Source of the DNA: Thermodesulfobacteriota bacterium
GTDB taxonomy: Bacteria; Desulfobacterota_D; UBA1144; Nemesobacterales; N074bin48
Direction of reading: 5' to 3'
Length of the DNA: 64,000 nt
Assembly (NCBI GenBank): GCA_041572575.1
Contig: JBFFSH010000003.1
Location: 1 to 64,000 of the forward strand
Shown here piece by piece: positions 1 through 64,000 of the stretch. Position 1 is the stretch's first letter. Each line of letters opens with the position of its first letter. Below the pieces are notes generated by a model that worked only from the letters and a program-made list of their open reading frames with translations, ran no database searches and was not told where the DNA came from. The translations under genes and the position numbers were made by a program.

Positions 1-96
1 CGCTTTACATGCCGGCACTTCCAATACAAACATTTGTATTAGCTTGCTTATCTTACTATTTGATAGTTTTGTATTCTTAAGTAACTTCTTTTGCAT
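1..96 (-). CDS. IS1595-family transposase, N-terminal fragment (partial)
   Basis: Not in the ORF track. My translation MQKKLLKNTKLSNSKISKLIQMFVLEVPACKA matches the KL..K..KL...FVLEV.A..A N-terminus typical of IS1016-group transposases. Confidence 0.7.
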   Translation of the reverse strand, partial: MQKKLLKNTKLSNSKISKLIQMFVLEVPACKA

Positions 97-136
97 AGTT
101 TCAGCTTAGTATACTTTGCTGTCCTATGCGAGCTCC
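1..136 (-). mobile_element. Left end of an IS1595-family (IS1016-like) insertion sequence, running off the window edge
   Basis: Minus strand from 136 reads GGAGCTCGCATAGGAC..., similar to the GG(G/A)GCT ends of IS1016-like elements. It is flanked by the AT-rich 8-mer TTATATAA (137-144, candidate target duplication), is followed by a transposase-like ORF start at 96, and interrupts the ATPase ORF. Confidence 0.7.
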
Positions 137-569
137 TTATATAATTTTCTTCGTCATTATTAGGAAAACCTTCTAATTTTGCTATTTCCTCTGATATTTT
201 TCTACAAATTTGGAACTTCCAAATTAATTGATATCTTAATTTAATGTTTAGTGTATGAAAATATTCATCCGCTAATGTTTCAAGTTCATTGAATTGTACT
301 TGTTCTTCTACTGGTACTATCAAATCACTTAAAAAAGTATCTAGTTTTTCACTTTGTTCCTTTAAAAGTTTAAATAAAGCACTTTTACCCGTACCAAATG
401 ACCCGACAATGATTGCATGTTCATCTTTCAAAAATGATTTAATTGAATCTGTTTGAATGAAACTTTCTTCTATAAGATCATCTCTATGACCGTCTGCATT
501 ACCTAAATCTAGATCATTTAATACATCTATTGGGAAAGGATTCAAAGTTACTGATTTGAGATTAGTCAT
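137..569 (-). pseudogene. P-loop ATPase (Sll1717/FunZ-like), truncated by IS insertion
   Basis: LG.ADG..D...ESFI.T N-terminus and Walker A GSFGTGKS. Native coding stops after about 144 codons and the rest of ORF 48..569 is IS sequence read in frame. Confidence 0.65.
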
Positions 570-962
570 TATAAGTATTAATTGCTATAGCATTTTTAAT
601 GAATTTATACCTGAGAAATATACAATTTAGAAGTAATAATATTAGGTAGTAGCGTACACTTTTATGTATATTAACAATTTACAGTACTTTAATATTATAT
701 ACATAAAGCAGAGACATTTAGAAAACTCAAAAAATCAAAGTTTTGGGGTTAATGGGATTTATTTGAGTTTTTGATTCTAGTCTGGGATTTCGTATACACC
801 CATCTTTATTTTCTTGATTTTGCCGCACTGGGCTAGATTTGAAATTGCTCTCGTTATAGTTGATCTTGGGTGTCCTTCCTCCTGACACAGGGATTGGATT
901 TCTAAAGTCGACCACACTGTTTTCCTTTCCTTCAGCCCCAAAATAAACTCCTGAACAAAAAC

Positions 963-1021
963 GAGATCCTCACATCATGCAACCTTTGATCAATTCTTGC
1001 GGTAGCACGATTCAGGATGAC
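963..1021. repeat. REP-like palindromic element (GAGATCCT...TTCAGGATGAC type), single copy in window
   Basis: Arms GAGATCCT (963-970) and AGGATGAC (1014-1021) resemble the widespread GTCATCCTG/AGATCCT extragenic palindromes. Confidence 0.4.
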
Positions 1022-1163
1022 GGGGTGATGGGACAGTGTTTGCCCATTGGGATGGCTTTTACTTTTTTAATTCACATTAATTTTTTATTGATATAACTTT
1101 GATATCATAGATTATCAATAATTTAATAACTGATAAATTTATGGTAACAGAATAACAGTAGAT

Positions 1164-1364
1164 ATGTGGATCGATGTATTAATAGTTGCTTCCTACTTTG
1201 TGATTATCATGCTTGCAATTACAGCCGTGGCGGTTCCTACTTTTATCAGTAACACAAAGGAATTTCTAAACACAGGCCTTCTTACTATTTCAAATAGAAA
1301 TGTCTTAAACCTGGGGCTCGCCCTAGCCGTCTCATGGATAGCAAGCCATATAATCTTTCATTAA
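1164..1364 (+). CDS. Small membrane protein, two hydrophobic segments
   Basis: 66-aa ORF with two TM-like stretches; shares a TTAA stop overlap with the convergent gene. Confidence 0.55.
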   Translation: MWIDVLIVASYFVIIMLAITAVAVPTFISNTKEFLNTGLLTISNRNVLNLGLALAVSWIASHIIFH

Positions 1365-2083
1365 TCCTCAAAAAGTGAAAGGTGCAGGTCTGTATTAAAA
1401 TCTATGTGTACTGTGGGATTTGTAATCTGTAGTTCCAGTACATGACCACCGGCAGTTTTGTCTTCTGTAATAAAATGAAAATGATATCCGGGGACATTGA
1501 TATTTTTCATATACTTTGGTACCCAAAATCCAACGGCCGTTCCCTTAATATCATTAAAATCAAAAATCTTTTGCTGCTTGACCACTTCTTTTAGTGACGG
1601 ATAGGGTTTTTCCTGCTTGGGAACGCTTCTTGTTTTTATGTACGTATACTGCCCTGTTATCTTTATAGCATAAATAAGGTCTTTTGAGGGAAGAATTTCA
1701 TCAATTGTAGTCCTAAGAAGCTTATAATTAAAATCACCTGTAAGCTTTAAAGACTTATCCGACTCAAAAAAGGTGACCATTGCAAATGGGGTCTTTATTT
1801 TATCATTTGCAGCATTGGACTCTCCCTGGTAATCGACCTGAAAGAATTCTCCGTCAACTGCTACCATCTCTCCATCAAGCCCATCGAATGTACCAATACC
1901 AAAATTTCCATGTTTTTTAAGGTCACCCACAGAGAGCATCCCCTCCATCTCGCCGTCATCCAATTTTCCCAGTGTTGATTCCTGATAAACCAGATCACCG
2001 GAGTGCTGTACGCATGAAAAAGTAATAAGACCTATTAAAATAATTGATAGAAATGTTATGAAATAATTATTAATCTTCTTCAT
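1361..2083 (-). CDS. budA: Alpha-acetolactate decarboxylase with putative lipoprotein signal
   Basis: HGNFGIGTFDGLDGEM, TPFA, TRSVPKQ and GYHFHF...GGH Zn motifs. Start moved to MKKINN (2083), which gives a signal peptide ending LITFS-C. Confidence 0.9.
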   Translation of the reverse strand: MKKINNYFITFLSIILIGLITFSCVQHSGDLVYQESTLGKLDDGEMEGMLSVGDLKKHGNFGIGTFDGLDGEMVAVDGEFFQVDYQGESNAANDKIKTPFAMVTFFESDKSLKLTGDFNYKLLRTTIDEILPSKDLIYAIKITGQYTYIKTRSVPKQEKPYPSLKEVVKQQKIFDFNDIKGTAVGFWVPKYMKNINVPGYHFHFITEDKTAGGHVLELQITNPTVHIDFNTDLHLSLFED

Positions 2084-2606
2084 CCTCAAATAGTTTATAG
2101 TACTCATTTTCTGTGATGATCTCCGAATTGTCTTTGAGCCTGTCCAAAAACACTATACCCTCGATATGATCAAATTCGTGCTGAAAGATTCTTGCAACAA
2201 AGTCTTCCAATATACCCTCAAACTCTTGGCCTTCCCTATCGAAATATCTGATTTTGACTTCTTTGTGTCTAAGCACTGGGGCTCTGATCCCGGGGATACT
2301 AAGACAGCCTTCCCAGCCCTTAACAAGCTCCTCGGAAGTTGAAATAATTTGTGGATTGATTATTGGTACAGGGACCATATCAGGGGCTTGGGGGTATCTC
2401 TCATTTGAATAGGATGAGATTATAAAAATCCTAAGAGACTGCCCGACCTGGGGAGCTGCTATTCCCACTCCGCTTGCTTCCTTTGTAGTAAGTATAAGAT
2501 CATCAATAAGCTGCTGTACTGTTGGATCAGATATATCCTCTACTGCTTTTGCCCTTTCTCTCAGAACAGGATTTCCAAGTTCTACTATTTCGAGTACTTT
2601 TGCCAT
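2070..2606 (-). CDS. def: Peptide deformylase
   Basis: GVGIAAPQVG, EGCLS and QHEFDH motifs; start MAKVLE at 2606. Confidence 0.96.
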   Translation of the reverse strand: MAKVLEIVELGNPVLRERAKAVEDISDPTVQQLIDDLILTTKEASGVGIAAPQVGQSLRIFIISSYSNERYPQAPDMVPVPIINPQIISTSEELVKGWEGCLSIPGIRAPVLRHKEVKIRYFDREGQEFEGILEDFVARIFQHEFDHIEGIVFLDRLKDNSEIITENEYYKLFEDEED

Positions 2607-2752
2607 TTTACTATAAGTTAATGAATTTTTTGAAAAAATAAACCAAGCCAAAAAAACATTGAAAAACTGAGACTTCAATGCAATAATTAAAAAGATTGTT
2701 TTCCCTTTATGAAGTTATATAATTTCATCTTAAAAAGAGGTTTAATAACCAA

Positions 2753-3826
2753 CTGAATATTTTATTAAACACAAAAATCATTTGCATAGTCTGTGTACTG
2801 TTTGTCATTATAAGCGCTAATTTGTCCTTAGCACAGACTTCTATTAAAAAAAATATTTTTTTTGATTATGATGATTCATCTCTGAGACAGGAATCAAAAA
2901 CTACTCTGAATCTTTATATTAAACAATTAAACAATAATCCTGATTTATATATAAGAATTACGGGTTATTCGGACAGCAAGGGCAGTTCTGATTATAATAA
3001 GAAACTCTCACAGAGGAGAGTACAGTCTGTAGTGGGTTATTTGAAAGAGAAGGGAATAGACTCACAGAGGATAAAATCAAGGAGTCTTGGAAGCACCAGC
3101 AGGTTTTCTCAAGGTGAGTCTGAAAAGTCTTTAGAAATGAACAGAAGGGTTGAGATTGTGCTTATTGAAAAAGAGATAAAAGAACCGCAAGCAGTACAGC
3201 CTGGTAAAAAAGAGCAGGCGCAAAAAATACATACAAAAGAAGATACGGTGAACAAAACTACAGAGATAATAAGCCAACAAAGACCTAAAAGCCTTGTTGA
3301 AATTGAAAACGTAGTTACCCATGAGCTTAAAAAAATAGCTGCAGAAAACATTGAGCTGGAAGTACCTGCTCAGATGAGACAGGGCGAGGTAAGCGTAGTC
3401 GATGCCACGATTTCGGAGTTCTTTATCATAAATCTTATAAAAAGACTGAATAACACTACATACCAGAGGATATCACCTGTAGATAATATAGAGTTTAGCA
3501 ACTTTAAGCTCTCTTCTACAAATTTTTTTATTAATAAGATAGAAGGGGAAAAACTTGAGAAATGGTCCTGGGAAGTAACACCAAACGAATCTGGGGTAAA
3601 GAGTATTACGCTTTCAGCTACAATGGACATTGTATCAAACAAATCCCGACAAACCATAAATGTTCCAATTTTTTTAAAAACCGTAGATGTACAGAGCACC
3701 CCCGGCTATTATTTATCAAAAATTATGTCAAGTGGTCTATATATAGTATTCTTAGTTGTACTTGCGCTTGGTATATTTACAATGGTTTCTAAAAAGGATA
3801 ATACAAAGAATATTAAAAAGGACTAA
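2753..3826 (+). CDS. OmpA-family peptidoglycan-binding protein with C-terminal membrane anchor
   Basis: OmpA_C motifs (FFDYD, GYSD..G..YN..LS.RR..SV..YL, NRRVEI) and a C-terminal TM helix. The frame is open upstream of TTG 2822 and encodes a signal peptide from CTG 2753. Confidence 0.85.
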   Translation: MNILLNTKIICIVCVLFVIISANLSLAQTSIKKNIFFDYDDSSLRQESKTTLNLYIKQLNNNPDLYIRITGYSDSKGSSDYNKKLSQRRVQSVVGYLKEKGIDSQRIKSRSLGSTSRFSQGESEKSLEMNRRVEIVLIEKEIKEPQAVQPGKKEQAQKIHTKEDTVNKTTEIISQQRPKSLVEIENVVTHELKKIAAENIELEVPAQMRQGEVSVVDATISEFFIINLIKRLNNTTYQRISPVDNIEFSNFKLSSTNFFINKIEGEKLEKWSWEVTPNESGVKSITLSATMDIVSNKSRQTINVPIFLKTVDVQSTPGYYLSKIMSSGLYIVFLVVLALGIFTMVSKKDNTKNIKKD

Positions 3827-3841
3827 TTTTATAATACTACT

Positions 3842-4546
3842 ATGGGAATGAATTGGCTTGATATAACAGTTATAGCGATATTCGCTGTGTTTGCGATCAC
3901 GGGACTTTTCAGAGGGTTCGTGCGACAAGTGTTTTCGATTCTTGCCATTGGCGGGGGGCTTATAGTAGCTACGATGTTTTTTGATCTCGCCGGTTTCATG
4001 CTTGTACAAAAGGGATTTATACTAAACTCAGCGATAGCAAACGTAATAGGATTTATACTCGTTCTTCTCTTTACATATTTAATAATCCAGATTCTTGGCT
4101 GGGTTGTAACAAAGCTCATAGGCACACTACAGCTAAGCTGGGCGGACAGGATTGGCGGTGGGGTGCTTGGTGGGCTGTTTGGGGTTATTATGAGTATACT
4201 TCTAATAGCGGGGCTTACGTTCTTTTTCGGTGAGGAGGATCCTACATTCAAAAACTCTGTGACTACGCCGTATCTAAAAACAGCCTACCTTCTGATTAAA
4301 GATTCCGTACCGGACGATATTGATAAGGAGTTTCAGCGGGCAAGAAAGCTAATAAGAGCAAAGGGAATTGTACCTGCATCCAAGGTTAAAGAAATTATTG
4401 TTGATGAAACCAAGAATAAAGTAGCAGATAAATCCAATACTGATATTAGACAAAAGACAGATGCCGGTAAGGCACAAGCAACACCTGCTGAACAAAATGA
4501 AAAGAAGGATAAGACAAATACTGAGGAAGATAAAATAGAACAATGA
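3842..4546 (+). CDS. cvpA: CvpA family membrane protein
   Basis: MNWLD...GLFRGFVRQ and DRIGG..LG motifs; charged C-terminal tail. Confidence 0.9.
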
Positions 4547-5553
4547 TAGGAATAGAAACGTTAGACGAATTTGTTATAAGAAGACAGGACAATTTCCCAG
4601 ATGCATCTGGTGAGTTATCAAGACTTCTGAGAGACATAGGACTTGCGGGCAAGATTGTTCAAAGAGAGGTTAATAAAGCGGGTCTTGTGGATATATTGGG
4701 TGATACGGGATCGGTCAATGTTCAGGGTGAAAAAGTAAAAAAACTGGATGTTTTTGCAAACAACAGGTTTATAGCCGCGCTTAAGATGGGTGGAGCATGC
4801 TGCGGTATAGCGTCGGAAGAAAATGAGAATTTCATAATAATAGACGACGAGCTCTCACAGAACGCACATTACGTAGTTGCCCTTGATCCTCTGGATGGGT
4901 CTTCAAACATTGATGTAAATGTTTCAGTTGGAACAATTTTTTGTATATACAAGAGAGTTTCACTCCCCGGAGGTCTTTGTCAGCTTGCAGATTTTCTGCA
5001 GCAAGGCACTCGGCAGGTAGCCGCAGGGTATATACTTTACGGCTCATCGACTATGCTTGTTTATACTACTGGACACGGTGTGAATGGATTTACCCTCGAT
5101 CCTACAATTGGTGAGTTCTGCCTTTCTCATCCCGATATCACAATCCCTAATTCGGGAACTACCTATTCTGTAAATCAGGGCAATTATTCTAAATTTACAA
5201 AAGGCGTACAAAAGTTTATAAGCTACTGCAGCGATGACGATAAAAAAACCAACCGGCCCTATTCCCTTAGATATGTAGGATCTCTTGTAGCCGATATTCA
5301 CAGAAATTTGCTAAAGGGCGGGATATTCATGTATCCCTCAACTTCGTCTCTTCCTAAAGGAAAGCTTAGACTCCTTTATGAATGCAACCCCATGGCCTTT
5401 ATAGTACAACAGGCCGGGGGAAGGGCAATTAATGGGAAAGAGGATGTATTAGGACTAGACCCCAAAGACCTTCATCAGAGAACCCCTATGTATATAGGCT
5501 CGACAGACCTCGTTAATAAGCTTGAAGAATTTATAGATAAAACATCCGAATAA
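4543..5553 (+). CDS. fbp: Class 1 fructose-1,6-bisphosphatase
   Basis: [31 protein letters not shown] and GKLRLLYE motifs. Confidence 0.97.
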
Positions 5554-5570
5554 TATATATCTATTAAGGT

Positions 5571-6629
5571 TTAAGCCACTGTAATTTGGCTATCCAGATA
5601 AACATCCTGAATTGCATTTAGTAAGGCTACCCCGTCTTTCATTGGCTTTTGAAAAGATTTTCTTCCACTTATAAGTCCCATTCCGCCTGCGCGTTTATTT
5701 ATTACAGCCGTAGTTACAGCATCTTTGAGATCACTGCTGCCTGATGCTCCGCCTGAGTTTATAAGACCAGCTCTTCCCATGTAGCAGTTTACAAGCTGAT
5801 ACCTTGTAAGATCAATCGGATGGTCGCTTGTAAGCTTCGAGTATACACTGTCGTGGGTCTTTCCGAATTTGAGCGCAAGATAGCCGCCATTATTCTCGGC
5901 CTGTTTCTGCTTCACAATATCGGCTTCAATAGTTGCAGCTAGATGATTTGCCTGTCCTGTGAGGTCAGAAGATACATGATAATCGGCCTCTTTGGTTTTA
6001 AAAGCAGGGTTTCTAAGGTATGCCCATAGAATTGTTACAAGCCCAAGAGAGTGTGCATAGTGAAATGCCTCAGAGATTTCCTGTATCTGTCTTGTGCTTT
6101 CATCCGAGCCGTAGTAGATAGTAGCTCCCACGCCTGCAGCCCCCATAGCAAAAGCCTGATCAACGTTTGCAAACAGCACCTGATCAAATTTATTTGGATA
6201 TGTGAGAAGCTCATTGTGGTTTAGCTTTACTACAAAAGGTATCTTATGTGCATATTTTCTGGACACTGCACCCAGTACACCAAGAGTACTGGCAACTGCA
6301 TTACAACCGCCTTCTATTGCAAGTTTTACAAGATTTTCAGGGTCGAAATAAATCGGGTTTGGCGCAAATGAAGCGCCGCCGGAATGTTCTATTCCCTGAT
6401 CTACGGGGAGAATTGAGAGATAACCGGTTCGGGCAAGGCGACCTGTATTAAACAGAGACTGGAGATTTCTTAAAACAGCATTAGGCCTGTCATTTTGACT
6501 GAATACTTCATCTATGTAGTTTGGCCCCGGAAGGTAAAGCTTACTTTTAGCAATTGTTTTACATTTATGGTTTAAATAGTAGTCTGCTTCACTACCTAAA
6601 ATACTTATAGTATTTTTTGCTTTTGCCAT
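5571..6629 (-). CDS. fbaB: Class I fructose-bisphosphate aldolase (DhnA/FbaB type)
   Basis: [17 protein letters not shown] (Schiff-base Lys), NSGG and GLISGRK motifs. Confidence 0.97.
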
Positions 6630-6646
6630 TTTAGCTTCTCCCTAAT

Positions 6647-7849
6647 TTAATCTGTTTTATCGTTTAAAATTGTTATGCCAGGAAGTTCATCTCCTCCTAA
6701 ATATTCCATAGATGCACCGCCACCTGTGGATACATGGCTTATTTCTGAAATAAGCACTTCTGCCTTTCTAAGCGCAGAGGTAGTATCCCCTCCGCCTACA
6801 ACAGTTGTAGACCCGCGCCATGTGGCAAGTGCAATTGCTCTTGCTATATGAGTAGTTCCCGACGAAAAATCATCAACCTCAAATACTCCCATAGGTCCGC
6901 TCCAGAATATGGTGTGTTTGCGTCTTATATGTGATATAAACTTTGAAGCAGTTTTTGGGCCGATATCAAACCCGTGAAGCTCATCTGGTATATTCTCGTC
7001 CACAACTATTAAATTTTTTCTGTTTTCAAAACTTTCAGCAACTATATGATCTATAGGAAGTACTATTTTATCACCATATTTTTGCAGGGCTTCAGTCACC
7101 CATGGGATCATTTCCTCTTCTGTAACTGAGTTGCCGACATTTATGCCCTTTGCCTTTAAAAAAGTATATGCTACCCCGCCACCAATAATAACCTCATCTG
7201 CCTTTTCCATAAGATTTTTCAGTGCATGTATCTTATCTTTAATCTTTGATCCACCGACTATTACAAGATATGGTCTTTTTGGTGTATTAATAAGCTGTTG
7301 CAAAAACTTTAGTTCTCTGTCTACTACAAAACCGGCTAGCCTCTTATCAAAATGCTGTGCCATTCCAAATGTAGAAGCATGGGCTCTGTGTGAGGTGCCA
7401 AATGCATCATTTACATATATGTCTGCAAGAGAGGCTAATTGTTTGCAAAATTTAGGCTCGTTGTCTCTTTCTTCAATGTGAAACCTAAGATTTTCGAGAA
7501 CCAGTATTTGTCCGTTTTTAAGATCTTTGACTGCTTTTTTTACTTCTCTTCCAACTGCTTTACCTACAAATTTTACGTCTCTTCCCAGTAGTTCAGCAAG
7601 TCTTTCTGCCACAGGTTCAAGTGATAGGCTCGAAATTACATGACCTCTTGGTCTGCCCATATGAGAGGCTACAATAACTTTTGCGCCTCTGTCTACAAGA
7701 TAATCAATAGTGGGTACTGTTCTTCTAATTCTGTAATTTTCGCTTATTTTTCCATCTCTGATAGGTACATTAAAATCCACACGCACAAAGACAGTCTTGC
7801 CTTTTAATTCAGAATCTTCTAAGTCAGAAACTAACAGTTTATCGCTCAA
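6647..7849 (-). CDS. pgk: Phosphoglycerate kinase
   Basis: RVDFNVP, LENLRF, NDAFGTSHR and HVSTGGGAS motifs. Confidence 0.97.
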   Translation of the reverse strand: MSDKLLVSDLEDSELKGKTVFVRVDFNVPIRDGKISENYRIRRTVPTIDYLVDRGAKVIVASHMGRPRGHVISSLSLEPVAERLAELLGRDVKFVGKAVGREVKKAVKDLKNGQILVLENLRFHIEERDNEPKFCKQLASLADIYVNDAFGTSHRAHASTFGMAQHFDKRLAGFVVDRELKFLQQLINTPKRPYLVIVGGSKIKDKIHALKNLMEKADEVIIGGGVAYTFLKAKGINVGNSVTEEEMIPWVTEALQKYGDKIVLPIDHIVAESFENRKNLIVVDENIPDELHGFDIGPKTASKFISHIRRKHTIFWSGPMGVFEVDDFSSGTTHIARAIALATWRGSTTVVGGGDTTSALRKAEVLISEISHVSTGGGASMEYLGGDELPGITILNDKTD

Positions 7850-8853
7850 CGCTTTTTACCTGCAAACTCAATCAGATCGACTACTCTTGATGAATAGCCA
7901 TATTCATTATCATACCATGCTATGACTTTAACTAAATTATTTCCTACCATTGAAGTAAGCAGGGAGTCAAAAGTAGCGGAGTGTGTATCTCCTATAAGAT
8001 CGGAAGATACAAGTGGCTCATCCGAATACCTGAGAAAACCTTTGAGACTTCCTTTTGATGCTTTTTTGAATTCAGCGTTTATCTGCTCTACTGTTGTATT
8101 GCTTTTAAGCTCGGCAACAAAATCAACTACGGACACATCCGGCGTTGGCACTCTCATTGCCACTGCCTGCAGTTTGCCTTTTAATTCTGGAAAAATGACC
8201 TGTATCAAATTTGCTGCGCCGGTACTGGTAGGAATTATTGAAAGAGCAGCCGAACGCGCTCTTCTTAAATCTTTATGAGGCGCATCCAAAATCCTTTGGT
8301 CATTTGTATATGAATGAACTGTGGTCATCTGTCCGCGTTTTATGCCAAATTTATCATGAAGTACTTTTACCACCATACTAAAGCAGTTAGTAGTACAAGA
8401 GGCATTTGAGATTATGTTATGTTTGGAAGGTTTGTAATCCTTGTGATTAACTCCCATTACAACTGAGAAATCTACTTCGCCTTTTGATGGTGCAGTAATA
8501 ATAACCTTTTTAACCGAGCCTCCCATGTGTTTGGAAGCTAACTCTTTACTGGTAAAAATTCCTGTAGATTCCACAACCTGCTGAGTTTTAAGTCCGTTCC
8601 AGTCAATATTATCGGGATCTCTTTCAGAAAATACCCTTATTTTTTTACCATCAATTACTATATAATTTCCGCTTACTTTTACTTCACCGTTATAAGGGCC
8701 GAATACAGAATCGTATTTAAACAGGTGTGCCAGAGTTTTAGCATCTGTAATATCATTTATACCCACAAAATCCAGATTTTTTCTTTGCAGGCCGATTCTT
8801 AGTACGTGTCTTCCTATTCTTCCAAATCCGTTAATTCCTACCTTAATAGGCAT
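7846..8853 (-). CDS. gap: Type I glyceraldehyde-3-phosphate dehydrogenase
   Basis: INGFGRIGR, SNASCTTNC and WYDNE motifs. Confidence 0.98.
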   Translation of the reverse strand: MPIKVGINGFGRIGRHVLRIGLQRKNLDFVGINDITDAKTLAHLFKYDSVFGPYNGEVKVSGNYIVIDGKKIRVFSERDPDNIDWNGLKTQQVVESTGIFTSKELASKHMGGSVKKVIITAPSKGEVDFSVVMGVNHKDYKPSKHNIISNASCTTNCFSMVVKVLHDKFGIKRGQMTTVHSYTNDQRILDAPHKDLRRARSAALSIIPTSTGAANLIQVIFPELKGKLQAVAMRVPTPDVSVVDFVAELKSNTTVEQINAEFKKASKGSLKGFLRYSDEPLVSSDLIGDTHSATFDSLLTSMVGNNLVKVIAWYDNEYGYSSRVVDLIEFAGKKR

Positions 8854-8982
8854 TTAATTCCTCCAATTTGCTGTAAATTTAAGATATTGCTACTGTCAAA
8901 GCCGAAAAACTACCCAAATGTCAATCAGAGTCAAGTTGCTGTATATGCTAGTTTTTTTATTATTAAGTTGATTTCTGATCAA

Positions 8983-9606
8983 TTAATTCGTTCTTACATT
9001 CTGAAGCTTTGTTATAAACTCTTTTATCTCTTTAGACTTAACTTTCATGCTTACTCTGTTTACTATGAGCCGCGCAGTAATGTCGGATATCACATCGATA
9101 GATTCCAGTTTATTTTTCTGAAGGGTTTCACCCGTGGCTGTAAGATCGACAATCACATCAGAAAGTCCTACAATCGGAGCAAGCTCAACAGAGCCATACA
9201 GTTTTACTATTTCAACGGTAATCCCCTGCTGAGCAAAATAGTCACTTGCTATTGCAGGATATTTTGTTGCTACCCTAAGGGACTTTGATTTATCCCGCCC
9301 ATAACCATCGGGAGCTGCTACAATCAATTTGCATTTTCCTATTCTTAAATCTAATGGTTCATATAGATTATACTTTTCTTCCATAAGGGTATCTTTTCCC
9401 ACGATGCCGCAGTCTGCAGCCCCATACTCCACATATGCTGGGACATCTGTAGGACGAACAACCATGGCTTTCATACCAATACTTGGGTATTCAAATACCA
9501 GTTTTCTTGTATTTTTTAGTATGTCATTAATGTTGTAGCCGGCTTTTTTGAATATAGCTGTAGCTTCTTCAAGCAGTCTTCCACGTGAAAATGCAATTGT
9601 GATCAT
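8983..9606 (-). CDS. hisG: ATP phosphoribosyltransferase, short form (HisZ-dependent)
   Basis: DVPAYVEYGAADCGIVGKD, VATKYP and GSVELAP motifs; about 207 aa with no C-terminal regulatory domain. Confidence 0.95.
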   Translation of the reverse strand: MITIAFSRGRLLEEATAIFKKAGYNINDILKNTRKLVFEYPSIGMKAMVVRPTDVPAYVEYGAADCGIVGKDTLMEEKYNLYEPLDLRIGKCKLIVAAPDGYGRDKSKSLRVATKYPAIASDYFAQQGITVEIVKLYGSVELAPIVGLSDVIVDLTATGETLQKNKLESIDVISDITARLIVNRVSMKVKSKEIKEFITKLQNVRTN

Positions 9607-10859
9607 TCTTTCTCCCTCCAAATTTTAGCGCCAATCTGTTCTAGTTTTTTATCCAATCTGTCGTAGCCACGGTCTAAGTGGTATACCCTCAATATGTCAG
9701 TCCTGCCGTTTGCAACAAGCCCTGCAAGTACAAGAGAAGCGCTTGCTCTTAAATCGCTTGCCATTATTGGCGCCCCGCTTAGGCTTTCTACACCCCTTAC
9801 AACAGCGCTGCTTCCAACAAGCTTAATGTCCGCTCCCATTCTTCTAAGTTCCCCGGCATGCAGATATCTCTGAGGAAATATTGTTTCATTTATAATACTA
9901 AGACCCCTGGAAATGCTCATTAAAGTCATTAACTGTGCCTGCATATCGGTAGGAAATCCAGGGTAGGGAAGAGTTGTAATATCTACACTTTTTAATTTGC
10001 CTGTGCCTTTTACTCTTACTCCTTCCTTAACTTTTGTAATTTCAGCTCCTACCTCGATTAATTTTCCTATTACAGCCCCACTGTTCTCAAATGCGCAGTT
10101 TTTAAGCACAAGGTCAGCAGAAAGCGCAACTGCTGCAACCATAAGAGTACCGCTCTCTATTCTGTCCGGCATTACTTTATAGTTTTTTATTGGCTTGAGT
10201 TTGTTTACTCCTTTGATAGTAATTATGTCGGTTCCGGCACCTGTGATCTTTGCGCCCATTTTATTGAGTGCATTTGCAAGGTCAGTAACCTCTGGCTCAC
10301 ATGCTGCGTTAAGCAAGATAGTTTCTCCCTCTGCAAGCACCGATGCAAGCATCATATTCTCGGTTCCTGTTACTGTAGAAATATCAAAGGGGATAATACT
10401 GCCAGATAACTTTTTAGCCTTTGTTTCTATATATCCTTCATCTATTATTATTTTTGATCCAAGTATCTCTAGTCCTTTTAGGTGCTGATCCACAGGTCTT
10501 TCGCCTATCGCACAGCCACCGGGAAAGGAAACTCTGGTTTTACCAAAACGTGCAGTTAGGGGGCCCAACACTAATACGGATGCTCTCATGGTTCTTACAA
10601 GTTCATATGGAGCGATCCACTTATTTATGCCCGTGGAGTCTATTTCCAGTTTTCCTTTATGGTACTCTACCTTGGCTCCAAGCATGGTAAGCAGTTCTGC
10701 CATTGTACGTACGTCAGCTAAGTCCGGCACATTTGTAAATGTGTTTACCCCGCTTGTAAGGATTGTTGAGGCCATAAGAGGAAGTACGGAGTTTTTAGCT
10801 CCGCTAATGACTAACTCGCCCTTAAGCTTGTTTCCGCCTTCTATTACTAGTTTTTCCAT
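9603..10859 (-). CDS. murA: UDP-N-acetylglucosamine 1-carboxyvinyltransferase
   Basis: GAKNS, PGGCAIGERP (catalytic Cys present), PGFPTDMQAQ and HLDRGY motifs. Confidence 0.98.
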   Translation of the reverse strand: MEKLVIEGGNKLKGELVISGAKNSVLPLMASTILTSGVNTFTNVPDLADVRTMAELLTMLGAKVEYHKGKLEIDSTGINKWIAPYELVRTMRASVLVLGPLTARFGKTRVSFPGGCAIGERPVDQHLKGLEILGSKIIIDEGYIETKAKKLSGSIIPFDISTVTGTENMMLASVLAEGETILLNAACEPEVTDLANALNKMGAKITGAGTDIITIKGVNKLKPIKNYKVMPDRIESGTLMVAAVALSADLVLKNCAFENSGAVIGKLIEVGAEITKVKEGVRVKGTGKLKSVDITTLPYPGFPTDMQAQLMTLMSISRGLSIINETIFPQRYLHAGELRRMGADIKLVGSSAVVRGVESLSGAPIMASDLRASASLVLAGLVANGRTDILRVYHLDRGYDRLDKKLEQIGAKIWREKE

Positions 10860-11689
10860 TTTGCTTTGACTACCCTGTCTATGCCAGATAAATCCTTAAA
10901 TACCTGGGTTTCTTTATAACCATTTAATTCAAACATTTCAACCACTCTATCCGATTGATCATACCCTATTTCGAGCAGACACCATCCGCCGTTTTTCAAA
11001 ACCCTCTTGGACTCATTTATTATTTCACTAATTAGAGCCAGTCCGTTGTCCTTGGCTATTAGAGCTCTCTTTGGTTCATAATTTTTAACACCGTTCTCAA
11101 GTTTTGAGAATTCTTGCTCTTTTACATAGGGTGGATTTGATACAATGATATCGAATGTTTCTCCCTTTATAGACCCAAGCAGGGAGCCTTTAATAAAGTA
11201 GGGATTAGTATTGTTCAAGACCGAATTTTTTTTAGCTTTAAGCAGCGTGTTTTGAGATATATCGCTTGCAACACAGGTACAAGCAGCAATCTCTGCCATA
11301 ATTGTTATAGCTATACAACCACTACCTGTGCCAATATCCAGGATGTATGGGTGGTTAAATTCTTTTGCTATGTTAATTGTCTGTTCTACAAGAATCTCTG
11401 TTTCAGGTCTTGGAATCAGTACATTTGTATCTACTGTAAACTCTCTGGAATAGAATTCTTTTTTGCCAAGTATATATGCAATAGGTTCATTTGACAGTCT
11501 GCGACGTAGCAAATCATTATACTTATCAATTTCATCAGCACTTACCAACCTATCCTGATCCTTATAATAGGTTAATTTATCCACCCCGGTTGCTGCATGT
11601 AAAAGCAGGGATGCTTCTAGACCCGGGTTTTTAAAATACGGATCACTTAGTGTCTGCCTTCCAAAATTGTATAATTCTTTTATATTCAT
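10847..11689 (-). CDS. prmC: Release factor glutamine methyltransferase
   Basis: EPIAYILG, LIPRPETE, DIGTGSG and SNPPY motifs. Confidence 0.96.
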   Translation of the reverse strand: MNIKELYNFGRQTLSDPYFKNPGLEASLLLHAATGVDKLTYYKDQDRLVSADEIDKYNDLLRRRLSNEPIAYILGKKEFYSREFTVDTNVLIPRPETEILVEQTINIAKEFNHPYILDIGTGSGCIAITIMAEIAACTCVASDISQNTLLKAKKNSVLNNTNPYFIKGSLLGSIKGETFDIIVSNPPYVKEQEFSKLENGVKNYEPKRALIAKDNGLALISEIINESKRVLKNGGWCLLEIGYDQSDRVVEMFELNGYKETQVFKDLSGIDRVVKAKWKN

Positions 11690-11772
11690 AAGGATAGTTC
11701 AGTATACATAATCATTTTTCTAATCATATATGTACTCTAATATAATAAGGTTTTTTCTCTTGAAGATTAAAA

Positions 11773-12381
11773 ATGGCTCATATGAAACATAAATTTATAC
11801 TCGCATCGTCTTCTCCCAGGAGGATCAAGATGCTAGGTGATTTAGGAATCAATTTTGAAGTAATTGCTCCTGATATTAACGAATCCCCTCTTGAGAGTGA
11901 ACCGCCTGAAGATTTTGTATTAAGGTTATCCAAAGAAAAAGCAGATTATGTATGTTCTAAAGTAAGCGAAAAAGCAGTTATTCTTGCAGCCGACACAGTT
12001 GTGATCCTGGGGAAGATTATTCTTGGAAAACCGCTGGATGAAATTGATGCAAAGCGGATGCTTGAGATGCTTTCAGGAAATACGCACAAAGTTGCAACAG
12101 GGTTTACATTAATGGATCAGGACTGTGCTGTATTACATTCCGAAGCCGTTTTTACTGAAGTAACATTTAAGAACCTTGCACCCGGTGAGATAGATGGATA
12201 CATTAAAACTGGTGAACCAATGGATAAGGCAGGGGCATATGCCATTCAGGGCACAGGCTCTTTTATGGTAGAAGAAATTAACGGGTCGTTTACAAATGTA
12301 GTAGGACTGCCGCTATCCAGGGTAGTTGAAATACTTTCAAATCTAGGATTATTAAAACTATTTAGCAAGAATGGGAATTAA
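11773..12381 (+). CDS. maf: Maf-family nucleotide pyrophosphatase
   Basis: ILASSSPRR, AADT, DKAGAYAIQG and NVVGLP motifs. Confidence 0.95.
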   Translation: MAHMKHKFILASSSPRRIKMLGDLGINFEVIAPDINESPLESEPPEDFVLRLSKEKADYVCSKVSEKAVILAADTVVILGKIILGKPLDEIDAKRMLEMLSGNTHKVATGFTLMDQDCAVLHSEAVFTEVTFKNLAPGEIDGYIKTGEPMDKAGAYAIQGTGSFMVEEINGSFTNVVGLPLSRVVEILSNLGLLKLFSKNGN

Positions 12382-13072
12382 AGAGAAATTAGAAGTAATA
12401 AATGAAAGAATAAACCGGGCCGCTGAGAGAAGCGAAAGGAATACTTCGGACATTACACTCCTGGCTGTTTCTAAGCAGGTTGAATCCGGGCGTATACGAG
12501 AGGCTATAGACTCTGAACATTTGAGTTTCGGTGAGAATTATGTGCAGGAGTTTGTAACCAAATATGACGAGCTTTCAGAACATAAAAATATAGACTGGCA
12601 TTTTATAGGCCACCTGCAAAAGAACAAGGTTAAATATATTATTGATAAAGTGAGTCTTATTCATTCAGTCGATAAGGTGTCGCTTGCCGGGGAAATTAAT
12701 AAACGAGCAGAAAAGTTGGGAATCGTCATGCCTATACTGGTTGAGGTAAACCTTGGTGGAGAGGAATCAAAGAGCGGGATAGAGCCTGATGAACTGGGCA
12801 GCTTTCTGGAGAAGTTATCTGCATTGGATAATATTAGATTATCCGGACTGATGGCACTTCCGCCGTATTGTGACAATGCTGAGGATTCTAGAAAATATTT
12901 TATTAAATTAAGAGAGCTAAGAGACAACTTTATTTCCAGTTATAATACATTAAACGAGCTTTCCATGGGAATGAGCCATGATTTTGAGATAGCGGTGGAA
13001 GAAGGCGCTACGATAGTGAGAGTGGGTACCGCAATATTTGGAGAGAGACCGCGTAAAAAAGCGTATCTGTAA
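12371..13072 (+). CDS. yggS: PLP homeostasis protein YggS
   Basis: LLAVSK, FGENYVQE, WHFIGHLQ.NK and LSMGMS.D motifs. Confidence 0.96.
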   Translation: MGIKEKLEVINERINRAAERSERNTSDITLLAVSKQVESGRIREAIDSEHLSFGENYVQEFVTKYDELSEHKNIDWHFIGHLQKNKVKYIIDKVSLIHSVDKVSLAGEINKRAEKLGIVMPILVEVNLGGEESKSGIEPDELGSFLEKLSALDNIRLSGLMALPPYCDNAEDSRKYFIKLRELRDNFISSYNTLNELSMGMSHDFEIAVEEGATIVRVGTAIFGERPRKKAYL

Positions 13073-13097
13073 ATGTAAATTCGTAGAGGTTATATAA

Positions 13098-13916
13098 ATG
13101 TATAAAGTAGGTTTTATAGGTGCAGGAAATATGGCAGAAGCTCTTATCAAGGGGCTTATCGGCTCTAAGGTTCTCGGCAAAAAAGATATTACTGCAAGCG
13201 ATATTTCAAAATCAAGAGAGAATTATATATCCAAAAAATATGGCGTAAATAGAAGTAAGGATAACAATGCCCTAGCTAAAGAGTCTGAGGTTGTGGTTTT
13301 AAGCGTAAAGCCAAACAATATCAAAACTGTTGTACAGGAGATATCATCTGAATTGACTGCAACAAAGATTTTAATCTCAATCGCTGCGGGTGTGACTACT
13401 AATGTTATAAGCAATGCCCTTGGCAAAAAAGGAAAAATAGTGAGGGTCATGCCCAATACTCCTGCACTTGTTTTAGAAGGTGCTTCAGCAATATATTTTG
13501 GAACCGGTCTCACAGCAAAAGATAAAAAGCAGGTGCAGAAAATATTTGGAGCAATTGGGAAAACATTTATAGTGGAAAAAGAGCAGCTTATGAACGGTAT
13601 AACGGCTCTTAGCGGAAGCGGTCCTGCGTTTGTATCACTATTTATTGAAGCGCTTTCAGATGGTGGAGTAAAGACAGGACTTCCAAGAGCCACAGCGCTT
13701 GAACTTGCTGTACAGACTGTGCTTGGTGCGGCTAAATTAATTTCTGAAGAAAATATTCATCCTGCAAAATTAAAGGACATGGTCTCATCTCCGGCGGGGA
13801 CTACTATTGAAGGGCTTACAGAACTTGAAGTAAATGGTTTTAGAGGAAATGTGATTTCGGCAATCGAGGCTGCTGAGCACAGATCAAGAGAACTTTCAGA
13901 GGAGGCAGAAAAGTAA
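13098..13916 (+). CDS. proC: Pyrroline-5-carboxylate reductase
   Basis: GFIGAGNMA, RVMPNTP, SGSGPA and SPAGTT motifs. Confidence 0.97.
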   Translation: MYKVGFIGAGNMAEALIKGLIGSKVLGKKDITASDISKSRENYISKKYGVNRSKDNNALAKESEVVVLSVKPNNIKTVVQEISSELTATKILISIAAGVTTNVISNALGKKGKIVRVMPNTPALVLEGASAIYFGTGLTAKDKKQVQKIFGAIGKTFIVEKEQLMNGITALSGSGPAFVSLFIEALSDGGVKTGLPRATALELAVQTVLGAAKLISEENIHPAKLKDMVSSPAGTTIEGLTELEVNGFRGNVISAIEAAEHRSRELSEEAEK

Positions 13917-14212
13917 TGGATATCGGCGGTACTTTCGTAGTTACAATAATTAAACTTATTATACTTATGCTAAATATATATATGTATCTGATTATATTTA
14001 GAGCTATCATTTTCTGGGTAAATCCTGATCCTTACAATCCACTGGTTCAGTTTTTAAGAATGGCTACAGACCCTCCTCTTAGATTTCTAAGAAGATTTAT
14101 CCCTCCAATCGGAGGAGCATTAGACCTGACGCCAATAATAGTAATATTCGTACTCTATTTTATCATAGAACTTCTTTCGCAGTATGCTTATCAGTTGTCG
14201 AGGGGATTCTAG
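13916..14212 (+). CDS. yggT: YggT family membrane protein
   Basis: WVNPDPYNP.V..L...TDP and LDLTP motifs; usual yggS-proC-yggT order. Confidence 0.92.
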   Translation: MDIGGTFVVTIIKLIILMLNIYMYLIIFRAIIFWVNPDPYNPLVQFLRMATDPPLRFLRRFIPPIGGALDLTPIIVIFVLYFIIELLSQYAYQLSRGF

Positions 14213-14245
14213 AAATGCTGTAATGATTAAGGATGTTTACTACAA

Positions 14246-14560
14246 ATGCAATGCCCTAACTGTGCTAATAATATTTATTGGATTAAAGTAATATTAATAA
14301 CACGCTGGACATCAATAAAATGCTCAAAATGTACTATTGAGTTAAACAGAAAACTCGATACTAATTTTTTCCTACTTTGCTCTTTTAGTATAGCAGTGAC
14401 TATCTTTATTGTAGAGGCGTCCCTAAGCATGTTACTTAAAGTTATACTGATATCTTGTTTGATAGTGATTAGTACTTACATCGATTCTATGATTATTAAG
14501 TTATATCGATCAAGGAAAAATAAAAATTCTTTGCTCGGATATAACATAATCGATGATTAG
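14246..14560 (+). CDS. Small CxxC...CxxC membrane protein (cxxc_20_cxxc-like)
   Basis: CPNC...CSKC followed by two TM-like segments. Confidence 0.6.
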   Translation: MQCPNCANNIYWIKVILITRWTSIKCSKCTIELNRKLDTNFFLLCSFSIAVTIFIVEASLSMLLKVILISCLIVISTYIDSMIIKLYRSRKNKNSLLGYNIIDD

Positions 14561-14561
14561 A

Positions 14562-14726
14562 TTGACACTGGGTAAACGAAATAATGTAGAAAAACGATCT
14601 ATGACAAGCCAAGTGGAATACTGGGCCAAAATTGGCAATATTGCAGAAGACAACCCCGACCTTCCCTTTTCCAATATACGTGCATTCCTCTTATTTAGAG
14701 AACTAGCCAAGGGCAGCATTGAATAA
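14562..14726 (+). pseudogene. ParD-like antitoxin remnant
   Basis: Not in the ORF track. It translates ...KRSMTSQVEYWAKIGNIAEDNPDLPFSNIRAFLLFRELAKGSIE*YVFG, containing the RS...Q.EYWAKIG..AE.NPDLP signature of the ParD-like family. The N-terminus is eroded and there is a TAA just before the conserved Y.FG end. Confidence 0.75.
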
Positions 14727-14802
14727 TACGTCTTCGGACAGGAATTAATGTATTATCTGAAGGGTTATTGAGTTTATATTAAGTTAATCAAAGTAATTTT
14801 AA

Positions 14803-15276
14803 ATGCTTAGGGATAAATTAACAGACTTAATCCAGGCTTTTCTATTTCTTTTATTTCTGCCGATTCTACTTTTATATCTAATATTTAATTTTCTATATGT
14901 AACTTGTTTGAGGGTTGGATTTCTACTTAAATGGAAGAGGAAAGGCAAGGATATAATGTTCATTTATTCAGACAGTCCACATTGGAAAGATTATATAGAG
15001 GAAAATATACTTCCAAAACTAGGCTCACGTTGTGTAACATTTAAATGGTCTAAAAGGAAATGGATAAATATCGGAGATAAGCTTGATAATGCGATATTTT
15101 ATAACTGGGGTGGTTATACAGATTTTAATCCTATAGCTATCATATACATTGGTTTTTTTAATATAAAAACAGTCAGGTTTTATAAAGCATTCAGAGATAG
15201 TAAGCATGGTAAGGATAAATTACTCAAAGACAGGCTAGAAGAATTATCAAACATAGTTGGTATTAAATTCGGTTAA
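14803..15276 (+). CDS. Hypothetical protein with N-terminal TM segment
   Basis: 157-aa ORF with a hydrophobic N-terminus and a YSDSP.WK.YIE motif. Confidence 0.7.
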   Translation: MLRDKLTDLIQAFLFLLFLPILLLYLIFNFLYVTCLRVGFLLKWKRKGKDIMFIYSDSPHWKDYIEENILPKLGSRCVTFKWSKRKWINIGDKLDNAIFYNWGGYTDFNPIAIIYIGFFNIKTVRFYKAFRDSKHGKDKLLKDRLEELSNIVGIKFG

Positions 15277-15345
15277 CTATTCTTTATATGACATAATGAA
15301 AGCATTACTATATAATTTTATGTAATTAATAATTAGGAGAAATAC

Positions 15346-16818
15346 ATGGCAAGACTAAGACAATGCAATCTTTTTATAAATGGAAAAGAAATAAAACCAT
15401 CCAGCAGGAGATATTTTGTAAGGGAAAACCCTGCAACTGAAAAGGACTTTGCGCAGATTGCTGAAAGCAGTGCAAAGGATATAGACAAAGCAGTAACTGC
15501 TGCCAGAAAAGCATTTGGTGTATGGTCAAAAGTACCTGCGACAGAACGTGCAAAGATGCTAAACACTATTGCCGGTGTACTGGCTAAAAACCAAGAACAG
15601 CTTGCGCTGTTAAATACACTTGAAACCGGAAAACCTATAAGAGAGAGCGGACTTGTTGAGATTGGCGGGTCGATAAGAACACTTGAATACTACGCAGGTT
15701 CCTACTCTCAACTAAACGGCGAGACTATTCCTATAAACGAAAATCAGATATCGATGACAGTGAAAGAACCTGTGGGTGTCGTGGCTCACATAATTCCATG
15801 GAACTTTCCGCTTCTTTTATCATTTTGGAAAATAGCCCCTGCGCTTGTTGCCGGATGCACAATTGTGCTTAAGCCTGCCGAGCTTACTTCATGCACTATT
15901 TTTGAGATTGCTAAATTATGCAGCAAAGCCGGTCTGCCCGATGGAGTATTAAACATTGTTCCCGGAAAAGGAGAGGTAGCCGGGCAGGCGCTGGTAGAAC
16001 ATCCCGACGTTGATAAGGTTGCCTTCACGGGTTCTACTTCGGTAGGAAAGCACGTGATGAGAACATGCGCTGATACGGTCAAGAGAGTATCACTTGAGCT
16101 TGGAGGCAAGGCGCCGTGCATTATTTTTGATGATGCAGATCTGGACAATGCAATAGAAGCCTGCCTGCGCGGAGGGTTTTTTAATCAGGGTGAAAACTGT
16201 ACTGCTGTTACAAAGCTCATGCTCCATAAAAAGATATACAAGAAGTTTATGGACACTTATATTAAGAGAATAAAGAAAATTAATATTGGCGATCCCACAA
16301 AACCTGACACTGAAATGGGGACAGTAATATCTAAAGAACATTATGACAGCGTACTGAATTATATCGCCAGAGGAAAAGCCGATGGTGCAAAGGTTGCCAC
16401 GGGTGGAGGAAGACCCAGGAAATATAAGAAGGGGTATTTTATAAGTCCGACTGTTTTGGAAAATGTAGACCCAAATGCAACTGTTGCCTGCGAGGAAATC
16501 TTCGGTCCTGTTGTTGCCGTGATTCCATTTAGTGATGAAGACAAGGCTATTGAGATTGCGAACAATACAGAGTACGGACTTGCCGGCGGAGTATGGACAA
16601 CTGACATGAATAGAGCCATGCGAGTAGCTAAGCAGGTAAAAGCAGGTTACTTGTGGGTAAACACTTATGGAGGCATTATTCCTCAGACGCCTTATGGTGG
16701 ATTTAAACAAAGCGGCATAGGTAAGGAGCTTGGCAAGGAAGGAATCGAAAATTATCTTGAGACCAAGTGTATAAATATCTATACCGGCGGAGTGATGCCT
16801 AAGTGGTATAAGGGATAA
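15346..16818 (+). CDS. NAD(P)-dependent aldehyde dehydrogenase (betaine-aldehyde dehydrogenase-like)
   Basis: PWNFP, FTGST, LELGGK (catalytic Glu), NQGENC (catalytic Cys) and EEIFGP motifs; AGGAG RBS. Confidence 0.95.
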   Translation: MARLRQCNLFINGKEIKPSSRRYFVRENPATEKDFAQIAESSAKDIDKAVTAARKAFGVWSKVPATERAKMLNTIAGVLAKNQEQLALLNTLETGKPIRESGLVEIGGSIRTLEYYAGSYSQLNGETIPINENQISMTVKEPVGVVAHIIPWNFPLLLSFWKIAPALVAGCTIVLKPAELTSCTIFEIAKLCSKAGLPDGVLNIVPGKGEVAGQALVEHPDVDKVAFTGSTSVGKHVMRTCADTVKRVSLELGGKAPCIIFDDADLDNAIEACLRGGFFNQGENCTAVTKLMLHKKIYKKFMDTYIKRIKKINIGDPTKPDTEMGTVISKEHYDSVLNYIARGKADGAKVATGGGRPRKYKKGYFISPTVLENVDPNATVACEEIFGPVVAVIPFSDEDKAIEIANNTEYGLAGGVWTTDMNRAMRVAKQVKAGYLWVNTYGGIIPQTPYGGFKQSGIGKELGKEGIENYLETKCINIYTGGVMPKWYKG

Positions 16819-16822
16819 AATT

Positions 16823-17200
16823 TTGAAAAGATACGTAGCTTCAATAATAGTTATATTTTTTATATTCAGCATATTTGTAAAAGCCGAAAATATTACAATT
16901 ACAGATTCAGATGAAATTAATTATGCTCATAATCTGAAAGAAACAATTAGTAAGTTAAAAGAAAAAGTGGTGGAATGTTTTGATGAAAAGGGTGGCATGG
17001 TTGATGAATGTAAATGCACAGAGTGTTCCTGTAAGTACACTACAGAATATTTAGAGGTGAAAAAAACTTACAAAGAAGCCCTGACAGCAAATCCCGGCTG
17101 GGAAGACAATATTATTTTTTATCAGTTAGAAGGTGATCACACAAGGCAAAAAATTAATTTTGCGGGTTTGAAGTGGCAATTTAGTCTGAAGTGTGAGTGA
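16823..17200 (+). CDS. Secreted cysteine-containing hypothetical protein
   Basis: Signal peptide ending VKA; CFD...ECKCTECSC cluster. Confidence 0.65.
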   Translation: MKRYVASIIVIFFIFSIFVKAENITITDSDEINYAHNLKETISKLKEKVVECFDEKGGMVDECKCTECSCKYTTEYLEVKKTYKEALTANPGWEDNIIFYQLEGDHTRQKINFAGLKWQFSLKCE

Positions 17201-17233
17201 TAAAAAGATTCAAAAATTTAAATTTCTATTGAT

Positions 17234-17461
17234 ATGAAAATCCCGCGACAATATAGCCTAGTTAAATTCAATATGGAGAATTTAAAAAAGAAGTATCATA
17301 GTAAATACCCTTTTACTAGTGATGGGGTTTATGTATATTTTGGAGAGATTCAAAATATGCCGGGTCATTGTGTGGTATGTGATTTTAAATCAGGGCAGAT
17401 TTATACGGGTTATCATATTGAAAACTTTATAGAAATTAGTGAAGAAGGATATGACAGTTAG
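17234..17461 (+). CDS. Small hypothetical protein
   Basis: 75 aa with a YPF...GEI.NMPGHCVV...GYH motif-like pattern. Confidence 0.65.
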   Translation: MKIPRQYSLVKFNMENLKKKYHSKYPFTSDGVYVYFGEIQNMPGHCVVCDFKSGQIYTGYHIENFIEISEEGYDS

Positions 17462-17502
17462 TTTATGTTATAATTTTAAGTAAAAGTTTAGAGAAAAATG
17501 TG

Positions 17503-17715
17503 ATGGCGACACAAAAAGAAATTTTAAAAGAAGCAATTAAACTTAAGCCTACTGAAAAGGCAAAGTTAATAGATCAGCTTATTTTATCATTAGATAAACC
17601 TGATAGTGATTTAGATAAATTATGGGCTGAAGAAGCAGAATCAAGACTAGAAGCTTATAAAAGAGGCGAATTGGTTGCAGTTTCTCTTAAAGAAGTAGTA
17701 GCTAAATATCTATGA
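17503..17715 (+). CDS. Putative addiction-module antitoxin
   Basis: A..L...EKA.L...L..SLD...W..EAE.RL..Y..G pattern; ATGA overlap with the toxin. Confidence 0.85.
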   Translation: MATQKEILKEAIKLKPTEKAKLIDQLILSLDKPDSDLDKLWAEEAESRLEAYKRGELVAVSLKEVVAKYL

Positions 17716-18008
17716 AGGTAAAGTTTCTGGTTGAAGCTCAACTCGAGCTAGATGAAACTATAAACTATTATAATCAGGAAGTAGCAGGTTTAGGTGATAG
17801 TTTTTTAAGAGAAATATTGAGTACGATTGATAGAATAATAGAATTTCCCAATTCATGGCATTTGCTTTCTAATGAAATAAGAAGATGTCAAACAAGAAGG
17901 TTTCCTTATGGTTTGATTTATTCAATTATTGATAATGAATTATTAGTTTTATCAGTATCAAATCTACACCGTAGACCAAATCACTGGAGAGATAGAATAA
18001 AGGAATAA
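17712..18008 (+). CDS. RelE/ParE family toxin
   Basis: A..EL.E...YY....GLG..F, RRFPY.LIY and HRRP..W motifs. Confidence 0.88.
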   Translation: MKVKFLVEAQLELDETINYYNQEVAGLGDSFLREILSTIDRIIEFPNSWHLLSNEIRRCQTRRFPYGLIYSIIDNELLVLSVSNLHRRPNHWRDRIKE

Positions 18009-18012
18009 AATC

Positions 18013-18390
18013 ATGAAATTCTGCACAGTAATAAATTGTATGGATGGGCGGGTACAACTGCCTGTAATTAAATATCTGCAAGAGCGGTTTGGAGCAGAGT
18101 ATGTAGATTCGATTACAGAGCCTGGGCCTAATAGGATCTTGGCTGAGCAGACTAATACTGCTCTACTAGATTCCATATCTACAAGACTAAAAATCTCTTT
18201 AGGGAATCACGAGTCTATTGGAATAGCTGTTGCCGGCCATCACGGATGTGCCGGAAATCCTACCCCAAAAGATGAGCAAACCCAGCATACTCTCAATGCT
18301 GTTAAGTTTCTCAAATCAAAATATCCAGGCGTAGAAATTATCGGCCTCTGGGTTGATGGAAATTGGGAAGTGGAAGAGATACAGTTATAA
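18013..18390 (+). CDS. Putative small beta-class carbonic anhydrase-like protein
   Basis: CMDGR, TEPG and H..CAGN Zn-ligand motifs. Confidence 0.75.
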   Translation: MKFCTVINCMDGRVQLPVIKYLQERFGAEYVDSITEPGPNRILAEQTNTALLDSISTRLKISLGNHESIGIAVAGHHGCAGNPTPKDEQTQHTLNAVKFLKSKYPGVEIIGLWVDGNWEVEEIQL

Positions 18391-18418
18391 TTTATATTAG
18401 AATACAGGCAAGGAGATA

Positions 18419-18640
18419 GTGTTGACTAAGTTACTCGAACAGGCGTTTAATAAGGCTTCTAAACTTCCAAAGGAAGAACAAGATATTCTTGCAAAAGCCA
18501 TACTTGATGAATTGGAAGCAGAGCAAAAATGGGAAGCGCTTTTTGAAAAATCAGGTGATCTCCTTGAAGAACTGGCAAAAGAAGCCTTGGAAGAACACAA
18601 GGCAGGAAAAACTAAGTCCCTTAATCCTGACCAACTGTGA
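18419..18640 (+). CDS. Putative type II antitoxin
   Basis: MTKLLEQA......LP.EEQD..A..IL.ELE.E.KW...F..S...L..LA.EAL pattern; overlaps the toxin start. Confidence 0.75.
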   Translation: MLTKLLEQAFNKASKLPKEEQDILAKAILDELEAEQKWEALFEKSGDLLEELAKEALEEHKAGKTKSLNPDQL

Positions 18641-18915
18641 AATCTTTCACAACTGACAAGTTCAGGTCGTTATTTGCTAAACTTCCAAAGTCTATAAAAC
18701 AACGGGCCAGAGAATCCTATCGTCTTTTCAAAAACAATCCTCACCATCCTAGTCTGCATTTTAAGACCGTCCATCTAACTGAACCGATATACTCTGTTAG
18801 GATTAGTAAGGACTATAGGGCAGTTGGTATTATCAATGACGAAAAAATATTCTGGTTTTGGATAGGACCACATTCTGAATATGATCAACTATTGAAAAAC
18901 TATCAAAAAAATTAA
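18637..18915 (+). CDS. RelE/ParE-like toxin
   Basis: F...F.KLP..I...A...Y.LF..NP.HPSLHFK, YSVRI..DYRA and WFWIG.H.EYD motifs. Confidence 0.82.
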   Translation: MKSFTTDKFRSLFAKLPKSIKQRARESYRLFKNNPHHPSLHFKTVHLTEPIYSVRISKDYRAVGIINDEKIFWFWIGPHSEYDQLLKNYQKN

Positions 18916-18923
18916 TTTTAATA

Positions 18924-19697
18924 ATGTCCACAATCCAAATCAACAAAAACGATATCCATTATCTCTCAAACACCAAAATTGACGGTAGTCATCCAACCTT
19001 GTTCTTGCTCCATGGCGCTGGGCAGAGCCACTTAACCTGGGAATATCAATTAGATTATCTGCAAGCTTTAGATGGGTATAACTTTGTCATTCCTGATTTA
19101 CCAGGTCATGGTAAATCAGATGGTGAGGGTCTTAAATCAGTCGAGGAATATACAGAATTTATAAAAGAGTTGATAAGTGAACTGGACTTAAAAGAGATAA
19201 TCTTCATCGGTCATTCCATGGGCGGAGCAGTTGCCCAGCTATTAGCATTAGAAGAACCTGATTACTTAAAGGCTATCATTCTTGTATGCACCGGGGCTTC
19301 AATGAGCGTAGCAAGAGAAACGCTTTTGGCTGTAAGAGATAACTATGAAGTTTTTTGTGAAGTAGCACCAACTAGAGCGTTTGCTGAAAGTTCACCAGAA
19401 ATATTGAAGACAAAGTTCAAGGAAGGTTTGCAAAACACCAAACAAAAGGTGGCCTACGATGACCTACTGGCTTGCAATGTGTTTGATATTTCAGATAAGA
19501 TTTCAGGCATAAATATACCTACATTAATTATTGCTGGGAGCGAGGATATATTAACTATTCCAAAAAGAAGTGAGTATCTTCACCATCAGATTTTTGACTC
19601 GGAGCTGCATATAGTAGAAGGTTCAGGGCATTTTGTAATGCAGGAGAAGACTGAGGAATTTAACGCGCTCGTATTTGATTTTATTGAGAGCCTTTAA
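18924..19697 (+). CDS. Alpha/beta fold hydrolase
   Basis: HGAG, DLPGHG, GHSMGG (nucleophile), G.ED and GH motifs. Confidence 0.93.
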   Translation: MSTIQINKNDIHYLSNTKIDGSHPTLFLLHGAGQSHLTWEYQLDYLQALDGYNFVIPDLPGHGKSDGEGLKSVEEYTEFIKELISELDLKEIIFIGHSMGGAVAQLLALEEPDYLKAIILVCTGASMSVARETLLAVRDNYEVFCEVAPTRAFAESSPEILKTKFKEGLQNTKQKVAYDDLLACNVFDISDKISGINIPTLIIAGSEDILTIPKRSEYLHHQIFDSELHIVEGSGHFVMQEKTEEFNALVFDFIESL

Positions 19698-19703
19698 AAA
19701 TAA

Positions 19704-20471
19704 TTATCTGAAAAGATCGAACTGAGGATCTCTTATAAGTGACTTTGATCCGACATCTTCAAATTCATAATCATATCCCCTTACAATCACAACCGGAACT
19801 GCATCGTTCTTTCCCATAAGCAGACCTGCCGCGGAAGCTATTTCATCACCTATTGCAATTAGAGTCGCAGTAAGCTCATAACCTTCCTTATCCTTTTGAT
19901 TCCTGTAATCCTTTAGAGGGTTAATCCCCCATGTACCAATCGCTATTTCTGTAAGCCCTTCCCGCCATGGCCTGCCAACTGTGTCAGTAATAATTACTGC
20001 TACGTTCTTTCCGGATTCATTTGTTACATCTTTTGCGATTTTCTTTGCAGAGCCATCAGAGTCATCTGGCAGCAAAGTTACCTTATCATTTCCTGGTACG
20101 TTTGAGGCATCTATCCCGGCATTCGCAAGTACAAGCCCATCTTTATTTTCAACCACCATCACACCCGTGTCAGTCTTTCTCTGCATCTTAACGATGCGCT
20201 TTGTTTCACCAAGAATAACCTCAACCATTCTGGGGTCTTTTAGAAGTTCGTCACCAAGTTTCTCTGCAAATGGAGTGGGTGTTATATCATTTAAATCGAC
20301 AACTTTCCCTTCGGATTTGGATATGATTTTTTGGGCAATAACAAGAATATCCTTTTCTGCTAATTCTATATCAGAGGATTTAAGTCTATTAGCAATAATC
20401 CGGGCTAAGTTATCTCCCTCTTTAATTTCAGGGATACCAGTAACTGGGATAAGTTCAAGCTTAGAGGACAT
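19704..20471 (-). CDS. cofE: Coenzyme F420-0:L-glutamate ligase
   Basis: IAQKIISKSEG, ANAGIDASN, DTVGRPWREG, DEIASAA.L.MG and DLFR motifs; no fused nitroreductase domain. Confidence 0.93.
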   Translation of the reverse strand: MSSKLELIPVTGIPEIKEGDNLARIIANRLKSSDIELAEKDILVIAQKIISKSEGKVVDLNDITPTPFAEKLGDELLKDPRMVEVILGETKRIVKMQRKTDTGVMVVENKDGLVLANAGIDASNVPGNDKVTLLPDDSDGSAKKIAKDVTNESGKNVAVIITDTVGRPWREGLTEIAIGTWGINPLKDYRNQKDKEGYELTATLIAIGDEIASAAGLLMGKNDAVPVVIVRGYDYEFEDVGSKSLIRDPQFDLFR

Positions 20472-20499
20472 AATCTATGTAGAAGTTAATAATATAGAT

Positions 20500-21213
20500 T
20501 TATTTAGCAGACCACTGACCATTGGAAGACTGAATCAATGTGCCGGATTTAACCTCACCCCTTCTAACTGCGGCAAATTGCTCGGCTGCCTGTGCTTTTA
20601 CGCTGCTAACATTATCATCTGTCATTTCCAGTTTATTAATTTTCACAATCTCTTCTGCCATGGCATTAATAATAATATCCCTGTCAGAATTTTCGTCACT
20701 TACAGTCTGGGTGTCTGAAGATGAAAGAGTTCCTCTTTTTACTAATTTCCCCTGGTTACCTTCACCGGCAAGTCGTTTACTTAGAATTTTATTAACATCA
20801 CTCAAGCGGCCGTTCCTTCTGTCATATGCCTTTTGTACTTGAGGATTGCTCTTGATATTATTTAGAATCTTTTGTGTGAGATTGCCCTGAGCATACACTT
20901 CTGGTACTAGCTGGAATACCCTCTTGGTAGCAATTATTTTGTTTGCAGTAACAGCAGGCTCCGAAGGGTATAGATGTGATGTAGGCTCACTTTCAGATTC
21001 CGTTGCATCTGGAGTAACTTCCTGATCTGTGTCCGCCTCTGTATCGGTTTGCACTTCGCCGTCTTCCAACAGCTCATCTTCCAAAGCCTGAAATACGTCT
21101 TTTACCTCTTCTGCGGGAAAGTAAACATTTATAGTTACAATTGCGCATGATAGGTTTAGAAATAAAAATACTGCTAACGATTTATTTAACATACTGTTGT
21201 ATAAGTTTTTCAT
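20500..21213 (-). CDS. Lipoprotein with DUF1318 (YdbL-like) domain
   Basis: Lipobox LNLS-C, TINVYFP, acidic linker, then GEGNQG.L, EN.DR..I and IQ...G.W..K motifs of DUF1318. Confidence 0.8.
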   Translation of the reverse strand: MKNLYNSMLNKSLAVFLFLNLSCAIVTINVYFPAEEVKDVFQALEDELLEDGEVQTDTEADTDQEVTPDATESESEPTSHLYPSEPAVTANKIIATKRVFQLVPEVYAQGNLTQKILNNIKSNPQVQKAYDRRNGRLSDVNKILSKRLAGEGNQGKLVKRGTLSSSDTQTVSDENSDRDIIINAMAEEIVKINKLEMTDDNVSSVKAQAAEQFAAVRRGEVKSGTLIQSSNGQWSAK

Positions 21214-21228
21214 AACTGACTCCTCATT

Positions 21229-24200
21229 TTAATTTTGAAATTGTAAATCCAGACTACCTGTACTTGCTCTCCTTGCGGTTTCTCTTATCACTGACATAAG
21301 ATGTGCTACGGAGATTGAGTTTCTTCTATTATGAACTTTAATATTCAAATCTTTCAAGCCTAATATCGAATTTGAAATTTCGAGTTCATTGAATGTAATC
21401 ACTCCGTTATTAATGTATCCGTATAACCTGCCTTTGTCATAATTTTTTGACGAACCAAGTAGAAGTCTTTCTCTTGCTCCAAGTCGCTCCAAAAATGCCT
21501 TCCCGACAATCCTCTTCTCTTTTCTTGATCCCACAGTCCAAAAATTAAACAGTCCATCGAGTGTACTGGTTCGCTTTTCTTTTTGCACTAGGCTTACAAG
21601 ACCGTTTAATCTGCCGCTTATGTAACCCTCAGTACCCGGGATGCTGTCTGTTATATTCTTTAAACTTATATCATTAAACAGAAAATAAAACTTGCCTGCT
21701 TTCTTTTTACTTTTTCCGATATTATAGACTCCTGAAGAAGAGACTTTACCGCCGAATACATTGGTGCTTAATTCCTTAATTGTAAGATTGTTCTTTACAA
21801 CATTCATGAGCAGTTTGATATTTTCCAGAGTAAAAAAACCGTATTCAAGCCTTTTTATATTAACATTGGATTCATCACTGCGAGAAATATTTTTCGTAAA
21901 CTTGTATGCTTTCTTATGATCTATTGTGTGTCTTTTTATTACTTCATTTATGCTTTTAACCTCTGTTTCATCCTGGCTTAGTTTTAATCTGCCATCAAGG
22001 TTTTCAATATTGAAAAGAGTGCCAAACGGGTCGCCTTTAAAGTTTATTTTCTTAAAGTCAATATATCCTGTTACGGTTGAATCGTTTGGAAAATTGCTTG
22101 CTGTAAGCTCAACATCCATACTACCGCTTATCTCACCAAATCTGATTGCCGGCGGGAGATACGGATTTGCAAATTTCTTGATTTCTGCAAGATTCATCTT
22201 TTCTGTTTTATATTCCAATTTTCTTTCACCGCTATAAGGATTTTCAATATTGCTTGTAAACTCAAGCAAAACATCATTATTGCTGTTACTTATTAAACCA
22301 TTATTTACAGACAAAGTTTCGCTTTCGGTGTCTATATCCAGATTGATATTGAGCTTCGATTCCTCTTCATAATCTTCTACATACATATTGCTAACATTTA
22401 CTTTTCCGCTACCAGTCGGTAACGATTCTTCGTTTTTAAACTTTCCCTTATAAGTTAAATTCAGCTTGTTTGTGGTTATAATATTTTCTTTTCCTTCAAT
22501 TTTTGGTTTGCTAAGATTAATATTGAATCTCAAATTATTATTCAGGTTATTTAAAAAGCCAGTTAGTTTTCCTCCGAGCAAATTTCCTTTAATAGAACTT
22601 AATTTATATCCACGGGAATCATATGAAACTATAGAGACAAGTTTGGTAAATATCACCGAATAGATGTCTGCTTCTTTGATTGTTACATTTCCTGTCCAGG
22701 TTTCTTTTGAATTATTGTTAAGGTTCATATTAATCCCGACAAGTTTGTAACCGTTGTCATCAGATGTAAAAGTTCCCTTTTTAAGATTTACCTTGGATGG
22801 GAATTCTATTTCCTCTTCAATGGGAAGGCTAACCTCATTTATCTTTGCTCTACCTCTGTCTATAAGTATAAAAGTAATATCAGAAAAGTTGAGATCAGTG
22901 TTAGTAAAACTGTAATCACTTTTTAAATCTGATAATTTGTATTTGTCGTAACTGCCTGAGGGAGAGGTGATATTGCCTGTTATCATATCTCCTTCATCTT
23001 CATTTACTGAAATATTAACTGAATCAAGAGTTACATCTAAAAAATTATTCTCTAACCTATCTCCGGTTATATTCAGGTTATAGTTCCTATCATTCAGAAG
23101 GTCTTTTACATCGGCATTAAATTTCCCGGTATCTATTTTAAAGCTGACATAGTCCAGATTCTTGTATGAAAGATTGTTAATTTCAGCATCAACTATTCCT
23201 CTCTCTTTTGCATTATCAAACGAGACGCTGGTTTGAATTTTGTTTGATGAGTTTAAATGGGAAACATTTACATTTTGTGTATCAGATAATTTAATAGAAA
23301 CATTATTAGCAGAGATATCACTTAAAAAATTCAGCGTCTTGGTGTTTCCTGTAAAACGCGTATCGAGATTTATCACACTTCCTGTAATAAGGTTGTTTAC
23401 ATAAAATATTTTTCCAAGGTCAAATTTATTTCCACTGAGTCTGCCGTTAATCGCATAGTTATCTTCACCTAATTCAATACTGGAATTTAAGTTAATGCTG
23501 CCACCTGCAAAACTATTTGAGCTGGCTTTTATATTTACATTATTATCTTTGGAACTAAGCTTATTTTCTAAAACGATATCTAGTTTGCCAATTTCCAGTT
23601 CATCGCTCCCTTGTTTTATTAAAAAGTTATCAAAATTGAATAGGTTTTTGATGGTCAAACTTTCATCTATTGATCCAGCTAACTTAATTTCGTTTTTTAT
23701 CAGATTCCCACTGAGCTTAATATTGTATTTATCTGTGAACAGACTTGTGAACTTTTCTATATCTAAATTTTCAACATTTGCTGTAATATCTAAAGTTGGA
23801 TCATCTGAGATATTTGTCACATCCCCTCTGAATCCTAATTTAATAAGATTAAATATTTCTAATACTGAATCATTAATAATCACAGTCTTATCGCTTTCTT
23901 TGTAAACTATATCAATATCTGCTTTTCCTATAAGCTCTTGTTCTTCATGTATCTGTACATTGGTTTTAGATTTCTTTTCTCCATTAATTTTCAGATCAAT
24001 TATTGAATTTATATTGAGAGCGGGAATAGCGGTATTTTCATTATCAGACAATACGAATTCAGGAGTTTGCAGATCAACTAAGATATTTATATCATCTTTG
24101 GTTCTTATGATATTAGACTGTAAAGAAAACTCTCTTCCTAAAAATTCTATTTTAGAGCGCAGCTTTGCGTCCTTTAAATTTTGCAGGTCACCCAGTTTAA

Positions 24201-24708
24201 GAATCAGGCCAGTCAGTTTAAAATTAGTTTCTTGCTCATAAGCTATATCGAAATTTTTAATAACCAGTTCTTGTATTTCTAGTTGCAATCTTTGCTTATC
24301 ATTGCCTGTAGTACTTGGTGCTCCGTATCCTGAAGTATCTTTTAAAAACTGCTCTGTTACAGCGCTATCAATGCTATCAATTTCTATATGCTCAATAGAT
24401 ACCTTGCGATTATATATGGAACTCAAAAATCCAATATCCACATAAACATTGTTGATCTTTACAAATTCGTTCTTATTATCAGGTTTTGAAATTTCTAAAT
24501 TTGTAAAGTGAAAACCGGATAGCAGACTGTATTCGATATTTTCTGCCTTCAGGTTATTACCCTTCCACTGAGGGTTATCATTCAGGTAATTTTTAATTTT
24601 ATAGGGAATAAAATATTGTAGAGCTAGAAACAAAAAGCAAAGAATAACGAGAGTAAATATTAAGAAATACTTTAGGCGTGCCTGTAATTTATTTTGCGTT
24701 AAGATCAT
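21229..24708 (-). CDS. AsmA-like/YdbH-like intermembrane lipid-transport protein
   Basis: 1159 aa with a single N-terminal TM, long beta-strand-rich repeats with recurrent GG..G motifs, and an adjacent DUF1318 lipoprotein. Confidence 0.7.
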   Translation of the reverse strand: MILTQNKLQARLKYFLIFTLVILCFLFLALQYFIPYKIKNYLNDNPQWKGNNLKAENIEYSLLSGFHFTNLEISKPDNKNEFVKINNVYVDIGFLSSIYNRKVSIEHIEIDSIDSAVTEQFLKDTSGYGAPSTTGNDKQRLQLEIQELVIKNFDIAYEQETNFKLTGLILKLGDLQNLKDAKLRSKIEFLGREFSLQSNIIRTKDDINILVDLQTPEFVLSDNENTAIPALNINSIIDLKINGEKKSKTNVQIHEEQELIGKADIDIVYKESDKTVIINDSVLEIFNLIKLGFRGDVTNISDDPTLDITANVENLDIEKFTSLFTDKYNIKLSGNLIKNEIKLAGSIDESLTIKNLFNFDNFLIKQGSDELEIGKLDIVLENKLSSKDNNVNIKASSNSFAGGSINLNSSIELGEDNYAINGRLSGNKFDLGKIFYVNNLITGSVINLDTRFTGNTKTLNFLSDISANNVSIKLSDTQNVNVSHLNSSNKIQTSVSFDNAKERGIVDAEINNLSYKNLDYVSFKIDTGKFNADVKDLLNDRNYNLNITGDRLENNFLDVTLDSVNISVNEDEGDMITGNITSPSGSYDKYKLSDLKSDYSFTNTDLNFSDITFILIDRGRAKINEVSLPIEEEIEFPSKVNLKKGTFTSDDNGYKLVGINMNLNNNSKETWTGNVTIKEADIYSVIFTKLVSIVSYDSRGYKLSSIKGNLLGGKLTGFLNNLNNNLRFNINLSKPKIEGKENIITTNKLNLTYKGKFKNEESLPTGSGKVNVSNMYVEDYEEESKLNINLDIDTESETLSVNNGLISNSNNDVLLEFTSNIENPYSGERKLEYKTEKMNLAEIKKFANPYLPPAIRFGEISGSMDVELTASNFPNDSTVTGYIDFKKINFKGDPFGTLFNIENLDGRLKLSQDETEVKSINEVIKRHTIDHKKAYKFTKNISRSDESNVNIKRLEYGFFTLENIKLLMNVVKNNLTIKELSTNVFGGKVSSSGVYNIGKSKKKAGKFYFLFNDISLKNITDSIPGTEGYISGRLNGLVSLVQKEKRTSTLDGLFNFWTVGSRKEKRIVGKAFLERLGARERLLLGSSKNYDKGRLYGYINNGVITFNELEISNSILGLKDLNIKVHNRRNSISVAHLMSVIRETARRASTGSLDLQFQN

Positions 24709-24744
24709 TAATTATTAGTATAAGATCAAACCGCTAAATAGAAA

Positions 24745-25122
24745 TTAAGTTTCAATTATTACGTCTTTGGCTTTTACCACATTTTTGAAGCTGTAGAATG
24801 AATATCTTTTCTTCTTTAAAAACTCTCCAACTACTTTTACTACTGATCCTTTCTTTACATCCAGGTGCTTGCCCTGATAGTATACATGTAATATATTTTC
24901 TGAATTATCCTCTATTTTAAACAGTGTATACTGCTCGCCTTCGGCAGACGTGAATTTTAGCTTGTTTATAATGCCTTCGACGACTATTTCCTTTTTATCA
25001 TATTCGGAAGGGTTTGATACAAATTCTTCAAAAGAATTGGCTGCATCATCACTTATTCCGTAACTAACGCTGAACGAGCAGGTAAAGATTAAAATAGAAG
25101 TTATTAAAATTAATTTTTTCAT
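24745..25122 (-). CDS. Exported OB-fold protein
   Basis: Signal peptide followed by NP..Y..K...V.G.I...Y..F...D and V.V.G.F patterns. Confidence 0.6.
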   Translation of the reverse strand: MKKLILITSILIFTCSFSVSYGISDDAANSFEEFVSNPSEYDKKEIVVEGIINKLKFTSAEGEQYTLFKIEDNSENILHVYYQGKHLDVKKGSVVKVVGEFLKKKRYSFYSFKNVVKAKDVIIET

Positions 25123-25126
25123 ATCA

Positions 25127-25933
25127 TCATCCTCTGTTTCTGTACATTATGTAAAACTTTTTTACCTTCTGCACATAATTTTTGGTCTCCGGATATGGAG
25201 GAATTTTATAGTTATATTTCATCACGGTTCCCGGGCCTGCGTTATAGGCTGCTAGCACTAGATCTACATCGCCTTTGAAAAATTTGATAAGGTCACGTAA
25301 AAATTTCACCCCGCCATCAATATTTTGTGTTGCATTAAAGGGATCGGAAACCCCGTAGTCTTTTGCCGTTGCGGGAATGAGCTGCATCATGCCCTGGGCA
25401 TTTTTTGGAGAGACTGCCTTGGGATCAAAATTGGATTCGGCTTTTATAACTGCTTTAACAAGCAGTGGGTCTACTCCGTATTTATGCCCTATTCTTTTAA
25501 TTACCTGATCTATATCTGTCTTAAAATCACCGGACTTTGTAAAAATGTCATCGTAACTAACTACCCTGAATTGAGACAATGAAGATACTCTTACAACCCT
25601 GTAATCCCTTTCTATTTCCCTGCATGTGATATTAACAGTCTGCTCACCGCCAATTAACGATACAAGACACTCTGAAATATGAAGCACCTTAAAGGTTTCA
25701 TTCAGATAATTAAAACTGTCTCCAATTGAGTATGTATTTACAGCTCCGGATTGATTATTTTTTAATATTACCTTTGGGTCGGTTTTATTGTATAGAGTAC
25801 TCAGAATCTCTACATTCAATCTGGAATTATAATTAATCGATTGCGATTTTTTTGTCACATATGCCAGATCTTGTGAAATTGCGGCATAATTTGAGGAGAA
25901 AATTATTAATAGTGCTAAAATTGTGGTTTTCAT
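25127..25933 (-). CDS. Lytic transglycosylase (SLT domain)
   Basis: VIKAESNFDP.AVS, GMMQL, NIDGG, AAYNAG and PPYPET..YV motifs; signal peptide. Confidence 0.93.
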   Translation of the reverse strand: MKTTILALLIIFSSNYAAISQDLAYVTKKSQSINYNSRLNVEILSTLYNKTDPKVILKNNQSGAVNTYSIGDSFNYLNETFKVLHISECLVSLIGGEQTVNITCREIERDYRVVRVSSLSQFRVVSYDDIFTKSGDFKTDIDQVIKRIGHKYGVDPLLVKAVIKAESNFDPKAVSPKNAQGMMQLIPATAKDYGVSDPFNATQNIDGGVKFLRDLIKFFKGDVDLVLAAYNAGPGTVMKYNYKIPPYPETKNYVQKVKKFYIMYRNRG

Positions 25934-26046
25934 GCTAATTTATAAATAAATAATTAATATATTAATTATAGGCTATTTTTGAACAAATTTAAAGTAGTTT
26001 ATTAAGTTTTATTTGTAAATAGATAAATTATTTGTAAAATTCCCAG

Positions 26047-26847
26047 ATGAAATCCGATATTCCCAAGGCACTTACCATTGCAGGCTCTGATAGCAGCGGA
26101 GGTGCCGGAATACAGGCTGATCTTAAAACTTTCACTGCACATAAAGTATATGGTATGTCGGTGCTCACTTCAATCACAGCTCAAAATACCAAAAAAGTAC
26201 TTGGAATTCATAACCTAAGCCCCGAGTTTATAGGACTTCAGCTTGTGGCAGTAGCAACGGATTTTGAAGTAAATGCAGTAAAAACAGGGATGCTTTCCAC
26301 TGCACCGATTATTAAATCTATTTCTGATCAGATAAAGAGATACAAAATTCCAAATCTTGTTGTAGACCCTGTGATGATATCAAAAAGCGGTGCAAGACTT
26401 TTGGAAAAAGAGGCTGAAACATCGCTTAAAAATGATATAATACCGATTGCTTTTATTGTAACGCCTAATATTCCGGAAGCTGAAGTTATAGCCGGTATGG
26501 AGATTGGCACTATAGAACAGATGAAAGAAGCCGCAGAGAAGATTATAGCTATGGGCCCAAAAAATGTACTCATAAAGGGTGGGCACCTTAAAGACAATAA
26601 AGATGCTGTAGACATTTTTTATGATGGGGAAGACTTCTACGAGATTGCTACAAAATGGATTAAAACAAAAAATACGCACGGCACAGGATGCACATATTCT
26701 GCTGCAATCTGTGCTAATCTTGCAAAAGGACTTGATGTACTTGAAGCCGTTAGCAAGGCAAAGGATTATGTTACATCAGCAATAGAAAAATCATTTAATA
26801 TAGGAAGCGGCCACGGCCCGCTTAATCATTTTCATAATATAAAATAA
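26047..26847 (+). CDS. thiD: Hydroxymethylpyrimidine/phosphomethylpyrimidine kinase
   Basis: [25 protein letters not shown] and THGTGC motifs. Confidence 0.97.
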
Positions 26848-26861
26848 AAGGAAGGAAAGTT

Positions 26862-27713
26862 ATGGCAGAGCTTATAGATGGGAAAGTAGTATCACAGAGC
26901 GTTAGGGATGAAGTGCAGGAGCTTACAAGCAAATTGATGGATGATACGGGAATAGTCCCCGGGCTTGCAGCGGTGCTAGTAGGTGATGATCCCGCATCTG
27001 AGATTTATGTAAGGAACAAGAGAAAGGCATGTGAAAAAGTAGGTATATACTCTGAAGAACACAAACTGCCTGCTGAAACCACCGAGGAAGACTTGCTCGC
27101 TTTAGTAAATAAACTAAACGATGATCCAAAGATTCACGGTATATTGGTTCAGCTTCCACTACCCGACCATATTAATGAAACCACAATCCTGCGCACCGTG
27201 TCCCCTTTCAAAGATGTAGACGGGTTTCATCCCTACAATGTGGGCCTGCTAGTAGAAGGTAACCCCAGGTTTGTTTCATGCACACCTGCTGGAATTATAA
27301 GAATGCTGGAACATTACAATCTTGATATAAAGGGCAAAGAGGTTGTAGTGGTAGGTAGAAGCAACATCGTAGGAAAACCTGTATCTATGCTCCTTCTTCA
27401 CAGGCACGGTACCGTAACAATCTGTCATTCGAGAACAAAGGACTTAAAGGAAGTTGCAAACAGGGCTGATATTCTTGTTGCCGCAATAGGAAGGGCTGAC
27501 TTCATAACCGGTGATATGGTAAAAGACGGTGCTGTTGTGATTGATGTAGGAATCAATAGAAAAGATGACGGCAAGCTCACAGGTGACGTGGACTTCGACG
27601 CAGTGAGCGAAAAAGCATCTTACATCACTCCGGTTCCCGGAGGAGTGGGCCCAATGACAATAGCAATGCTTCTCTATAACACATATCTATCTGCAAAGAG
27701 TACTGCTGAGTGA
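26862..27713 (+). CDS. folD: Methylenetetrahydrofolate dehydrogenase/cyclohydrolase
   Basis: [22 protein letters not shown] and [11 protein letters not shown] motifs. Confidence 0.98.
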
Positions 27714-27720
27714 TAGTATA

Positions 27721-28608
27721 ATGATTAAACTATTCACAGTACTATCATTACTCTGTTTCTTATATCCTCAAATAGTACTGTCCGAATCAGTCACTTTTAC
27801 CTTCAATCCTCCTGATGGGTATAAAGTAATAAGTTATGGAAAATCAAACAGGGTTTATTATATAGATGGCAAAAAGAATAAAATACAGTCAAATAAAATT
27901 AATACTGAAACAATATTTACTAAAAATTTGAATGGATTCAAAATTATAAGAAAAGTTATTTTAGCGGAGTCATTTGAAAATGGTAAAAGATTAGAATCAC
28001 CTGCTGGAAAGGTATTGATTGGAAATGTAATGACGTATATTACAGACAATAAAGGCAACCTTCTATCGATAGAAGGGCTTGATTCATTACTCAATAATCT
28101 TAAGAAAACTATACATCCCGATAAACAACATCTTGCTGTAAAAGTATTTAACACCGAGGTGAGGAAGAAAAAAGAATTTGATGACTGGCAAAACAATATA
28201 ACAAAATTTGTAGGGAAATCAGTAAAAGATGGAACGGTTGGTTATACTATATCCTCACTTAATCTATACGGTGATATATTAAAATATCTTAAGCAGATGA
28301 ATTTCGTTGATGTAAAGAAAGACTCTGTGAAAATAAACTATAAATACACAACTAAAAAACCTACAATACATAATTGGTTAAAAGAAATTAACCCAGTAGT
28401 AGTAGAAAAACTTAATCTTGATCAGATAGATTATAGTTCTTATGGTATAAATGGCAGCGGATATGAGATAATAAATCCAAAGACCATGATCAGCAAAGAA
28501 AAGCATAGTAAAATAATATTAGAATATGTAACTACTTATGATGATGGTTCCCAACACGAAATAAAAAGAATACAAACAAAAAATACTAGATATGAAATAG
28601 CCAATTGA
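27721..28608 (+). CDS. Secreted hypothetical protein
   Basis: Signal peptide; 295 aa; AT-rich; no motif recognised. Confidence 0.7.
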   Translation: MIKLFTVLSLLCFLYPQIVLSESVTFTFNPPDGYKVISYGKSNRVYYIDGKKNKIQSNKINTETIFTKNLNGFKIIRKVILAESFENGKRLESPAGKVLIGNVMTYITDNKGNLLSIEGLDSLLNNLKKTIHPDKQHLAVKVFNTEVRKKKEFDDWQNNITKFVGKSVKDGTVGYTISSLNLYGDILKYLKQMNFVDVKKDSVKINYKYTTKKPTIHNWLKEINPVVVEKLNLDQIDYSSYGINGSGYEIINPKTMISKEKHSKIILEYVTTYDDGSQHEIKRIQTKNTRYEIAN

Positions 28609-28668
28609 TAATAATTAGTATCCGTTTCTCACTGCTTTCCAAATTATTACATATATAACTAATACAAA

Positions 28669-30603
28669 ATGCCTTTAATCAGTCTAAACGAAGTTAAACT
28701 TTCCTTTGGTGGGCCTCTGCTTTTTGATGATCTGAACTTACAGATTGAGCATGGTGAGAGGGTTGCGCTTATTGGAAGGAACGGAGTTGGTAAGACCTCG
28801 CTTATGAAGGTTATTGCTCGGGAGTTGGATATTGATGATGGTAAGATCACTTATCAAAAAGGTTTAACTGTTACTCATCTTCCTCAGGAAATTCCAAAAC
28901 AGATGGAGGGTAAAGCATTTGATATTGTTCTATCCGGACTTGGAGAGCGGGCAAAGCTTATTAATGACTATTACCATCTGAGTCGAGAGGTAAGTAGTAA
29001 GAGCAGTCCCGAATTACTTAAAAGGCTCGATGCATTGCAGTCCGAGCTTGAGAGGACAGATGGCTGGAAGATTGAAAACGAGGTGGAATCGGTAATTAGT
29101 CACCTTGGTCTCGAACCCGAAAGTGAATTTCGCAATCTCTCTGGCGGGCAGAAAAGAAGGGTACTGCTTGCAAGAGCTTTAGTTATTAATCCTGATCTAC
29201 TCATGCTTGATGAGCCCACAAACCATCTGGATATTGATTCAATACAATGGCTTGAAGAATTTTTAAAGGCATGTAAAAGCACACTTTTTTTTGTAACTCA
29301 TGACAGGAAATTTATGAAAAATCTTGCTACACGGATTATAGAGCTTGACCGCGGGAGCATATTTAACTGGCAGTGTGATTACGATACATTTTTACAGAGA
29401 AAGCAGCAGGAGTTGGATTCTGAAGGAAAGCATAATGCGCTTTTTGATAAAAAACTTGCTGCTGAAGAATTATGGCTCAGAAAGGGAGTAAGAGCAAGGC
29501 GGACAAGAAATGAGGGCCGTGTGAGAGCCCTCATGAAAATGAGAGAAGAAAAACGTGCCCGCAGGACAGAAATTGGCAACGCTAAAATGCTTACTCAAAA
29601 ATCCGAGATTTCAGGACGCCAGGTAATCAAGGCTACAAAAATTAGTTTTAGCTATCATGATCAAAAACTAATTCATGACTTTTCTACACTTATTATGCGT
29701 GGTGAGAAAGTAGGAATTATTGGTCCCAATGGATCAGGAAAGACTACGTTGATTAATCTGTTACTAGGAAATATTAAACCACAAGAGGGAGAGGTTATTG
29801 TAGGCACCAATCTTGAAATTGCCTACTTTGATCAGCTGAGAGAACAGCTGGATGAAAGCAAAAACGTAATGGACAATGTTGGCGGGGGAAAAGATACTGT
29901 CACGATTAACGGCAAAGACCGTCATATTATTGGATACCTGCAGGATTTTCTTTTTTCTTCAGACAGGTGCAAGGAAAAGATACACAGGCTTTCGGGGGGC
30001 GAGCGCAACAGGCTTGTGCTTGCAAAATTATTTACTCGACCCTCTAATCTGCTCGTGATGGACGAGCCTACAAATGACCTCGATATTGAAACTTTGGAAC
30101 TGCTGGAAGACCTGCTGGTTGAATATCCGGGTACTATCATTTTAGTAAGCCACGATAGGGAATTTTTAGACAATGTTGTCACTTCTACAATTGTATTTGA
30201 AGGTAATGGTAAATTAAATGAATATCCGGGGGGCTACTATGACTGGCTCTATCAAAGAGAAAAGCTGGTTTATAATTCGCAGAATAAAAAAGAAGAAAAA
30301 GCAGATATAGAGATAATAAAGCCGGTAAAGAAGAATTCACCCAAACCCAGGAAGCTTAGTTTTAAAGAAAATAAAGAACTGGAAGAACTACCGCAAATAA
30401 TAGAAAAGCTTGAGCAGGAACAAAAAGAGATTTTTACTACCCTTTCAGATGCAGGTTACTATAAAAAGGATCCAAAAGAAATTGAATCCACTCAGGCAAG
30501 GTCAGAACAAATTGAAAAAGAAATTTCAAATGCATACGAACGTTGGAATTACCTGGAACAGCTAAGAGAAGAAATACAAAGAGAGGCAGCTACAACTAAT
30601 TAA
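28669..30603 (+). CDS. uup: ABC-F family ATPase Uup
   Basis: Two ABC domains (GRNGVGKT, LSGGQ, DEPTNHLD; GPNGSGKT, LSGGE), W.R.GV.AR.TRNEGRVRAL linker and C-terminal coiled coil. Confidence 0.92.
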   Translation: MPLISLNEVKLSFGGPLLFDDLNLQIEHGERVALIGRNGVGKTSLMKVIARELDIDDGKITYQKGLTVTHLPQEIPKQMEGKAFDIVLSGLGERAKLINDYYHLSREVSSKSSPELLKRLDALQSELERTDGWKIENEVESVISHLGLEPESEFRNLSGGQKRRVLLARALVINPDLLMLDEPTNHLDIDSIQWLEEFLKACKSTLFFVTHDRKFMKNLATRIIELDRGSIFNWQCDYDTFLQRKQQELDSEGKHNALFDKKLAAEELWLRKGVRARRTRNEGRVRALMKMREEKRARRTEIGNAKMLTQKSEISGRQVIKATKISFSYHDQKLIHDFSTLIMRGEKVGIIGPNGSGKTTLINLLLGNIKPQEGEVIVGTNLEIAYFDQLREQLDESKNVMDNVGGGKDTVTINGKDRHIIGYLQDFLFSSDRCKEKIHRLSGGERNRLVLAKLFTRPSNLLVMDEPTNDLDIETLELLEDLLVEYPGTIILVSHDREFLDNVVTSTIVFEGNGKLNEYPGGYYDWLYQREKLVYNSQNKKEEKADIEIIKPVKKNSPKPRKLSFKENKELEELPQIIEKLEQEQKEIFTTLSDAGYYKKDPKEIESTQARSEQIEKEISNAYERWNYLEQLREEIQREAATTN

Positions 30604-30608
30604 ATACT

Positions 30609-31325
30609 ATGTCAGATTACGATGTTATTGGAAAATTTTATGATGATATCATGGGTGATCAGAAAGAATCTGCCAGACAGATACATAATCTGATTAAGAA
30701 GAGTTGCCCTAAAGCAAAAACTTTACTGGAACTTGGCTGCGGCACGGGCTCATACTTAAAATATTTGTCCAAATATTATGAAACTACCGGTATTGATAGT
30801 TCTTCTGTCATGTTATCAATTGCAAGAGAAAAGCTTCCGGATACAGAGCTTTACCAGGCAAGCATGCTCGAGGTTAAACTGGAAAGGAAGTTTGATGTGG
30901 TTATTTGTATGAATGATACATTCAACCACCTAACAAAAATAGCAGATCTAAAGAGATTATTTTCAAATTCATTTGATCATCTAATAGAAAAGGGAATATT
31001 AATCTTTGATATAAATACAGAACACAAACTAAGGTCTCTTTCAGAAACTCCACCAATTGTTCATCAATTTGATGAAAACTATTTTATTACAAATGTAACC
31101 CGTGAGAATAAAGATATATATGAATGGGATCTGAGGATTTTTGAGCACATATCTGATAATACATACAACCTGTATGAAGAACTGTTGTATGAGCGGTCCT
31201 ATTCGGTTGCCCAAATAAAGGATTATCTTGGTAAAAAATTTAAAAATATTAGAGTTTTAGATTTAAGCAGCAAAAAAACAAGCCCTGAATCTCAAAGGCT
31301 GCATTTTACATGTACTAAAAAGTAA
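30609..31325 (+). CDS. Class I SAM-dependent methyltransferase
   Basis: LELGCGTG, GID.S..ML and FDVVIC..D..NHL motifs. Confidence 0.9.
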   Translation: MSDYDVIGKFYDDIMGDQKESARQIHNLIKKSCPKAKTLLELGCGTGSYLKYLSKYYETTGIDSSSVMLSIAREKLPDTELYQASMLEVKLERKFDVVICMNDTFNHLTKIADLKRLFSNSFDHLIEKGILIFDINTEHKLRSLSETPPIVHQFDENYFITNVTRENKDIYEWDLRIFEHISDNTYNLYEELLYERSYSVAQIKDYLGKKFKNIRVLDLSSKKTSPESQRLHFTCTKK

Positions 31326-31336
31326 TTGCTCTTGAT

Positions 31337-31433
31337 AATAAAATGCGGGAGTAAACTAAATTGCTTACACCCGCATTTTCCTAATTAAAGGAGGATGGAG
31401 GATGGCATGTAATTAAGTAATTAACTTAATATT
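31337..31433 (-). ncRNA. Candidate small RNA with tandem CCUCC motifs
   Basis: Minus-strand order: promoter, 5' hairpin (AUUAAGU/ACUUAAU), GCCAUCCUCCAUCCUCCUUU, then terminator. Ends are approximate. Confidence 0.5.
31340..31379. terminator. Bidirectional intrinsic terminator hairpin
   Basis: AAAATGCGGG-A-GTAA / TTAC-A-CCCGCATTTT inverted repeat with A/T tails on both sides. Confidence 0.8.
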
Positions 31434-31438
31434 TATTA

Positions 31439-31468
31439 ATAATATAAAGCACAATACTTAATTGTCAA
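31439..31468 (-). promoter_or_regulatory. Sigma70-type promoter for the candidate sRNA
   Basis: TTGACA (31468-31463), then TATATT at a 16-nt spacer or TATTAT at an 18-nt spacer; no ORF lies between it and the terminator. Confidence 0.6.
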
Positions 31469-31578
31469 TCTTTAATTTTATTCTTACTGAAATATTATAT
31501 ATTGAGTGAGTAGACAGAATTTGGGTAATATCCGAATTAATTATTAAATATTAATAAATGGTCTGCAAGTATCCTAAA

Positions 31579-31926
31579 TCAAAGAAGTTTTTTCTTGAAT
31601 TTGTTTACAGACTCATCTACATAATTAACCCGGTCTAAAAGTTTGGTAAAAACTACCGGATAGTCTGATTCAACTGCACCCCTGTTATCCGGAACACCAT
31701 AATACCCTGGATTTCCCGGATCACCCCTATGGCCAATCCTCTCAGGATGTCTCTCTTTAGTATCAATAACCATGCCATCCTGAAGCTTTCCCACATACTC
31801 ACCGTTCATCTTGTGGACATTTTCTCCATTTAGCTGTCCTACGGCCTGACCATGCAGAGTATGAATATAACCTGAATTTATATAACCTACAGGGTTTCCC
31901 TGATCATCATAAACATATTTTGGCAT
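31579..31926 (-). CDS. Small protein with repeated beta-hairpin motifs (4-fold beta-flower-like)
   Basis: Repeats YDDQGNPVGYI / HTLHGQAVGQL / HKMNGEYVGKL followed by a Pro/Gly-rich tail. Confidence 0.65.
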   Translation of the reverse strand: MPKYVYDDQGNPVGYINSGYIHTLHGQAVGQLNGENVHKMNGEYVGKLQDGMVIDTKERHPERIGHRGDPGNPGYYGVPDNRGAVESDYPVVFTKLLDRVNYVDESVNKFKKKLL

Positions 31927-32082
31927 CTTGAAATCTCCTAAATATATTTTAGCCCATATAAATTAAAGCTGATGGATAATGCGCTGGTATATGTAAATAT
32001 TTTAACTAAAAAATCATAATTTGTGGAGTTATTAGATCTAAAGAGTTTGTATTTCTCTATTAATCATTAATATAAAACCTTA

Positions 32083-32958
32083 ATGTCATCAAACAACTGG
32101 AAGATAATTCTATTAATTTTTACAATCATTACGTGGGGCTACTCATGGATACTAATGAAGCAATCACTTCAGTATATGGAACCATTTACTTTTATAGCCC
32201 TCAGGCATGTTGTGGCTGCTATTGTACTGCTACCTCTTATGCTTTTTCATGGTTCTTTTAAGTTAAAGAATTTTAGCAATCCGCACTTTTTTTTAATTGG
32301 CCTTATTCAAACCGCTGCCATGATGGCTTTTATAATCTACGGGATGAAGTTTGTAACGGCAGGTAAAACCTCTGTGATAGTCTATACAATGCCCGTGTGG
32401 ACAAGTCTGTTGTTACATTTCTTACTAAAAGAAAAGCTGAATAATGCTAAATGGACAGGAGTTGGATTAGGGCTTATTGGTACGCTTTGCATTTTAGGCT
32501 GGGATGCGATTTCGGTTCAGAGCAGAGATATAATATATGGAGAAGCATTAATAATACTTGCTGCTGTCTGTTGGGCTGCCTCAAATATATTAAACAGAAA
32601 AAAACTAAACAATGAAAATCCCTTTATTGTAAATGGTTATCAGCTTTTTTACGGTGCCGTTATTTTAGTAATACTGGCGTATATATCAGAAGGAGCTTTT
32701 AAGGTAGACTGGAACTATCATTCTGTATTCATTGTGCTTTTTACAGGCATAGTCGCTTCAGCAATAAATTTTTCCATATGGTTTTATCTCATAAACAGCT
32801 ATGATATCAATATTACCACTTCATCATCCCTTCTTGTTCCTGTTGTAGGCATAGTTTTAGACTGGTTCATACTTGGAACAACACTGGACATAGGTGTGCT
32901 TGCCGGAGGTCTGTTGATTGTTCTGGGTCTGTATAAAATTTCAACCGCAAAAGCTTAA
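32083..32958 (+). CDS. EamA/DMT family transporter
   Basis: About 10 TM segments, WG..W...K, LKEKL and duplicated EamA halves. Confidence 0.92.
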   Translation: MSSNNWKIILLIFTIITWGYSWILMKQSLQYMEPFTFIALRHVVAAIVLLPLMLFHGSFKLKNFSNPHFFLIGLIQTAAMMAFIIYGMKFVTAGKTSVIVYTMPVWTSLLLHFLLKEKLNNAKWTGVGLGLIGTLCILGWDAISVQSRDIIYGEALIILAAVCWAASNILNRKKLNNENPFIVNGYQLFYGAVILVILAYISEGAFKVDWNYHSVFIVLFTGIVASAINFSIWFYLINSYDINITTSSSLLVPVVGIVLDWFILGTTLDIGVLAGGLLIVLGLYKISTAKA

Positions 32959-33980
32959 GACACCTTCGGCAAAACCTTATCTGCAAAAAGCTTCATTCAT
33001 CTCATGGCCTCATCGTGGCTTATTCCAGGAAACTTGAACCTGCAAATAATGTTATTAACCGGTAGGTTTTCCTTATATTCATTGATTTGATCTATACACT
33101 CTTCCGGAGTTCCTATGATAGCCTGATCCCTAGCTATACCGTATAGAACCGGATCATTCGGATCACTTAACAAGTTGCCTTCCCTGTCTACCATAGATCC
33201 CCAGGAGGCATATCCCTTTGCTGTGTATGTAACGTGTTCTTTAATATCTTCCCAAGCGTCATCACTCTTTTTATCAGATATATACATCTCTCTTACAAGT
33301 GGTTTTTCAATTTCATCAGGATTATGACCATACTCTTCCAGCATTGACGAATGCATTCCAAATAGTGCTTTTATTATTGGAATCACTCCAATTGCCGGCA
33401 CATACAGCGGCGCTCCAATTCTAGCTGCCCTTCTTATTGCAGGTTCTGTGAATGCTCCGATCCAAATAGGGATGGGCTGCTGTACTGGTTTTGGAGTTAT
33501 ATTAACATCTTTTAATCTATAATATTTACCATTGTGGCTGAACTTTCCATCTGCCCATGCCCTGGTAAAAATATCGAGGCTTTCTTCAATCCTGCCTTTT
33601 CTTTCTTTGAGCGCCCTTCCAAAGCCATCAAATTCCTCCTTCCTGTATCCAAGTCCAAGACCCAGTATTAGTCTGCCTTCTGAAATAAGATCTACTACAG
33701 CAGCATCTTCGGCAATACGTACGGGGTCGTGAAGAGGAATAAGAAGTACACCTGTTCCAATTCTTATGTTCTTAGTTCTTGCGGCAATGGCGCCTGCTGT
33801 TACCATAAGCGATGGGCAGTATCCATCAGCAAGGAAATGATGCTCAGTAAGCCATGCAGAGTCAAAACCCATTTGATCTGCCGTGCTAATTTCATCCAGC
33901 ATCTCTTTATAAAGCTCAGCGTGTTTTCTTGGTTTATGCGGTGGTGACTGAAGACTGTAATATCCTATTCCGTATTTCAT
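32955..33980 (-). CDS. LLM-class flavin-dependent (possibly F420-dependent) oxidoreductase with an in-frame TGA at 32999-32997
   Basis: GFDSAWLTEHHF, P.RIAEDAA.VDLIS.GRL.LGLG.GY and PKPVQ.P.PIW motifs. Reading past the TGA gives the typical C-terminal helix MKLFADKVLPKVS. Confidence 0.9.
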
Positions 33981-34053
33981 TATTGAATACCTCTTTTTAG
34001 TATTATTAATCCTTTATATCAAAATATTCTTATTTAATCAATAGTGAATATAC

Positions 34054-34227
34054 TGTGGATAACTTTTGGTAATTATACATAATTCTTTACACATAAATTA
34101 GCTAATAAATTAAATTTTACATATAAGATGCCGTAACCATAGAACATTATAATATTTGTGCCTGTTAATAATATGTTGGCATCAATATTTATAAATAGTT
34201 AACAACATGTTGATAGATTGTTAATTA
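34054..34227. promoter_or_regulatory. DnaA-box cluster in AT-rich intergenic DNA (candidate oriC)
   Basis: Perfect TGTGGATAA at 34054-34062. One-mismatch boxes: TTATACATA 34073, CTTTACACA 34085, TTTTACATA 34115, TGTTAATAA 34163. Two-mismatch boxes: TGTTGATAG 34208, TGTTAATTA 34219. Confidence 0.45.
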
Positions 34228-34231
34228 ATGT

Positions 34232-34723
34232 TTATTGATAGAAAGTACCGATCTTCTTTACAATCTGAGCGCTACTTATGTTTTCAAGAATATTCGAAAT
34301 TGACTTGTTTAATACGGGATGAATCAGATCTGGGCACAGTTCACATAAAGGTTCTATCACAAACCTTCTTAAATGCGCCTGCTTGTGGGGAATTACAAGT
34401 TTATCGCTCTTAAGAGTTAAATCGTTATAAAAAATAATATCAAGATCAATTGTTCGAGGGCTATAATCAGATTTACTCAGCCTTCCAAGCTTTTTTTCTG
34501 TAGTTATTAAAGAGCTCAGTAAATCCAGGGGCATCAATGGAGTTTTTATTTTTGCTGCACAGTTTATGAAATTATTTTGACCCGTAACTCCCAGGGCCTC
34601 GGTTTCATAAAAGGAAGATACATCTTCTAAATCTACATATGCAGACAGTTCGTCTAAAGCCTTTATGCAGTGTTCTATTCTGTTTTCTATATTTGAGCCT
34701 AAACTCAAGTAAACTATGTTCAT
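34232..34723 (-). CDS. folK: 2-amino-4-hydroxy-6-hydroxymethyldihydropteridine diphosphokinase
   Basis: YLSLGSN, SSFYET, PRTIDLDI, IPH and RRFV..PL motifs. Confidence 0.96.
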   Translation of the reverse strand: MNIVYLSLGSNIENRIEHCIKALDELSAYVDLEDVSSFYETEALGVTGQNNFINCAAKIKTPLMPLDLLSSLITTEKKLGRLSKSDYSPRTIDLDIIFYNDLTLKSDKLVIPHKQAHLRRFVIEPLCELCPDLIHPVLNKSISNILENISSAQIVKKIGTFYQ

Positions 34724-34776
34724 CTATATTGTATAATAATTAACATTTACAAAATTCCTAATTTAAGGAGGGGCCA

Positions 34777-35052
34777 ATGCTTCTTTCAGAAATGGATATT
34801 GAAAATAATCTGTCATCACTTGACGGCTGGGGACAGGCCGGGCTTGAGATAGAAAAGCAGTACAAATTTAAAAATTTCATTGAATCTGTTGGTTTTGTAA
34901 ATAAAGTGGCAATACTTGCAGAAAAGGCAGATCATCATCCTGATATTCTTATACAGTATTCAAAAGTTAAGATTTCACTCTCTACTCATAGTGAGGGAGG
35001 AATAACAGATAAAGATTTTAGTCTTGCAGGTGAAATAGAAGCTGTTAGTTAA
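34777..35052 (+). CDS. phhB: Pterin-4a-carbinolamine dehydratase
   Basis: AEKADHHPD and LSTHSEGG.T.KD motifs; GGAGG RBS. Confidence 0.93.
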   Translation: MLLSEMDIENNLSSLDGWGQAGLEIEKQYKFKNFIESVGFVNKVAILAEKADHHPDILIQYSKVKISLSTHSEGGITDKDFSLAGEIEAVS

Positions 35053-35081
35053 TTCTTAGCAGAAATAGAACTACTAAATAA

Positions 35082-36020
35082 TTAATGCGGCACTTTAATT
35101 TGTTCAAGTATTTCTTTTATCGCCTCTTCTTCTGTAGATACTTTTGAGGTTTCCGTTTTCATTATAACGCGGTGCGCAAGTACTGCTACCGCCATGTTTT
35201 TCACGTCATCGGGAATGCAGTAATCTCTGCCTTCAACTATTGCATTTGCCTGAGCCGCCAGCTTGAAAGCTATTGTTCCTCTTGGGCTTACTCCTAGGTC
35301 AAACAATGAATTATCACGAGTCTTGTTTACTATATCAAGAATGTATTCAAGTATGGATTCGTCTATGGTTACGTTATTTACCATTGATTGCAATTGTAAA
35401 ATATCATCTTTTGAAATTACGGGGCTTAACTGATCGCTTGAATTGTAGGGATTTGAATTTGTCATTATTTCTTTTTCACTCTCATAATCCGGATATCCAA
35501 TGCTTATTCTTATCGCGAATCTGTCCAGCTGGTTTTCCGGGAGTGGAAACGTTCCTTTATACTCAAACGGGTTTTGGGTAGCAATTACAATAAAAGGCTG
35601 TACGAGTTTATAAGTTTTTCCATCAACGGTAACCTTTGATTCACTCATTGCCTGAAGCAGAGCACTCTGTGTTTTTGGTGTTGCACGGTTTATTTCATCA
35701 GCAAGAACTATGCTTGAAAAAATCGGACCCGGGGAAAATTTAAATTCAGTTTTGTTCTGATCAAAAATAGAAACGCCAAGAATATCGGAGGGAAGCAGGT
35801 CGCTTGTAAACTGTATTCTGTTGTACGAGAGGTTTGTAGATTTGGCAAGTGACTGGGCAAGGGTTGTTTTACCAACACCCGGAACATCTTCAATAAGCAC
35901 ATGACCCCCTGATAAAAGGGCGACTATCACATCCCTTATTACCTCTTTTTTACCCTTTACTACTTTTTGAATATTTCTTTCTAACAGATTAACTTTCTGT
36001 GCTATTTCTGAACTGTCCAC
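35082..36020 (-). CDS. moxR: MoxR-family AAA+ ATPase
   Basis: GHVLIEDVPGVGKT, RIQFTSDLLPSD, DEINRATPKTQSALL and ATQNP motifs. Confidence 0.95.
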   Translation of the reverse strand: MDSSEIAQKVNLLERNIQKVVKGKKEVIRDVIVALLSGGHVLIEDVPGVGKTTLAQSLAKSTNLSYNRIQFTSDLLPSDILGVSIFDQNKTEFKFSPGPIFSSIVLADEINRATPKTQSALLQAMSESKVTVDGKTYKLVQPFIVIATQNPFEYKGTFPLPENQLDRFAIRISIGYPDYESEKEIMTNSNPYNSSDQLSPVISKDDILQLQSMVNNVTIDESILEYILDIVNKTRDNSLFDLGVSPRGTIAFKLAAQANAIVEGRDYCIPDDVKNMAVAVLAHRVIMKTETSKVSTEEEAIKEILEQIKVPH

Positions 36021-36042
36021 ATTAAATCCTTTATTTCAATTT

Positions 36043-38901
36043 TCATCCCTTACCACAACACTTCTTATATTTTTTGCCGCTGCCGCACGGACATGACTCA
36101 TTTCTTCCTACCTTTTTCTCTCTTCTTACAGGCATAGGTTTTTTCTTCTCTTCTTCTTCACCCCTGCCAATCACCATTCTTTCCTGCTCTATTCTTCTCC
36201 TGCGCTCAAGCCTTTCAATATCAACATCGCTTACGGGCTGTACCAAGAAAAGTTTGTTGCATACCTCTTCATTAAACCTTTCTAACAAGCCAGTAAAGGT
36301 TTCATATCCCTCTTTCCTATATTCCCGTAGAGGATCTTTTTGCGCATAACCCCTAAGTCCTATTCCCTCTCTCAGATGATCCATACTTAGAAGGTGATCC
36401 TTCCAAAGTGTATCCAGAGTCTGCAATATAATAAATTTTTCAATCTGTCTTAATGTTTCTTCGCCAAACTCCTCTTCCTTTTTTTCATAAAGATCTTTAA
36501 TCCTGGTTTTCAGTTGTTCAGTGATTTTGTCATTCTCAAGACCATATTCACTAAGTTCATCTGTCGTAATATCCAGATTGAATAGTCTTTTGAATGTTTC
36601 TGAAAGCTCTTCATAATCTACTTCATCCTCTTTTGCTTTTTGAGGTATATTTTCTAAAACAATCGAATCAATTGTTTCGTCTAATATTTCATAAAATATT
36701 TCCTTTATGTTTTCTCCAGAAAGTATCTCCTTTCTCTTTGTATATATAACATCCCTTTGAGTATTTAGAACATCATCATACTCAAGCAGATGTTTTCTCA
36801 TATCAAAGTTTCTTGATTCAACCTTTTTTTGCGCATTTTCTATAGACTTAGAAATTAGTGACGCTTCAATCGGCTCACCTTCTTTCCAGCCAAGTTTGTC
36901 CATCACTGATGTGATCTTTTCAGACGCAAAGATTCTCATAAGGTCATCGTCCAGTGCAACGTAAAATCTGGATGATCCCGGATCACCCTGCCTTCCGGCA
37001 CGCCCCCTGAGCTGGTTGTCTATCCTTCTTGATTCATGTCGTTCGGTGCCTATAATATGAAGTCCGCCAAGCTCTAGGACTTTTTCCTTTTCTGCGTCGC
37101 AAATGTTCTTTGCCTCGATCATCACTTGTTCATACTCATCATCTTCAAGCTCGCTCATTTCTGCATTGTATGTTTTTTTAGCTATGTCTGCTGCAAGAAA
37201 CTCCGGGTTTCCGCCGAGGATAATATCCGTACCCCTGCCTGCCATGTTGGTTGCTATCGTGATAGCCTTTAATCTGCCTGCCTGAGCAACTATATGAGCT
37301 TCTTTTTCATGCTGCTTTGCGTTTAATACATTATACTTAACCTTACTCCTTTCTAGATGCTTGCTAATCTTTTCAGAATTTTCTATTGAAGTCGTTCCAA
37401 CTAAAATTGGTCTTCCTGCATCATTTATTTCCCTTATTTCATTTACTATAGCATCGAGTTTTTCCTTTTCGGTTTTATAAATAACATCATTTTGATCATC
37501 ACGGATCATATCTTTATTTGTTGGAATAACCGATACATCGAGTTTATATATATTTTTAAACTCAAAGGCTTCAGTATCTGCGGTTCCTGTCATACCAGAG
37601 AGTTTTCTGTACATTCTGAAGTAGTTTTGAATCGTGATAGTGGCAAGGGTCTGATTTTCATTTTCTATCTGCACGCCCTCTTTTGCTTCTATTGCCTGAT
37701 GAAGTCCGTCGCTCCACCTTCTTCCGGGCATGAGTCTTCCAGTGAATTCGTCTACTATTACCACCTGTCCTTCTTTAACAATATAATCCACATCGTTTTG
37801 AAACATGTGATGAGCTCTAAGACCCTGTATTACATGGTGCAGAAGCTCCAGATTAGCCGGGTCGTAAATGTTGGTAATACCCAGAATATTTTCTACTTTG
37901 TTAGAACCTTCTTCAGTCGGGGTTACCTGTTTTGTTTTTTCGTCAATTGTGAAATCCACTTCTTTTTTAAGCTTTTTAACTACACTGTCAATTTGATAAT
38001 AACGCTCTGTGGAATCTTCAGAAGGACCGGAAATGATTAGAGGAGTTCTTGCTTCATCAATTAAAATACTGTCTACCTCATCTACAATTGCAAAGTTATG
38101 TTCTTTTTGAACATAATCCTCCAAAGAGAATTTCATGTTGTCTCTTAGGTAATCAAATCCAAATTCGTTGTTTGTACCGTAGGTTATATCTGCCCTGTAT
38201 GCGTCCTGCCTAGAGCACTCTGTAAGCTTTGTCTTAAACGATGTAAGCGCATCCAGGTTTCTGTCAGGGGGAATTTCTAAATCTGCAAATTCTGCAGGCC
38301 ATACGCTTAGATTTTCATCTATTGCCTTTTGAGCTTTTTGTTCATCTTCCCAGTCTATAAGGTATGAAATTTCATGGTTTATCACACCTACTTTAAGACC
38401 CAGAATTTTGTAAATAGGAGCCATCCACATGGCATCCCTTCTTGCAAGGTAATCGTTTACGGTAATTAAATGGGCTCCATATCCTGAAAGGCCGTTTAAG
38501 TATAGCGGAAGGGAAGCAACAAGTGTTTTACCCTCACCTGTTTTCATCTCTGATATATTTCCGTTATGAAGCGATATTCCGCCCATAAGCTGAACGTCAA
38601 AGTGCCTCATACCAAGAGTACGTTTGGATGCTTCTCTTACAAGCGCAAAGGCTTCGGGGAGTATCTCGGCAAGTGTATCTTCAAGTTTATTATAAAACTC
38701 GTCTTCATCGGTATCGAGATTACTGTTAATAGTTTCTTTTATCTTAGCCCTTAAGTCATCCGATTTTTTGGAAAGTTCAGATACCGGAAGCACTCTTATC
38801 TGCTGTTCGTATTCGGTGCAACTTTCTACAACTGACTGCATTTTCTTAAGCTGGCGCGTGTTTTGAGAGCCAACTATTTTTTTCATTATAAAAGATATCA
38901 T
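36043..38901 (-). CDS. secA: Preprotein translocase ATPase SecA
   Basis: [40 protein letters not shown] and C-terminal [13 protein letters not shown] motifs; start at 38901 with GGAGGA RBS. Confidence 0.98.
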
Positions 38902-38976
38902 GTATTCACTGTCCTCCGCTTTTGCGCAGTTCAAAGTATAAGCACTTCTTTTTGCATAACAAGGGCTTTTAATATT

Positions 38977-41900
38977 TTAATGAAGTTCCACTGATACTAC
39001 TTTTGATGTCCCAGGTTCCTGAGAAGTAATACCTATCAGGTAATTAACATCGTGCATAGTGTTTTTATTATGGGTTATTAGCAATATTTGTGACTTCTTT
39101 GATATTTCTTTAACTACTTCTAAAAAGCTTCTGGTATTATTGTCATCTAGTGGGGCGTCTATTTCATCCAGCAGCAAAAATGGTGCGGGTTTAATAAAGC
39201 AGGCAGATAAAATAAGAGTTATCGCCGATAGTGCTTTCTCTCCACCTGAAAGTAGATTTATAGATTGAAATTTCTTGCCTTTTGGCCGCACATATACTTC
39301 CACACCGGTGTTTAAGAGGTCATCAGGATCTGTTAGCTCAAGTTTTCCTTCACCTCCTTTAAATATCTGGGGGAATATTTCATTAAATTTCTCACTCACA
39401 AGATCATATGTTTCCTTAAATCTTGTTTTTGATTCTTTGTCCAGTTTGTTAATAGCTTTTCTCAGAGATTCCATAGCGTTTTCCAGGTCTTCAACCTGAT
39501 CTGTAAGAAATTTGTTTCTGTCTTCTAACTTTAGATACTCCTCTGGGGCTAAAAGATTTACTGGACCAAACCTCTCAAGGCGGTTTTTTAGCCCCAGCAG
39601 CTTGTTTTCCATCTCTTCAGTATCAAAATCCAGGTGTTCAGAAGAATAGTCCAAGCTGTTCAGGTCCTTGTCAGATAGGAGGTGTTTTAACTCCATATCA
39701 ATGCTGTTTAGAGCTAAATCCAGCTCTGTGGATGACTTGTTTAAGGTTTGCAGGTCTGAGGATACTTGTGATATTTTTGTATCATACGCTGCAAGTTGTT
39801 GCTCTATCTCTTTTTTTCTTTCGGAAATAGTGTTCAAATTTTTATGATCTATATCTATTTTTTCTTTTAGTAGTACTTTATCCTTACCAAAATCAATTAT
39901 GCCTTTAACGATACCGGCCTTTTTATACATTAGAATTTTAAAGTCTGATTGCTGAATAATAATCTTTATTCCAAGCTCCTTTTGTCTCAATAAATAGTAG
40001 CTGAGCTCCTGTTCTATACCATTTATTTTTTCCTTAAGACCGGCAATTTCCACCTTGCCCTGATTTACATAAGAACTTATATGCTGATCCTTATCTTCAA
40101 GCTCCTTAAGCTCAGCATCCAAGTTTTTAAAACCAGTTTCAAAACGTGTCTTTTTTAATTCCAGTTCATTTATATATTTACTCAAATCTGATAGAGACAG
40201 TACTTTATTACCTCTCTCAGCTTCATAATTACCCACTTCAAATACAATTGAGTCATAATTTTGAGAATAATTTCTACATATATTTTTAAGGTTTATAATA
40301 TCTTTACTTATTTCTGCTTCTCTTATATCCAGCTGTCTTAGTGTAGATTCATGGTTTATTTTCTCTGAAGTGAGGCTTTCAATCTTTTCCTCTATTGATC
40401 CCAGTTCAGTTTCCAGCTCATCTATTGATTGATTAAGCTTCGTAGTTGTTTGAAAAAGCTGTTCCATTTCTCTTTTTCTTTCGAAAACACCATGGGAAGA
40501 ATTTCCACCTGATATAAACCCGCTGCAGTCTATATAATCACCACTTAAGGTTACAAACGAATATCCTGAGTTTAGCTTTTGCTCTAAATTATTAATACTA
40601 TTTAGCGACTCAGTGATATAAACCTTATTCAGTAAATTTCTTGCTAAACTTTTTATCTGTCCATCTACCTCAATCACATCTACTAAGGGCTGTAAATCGA
40701 GGGTTTCGGTATCATGTATAGATTTATTATTATAAATATCGAGAGGAACAAATGTACCTTTTCCTGCTTCCTGGTCTCTTAGTAGATCAATCAAGTCATA
40801 CGCTTCATTTAGGTTGTTAATAATAGTCCAGGTTAGTTTTTCTCCAAGCGCTGCTTCAACAGCTTTGTCATAATTTTCAGAAACAGAGATAAAATCTGCC
40901 ATAAGCCCTACCACTTCCCTGCCCTTATGTTCCAATATAAAGTTGCCGATATCGCTTGGTAGCCATTCATAGTTTGACTGGATTTTTTCTATAGCAGTAA
41001 GATCAGACTTGGCCTGATTATACTGATCCCTCAAGTTGTCTAATTTAGATTTAACCTCTTTTTTACTATCAACGAGCATACACAGTTCTTTTGAGAGAAC
41101 TTCCAGTTTGCTTCTGACAACAGTTTTATTTGATACAATGTTTTTAAGCTCATTCTCATTGTATCTAAGATCGGCTGTGGATAGTGCTGATTTTATCTGT
41201 ATATCTTCTTTTTCTTTTTTTAGTCTGTAAATCCTTGATTCCAGTTCTTTTACATCTTTTTCTATACTTACTACTTTGGTTTTGACACTTCCATATTCAT
41301 CAAGCGATTTTAAAAGGCCCTCTCTATGATCTTTATATTCCTGTCTTTTGGTAACGAGATCGTTTTTATATGAATCGGTAAGCTCCTGTTTTACAGAGAG
41401 TTCGTTTTGTTTTTCCTGTAGTATGATTAATGTAGATTTTAGCTCAGAGTGTTTTTGAGCAGTAGTATTTTTAATATTCTCAATTTCCTTAAGGCTGTTT
41501 ATGAGGTCTGATTTTATGGTGGCAATTGTCTCATACAGAGTCCTTTCTTCTCTGTTTACAAGCTCTATTTCATTATCTATTGTCTGAAGCTTTTTTGTAT
41601 CCTCAAAATACTTGTTTTTTAGTATATCGGATTCCTTTTCGATACCATCAATTACACTCAGGGTTTGTTCCCTGTTTTTTTGCAGATCTGCTAGTATTTC
41701 ATTTTGTCTGGATATGTCGTTACCTATATCGTTTTGTTGAGATTGAGATTGAGTTCTAGATTGTTCGAGCTGGATTTTCTTTTTTGCTAATACCTTATTA
41801 TCTATTTCTTCAATTTCCTGGGCAAGTTGTTTGTATTTTTCTGCATCATGCGCCTGTCTTTTAAGGCTCTTTATCTGGCGTAAAATTTCTGATTGTGATT

Positions 41901-42465
41901 CTCTTACTACCGTCAAATTGTTTTTAGTAAGCTCTATTTTATTCTGTGTTTCTTTTCTTCTAAGCTTATACTTTCCAATCCCGGCTACTTCTTCAATGAC
42001 TTCTCTTTTGCCCTCTGGTTTGGAAGTGATAATACTCTCCACTTTTCCCTGTCCAATAATAGAATAAGCCCTGGCACCTACACCGGTGTCCACAAAAAGT
42101 TCTGTTATGTCTTTTAGCCTGCAAGGCACGTTATTGATATAATATTCACTCTGCCCTGATCTAAATAGCCTTCTTTTTACATTTATTTCTTCATAACCCG
42201 ATCCATTTGACGAGACGACTAAAGATACCTCAGCCATTCCAAGCGGCTTATGGGTTTCCCCTCCGTTTGATATGACTTCTTCCATGGTCATTGCTCTCAA
42301 GTTTCTTGGATTCTGCTCACCAAGCACCCATTTAATGGCATCTATAATATTTGACTTTCCGCATCCGTTAGGTCCTACAATTGCATTTATATTCGAATGA
42401 AAATCTATTTTGGTTTTATCATAAAATGATTTAAAGCCATTAAATTCAAGTTTTAAAAGTTTCAT
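38977..42465 (-). CDS. smc: Chromosome segregation protein SMC
   Basis: GFKSF, GPNGCGKSN, long coiled coils, hinge, LSGGEK and LLDEIDAPLD motifs. Confidence 0.95.
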   Translation of the reverse strand: MKLLKLEFNGFKSFYDKTKIDFHSNINAIVGPNGCGKSNIIDAIKWVLGEQNPRNLRAMTMEEVISNGGETHKPLGMAEVSLVVSSNGSGYEEINVKRRLFRSGQSEYYINNVPCRLKDITELFVDTGVGARAYSIIGQGKVESIITSKPEGKREVIEEVAGIGKYKLRRKETQNKIELTKNNLTVVRESQSEILRQIKSLKRQAHDAEKYKQLAQEIEEIDNKVLAKKKIQLEQSRTQSQSQQNDIGNDISRQNEILADLQKNREQTLSVIDGIEKESDILKNKYFEDTKKLQTIDNEIELVNREERTLYETIATIKSDLINSLKEIENIKNTTAQKHSELKSTLIILQEKQNELSVKQELTDSYKNDLVTKRQEYKDHREGLLKSLDEYGSVKTKVVSIEKDVKELESRIYRLKKEKEDIQIKSALSTADLRYNENELKNIVSNKTVVRSKLEVLSKELCMLVDSKKEVKSKLDNLRDQYNQAKSDLTAIEKIQSNYEWLPSDIGNFILEHKGREVVGLMADFISVSENYDKAVEAALGEKLTWTIINNLNEAYDLIDLLRDQEAGKGTFVPLDIYNNKSIHDTETLDLQPLVDVIEVDGQIKSLARNLLNKVYITESLNSINNLEQKLNSGYSFVTLSGDYIDCSGFISGGNSSHGVFERKREMEQLFQTTTKLNQSIDELETELGSIEEKIESLTSEKINHESTLRQLDIREAEISKDIINLKNICRNYSQNYDSIVFEVGNYEAERGNKVLSLSDLSKYINELELKKTRFETGFKNLDAELKELEDKDQHISSYVNQGKVEIAGLKEKINGIEQELSYYLLRQKELGIKIIIQQSDFKILMYKKAGIVKGIIDFGKDKVLLKEKIDIDHKNLNTISERKKEIEQQLAAYDTKISQVSSDLQTLNKSSTELDLALNSIDMELKHLLSDKDLNSLDYSSEHLDFDTEEMENKLLGLKNRLERFGPVNLLAPEEYLKLEDRNKFLTDQVEDLENAMESLRKAINKLDKESKTRFKETYDLVSEKFNEIFPQIFKGGEGKLELTDPDDLLNTGVEVYVRPKGKKFQSINLLSGGEKALSAITLILSACFIKPAPFLLLDEIDAPLDDNNTRSFLEVVKEISKKSQILLITHNKNTMHDVNYLIGITSQEPGTSKVVSVELH

Positions 42466-42549
42466 CTACAACTATCCTTTATTTTTAAAATATTATATAG
42501 GCAAATCTGATATGTACTGTATAGGAACTCTCTGTTTTAAACAGAACGG

Positions 42550-44724
42550 TTACTTTTTAAATAAACTCGACCAAAATCTTTTTTCAGTCTTTGATTTTCG
42601 AGCTTCTTTTTTCTCTGATAATCTATTTTGCAGTACCCTTAATTCTCTTTTTGCTTCAGTGTAATCGGGATCATTTTCTACAGCTTTTGAAAAATTATTT
42701 TCTGCTTTTTTAAATTCGTCAATATGTTTATAAATGTTGCCAAGATAAAAATAATTTTCTGCAACATTCGGGTCCAGAGATATTAACTTTTCAAGCTCTT
42801 TAACACATTCATCTGTATTTACACTGTCATCTTTATTATTTAGAAACCTACCCCAGTATATTATACCTTTGTATAATATGTTATCAGGGTTTATTTGTAT
42901 TGCATTATTGAATTTTTCTTCTGCAAGCGCATATTTTTTTTGTTTTAAAAGTGCAGCACCTTCATTAAAGGATACCTCTGCCTGATACAGGATCTGAGCC
43001 TCCGATTTAAGATCATCAAGTTCACTAACAGAGTCATACTCTTCTCTTTTCTCATCATCACTTAGTGTTTGATAGGCCGTTGTTATCACAGAAAATATTT
43101 TATCGGCTTTGTCTCTGGTGCTGTCATCGAGTTTTGCAAGAATATCAGGATGATATTTCTTCACCAATGCATAATAACTATCCCTTATTTGCTGTTTTGT
43201 AGAATCTTTATCCACCCCTAATATCATATAATGATCTTCTTCATCGAGCCTGTCATATAAGTCACTTATGCTTTTTACCAGACCAGAGTTATCTTTTTCC
43301 TTGGACGGTGGTTCGGGCCCTTTAATATTTATTTTCTCCTCCACCGGGTTTTTGGCTTGTTCTTTAAATGGAATGACATTAGATGTACTCGTTGATGTTG
43401 GAGAATCTATCTCCATTTCGAGTTCCATTTTACTAACTGTATTTATTATTTCTTTATCTTTTTCGGATAGCTCTTTCTTTACCTCAGTTTTTGTAGATTC
43501 TGCCTTGGCACTCTCTGCAATTTCCTCATCCAGATCAATTATATCCTCAAATTCTTCTTCGTTTGAACCTGCATACGGGTCGTCCGATGCCTGATTAAAC
43601 AATCTGCCTATATTTCTGTAATCATCATTTTCAACAACTACATATCCCAGCAGGTAGATCAAAAACAGGATTTTTAATGTTTCATCATTAGTAGTAGTTG
43701 TTTTGTTCAGTAAATTTTCGATATTAGTGTTTTGTTCAAGGTTCTGAATTATTCTAAGCTCTTTAGGGCCCAAACCCAGACCGCCTGTTTTTTGGCTGAG
43801 ATCTTTGATGACCTTAATATTATTGGCTTCTCCACTATTGAAAAATATATTTTTAATAAACTGCTGGTTTCCATACCTCTTGGTACCCTGATACAAAACC
43901 TTGGGAAAATCAATATCATATTTAACAATGTTACTGATTTTACTTTTACCACTCTCAAAGTTAAATGCACCTGATTTTAATAGAAAACCTCTTATTACTT
44001 TTTCCTGTATCTGATTTTCTAATAGTTCATTTAGTTCATGTGGAGAAAGAACGCCCATTGAAACAAGAACTTCTCCAAGCTTTTGTTTTTTCTCGGTTGC
44101 TATATTCAGTGCTTTTTCATAGTCTTTTACATCACTAATCCTTCCACTTTCAAGAAGCATTCTTCCAAGAGCAGTTTCTACATCTCCACCTTCGGCATAT
44201 ACTGCTACACCGTCTTCAAAGTAAAGCTTGAGGTTTACATTTGAATTTATCGTCAGTATTCCCGAGAGTGAGTTTTTGTATAAATAGGAAAGAAGTATTG
44301 GATATGGAAATAATTCGATGTCGTTACTAACAGGTTCTTGAGATTTAGCAGATGTTTGCTCGCTGCCCGAGTTTGTAAGAAAATAGGTATTGAGAAAAGC
44401 TAAAAGCGTATTGAGCTGACTAGTTTCTTCTAAGAAGAATACCGGTTTTGATTCCTTATCAACCTCGACGTTACTGTCATGAGTAAAGTCGATGATTTGT
44501 AATTCTATGGAGTTTCTAACTTTTCCTATGAGGTTTGAACTTACTTTATGAGATGATATAAGCTCAATTACTGTAATATCGGGATTTTCGTAGAAAAGCT
44601 TGTCAATTCCCTGATTGTAATCAAGAATAAGAGAACAAATCATCCCACGGGAATCTAAGAACTCCTTTATTACGTAGCAATAATCTTTATCAGAGCCAAC
44701 TATTAAAGCCCTTGAAGAGCCCAT
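42550..44724 (-). CDS. Multidomain J-domain co-chaperone (receiver-like, DUF4388-like, J domain, TPR)
   Basis: HY.ILGV, KKYHPD and AY.TLSD..KR.EYD J domain; LG..L...G..LGE.LV..G DUF4388-like region; C-terminal TPRs. Confidence 0.8.
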   Translation of the reverse strand: MGSSRALIVGSDKDYCYVIKEFLDSRGMICSLILDYNQGIDKLFYENPDITVIELISSHKVSSNLIGKVRNSIELQIIDFTHDSNVEVDKESKPVFFLEETSQLNTLLAFLNTYFLTNSGSEQTSAKSQEPVSNDIELFPYPILLSYLYKNSLSGILTINSNVNLKLYFEDGVAVYAEGGDVETALGRMLLESGRISDVKDYEKALNIATEKKQKLGEVLVSMGVLSPHELNELLENQIQEKVIRGFLLKSGAFNFESGKSKISNIVKYDIDFPKVLYQGTKRYGNQQFIKNIFFNSGEANNIKVIKDLSQKTGGLGLGPKELRIIQNLEQNTNIENLLNKTTTTNDETLKILFLIYLLGYVVVENDDYRNIGRLFNQASDDPYAGSNEEEFEDIIDLDEEIAESAKAESTKTEVKKELSEKDKEIINTVSKMELEMEIDSPTSTSTSNVIPFKEQAKNPVEEKINIKGPEPPSKEKDNSGLVKSISDLYDRLDEEDHYMILGVDKDSTKQQIRDSYYALVKKYHPDILAKLDDSTRDKADKIFSVITTAYQTLSDDEKREEYDSVSELDDLKSEAQILYQAEVSFNEGAALLKQKKYALAEEKFNNAIQINPDNILYKGIIYWGRFLNNKDDSVNTDECVKELEKLISLDPNVAENYFYLGNIYKHIDEFKKAENNFSKAVENDPDYTEAKRELRVLQNRLSEKKEARKSKTEKRFWSSLFKK

Positions 44725-44738
44725 AAATTTTGCTCCTT

Positions 44739-46340
44739 TTATCCAATCTCTGGAAACAGGTTTGGATTAGGTTTTATGTTAGCTTGTTTCCGCATAGATA
44801 AAATCCAGTCCTGATAAATTTCGTTTCTTTTTCTTTGTATCATAGTATTTTTAATTTCTTCTTTTTTCTCTTCGAATTCATCCAGATCTATCTGCTTTTT
44901 TTCCACAAGGGTAATTAATATATATTGGTTATCACTCTCATATACCTCTTTATACACCGGCTTTTTATCATCTAGAAGAAAAGCATTAAGCAACACATCC
45001 TTAGAGCTTATTTCACTTATATTATCAAGCCTAGTAAACAGATCAGTTTCGTTGTAATTGCTTTTATAGGTATCTTTTAAACTAGATAATTTTACCTTGC
45101 CACCAACAAGGTCTTTGTGAGTCTTTTTTGATTCCTTTTTGGCAAGATTTTTACCTTTTAAAAATTTAATGTCTGCTACTACTTCGCTATGTGCTTCTTC
45201 AAGGCTCTTTTGAGACTCGGGCTTAATATCTATTAAGTTTACTATCCATATATCTTCTAAAGCATTAATGAAAAACTTTTCTCCCTTTTTAAGCTCAAAG
45301 GCTTTAGCTCTTACCGCACCGGGAACTGAATCTTGTGATTGTTCAGTCTCAGAAATTGTTGACTTAGAGGTTTTTTCTATAGCAAATTCTTTACCAATTT
45401 CACTTAACTTTTTGGTTTTTGATGCTTCATCGAGATTTGCGATAAATTCCTGCTGTATTATTTTTTTCTTTTCAAGCATACGAGCTGCTATAATGTCATC
45501 TTTAACTGCATCAAAGTCTTTTAGATTTCCTTCTTCATCCAAGAATTCCTTATCCTTATAAGAATCATAATAAGTTTTAACTTCATCATCGGATATTTCT
45601 ATATTTTTTTCAAAGTCAGAGGGTTTGATTACTAAATATTCAATTTCTCTCATTTCGGGGTGCATGTATTTATTCTTGTTTTCACTGTAATGTTTTGAAA
45701 TCTCTTCTTTGTTAACCTGCACTTTGTCGGAGTACTGGTCAGGTGAAAACTTTAGATATGCAAGTTTTATTCTCTCATTTTGAATTCTATAAAGATTTTG
45801 CAGTTCTTCATCTGATAACTTTGCAGTTTCATTGATGAAATCAATAAATTTTTGAGCCAATAACTCTTCTTTATATCTTCTTTCAAACTCTCCTACATTT
45901 TCTTTTAGATTTTGCTCAACAAAATTTTTGTAAGCTGCAAATCCCACAAAATCTCCATCAATCTGAAAAGCGGGGTTTGATGTTATTGCTTGTTTAAGTT
46001 CTTCATCTGTGATTTTAAATCCAAGGTCACGCGCTTTTTGAGAAATAAGCTTTAGATCTATTAACTGATTTAAGGCTCTTGTACGTATAAATGGTAATGC
46101 TGCATCGGGAATGTCGGCAGTATAACCAAAACTTGATAACAGGCTGTCTCTTAGTCTGTAATATTCAAAAAGTGAAATTTCTTCTCCATTAACCTCAGCC
46201 GCAATACCACTGGGTCCGCCTCCCATGGCTCCAAAATTTACGAATGAATATCCAAAGCCAAATATAAATACTACAGCTATTACTATTAATACAGCTTTTG
46301 TAAACCATTTATTACCTGATCTTATTAGCTCTAAACTCAT
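44739..46340 (-). CDS. SurA N-terminal domain / PpiD-like membrane-anchored periplasmic chaperone
   Basis: N-terminal TM, A.VNGEEIS, P.FQ.DG.F and W...RK.A.I C-terminus. Confidence 0.85.
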   Translation of the reverse strand: MSLELIRSGNKWFTKAVLIVIAVVFIFGFGYSFVNFGAMGGGPSGIAAEVNGEEISLFEYYRLRDSLLSSFGYTADIPDAALPFIRTRALNQLIDLKLISQKARDLGFKITDEELKQAITSNPAFQIDGDFVGFAAYKNFVEQNLKENVGEFERRYKEELLAQKFIDFINETAKLSDEELQNLYRIQNERIKLAYLKFSPDQYSDKVQVNKEEISKHYSENKNKYMHPEMREIEYLVIKPSDFEKNIEISDDEVKTYYDSYKDKEFLDEEGNLKDFDAVKDDIIAARMLEKKKIIQQEFIANLDEASKTKKLSEIGKEFAIEKTSKSTISETEQSQDSVPGAVRAKAFELKKGEKFFINALEDIWIVNLIDIKPESQKSLEEAHSEVVADIKFLKGKNLAKKESKKTHKDLVGGKVKLSSLKDTYKSNYNETDLFTRLDNISEISSKDVLLNAFLLDDKKPVYKEVYESDNQYILITLVEKKQIDLDEFEEKKEEIKNTMIQRKRNEIYQDWILSMRKQANIKPNPNLFPEIG

Positions 46341-46577
46341 AATACTCCCTTTAAATATACAATAATTTACTGTCTAATAACAGCTTACGTAAACACTTTA
46401 ATATATAACAAATTTAAGAATAAACAATCTAAAGTTTTATGCCAGATTAAAAATGAAAACTAAAGAAAATGCCATAAAGAACTATAAATTAAGTTAAGAA
46501 TTAGAATAATATATTGGTTTTAATAAAAGTATAAGATAATAATATGGGTACATATTATACAGAGGGATGAAAAATTT

Positions 46578-47498
46578 ATGATAACAGCTCTGGGTGGCGG
46601 AGTAGGTGCCGCAAAATTTCTATCTGGTCTTATTAGGATAGGATTAAATCAAGACATAAACATAATTGTTAATACTGCAGATGACATAACCATTGGTGGA
46701 CTGAGAATATGTCCTGATATTGATACAATTGTTTATACGCTTTCCGGAATTGTTGATAAGAATAAAAAATGGGGTCTTAAGGGAGATACCTTTAACTGCC
46801 TTGAGGCCCTTAGCAGGTTTGGAATCTACCGCTGGTTTAATCTTGGTGATAAAGACCTTGCAACGCATTTATATAGGACTCATCTAAGATCGCTTGGAAT
46901 TACTTATACTGAAATTACATCTAGAATTGCAAAATCTTTTGGCTTAACAGATGTTAATGTACTTCCTATGAGTGACAGCGATGTTGAAACATGGATAAGC
47001 AGCGATAAAGGCGAATTACATTTTCAGGAGTATTTGGTTAGAGAAAAAATGCTTCCTGAGGTTAAATCAATTTATATAAAAGGAATAGAAAATGCGGCAG
47101 CAACTGAGCAGGTAATTGATTCTATAGAGTCTGCCAGCACTATAATCCTATGCCCCAGTAACCCTATAATAAGCATTGGACCAATATTAAGAGTAGGTGG
47201 TGTTAGAGATGCAATTAAAAAGTCCAAAGCTAAAAAAATTGCGATAAGTCCTCTTGTAGGAGGATTACCCCTAAAGGGTCCTGCCGACAGGTTAATGAAA
47301 GCAGAGGGCCTTGAGGTTTCGTCCACTGGGATAGCTAAGCTGTACGAGGATTTTTTAGATGAATTTGTTATTGATAGTACCGATAAACAAGAGGCCCTGA
47401 GAATAGAAAAACTGGGTATAAAGGCTACTATAGCGGATACTGTAATGAAAAATGATCAGGATTCAGAATATCTTGCACAAAAAATCCTTGGTGTTTAG
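46578..47498 (+). CDS. cofD: 2-phospho-L-lactate transferase CofD/FbiA
   Basis: GGGVGAAKF, NTADD, CPDIDT..YTL, WFNLGD.D, HFQEY, PSNP..SIGPI and KGPA motifs. Confidence 0.95.
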   Translation: MITALGGGVGAAKFLSGLIRIGLNQDINIIVNTADDITIGGLRICPDIDTIVYTLSGIVDKNKKWGLKGDTFNCLEALSRFGIYRWFNLGDKDLATHLYRTHLRSLGITYTEITSRIAKSFGLTDVNVLPMSDSDVETWISSDKGELHFQEYLVREKMLPEVKSIYIKGIENAAATEQVIDSIESASTIILCPSNPIISIGPILRVGGVRDAIKKSKAKKIAISPLVGGLPLKGPADRLMKAEGLEVSSTGIAKLYEDFLDEFVIDSTDKQEALRIEKLGIKATIADTVMKNDQDSEYLAQKILGV

Positions 47499-47652
47499 AC
47501 AGTATTCTATTATATTTCCTACTTGACAATAACATTTTAAATATGTGAATATAGTTTGGGGTAAGATAAAAAAACAATAATCAAAACAAATTTTATATTT
47601 ACTGTTATAATTATTTTAATGAACGTTCAACAATAATTAATAAAACATTGTT

Positions 47653-48921
47653 ATGAGTACAACTATAAGCGAACTGGAAAATTTGTATTCTCAGCAGACT
47701 CTATCGGCATTTTTCGATATTTCGGGTTTGCATAATGATTTTAGCAAGGGTGCATCCTCAAGACTACAGTCTATTTGTTCAAAAGCAGAGGATGGTCAAG
47801 CAATAAGTAGAGAAGATGCTCTTTATCTTATCAGACTGGACTACAAAGACATATTAAGATTGCTGCTTAGTGCTACTGAAATAAGAAATAAAGGAAAAGG
47901 AAACGTACTATCCTATTCCAAAAATGTATTTATACCTGTAACCCGTCTTTGCAGAGACAGATGTGGTTACTGTACTTTTAAAATAGAACCCGGTGAAGGC
48001 GAGCTACTTATCCCACCCGATGAAGTGCTGGAAACAGCAAGAAAAGGAGCCCAGCTTGGCTGTACTGAACTTTTATTTGTAACAGGTGACAAACCTGAGC
48101 TTAAATATGAACAATACAGGCAAGCCCTAAAAGAGCTTGGATTTAGTACTACTGCCGAATATCTGATAGATTTAAGCTTAAAAGGACTTAAAGAGAATAT
48201 ATTTCCACATACAAATCTTGGACTGTCTACAACTGAGGAGTTGACTGAATTTAGAAAAACCAACCCCAGTATGGGTCTTATGCTTGAAAACATAAGTGAC
48301 AGGCTGCTTTACAATGGAGAAGCTCATCATGGCTGTCCCGATAAAGTACCAAGGCTTAGAATGAAAACCATGGAGCTTGCAGGTGAGTTAAATATCCCCT
48401 GGACTTCAGGTATTTTGGTTGGTATTGGAGAAACTGAAGAAGAAAGCATAGATTCCCTTTTTGCTCTTAAGAGTCTAAATGATGAGTACGGGCATATTCA
48501 GGAAATAATTGTTCAGAATTTTAGTCCCAAGGTTGGAATAAGAATGGAAGACAAACCATCACCAGAGTTTATGGAGATGATAAAACTGGTGGCGATTTCA
48601 AGACTAATATTTGGTGAAAAGATGAATATTCAGGTACCTCCAAATCTTAATTTGGAGACCTATCCTTATTTTACTCTTGCAGGGATTAACGATCTTGGAG
48701 GAGTATCCCCTCTTACTATAGATTATGTAAACCCCGAGGCTCCCTGGCCGCAGCTAGAGCTTATGGAGGAAATGTGCGAAGAAAATGGATTTCAGTTAAG
48801 GGAAAGACTTCCGGTCTACCCGGAATTTATAAATGAAAAATATATTGATAATGAACTATTACCTATGGTGAACAATTTTGTAGATGATACAGGTTTTGTT
48901 CCGGTGCAGGAGGCAAACTAG
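47653..48921 (+). CDS. cofG: FO synthase subunit CofG (radical SAM)
   Basis: FIP.T.LCRDRCGYCTF, SMGLMLE, PDK.P..R, QVPPNL and GGVSP.T.D.VNPE.PWP motifs. Confidence 0.93.
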   Translation: MSTTISELENLYSQQTLSAFFDISGLHNDFSKGASSRLQSICSKAEDGQAISREDALYLIRLDYKDILRLLLSATEIRNKGKGNVLSYSKNVFIPVTRLCRDRCGYCTFKIEPGEGELLIPPDEVLETARKGAQLGCTELLFVTGDKPELKYEQYRQALKELGFSTTAEYLIDLSLKGLKENIFPHTNLGLSTTEELTEFRKTNPSMGLMLENISDRLLYNGEAHHGCPDKVPRLRMKTMELAGELNIPWTSGILVGIGETEEESIDSLFALKSLNDEYGHIQEIIVQNFSPKVGIRMEDKPSPEFMEMIKLVAISRLIFGEKMNIQVPPNLNLETYPYFTLAGINDLGGVSPLTIDYVNPEAPWPQLELMEEMCEENGFQLRERLPVYPEFINEKYIDNELLPMVNNFVDDTGFVPVQEAN

Positions 48922-48923
48922 TA

Positions 48924-50141
48924 ATGGAAGAAATTAAGCATGTAGTAGAGAAAATAAAAGATAACAGAGAAGCCGGTATAGACAGTCTTCTTTCCAGGGT
49001 TAATGGAACGACTTCTAAAATAATTGAAAAAGCTTACGGCGGAAATGATATTACAGTTGATGAGGGCGAGCAGCTCTTTTTACTTGAAGACCCCGAGCAG
49101 TTAGCAGCACTTTGCCTTGCTGCTGATGATATCAGAAAAGAGGATGTCGGCGATGTTATCACTTATGTTATTAACAGAAACATAAACTTTACTAATATTT
49201 GCTACACATGGTGCGGGTTTTGCAATTTCATGGCTCCTGAGGGTGATGAAAGGGCTTACTTTCTCACAATGGATGAGATAAAGGACAAAGTGGTAGAAGC
49301 ATGGGAGCACGGCGCAACGGAAGTCTGTATGCAGGGTGGAATGCATCCTGACATAGACGGTAATTATTATGTTGACCTCATTAAAAATGTAAAAAAAGCA
49401 GTACCCGAAATGCATACTCATGCATTTTCACCATTTGAGATTTATTACGGCGCAAAAACTTTAGATATCAGTGAAGAAGATTTTATTGAGATGTTAAAAG
49501 ATGTTGGACATAACACTTTTCCCGGAACCGCAGCAGAAGTATTGGATGAAGAAGTAAGGGTTAAAATTGCGCCACGCAAGATCCCAACCGAAGTCTGGAT
49601 AAGGGTTGTTAAAAAGGCGCACAAAGCCGGAATGAGGACTACTTCTACAATTATGTATGGCCATATGGACGAGCCTAAACACTGGGCAAGGCATTTGAAT
49701 GTACTGCGCGAGATACAAAGAGAGACTGGCGGGTTCACCGAGTTTGTGCCTTTAAGATTTATACCATGGAACACAAGAATTTTTCTTAACTCTAAAGGTA
49801 AGGTACGCCCTGGCCCAACAGATCTGGATCAGCTAAAGATGTATGCTATTTCTAGGCTTATGCTAAGAGGTTATATAAACAACATTCAGGTCTCCTGGGT
49901 TAAACAAGGACCGGAATTTGCTCAGTTTTCACTCACTGCCGGTGCAAATGATTTTGGCGGCACTCTTATGGAAGAGCAGATTTCAAGAGCTGCAGGCGCC
50001 AATTTTGGTCAGTACTTCCCACCTGAGGAATTTAGAAGACTTACCTGGGAGATTGACAGGATACCAGCAGAACGGACGACTACTTACGGAATTAGAAAGG
50101 TATTCGATAAAAAAGATGATTCTGAGGCAGTAGCAAGCTAG
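48924..50141 (+). CDS. cofH: FO synthase subunit CofH (radical SAM)
   Basis: NRNINFTNICYTWCGFCNF, EVCMQGG.HP, HAFSP.E, PGTAAE and GGTLMEE.I motifs; adjacent to cofG. Confidence 0.9.
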   Translation: MEEIKHVVEKIKDNREAGIDSLLSRVNGTTSKIIEKAYGGNDITVDEGEQLFLLEDPEQLAALCLAADDIRKEDVGDVITYVINRNINFTNICYTWCGFCNFMAPEGDERAYFLTMDEIKDKVVEAWEHGATEVCMQGGMHPDIDGNYYVDLIKNVKKAVPEMHTHAFSPFEIYYGAKTLDISEEDFIEMLKDVGHNTFPGTAAEVLDEEVRVKIAPRKIPTEVWIRVVKKAHKAGMRTTSTIMYGHMDEPKHWARHLNVLREIQRETGGFTEFVPLRFIPWNTRIFLNSKGKVRPGPTDLDQLKMYAISRLMLRGYINNIQVSWVKQGPEFAQFSLTAGANDFGGTLMEEQISRAAGANFGQYFPPEEFRRLTWEIDRIPAERTTTYGIRKVFDKKDDSEAVAS

Positions 50142-50146
50142 TATCA

Positions 50147-50509
50147 TCAAGTATATGAAGTATTACTTTCTTTAGGATAGTCATCCCACCCAGGAAGGCC
50201 ATATTTTTTGTACCGATCTTTATGCCTAAGAGCCATAAAATATCCAATGAAAGCTCCAAAAAGGATGCCTTTAAATAAAGATAACTTAGCAAATCCAAAC
50301 GCTGGAACTAGTGATAATAATACAAGGCAAATTCCAGATATTAATCCCCAGACTAATCCTATAATTTGAATATTAATAAATTGGGGCGGGGGAATTTGAA
50401 ATCCTAGTTTCCATATCAATCTAAATAAAAGTGGCGCTGTTTCTGATTTTTCAACACCATTGGATTTCATTTTCTCGACAAAATGATCTACTTTTTCCTG
50501 ATGAGTCAT
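50147..50509 (-). CDS. Small membrane protein (DUF6404-like)
   Basis: APLLFRL.WKLG..IPPP.F pattern, two TMs and an LP.W..Y ending. Confidence 0.7.
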   Translation of the reverse strand: MTHQEKVDHFVEKMKSNGVEKSETAPLLFRLIWKLGFQIPPPQFINIQIIGLVWGLISGICLVLLSLVPAFGFAKLSLFKGILFGAFIGYFMALRHKDRYKKYGLPGWDDYPKESNTSYT

Positions 50510-50511
50510 TT

Positions 50512-50913
50512 CTAAACATCAATAACCGTATATTTGGTTTCGTCTTTTGTTTTGATATGACCTTCGAATTTTGATTTGAGGTATTTTTTTGTAATATTCC
50601 TGGTAAAAGGGATAAGCATTGCAAATCCAGCAAGATCAGTTAGAAGCCCGGGGGTAAGAAGAACAACCCCGCCTATAAATATTAGCAGACCGTCTACCAT
50701 TTTATCAGCAGGTATCTGTCCGCTCTGTAATTCACTTTGAATCTGCTGGAATACCAAAAACCCTTGAAGCCTAGCAAGAGAAGCTCCCAGAATTCCTGTG
50801 ATAACTACAATACCAACAGTGGGCCAAAATCCTATAACAGTTCCAATCTTTACCAGGATGAAAAGCTCTATCATCGGAATTGTAATAAATAATAGTAGAA
50901 GTTTTCCAAACAT
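50512..50913 (-). CDS. fxsA: FxsA family membrane protein
   Basis: P.IEL, TG.LG..LAR.QG and LLTPG.LTD..G motifs. Confidence 0.93.
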   Translation of the reverse strand: MFGKLLLLFITIPMIELFILVKIGTVIGFWPTVGIVVITGILGASLARLQGFLVFQQIQSELQSGQIPADKMVDGLLIFIGGVVLLTPGLLTDLAGFAMLIPFTRNITKKYLKSKFEGHIKTKDETKYTVIDV

Positions 50914-51042
50914 TATAATCTAATATGTAATACCTTTTCTGATTTAATCAAGGTAATCACTGAAATCTAATATGATTGTAGCGTATATGAAATAATTACC
51001 AAACTAGGTTATTCTATTGCGAAATTCCTACAACCGAGTTTT

Positions 51043-51768
51043 ATGATGATTAATAGAAAATATTTTATCTGCATTATTTTTTTACTTATAACCACATTGC
51101 TTTCCGGCTGTGTCTACTACAGACTCCTAAAACTAAAGCGCCAGTTTGCAAATTTTGAAGAAAACTTCGAGCTTGAAGACAAAAAAGGCCTAACTCTGGT
51201 TTTCAAAAATCCTATTCTTTATAAAGATGACATTAAGTGGCTGCTCAACAATGAACCTACAAATATTTTAGATGAAGAAGGAGATCAGAATAGCTGGATT
51301 TATATACTTACAAAGAAAAATCCAGAAGGAGTAAAAGAAGAGAAAAATTATGACATTGATATCATGATGGAGTTTGAGGACAAGAAGCTTAAAGAAACTA
51401 CACTACCAGAAAGATTTCTAGAAAACCTGTCAAAAGAGATGCTTGCGAAGATATTTAAATCCATGGGTAAATCAAAAGTTGATAAGTCGGAAAAAAAAGC
51501 CGGCACTACTATGGAGGGCAAAAAAGAAGGTCTGCCTACTATGTATGATGTCCTCCATACACTTGGCGAGCCTTATGAAAAAAAGGAAGATGAGGAAAAA
51601 ACCGAGCTTAAATATTTCTTCACTGTAAAGCAGCCTGAAAACGGTGCTGAGCTTAAACCTTTCGATCTGATTTTTGATTTTGATGTAAGTAATAAAGATA
51701 AAGTTCTCCGTAAATCTGTTGTGAATGTTAACGGACTTAAAATGGTTATGAATTTTGTTGCTGAGTAG
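51043..51768 (+). CDS. Putative lipoprotein
   Basis: Lipobox LLSG-C followed by VYYRLL.LK.Q. Confidence 0.75.
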   Translation: MMINRKYFICIIFLLITTLLSGCVYYRLLKLKRQFANFEENFELEDKKGLTLVFKNPILYKDDIKWLLNNEPTNILDEEGDQNSWIYILTKKNPEGVKEEKNYDIDIMMEFEDKKLKETTLPERFLENLSKEMLAKIFKSMGKSKVDKSEKKAGTTMEGKKEGLPTMYDVLHTLGEPYEKKEDEEKTELKYFFTVKQPENGAELKPFDLIFDFDVSNKDKVLRKSVVNVNGLKMVMNFVAE

Positions 51769-51793
51769 TTAATTGATACAGATAATTATTTCT

Positions 51794-52480
51794 ATGTTTA
51801 AGAAAATAATATTATTGATATTAATTAGTTATATTTGTATAGGTGTCTTGTATGCTGCAGATATTGAATCTAAATTTGGTTCACTAAATGAAGTAGATGG
51901 CAAACCTCATGATTTAGCATGGAGTTATGCAGAAGCATTTAAACTTAATATCAATTTACCATTTAGCAAGAAATCATATGCAGTGTTAAAAGTTTTAAAT
52001 GATTCAAACAACATCTATTTTCTGTTCAAATTCAAAACTCCTAAAGATATTGTAGGACAAAGTTTCTTTATTAGATTTAATGATAAAAACGGTAAATTTA
52101 TTTATGATGGTCAAGATGTTATAGGTATGAACCCTGTTCATAAACCCAATTACTTAATTGATAGTGTGAGGACAAGCCAACCCCCCTGTTCAATGCCAGA
52201 TGGCAAATATTATGAAGGCAAATGCGGATTCGAAGATACTAAAGTAGGGGGTACCCGCGATGGACTAGGTACATATAGTACAGATAATAACTATTCATAC
52301 TATGAATTTTCTCATCCGCTGGCAAGCAAAGATAAAGATGTTCAATTAAGACCTGGTCAAATATTCGGTATCATATTAGATCTAAGATTAATTGATAAGT
52401 CAGGTGAATACCCGGAATCGTATGGAGATACTGATTTTCCAGAATCAGGGTATTTGTCAGTCAAGTTAGCAGCGAATTAA
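51794..52480 (+). CDS. Secreted hypothetical protein (beta-sandwich, DOMON/CBM9-like pattern)
   Basis: Signal peptide ending LYA; VDG...W, ND..NIYF and YEF..PL patterns; start set at ATG 51794. Confidence 0.6.
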   Translation: MFKKIILLILISYICIGVLYAADIESKFGSLNEVDGKPHDLAWSYAEAFKLNINLPFSKKSYAVLKVLNDSNNIYFLFKFKTPKDIVGQSFFIRFNDKNGKFIYDGQDVIGMNPVHKPNYLIDSVRTSQPPCSMPDGKYYEGKCGFEDTKVGGTRDGLGTYSTDNNYSYYEFSHPLASKDKDVQLRPGQIFGIILDLRLIDKSGEYPESYGDTDFPESGYLSVKLAAN

Positions 52481-52549
52481 TTATATTGATAAATTAGAAA
52501 TGCGTAAATCACTAATATTATTAAGGCACAAGAACTGAAAAATTCTATG

Positions 52550-53476
52550 TTAATTAGTAACTTTGTCCAATTTACTTTTTAATATATCAATTTGCTCCTG
52601 AATATCTCCAATATTCTCTTCTCTTGCACTTTTTTCAATTAACAGTTCTTTAAGATCTGAAAGATATTCTACGGTTGGGCCCTCAATTGTTATTAATGAA
52701 ATCAAAGCAAGCTCTTTTTCAAAGATAGCTGTTTCGTTTTTATATTTAGACTTTAACTCACTAGTAACTTCTTCTTTGTTTTCGAAAGGTTTTATAGAAG
52801 AAATTATGTTTTTCATATTATCCGTTATTAGATCTCTATCACTACCAGGTAGCATAATGCTATAGGAATTCTCCTTAGTACTAAAATCGAAACTCAATAA
52901 ACTTGATTTTTTTCCTGAACTAACTTTCCAAAACCCCTTGAAATATTGAGAATTCACTATATAAAGTGGATATTTTTCCAAATCGTTGTTACTGGGTAAT
53001 AATATCCATTTTGCTGCAAGTTTATAGAATGAATTATAATTATATAGTGTATTCCATAAACTAAAATCGTTAAGTGTGTAGTTTGAAAACTCTATATAAT
53101 CATCTACCAGTTTTTGGTCAGTATTGTTAAAATAAATTGTAATATTTTTTCTTTCATTTGCATATTTAAACATTAGGGTTGAATGGACTGAATATTTTTC
53201 TACTTCTCGTTCCTGAATATAAACACCAGGATATATATCTACCAAATCATAACCTCTTGGTGCTAATATAAACTCTATATCACCAAAGTAGATTTTTTCT
53301 ACGTCTGTTTCTGTATATTTTATTTCAATAATTTCAGGGACATTGTTAAAAAGCTCTAACCTGTCTTCTCCGATCAGGAAATGTTTAGCGAATAGATACA
53401 AACCCAAATTACCACCAATCCATAAAATCAGAAGGACGATTAAACTTATCAGTAATATCTTTTTGGGTTTCATCAT
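52550..53476 (-). CDS. Hypothetical protein with N-terminal TM anchor
   Basis: 308-aa AT-rich ORF; no motif recognised. Confidence 0.7.
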   Translation of the reverse strand: MMKPKKILLISLIVLLILWIGGNLGLYLFAKHFLIGEDRLELFNNVPEIIEIKYTETDVEKIYFGDIEFILAPRGYDLVDIYPGVYIQEREVEKYSVHSTLMFKYANERKNITIYFNNTDQKLVDDYIEFSNYTLNDFSLWNTLYNYNSFYKLAAKWILLPSNNDLEKYPLYIVNSQYFKGFWKVSSGKKSSLLSFDFSTKENSYSIMLPGSDRDLITDNMKNIISSIKPFENKEEVTSELKSKYKNETAIFEKELALISLITIEGPTVEYLSDLKELLIEKSAREENIGDIQEQIDILKSKLDKVTN

Positions 53477-53488
53477 AGGATTGCTAGT

Positions 53489-53821
53489 TTAAGTCAAAAA
53501 TTCAATCAAATTCTTGCTTAATCCGCTTGTGTCTTTATTATTTAATTCCCCCAGTGTTTTAATTACTATTGATTTGTGAATGGTTGCAAATTTCATTCTT
53601 ATCATTGATGGTTTGGGCAGGCCACACTTTTTCCATTCAGAGATATAGTAATCTCCGAGTCGCTTCGGACTGTTCATTTGGCTTGTGATAAAAAGGATCA
53701 CTAGATCATAACCATTGTTATAGTTGTCAGGAGAAATTACAAGTGCAGGTCTCTTTTTTGTGGTTTTTAAGTCTGTGAAGGGAAACGGGACCAAGACAAT
53801 ATCCCACTTTTTATAATTCAT
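53489..53821 (-). CDS. PemK/MazF family toxin
   Basis: DIVLVPFPFTD...K.RPALVIS, ITSQ and GL.KPS.IR motifs. Confidence 0.92.
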   Translation of the reverse strand: MNYKKWDIVLVPFPFTDLKTTKKRPALVISPDNYNNGYDLVILFITSQMNSPKRLGDYYISEWKKCGLPKPSMIRMKFATIHKSIVIKTLGELNNKDTSGLSKNLIEFLT

Positions 53822-54053
53822 CGTAGATCTCATCCTCTTTATTATCCCATTCTGAGAATGAAGTTTCGGAAAGCTCCATCAAATGAATCAGTTGTTCCTG
53901 CTCTAGCGTATTTCTAATTTTCTTTTTATTATTCAGTATGTACTGATCTATAAGATCACCAACAATCGTGCTCATATTCTTTCCTTCAATCGCTGCTATC
54001 ATTTTTAGAGCCTTTCGTTTTTTATCATCGATTCTAATACTCATTACACTCAT
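53811..54053 (-). CDS. Cognate antitoxin (RHH-like N-terminus, acidic EWDN.EDE.Y tail)
   Basis: Lies upstream of and overlaps the toxin; SE.SF.EWD..ED..YD tail typical of antitoxins paired with this toxin group. Confidence 0.8.
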   Translation of the reverse strand: MSVMSIRIDDKKRKALKMIAAIEGKNMSTIVGDLIDQYILNNKKKIRNTLEQEQLIHLMELSETSFSEWDNKEDEIYDEL

Positions 54054-54062
54054 TGTGTGCCT

Positions 54063-54074
54063 CCTACATGTAGG
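54063..54074. promoter_or_regulatory. Palindromic operator candidate for the TA operon
   Basis: Perfect 12-bp palindrome CCTACATGTAGG abutting the antitoxin RBS (GGAGG, 54064-54060 on minus). Confidence 0.55.
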
Positions 54075-54149
54075 TTATATTACAAATAGTATAAAGGTGT
54101 CATTTATATTTTTCAATAATGCTCAATAGGTGTACAATTAAATTTAATC

Positions 54150-54662
54150 ATGCCCAAATCACTAATTTTATACAGACACGCAAAATCTGACTGGGGGGCG
54201 GAATCTAATTCCGATCATGAGAGGCCTCTGAATGAAAGGGGAATTGATAGCGCTGAGATTATGGGTAAGGTCTTGGCTCTTGCAAATCAGGTGCCCGAGC
54301 TTGTTATTACTTCCACAGCAGTGAGGGCAAAAGAAACACTGATATTGTCTGTAGAGTCTGGGGAGTGGAAGTGTGATGTCGAGGAAGATAGCAGGATATA
54401 TCATGAGGATACAAGCACTGTTATTGAGATAATAAAATCAGTATCTAATAAGTATGATGACATTATGCTTGTTGGCCACGAGCCCAAGTGGTCAATGCTT
54501 GCCAGTACATTCATTGGCGGGGGACAGATCAATTTCCCCACAGCATGCATGGCCAAAATAGAATTTGATATTAATAACTGGGAATTTGTTGATGCCCGCC
54601 AAGGAATCCTAAAATGGCTCCTGCAGCCCTCGTTTTTCAGAAAAGGGAAATTCGAGTTTTAG
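54150..54662 (+). CDS. sixA: SixA-like histidine phosphatase
   Basis: RHAKS, DHERPL..RG, S.A.RA.ET and LVGHEP motifs. Confidence 0.88.
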   Translation: MPKSLILYRHAKSDWGAESNSDHERPLNERGIDSAEIMGKVLALANQVPELVITSTAVRAKETLILSVESGEWKCDVEEDSRIYHEDTSTVIEIIKSVSNKYDDIMLVGHEPKWSMLASTFIGGGQINFPTACMAKIEFDINNWEFVDARQGILKWLLQPSFFRKGKFEF

Positions 54663-54764
54663 AACTGCCACTTATCGTGTATATTAAGTTGGGGACATGA
54701 TATTAATCGTGGTAATTGTTCCAAATTATTCACTTATTCTGTTTTAACTTGTAGGGGGTTAAAA

Positions 54765-57563
54765 ATGGAAAGTTTTGTCTACAACATTCTAGAATTTTTA
54801 ACTAAACCATTGTTATCATTTTATGGCTGGGTTTGGGGTATTGTTATACCCTGGGTCCAACAGCCAAGTCCATGGAGACAAAATAGAACTGAGTTTATTT
54901 CGAAATTCCCAGAAGTTGTAATAATGGGGACATATGTGAGTGCAGGGAGTAAAGCGTACTACCTGGATTCCTATATCGCAAATACGATTCATGGCAAACC
55001 CACAGATAATGTTAGCGTAACTTACGCCACCACCTATAGTGGATACTGGAAACCGGTAGATGTTCTTGTACTACACGAGACCGGGAGCATAGTGCGTCAT
55101 AGACAAATAATGGAACGACTTAGTAAAAACGGCTTTCTGGGCCCTATCGTAAAATTCGGGCAAAAATACCAGCTAATCCAGCCTGGCTATCCTCTGAGCT
55201 CCCGGCAAAGCAGGGGATTTAAAGATATAAATTTTTCATCCTCCGGGCGGCTTTTTGTAAGCAGAATTGATCCCGAAACCCAAAACGGAGAAATATATGA
55301 AATTAAGCCGCCTGAATCAGAACCTGAAATCGTAGGCTCAATTCTAAATTGTAAAGCAGTTAAATGGCTTGACATACCATCAAATATATCGTGGCAGGGA
55401 TATTTTTCATTTTCTGATGATGATGTATTGCATATCTCGGTCAACAGGCCGCGTGAAAGTGGTGAAATAAGAAAAACCAATGCCATCGTTGGGCAATCTG
55501 TTCAATCACTATCATCAATATCAATATATAAAGAACCCAATAGATCGATCCTGGGCTTTGATCTTAATGGCCCATCACAGATTTACTACACGAGCAATGT
55601 AAACCTTCTCACTGTGGCTGATATTAAGAATAATACACAGAATGATTACATGCATTTTTCAAGTCTAAATTCTTCAGTAATGCTGGACTATTCGGTAAGA
55701 AAACTTAATTTTAACAAAGTAGTTCTGACTTCTTCGGGGGTTGAACTTGATCCATTCTTAAGACTAAACCCTAAGATCAGATCACATATGGTCTGGTGGT
55801 TCATAGATGAGACTAAAAAAGATGCTGAAGGAGAGTGGCTGCCTTATGATAAGTGGCCTGCTCATGGAAAAGAGAAACTGTTTAATGCCTATAACAAAAT
55901 TAGAAATAATCAAAATCCCGATTTTCCAGAAATCTCAAAGGATATTTCTGAAGAAGGGGCTAGTAATATATATTATGCCTATACTGCTTTTTCACTTTGG
56001 GTTGAAATCAATAACAAAGTAAACTGGAGTTTACTAGACCTAAAGGGATCGGAAATCAGTAATGATGATTGTCTGTATATGATGTTGGATGGACGGCATA
56101 TGTTTATCGATATTATTAATAATGGAAACAACGAATTTATATATGGCCACCATTACAATAAAGCATACTATAGCCCAAGAAAGACTGACCATAAAATGGA
56201 TGTATTCCCGGCACAACCACGTTTTGTATTTAATTTTCTAGCACAAAATAATCTGATTAGACATAGTATAAGAGATACGGTAAAAGAAATATTAAGATGG
56301 TATGAAATAAATCTCAGTCATAGGTCAGGATGCCCTTGGGTTAATCAGCCTAAAGAATTTTTTGAAAAGCATGGAGTTGAAAATCTTTCAGAATTCATCA
56401 AAGAAAAGTTAGGTGTTAACAGCGTTTACGAAACACCTATAGAATGGGTATTAACCAAAAGGAAATATGAAACTGCTGAATTAGATTCTAAAGGTGAGTT
56501 TTATGCCTGGCATGGTTGTCATTCAGCTGCTTCCCTGACCTACGTATTTTTACATGTTCTTAATGTTCCTTCGGAGGTGTGGTCAGCAATTGTTTCACCC
56601 GGCGATTGCGGTAAAGTTGATGGAACTTGTACAAACTATGGCCACGAAGGAATAAAAATACCCACTGAAGATCTTATTTCTGAACATATGGATCATTTCT
56701 ATGCTAATCTTCATTTTTTACACGACCCCACATTTGATTTATTCAAGATATTCATGACGCGCACACAGGCTAAAAACTTTTACAAACAAATGATTACGGA
56801 TGGAGATCAGGACTATGATATAGAGCAGGCATTGTTCAGGCGGCTGGCACTTTTAGCACTACAACATCCCACAGCACTTGTAGTAATCAGGGCTTGGGTA
56901 GCTTATAATAACGCTACCAGGTTGAGTATGGCTGCAGGCAGAACCATTTCAACTGAAGAACTTACAACTGCAATATATAAAGAACTTAGAAGGGCTCTGG
57001 GTACTTCTACAGAAGATAAACTTTATCAAGAAACAAATATTCGGCCTACACGAATTCCGCAGGATCTTTTCAAAGAATTAGACAAGTATAAACCAGCTGA
57101 CGGAAGAAAAGATCTGCCGTCAGATTCTTTAGTACGCAAATTCCTCAATGATTTTAATAAGGCTGTCTATAATACCGCGACTATTATGTCAAAAGTAGTC
57201 AAGGATGAAAATGGCAAAGATACGATTGCATGGATAGTTGCCACAGAAGATGAATCTACAAATACTAGTCATAAATATTATTTAAGAAAATTTTCTCATA
57301 TCGGACAAGTGTGGATTAAAATTCATACAGTACAGTACGTAGAATATACATATTATCGCGTCAATGAACCAACGAGTGAACCTGAGACTCATCTAGCAAA
57401 AGACTATATCTCCAAAAAACATGCAATCAAAAAATCTGAGCTTTTAAAAATATCTCGGGATCTGGTAACACATATACAGAATAATGAACAGATGGGTCTT
57501 AAGATCGAAGATTTTGAGGCTAAGTATGATCAGTGGTCGGGCGGCAAATATAGCTGGGGATAA
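54765..57563 (+). CDS. Large orphan protein with beta-propeller-like region and transglutaminase-like domain
   Basis: 932-aa ORF with GGGG RBS; GCHSAASL...LHVLNVP (Cys585), GHEG (His627) and HMD (Asp643). Confidence 0.75.
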   Translation: MESFVYNILEFLTKPLLSFYGWVWGIVIPWVQQPSPWRQNRTEFISKFPEVVIMGTYVSAGSKAYYLDSYIANTIHGKPTDNVSVTYATTYSGYWKPVDVLVLHETGSIVRHRQIMERLSKNGFLGPIVKFGQKYQLIQPGYPLSSRQSRGFKDINFSSSGRLFVSRIDPETQNGEIYEIKPPESEPEIVGSILNCKAVKWLDIPSNISWQGYFSFSDDDVLHISVNRPRESGEIRKTNAIVGQSVQSLSSISIYKEPNRSILGFDLNGPSQIYYTSNVNLLTVADIKNNTQNDYMHFSSLNSSVMLDYSVRKLNFNKVVLTSSGVELDPFLRLNPKIRSHMVWWFIDETKKDAEGEWLPYDKWPAHGKEKLFNAYNKIRNNQNPDFPEISKDISEEGASNIYYAYTAFSLWVEINNKVNWSLLDLKGSEISNDDCLYMMLDGRHMFIDIINNGNNEFIYGHHYNKAYYSPRKTDHKMDVFPAQPRFVFNFLAQNNLIRHSIRDTVKEILRWYEINLSHRSGCPWVNQPKEFFEKHGVENLSEFIKEKLGVNSVYETPIEWVLTKRKYETAELDSKGEFYAWHGCHSAASLTYVFLHVLNVPSEVWSAIVSPGDCGKVDGTCTNYGHEGIKIPTEDLISEHMDHFYANLHFLHDPTFDLFKIFMTRTQAKNFYKQMITDGDQDYDIEQALFRRLALLALQHPTALVVIRAWVAYNNATRLSMAAGRTISTEELTTAIYKELRRALGTSTEDKLYQETNIRPTRIPQDLFKELDKYKPADGRKDLPSDSLVRKFLNDFNKAVYNTATIMSKVVKDENGKDTIAWIVATEDESTNTSHKYYLRKFSHIGQVWIKIHTVQYVEYTYYRVNEPTSEPETHLAKDYISKKHAIKKSELLKISRDLVTHIQNNEQMGLKIEDFEAKYDQWSGGKYSWG

Positions 57564-57735
57564 GACTTAGACAATCCTTTACGTATAAAGACCATAAGAT
57601 TGTTGGATAAGTTATATGAGTAACTAATATAAGCTTATCTCGGATTAAATTCCTACAATTGAATTAAAAAAATCTTCTCCAAATAAAAATGGATGTATAA
57701 TTTGCTTTATATGTTCATTTTTAAGGAGAGGGGAA

Positions 57736-57939
57736 ATGTATATCTGTTCTAGATGCTACTACTCCGGGCTTCCGACAGGTGGAGCGGTTGAAGCTAAATC
57801 TGGTGGACTATCAGGATTTATTAATTCACTGTTTGGTTCCGGAAATAAAAAATTATCTTGTCCTAATTGTGAGAAAGAAACTTTCATATCTCTAGTTTCT
57901 GATGAGGGAAAAGAAATTCTGGATTCTGTTACCAAATAA
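57736..57939 (+). CDS. Small zinc-ribbon protein
   Basis: CSRC...CPNC; strong AAGGAG RBS. Confidence 0.7.
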   Translation: MYICSRCYYSGLPTGGAVEAKSGGLSGFINSLFGSGNKKLSCPNCEKETFISLVSDEGKEILDSVTK

Positions 57940-57950
57940 CCCTGATTAAT

Positions 57951-58937
57951 TTACTTGTTTACATAACCATTTTCCTTGTACCAATTAATAGTCTTTTCTA
58001 AAGCCTCTCTGATCGGCATGAATTTTATTCCCAGTTCGTCAGTAGCTTTTATGTTGGATGCGCTTGCACCTTTTTCCATGGCATTTACAGCGTCTACTGC
58101 AAGTTTGGGAGATACTCCTGTTACAGAAGCTTTTATTTCCATTATATGAGCAATGAGCTTTATCATAAAAGGAGGCATTTGAAATGAGGGAATAGGATCG
58201 CCAGTGATTTCATGAGCCATTTTATATACATCAATGATTTTCAGGTTTTCACTTACAAGAATATATTTCTGACCGGATTTTGCTTTTTCTGCAGCAATAA
58301 TATGGGCATCAACTACATCATCGATATAAACAAGAGGTACATAACTTTCATCAAATGCCCGGAACTTGAGTTTTCTATTGAGAAATTCTATTAGCATTTT
58401 TCCAAAAGTTTTAAAATCCCCCGGGCCAATAACAACTCCGGGATTTAGAACAGAAATGTCCATCTTATTGGTTTTTGCAAATTTTAGAACTTCCTGCTCA
58501 GCAAGATATTTCGACTTACCATAAGAGCTTTCAATCTCTCCACAGTGTTCCAGATCTTCCTTAGCTAATACCCCATGAGGCTGTCTTATAGCGGCAACAG
58601 AGCTTGTGAATATTACTTTTTTTACTCCTGATTTTTTGGCTTCTTTAAGCAGATTTTTTGTTCCAGTTACATTTACATCGATATATTTGCTCTTATCCCT
58701 TAACCACCATCTGGATATATTTGCTAGATGAAAAAGAGTATCACAGCCTCTCATCGCACCCTCTATTGAATTTACATCTGTAACATCTCCTTCATGTATT
58801 GTTACTCCCAGCTCGGTTAATTCTTTTGCCTTGTATCTATTTCTTACAAGTGCTGTAACATTAAACTTATTTTCGACCAGTTTCTTAGTAAGCTGCCTGC
58901 CTATAAATCCCGTGGCTCCCGTGATAAATATATTCAT
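57951..58937 (-). CDS. NAD-dependent epimerase/dehydratase (HpnA/dihydroflavonol reductase-like)
   Basis: TGATGFIG, FHLA, NV.GT, TSS and YGKSK catalytic motifs. Confidence 0.9.
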   Translation of the reverse strand: MNIFITGATGFIGRQLTKKLVENKFNVTALVRNRYKAKELTELGVTIHEGDVTDVNSIEGAMRGCDTLFHLANISRWWLRDKSKYIDVNVTGTKNLLKEAKKSGVKKVIFTSSVAAIRQPHGVLAKEDLEHCGEIESSYGKSKYLAEQEVLKFAKTNKMDISVLNPGVVIGPGDFKTFGKMLIEFLNRKLKFRAFDESYVPLVYIDDVVDAHIIAAEKAKSGQKYILVSENLKIIDVYKMAHEITGDPIPSFQMPPFMIKLIAHIMEIKASVTGVSPKLAVDAVNAMEKGASASNIKATDELGIKFMPIREALEKTINWYKENGYVNK

Positions 58938-59293
58938 ATAATTAAATGATTTGATTAATAAGGTTTAATTTCTAAGTTGGATGCATTATTATTGTGATCG
59001 ATACACATAAATCAATAAACGCTTTGCAAATTAGTGAGAGATAATTATGAAACAGATTTTAAATTCGAAACCTTTTTGGATAAATCTGGTAATATTTTAA
59101 TAAAAATGGTAATAACACGATTGACATTTAAGTAATATACTTTAATTTAAATTACAAAATTAATATAATAACTTAAATTATGTTTGAGATTCGAATAATA
59201 AGACTTTTATTTATACCTTTTGTCTGTTAGCTTTTCACCTTTACTAATTACTAAAATGAAAATAGTATCTATTACTACGATTCGGAGGAATAT

Positions 59294-60775
59294 ATGAAAT
59301 ATTTTTTAATTACTGCCTTTTTAATATCTAGTTCATTATTTTTTAGCTCATGCGAGCGTGTAAAAGAAAATGTTGTAAAAGAACAGCCCAAACAAGAAGT
59401 TAAAACTGAAAAACCAAAACCTGTAGAGAGTGCAGATAGAAATGAAATTCCGATCTCACCTTCAACCGGCCTACCATCATTTGCTGATCTTGTAAAAACA
59501 TTAAAGCCTGCAGTTGTGAATATAAGCACGACCAACAAAGTGCAGAGAAGATCATCTCCATTCTCTTATCCCTTTGATCAGGGCCATCCTTTTGATGAAT
59601 TTTTCAAAAAATTCTTTGAGGGAGAGCCTTCACAGGAATTTAAGCAAAGGGGTCTTGGTACGGGATTCATAATTAGTAAAGACGGCTTTATTGTTACAAA
59701 CAACCATGTGATTGAAAAGGCAGACGATATTGAGATTAATTTAGAAGATGGAGAGAAATACGAGGCCAAGATTATAGGGAAAGATCCGAAAACCGATTTA
59801 GCACTGCTAAAAATAGATGCTGAAAGAGATTTTCCATTTGTAGAGTTTGGTGATTCTGAAAATTCTGAAATAGGAGACTGGGTAATAGCAATTGGAAACC
59901 CGTTTGGCCTTGGACATACCGTAACTGCAGGAATAATAAGTGCCAAGGGAAGAATTCTTGGTATTGGAAACTATGACGATTTTATTCAGACCGACGCTCC
60001 AATTAACCCGGGAAACAGCGGCGGACCTTTATTTAACCTTAAAGGGGAAGTAGTAGGGGTAAACACTGCAATAATTGCAAGAGGTCAGGGGCTTGGTTTT
60101 TCAATTCCTGTAAACCTTACTAAGCACGTTATAGACCAGATCAAGGACAGTGGCAGAGTGGTAAGGGGATGGCTTGGAATTTCCATACAAAAAGTTACAC
60201 CGGAAATTGCTGATGTAATTGGCGTAAAAGATGGTGAAGGGGTATTAGTTGCAGATGTTATGGATAAAAGTCCTGCTCAGACAGGAGGGCTGCTAAGAGG
60301 TGATATCATCCTTGAGTATAACGGTGAAAAAATAGTAGAAGTATCAGATTTAACAGGAAAAGTAGCGCTTACTCCGCCAGGAGAGATATCTAGGCTTAAG
60401 ATAATAAGGGATAAAAAAATCCAGGAAATAAGACTGAAAATTGGCGAATTTCCAGAGGACGAAAAAGTAGCAACGAAAGTTGATGAACCTAAAGCAAAGT
60501 TTGGTCTTGTGGTTGTAGATATTACACCGAAAATTGCAAACAGATTAAATCTCGATTCTACTGATGGGGTAATAGTAAATTCTGTTTCAAGAGGTTCTGC
60601 TGCGGGCGAGGCAGGTTTTAAAAGAGGGGATATAATATTAGAGATCAACAGGGTAAAAGTTAAAAATGTTGATGAGTACAATAAGCGCCTTGAAGATATA
60701 GGCGAAGGTAATTCAGCGCTCTTTTTGATTAAAAGGGGTGAAACTACGGTTTATATTGGTCTTAAGATCGAATAA
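59294..60775 (+). CDS. degQ: DegP/DegQ (HtrA) serine protease with two PDZ domains
   Basis: TNNHV, DLALLK and IQTDAPINPGNSGGPL motifs, two PDZ domains, possible lipobox FFSS-C. Confidence 0.93.
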   Translation: MKYFLITAFLISSSLFFSSCERVKENVVKEQPKQEVKTEKPKPVESADRNEIPISPSTGLPSFADLVKTLKPAVVNISTTNKVQRRSSPFSYPFDQGHPFDEFFKKFFEGEPSQEFKQRGLGTGFIISKDGFIVTNNHVIEKADDIEINLEDGEKYEAKIIGKDPKTDLALLKIDAERDFPFVEFGDSENSEIGDWVIAIGNPFGLGHTVTAGIISAKGRILGIGNYDDFIQTDAPINPGNSGGPLFNLKGEVVGVNTAIIARGQGLGFSIPVNLTKHVIDQIKDSGRVVRGWLGISIQKVTPEIADVIGVKDGEGVLVADVMDKSPAQTGGLLRGDIILEYNGEKIVEVSDLTGKVALTPPGEISRLKIIRDKKIQEIRLKIGEFPEDEKVATKVDEPKAKFGLVVVDITPKIANRLNLDSTDGVIVNSVSRGSAAGEAGFKRGDIILEINRVKVKNVDEYNKRLEDIGEGNSALFLIKRGETTVYIGLKIE

Positions 60776-60785
60776 TGTGCTACTT

Positions 60786-61457
60786 TTAGGTCTTAACACT
60801 TATTTGAGAAGCAGCTTCAGATCCTACATTTACATTATTTCCATCAATTTCAAGAACTATTGAGCCACCATAAGGCTCTATTTTTATGAGTGTGAATTTA
60901 GTGTCGGGCTTTATTCCCAGTTCATCAAAATATTGTAGAAGCTTAGGGTCTTCATCCGGAACCTCAGAGATAGTTCCTTTAGTACCCTCTTCAAGATCGG
61001 TAAGTAAACAAAGGTCTTCACTCTCTAAAATAAGGTCTTTTGTGGGAATGGGAGACCCATGTGGATCATGGGTAGGATGGTTTAAGGCTTCTGCCATTCT
61101 CTTTTCCAGATCTTCGGATATTACATGTTCTAGTTTTTCAGCCTCATTATGTACCTTATCCCATGGCACTCCCAAGGCTTCATACAGGTATTGTTCAATT
61201 AATCTGTGGTGTCTTATGGTTTCCAGAGCCATTTTATTTCCTGACTCTGTAAGAGCTACTCCCTTATAAGGTTCGTGAGTTACAAGTTTTAGGTCTACAA
61301 GCCGTTTTACCATTTGTGTCACAGTTGGTGCAGACACACTCAAACTCTTAGCAAGATCGTTGGTGTTTGCCTTGCCTTTTTTTTGTATCAGGTTGAAAAT
61401 AGCCTTTATATAATCTTCCATTACAGAAGAAGTTTCTTGTCCTATCGTGCTGCTCAT
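60786..61457 (-). CDS. DtxR/MntR/IdeR family metal-dependent regulator with FeoA-like C-terminal domain
   Basis: EDYIKAI, RHHRLIE, EAEKLEH and DPHGSPIP motifs. Confidence 0.93.
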   Translation of the reverse strand: MSSTIGQETSSVMEDYIKAIFNLIQKKGKANTNDLAKSLSVSAPTVTQMVKRLVDLKLVTHEPYKGVALTESGNKMALETIRHHRLIEQYLYEALGVPWDKVHNEAEKLEHVISEDLEKRMAEALNHPTHDPHGSPIPTKDLILESEDLCLLTDLEEGTKGTISEVPDEDPKLLQYFDELGIKPDTKFTLIKIEPYGGSIVLEIDGNNVNVGSEAASQISVKT

Positions 61458-61648
61458 TATGTACTATAAACAATAATATCTGTTAGTTCCAAATATTTTT
61501 ATACGCCTTTAATACCATTATAAGTTTGAAATCATAACCTAGTATAATATACTATTACATTAAATCATTGTTTTTACTTTTTATAAGAATCTAATTTCTA
61601 AACTTTTTATCTAAATAAATCAGGTTTTAACAAATCGGGACACAACTA

Positions 61649-62929
61649 ATGAGAACGCGCAATTTTGAAAAAGATGAACTATTTGAGCAGTTTAGAGCTG
61701 TAAGAGAGTTTAGTGAACAAATTTCATCTCCGCTTTGTACAGAAGATTATGTCATTCAGTCCATGCCCGATGTTAGCCCTACAAAGTGGCACCTTGCTCA
61801 CACAAGCTGGTTTTTTGAAGCGTTTGTTTTAGAAAAATATGATAAAAAATACAAGTCACTCCATCCTCAGTATAACTACCTGTTTAATTCCTATTATGCT
61901 TTAGTGGGTGAGAGACACTGTAGACCCAAAAGAGGGCTTATCTCGAGACCTACAGTGGATGAAGTGTATAAATATAGAGAATATGTGAACAGTAAAATCG
62001 AAGGACTTTTTACAAAAAGCAGTGAAAAAGAGTTTCAAAAGCATGCTCCTGTTATTGAAATAGGCGTTCATCATGAAAGGCAGCATCAGGAGCTTATGGT
62101 TACTGATATTAAACATGTATTTTCAGAAAATCCATTAAGACCGGTTTATTTAGAAGCTCCGCCTAATGGAAATAATGGCAAAATAACCAAACATAAATGG
62201 ATTTCGTTCCCAGAGGGCTTATATGAAATTGGCCATCAGGATGAAAGTTTTTGTTATGATAATGAAACACCGAGACACAAGAAATTTCTAAATCCGTTCA
62301 AGCTCTCATCCAGGCTTGTAACAAACGGGGAATTTATTGAATTTATAGAGGATGGTGGTTATACAAGACCGGAGCTTTGGCTATCAAATGGTATTTATAC
62401 TGCAGAAGATAACGGATGGCAGGCACCGCTGTATTGGGAAAAAGAAGGAAGTAAATGGCATCACTTTACACTTTCCGGGTTTAAAGAGCTAAACCTGGCT
62501 GAGCCGGTATGTCACGTGAGCTTCTATGAGGCTGATGCCTATGCCCGCTGGAAAGGTGCAAGGCTTCCCACTGAGGCTGAATGGGAAATAACTTCTGAAG
62601 ACTTGGAAATTGAAGGAAACTTTGTTGAAGACGCCAGATATAATCCCGTACCTCTTAACGGCGGCTCAAAAAACGGAAAGCTTCACCAGATGTATGGTGA
62701 TGTGTGGGAATGGACATCAAGCCCTTATGTTTGTTATCCGGGGTACAAAACTCTTCCGGGTGCCCTGGGTGAATATAACGGGAAGTTTATGTCTAACCAG
62801 ATGGTTCTGCGTGGCGGCTCATGCGCGACTTCTATCACACATATTAGAAATACTTACAGAAATTTCTTTCCACCTGACTCAAGATGGCAGTTTATGGGTA
62901 TAAGACTCGCACAAGATGAAAATAGATGA
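61649..62929 (+). CDS. egtB: Ergothioneine biosynthesis sulfoxide synthase EgtB
   Basis: QSMPDVSPTKWHLAHT, FNSYY, HHERQHQEL, RLPTEAEWE and EYNGKFM motifs. Confidence 0.94.
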   Translation: MRTRNFEKDELFEQFRAVREFSEQISSPLCTEDYVIQSMPDVSPTKWHLAHTSWFFEAFVLEKYDKKYKSLHPQYNYLFNSYYALVGERHCRPKRGLISRPTVDEVYKYREYVNSKIEGLFTKSSEKEFQKHAPVIEIGVHHERQHQELMVTDIKHVFSENPLRPVYLEAPPNGNNGKITKHKWISFPEGLYEIGHQDESFCYDNETPRHKKFLNPFKLSSRLVTNGEFIEFIEDGGYTRPELWLSNGIYTAEDNGWQAPLYWEKEGSKWHHFTLSGFKELNLAEPVCHVSFYEADAYARWKGARLPTEAEWEITSEDLEIEGNFVEDARYNPVPLNGGSKNGKLHQMYGDVWEWTSSPYVCYPGYKTLPGALGEYNGKFMSNQMVLRGGSCATSITHIRNTYRNFFPPDSRWQFMGIRLAQDENR

Positions 62930-63897
62930 TACTAATGAGTGAAAGTGTTCTTAAATTAAATACCGAAGATCCCAGTGACCAGCATTTATTAGAAGAAATA
63001 CTAGTTGGTCTCAGCAAGGAACAAAAGGAGCTTCCATGCAAGCTGTTTTATGACAAAAAGGGCTCAGAGCTTTTCGATCAGATAACAGCTCTTCCGGAGT
63101 ACTATCCCACTCGCACAGAAATTGGAATAATTAAGTCCAACATAGACGAGATTGCCAAATGTATAGGTAAAAACAGCCTTCTTGTTGAGCTTGGAAGTGG
63201 AAGTAGTATGAAAATACGCCTTCTCCTAGGAGGATTAAAAGAGATTAGCGCATATGTGCCGCTTGATATTTCCTATAACCATCTTATTGAATCTACCAAT
63301 ACGCTTTCAAAAGATTTTCCCGATATAAGAATAATTCCTCTTTGTGTCGACTACACAAAGCCATTTGAATTTCCTAAATTTGATTTCGAATGGGAAAAAT
63401 TGGTAGTCTTTTACCCCGGCTCTACAATTGGTAATTTTCACCCCTCTTATGCAAGGAAGTTTCTGGCAAATGTTGCAAAACGCACTGGTAAGGGAAGCGG
63501 GCTTCTAATAGGGGTTGATCTTAAAAAAGACAAGGCTGTTATTGAAAATGCTTATAATGACACTAAAGGAATAACGGCAGAGTTTAATTTGAATATTCTG
63601 TACAGGCTAAACTCTGATATTGGTTTTAATTTTGATACCGATAAATGGGAACATAGTGCAATATATAACGAAAATCAAGGCAGAATAGAAATGCACCTTG
63701 TAAGTTTAACTAATCAAAGAGTATCTCATAACGGCAGCAAAATATCTTTTGATAAGGACGAATCGATTATAACCGAGTATTCATATAAGTATTCTCTGGA
63801 CGAGTTTGAAGAACTTATAAAAGATTACTATAATGTTCAAAAAGTCTGGGTAGACAGCAACAAAAGATTTAGCCTGCAGTATTTAAGCGTTATATGA
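62926..63897 (+). CDS. egtD: L-histidine N-alpha-methyltransferase EgtD
   Basis: YD..GSELF..IT.LPEYYPTRTE, ELGSG, PGSTIGNF and TE.SYKY motifs. Confidence 0.95.
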   Translation: MILMSESVLKLNTEDPSDQHLLEEILVGLSKEQKELPCKLFYDKKGSELFDQITALPEYYPTRTEIGIIKSNIDEIAKCIGKNSLLVELGSGSSMKIRLLLGGLKEISAYVPLDISYNHLIESTNTLSKDFPDIRIIPLCVDYTKPFEFPKFDFEWEKLVVFYPGSTIGNFHPSYARKFLANVAKRTGKGSGLLIGVDLKKDKAVIENAYNDTKGITAEFNLNILYRLNSDIGFNFDTDKWEHSAIYNENQGRIEMHLVSLTNQRVSHNGSKISFDKDESIITEYSYKYSLDEFEELIKDYYNVQKVWVDSNKRFSLQYLSVI

Positions 63898-63912
63898 GTA
63901 TTAATTAAAACA

Positions 63913-64000
63913 ATGGGAACAGAAGAAAATATTCCGGAGAGTACCGAAGTATCTTACATACTAGAATGCTGTAGTGAATTAGATTCTAAAGGGCATAAAT
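63913..64000 (+). CDS. Possible gene start, runs off the window (MGTEENIPESTEVSYILECC...)
   Basis: Open frame from ATG 63913 to the window end, 15 nt after egtD. Confidence 0.35.
   Translation, partial: MGTEENIPESTEVSYILECCSELDSKGHK

Follow-up and report, generated by a model that had tools for sequence, protein, structure and literature searches.

Enterobacteria repress porins with the small RNAs (sRNAs) RybB and MicA, which are driven by sigma-E, depend on Hfq and belong to an envelope regulon that includes degP, and Staphylococcus aureus RsaE has a C-rich seed. Streptococci carry the near-identical siblings csRNA1-5 under the control of CiaR, with htrA in the same regulon; two reports describe csRNAs as having an unpaired region complementary to the Shine-Dalgarno (SD) element and to AUG, with CAU as the anti-AUG in 53 of 61, as ending in a terminator, and as acting additively on the mRNA of an exported peptide (PMC3091779; PMC4507080). 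The CiaR box, as given in PMC3091779, is the direct repeat TTTAAG-N5-TTTAAG, located upstream of the -10 at activated promoters. PMC4132741 describes Listeria LhrC1-5 as multicopy, CU-rich RNAs that block translation of an envelope-protein mRNA by Hfq-independent pairing. According to PMC4615179, the alphaproteobacterial cuckoo family (RSs0680/CcsR, ar14) comprises multicopy anti-SD RNAs with two to four hairpins and CCUCCUCCC in each loop. For the uncultured phylum Dadabacteria, the literature searched describes no regulatory RNA or regulon.

Here, we analysed a 64,000-nt stretch of Dadabacteria DNA (the window), on the minus strand of which an earlier note had proposed an sRNA gene. The -35 hexamer TTGACA (31463..31468) is followed after a 16-nt spacer by the -10 hexamer TATATT (31441..31446), or after 18 nt by the alternative TATTAT; these two pairings are the best of ten promoter-like sites in 30000-33000, a number below the shuffle mean of 13. 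The predicted RNA of ~98 nt (31337..31434, minus strand) would start 7 nt after the -10 hexamer and end within a U-tract. Two palindromes, termed putative operators 1 and 2, accompany the promoter: TTAAG-N7-CTTTA (31445..31461) in the promoter spacer, overlapping the -10 hexamer, and TTAAG-N7-CTTAA (TTAAGT-TAATT-ACTTAA; 31413..31429) at about +6 to +22, where the earlier note had seen a 5' hairpin. The seed CAUCCUCCAUCCUCCUUUAA (31385..31404, minus strand), that is C-(AUCCUCC)x2-UUUAA, combines an anti-AUG, 7 nt and an anti-SD; its letters CATCCTCCATCCTCCTTTAA occupy 31404-31385 of the minus strand. An intrinsic terminator (31335..31379, minus strand) completes the locus, with its stem at 31379-31340 and its U-tract reaching about 31335, and probably also ends the mRNA of the convergent SAM-dependent methyltransferase gene (30609..31325, plus strand; Pfam Methyltransf_25). 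The upstream neighbour encodes a beta-flower protein (31579..31926, minus strand; Pfam Bflower). Both neighbours form singleton clusters and neither is conserved beside other copies of the RNA. The earlier note had claimed that no ORF separates promoter from terminator, and none of 60 aa or more is present within 31325-31579. Folding of a 97-nt stretch gave -28.8 kcal/mol (z -6.4), equalled by 0 of 200 shuffles; without the terminator, z was -1.9 (9 of 200 shuffles), so that nearly all of the fold signal is the terminator. A simple terminator scan did not return this hairpin.

Compared with the csRNAs, the Dadabacteria RNA likewise presents a single-stranded CAU-N7-CCUCCUUU that would cover both SD and start codon, and its siblings likewise stand under one promoter type, which degP/htrA also carries in this genus. 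In contrast to the CiaR box, the Dadabacteria element, although its half-site is similar, is a 17-bp inverted repeat, TTAAG-N7-CTTAA, present twice 32 bp apart over the spacer and the start. The csRNAs also have two stem-loops rather than one, and the phylum and the regulon, here type II secretion, are different; no sequence homology was seen (no Rfam match). The RNA resembles LhrC1-5 in being multicopy and CU-rich and in its predicted action on an envelope-protein mRNA without Hfq. The cuckoo motif CCUCCUCCC is absent, the Dadabacteria core being CAUCCUCCAUCCUCCUUU with AUCCUCC twice; unlike the cuckoo motif, this core is unpaired (mean unpaired probability 0.84) and outside loops, and the consensus fold has the terminator alone. 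The C-rich seed recalls RsaE, and predicted porin repression and a degP-containing envelope regulon recall RybB and MicA, but the promoter here is of the sigma-70 type (TTGACA/TATWTT) with operators, Hfq was found in 0 of 6 genomes (this one and five others), and the secretion machine itself forms the protein arm. The locus also differs from Csr/Rsm sponge RNAs, since GGA lies on the non-promoter strand and CsrA was found in 0 of 41 genomes.

The reading that we favour, at a probability of roughly 0.6, is that the locus encodes a sibling sRNA that belongs to a type II secretion regulon and represses a porin. The gene in the window is conserved in Dadabacteria, is present in four copies in this genome and encodes a likely trans-acting sRNA; its dual-palindrome promoter is common to the RNA and the type II secretion operons. 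A putative DNA-binding protein, probably a repressor, would release this promoter and thereby likely switch on RNA and secretion operons together. The unpaired C-rich seed is predicted to pair over the SD and AUG of target mRNAs and block their translation, chiefly that of an OprO/P-type outer-membrane porin plus other exported proteins; gspC and gspL, with short leaders lacking an SD, would escape. The presumed purpose is to lower porin and export load while secretins and pseudopili assemble. More tentative is a dedicated 'secretion switch', in which the control of one transcription factor would in essence be confined to the two type II secretion operons plus the sibling RNAs, with Hfq-free shut-off of a major porin and other exported proteins. 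If true, such a switch would trade outer-membrane uptake and export capacity for secretin assembly, and the RNAs would make up the non-coding side of a secretion-system regulon, having been acquired, amplified and lost along with the machine. What emerges is a new sRNA family, along with a new operator motif whose regulon is very small and a target prediction that is both specific and conserved. If this is right, type II secretion is linked to porin repression via sibling RNAs; such wiring would be a convergent counterpart of the csRNA and sigma-E circuits, within a Gram-negative lineage in which neither Hfq nor CsrA was found.

By DNA search, 43 of 61 genomes from the order had matches, with several in each, and a scan of a genome collection for the exact 19-nt core returned at least 118 stretches, most of the titles listed being Dadabacteria or related labels. 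The order promoter-palindrome-core-terminator, which the earlier note had placed correctly in the window, is far beyond chance: among the matches listed, it recurs in 114 of 128 unique core-bearing rows, with a TTGACA-like hexamer 64-110 nt before the core end. The 14 promoter-less rows among these matches comprise one contig-end row and 13 others, ten of which carry titles of other bacteria; those inspected look like ordinary gene starts on the opposite strand. The single match in a viral collection was discarded, as it, too, resembles a gene start on the opposite strand.

A covariance model trained on 33 copies matched 76 of 81 genomes of the order at E<=1e-3, two f6 matches being marginal (5e-4, 9e-4), and 91 of 120 genomes of the phylum at E<=1e-4, which bears out the conservation of C-rich core and terminator. 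The window copy, a member of the training set, matched at 31326-31429 with 63.2 bits (E 2e-11). At E<=1e-4, the RNA was found in 0 of 6 genomes of lineage f6, 0 of 19 of f9 and 32 of 36 of g8, and the remaining families were complete. Copy number is 1-6 per genome; the four copies here are that of the window, two on contig C28 and one, promoter-less, on C8. Neighbours at 85 flanked loci fall into 76 clusters, with the downstream gene on either strand and occasional tandem copies, and since neighbours vary among copies the gene appears free-standing. Rfam gave no match at or above a gathering threshold in the window, where five weak ones of 10-17 bits fell far below it, and only neighbouring tRNAs in 20 homologous loci. 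The open-access literature searched holds no description of the family. The copies are paralogous intergenic genes, each with its own promoter and terminator and a common seed, as is characteristic of sibling trans-acting sRNAs; judged by sequence comparison, this is an undescribed, phylum-wide, multicopy sRNA family.

In the terminator alignment, 12 of 13 pairs show two-sided changes and 93.6% of cells are paired, a structure derived from that same alignment of kindred copies. Of 114 copies among the matches listed, 108 have five or more U in the 9 nt that follow the stem, and G-U pairs number 247 on the promoter strand versus 113 on the opposite strand among these copies. Because of the G-U excess and the U-tails, the RNA is assigned to the promoter strand. 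The motif TCATCCTCCATCCTCCTTTAA is present in 103 of 114 rows among the matches listed, rows that were collected by that very motif; the core was also recovered independently downstream of the promoter in a promoter-first metagenome scan. A stand-alone, trans-acting anti-SD RNA of ~95-100 nt is well supported as a prediction because of its own conserved promoter, covarying terminator, unpaired invariant core and unrelated neighbours in both orientations, and the RNA is very probably transcribed as a discrete molecule. The earlier note's undescribed ~95-nt trans-acting regulator therefore stands on comparative evidence as an anti-SD RNA but not as a lone gene, as it appears to have several siblings in a type II secretion regulon. 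Twelve sequencing runs contain part of the region; the assembled contigs of the eight compared have a flat, low, DNA-like depth of ~2-11 that runs across promoter and genes alike.

The two palindromes are arranged with high regularity. Measured from the first T of TTGACA, operator 1 starts at a distance of 8 nt in 108 of the 114 copies among the matches listed and of 7 nt in five, including the window copy; its positions A3, A4, C13, T14 and T15 are invariant (109 of 109 scored copies), and operator 2 follows at 32 bp in 106 of 114. The -10 hexamers at the family position, among the same matches, are TATTTT (46), TATATT (32), TACTTT (10), TATAAT (5) and TATTAT (5). The sequence AUUAAGU-UAAUU-ACUUAAU, read in the earlier note as a hairpin (31430-31412), does contain the palindrome at 31429-31413, but as an RNA helix it fared poorly. 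Of 109 copies among the matches listed, only 46, 55 and 44 retain the respective inner pairs of operator 2, one of six pairs shows a two-sided change, and the RNAalifold consensus did not predict this palindrome as a helix. We rejected the RNA hairpin on its fixed 17-bp length, its twin 32 bp upstream in the untranscribed spacer, its unrepaired mismatches and its loss in some lineages. In g8, the spacer site alone is left in 6 of 6 copies; in three f3 copies and two others, the transcribed site is gone and a site upstream of the -35 is present instead, at 24 bp in four rows and again 32 bp in phase. The 5' palindrome, TTAAG-N7-CTT(A/T)A, is thus likely a DNA operator bound by a protein. The operators overlie the spacer, the edge of the -10 hexamer and about +6 to +22, a placement that suggests repression rather than activation; the f3 operator upstream of the -35 also fits an activator.

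To define the regulon, a promoter model trained on RNA copies was applied to this genome. It found five sites of 48-56 bits, namely three RNA copies, gspC and degP; the next-best site scored 16.5, and one shuffled genome had none of 14 or more. A strict promoter pattern occurred in 50 of 81 genomes (reversed control, 0). Fifteen promoter loci of relatives without an RNA match were fetched: twelve lead into gspC-like ORFs, two into a type III polyketide-synthase-like gene and one into a variant RNA. The polyketide-synthase-like gene under the dual-operator promoter belongs to two g13 genomes (L174, L175), and its top NCBIfam match is DpgA, below cut-off. The promoter-first metagenome scan returned at least 125 stretches with 130 matches; among the matches listed, 113 were unique, comprising 78 with the core, two variant or gapped RNAs, 30 gspC by BLAST, one gspC by eye and two that were cut. 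All 111 informative unique matches among those listed are therefore RNA (80) or gspC (31), with a pattern that represents the 8-nt-offset class only and would miss both window promoters. The 57-bp promoter signature also serves as a metagenome marker for the RNA family and gspC.

The first secretion operon comprises gspC, gspD (with LysM domains), E, F and G; the second locus comprises gspL, gspM and gspN, with GspL and GspM scores below cut-offs. Operator and TTGAC (score >=16.8) precede gspL at 19 of 22 scorable non-g8 loci, one more being too short. In g8, the operator motif is lost at gspC (0 of 3) and gspL (0 of 7), while the RNA retains operator 1. Start codons of gspC and gspL lie 0-7 nt past operator 2 in most genomes (L157, L161-L173, L239-L260), and their leaders are A/U-rich, ~25 nt long and without an SD. 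The GspD secretin (C72:4223-9079; L157) has 1618 aa and six N-terminal LysM domains; the frames of relatives mostly have 700-1000 aa.

The second dual-operator promoter of the window (59121..59176, plus strand; 48.6 bits by the promoter model) precedes a Do-family serine protease gene, degP/htrA (59294..60775, plus strand; TIGR02037 at 497.8 bits, over cut-off; Pfam trypsin and PDZ). The same promoter was found in a same-genus genome (46.7 bits) and at none of 28 other DegP-family loci, a comparison with 2 of 30 loci positive, both of this genus, and with best matches that may be paralogues. A general envelope-stress regulon via degP was rejected, its membership being limited to this genus. 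Single intergenic operator sites scoring >=17 number 8 versus 0.4 in shuffles; the genes behind them, including a pilin-like gene, the XRE gene and a lipoprotein, are likely genus-level additions. Operator-like single sites stand at C79:553 (pilin-like gene), C33:2806 (repetitive lipoprotein), C1:45759 (glnB; also in the same-genus genome) and C27:21180, before what is presumably a lytic transglycosylase gene.

The distribution of the RNA was compared with that of the secretion system. Most genomes have two secretins. Lineage f6 has the RNA in 0 of 6 genomes, gspC in 0 of 2 and gspL in 0 of 6, and its sole secretin lies, by coordinates, 3-4 kb from the XRE gene (the PilQ-type locus) in 6 of 6 genomes; f9 has neither RNA nor secretin (0 of 19 each). 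Lineage g8 retains a GspD-type secretin and one RNA copy (32 of 36). By coordinates, the single secretin of the g8 and g16 genomes checked comes after gspC, and these genomes have the RNA. This pattern fits joint loss of the RNA and type II secretion, in two reduced-genome lineages only.

Several genes were considered as the operator-binding regulator. The XRE gene (C22:25216-25629; L156) is single-copy with a near-invariant helix in 78 of 81 genomes of the order and 5 of 5 pelagic-clade genomes; in many genomes it lies a few kb from a PilQ-type secretin and is followed by two genes without Pfam match. It has an operator upstream in 2 of 30 loci, both of this genus, and is kept in f6 (6 of 6) and f9 (5 of 5), lineages without the RNA, which argues against it. 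It stays a candidate because the helix is nearly invariant, but we regard it as unlikely to be the regulator. A MerR-like gene is less likely still; it and a DtxR-like gene are kept in f6 (2 of 2 each). The remaining odds go to a regulator other than the XRE or MerR-like protein. The LuxR/GerE family was found in 0 of 5 genomes, three of these with the RNA, and no site lies upstream of the sole Fur-family gene (score 3.6). A TetR ortholog is co-distributed with the RNA (88 of 120 genomes; f6 0 of 6, f9 0 of 19), but was rejected as its own promoter carries another palindrome, TGACTGAC-N-AGTCAGT, and no operator. That palindrome, at the TetR gene (C44:9260-9916) and L394-L401, might define a small undescribed regulon.

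Potential targets were ranked by duplex energies computed without mRNA structure, using script-called starts and crude signal-peptide calls in related genomes. Because G002 is represented by its first 440 kb, the ranking was based on 1015 ortholog pairs of this genome and G029, followed by gene-wise replication. The best predicted target was the OprO/P-type porin, at rank 1. Of 30 porin loci, two lacked a callable start, one was from f6 and two had been used in selection, which left 25 held-out ribosome-binding sites (RBSs). These averaged -19.8 kcal/mol, whereas the mean of 139 AGGAGG genes was -15.1 kcal/mol (p 2e-7 by the Mann-Whitney test, on kin that are not independent). In the 16S-tail control, the two groups were alike (-12.4 vs -12.5, p 0.28). 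The 5' half of the seed gained 6.7 for porins versus 3.3 for AGGAGG genes, a shuffled 5' half equalled the porin value in 2 of 500 trials, and GAG stands directly 5' of the start codon in 11 of 25 porins versus 4 of 139 AGGAGG genes. One of the 25 porin RBSs scored only -5.9, and the single f6 porin RBS -11.7. In this genome, AGGAGG genes with signal peptides paired more strongly than others (-16.4 vs -14.3, p 3e-4; 16S control p 0.10), an effect that was marginal in G029 (p 0.05). Signal-peptide genes made up 45% of the top-100 predicted RBSs here versus 20% of the background, and 37% with the plain 16S tail. The secretion genes gspC, gspL and gspF ranked 627, 561 and 969 of 1015. Promoter, RNA and porin leader are all amenable to work in a laboratory strain, with no need to culture the host.

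The RNA might instead be co-regulated with type II secretion but act as a broad brake on all strong-SD mRNAs, possibly those of nitrogen uptake, with the porin unprivileged. We consider this unlikely, though it is the best placed of the alternatives. An anti-SD seed will pair with any strong RBS. The core is the exact complement of UUAAAGGAGG-AUGGAGG-AUG, a generic SD followed after 7 nt by a start codon, and apparent gene starts of unrelated bacteria share these letters. AGGAGG genes as a whole also outdo the shuffled-seed control (3 of 100), which makes generic anti-AUG pairing part of the 5' gain, and the exported share is 55 of 139 for AGGAGG genes compared with 497 of 2324 overall. Among the 1015 pairs, glnA ranks 2, a BBP2 porin beside amt 6, two ammonium transporters 8 and 17, and ureI 16. 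However, these five genes were chosen after the ranking, and the 16S control ranks them nearly as high (mean 16.4 vs 9.8). In replication, 22 scorable non-f6 glnA RBSs (two more had no called start) averaged -15.0, equal to the AGGAGG mean, whereas the porin replicated. The glnB promoter operator is clear in this genus only, and the nitrogen-regulon idea, replicated for neither glnA nor glnB, was dropped.

Doubtful, too, is a reading in which the AUCCUCC repeat binds protein or RNA without mRNA pairing, as a 16S 3'-end decoy, a KH-protein sponge or a regulator feedback device. Multicopy, near-identical motifs are typical of protein sponges, the tandem heptamer seed resembles the 16S tail of this genome, GGAUCACCUCCUUU, and a Jag/EloR-like KH protein is present with a score below cut-off. 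Yet each RNA has a single motif block. Core variants, recovered via the covariance model or the promoter, are mostly C-to-U, which preserves pairing to G. CAU keeps its distance of 7 nt ahead of the anti-SD even in copies with a decayed spacer (L278, L279), and the porin RBSs mirror the entire seed, all of which speaks for pairing of the proposed sRNA with mRNA.

A cis-acting element, either a regulated leader or attenuator or a bidirectional terminator with a conserved promoter, is less probable again. Three copy groups do lie upstream of same-strand genes (16, 16 and 14 loci), and the plus strand can form the hairpin as well (-24.9 kcal/mol), just past the methyltransferase stop. But the three downstream genes are mutually unrelated, many copies, among them that of the window, have a convergent gene opposite, some copies stand in tandem (L064, L087), and the consensus fold consists of the terminator only, with no antiterminator predicted. 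A functional plus strand, which the earlier note had raised as a GGA-rich CsrA site or an MEDGM micro-ORF, is very improbable: although AAAGGAGG-ATGGAGG-ATG is a textbook SD with two ATGs, no CsrA was found in those 41 genomes, ORFs from either ATG range from 2 to >40 codons across the 114 copies among the matches listed, a TTGACA-like hexamer is present on the opposite strand in one of these 114, and both the G-U pairs and the U-tails point to the minus strand.

Further observations concern the copies and their surroundings. The promoter-less copy on C8 (36340-36684; L158) has its core and terminator 9 nt past the stop of an 86-aa signal-peptide ORF, which has no Pfam or NCBIfam match, and may be a 3'UTR-derived sibling; genome G054 has two further promoter-less copies (L280, L281). 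The assembly contains two different 16S rRNA 3' ends (C91, C100), one of which may be a contaminant. In the window, 60786-63897 holds a DtxR/MntR-family regulator gene convergent on degP, followed by an egtB-egtD ergothioneine pair.
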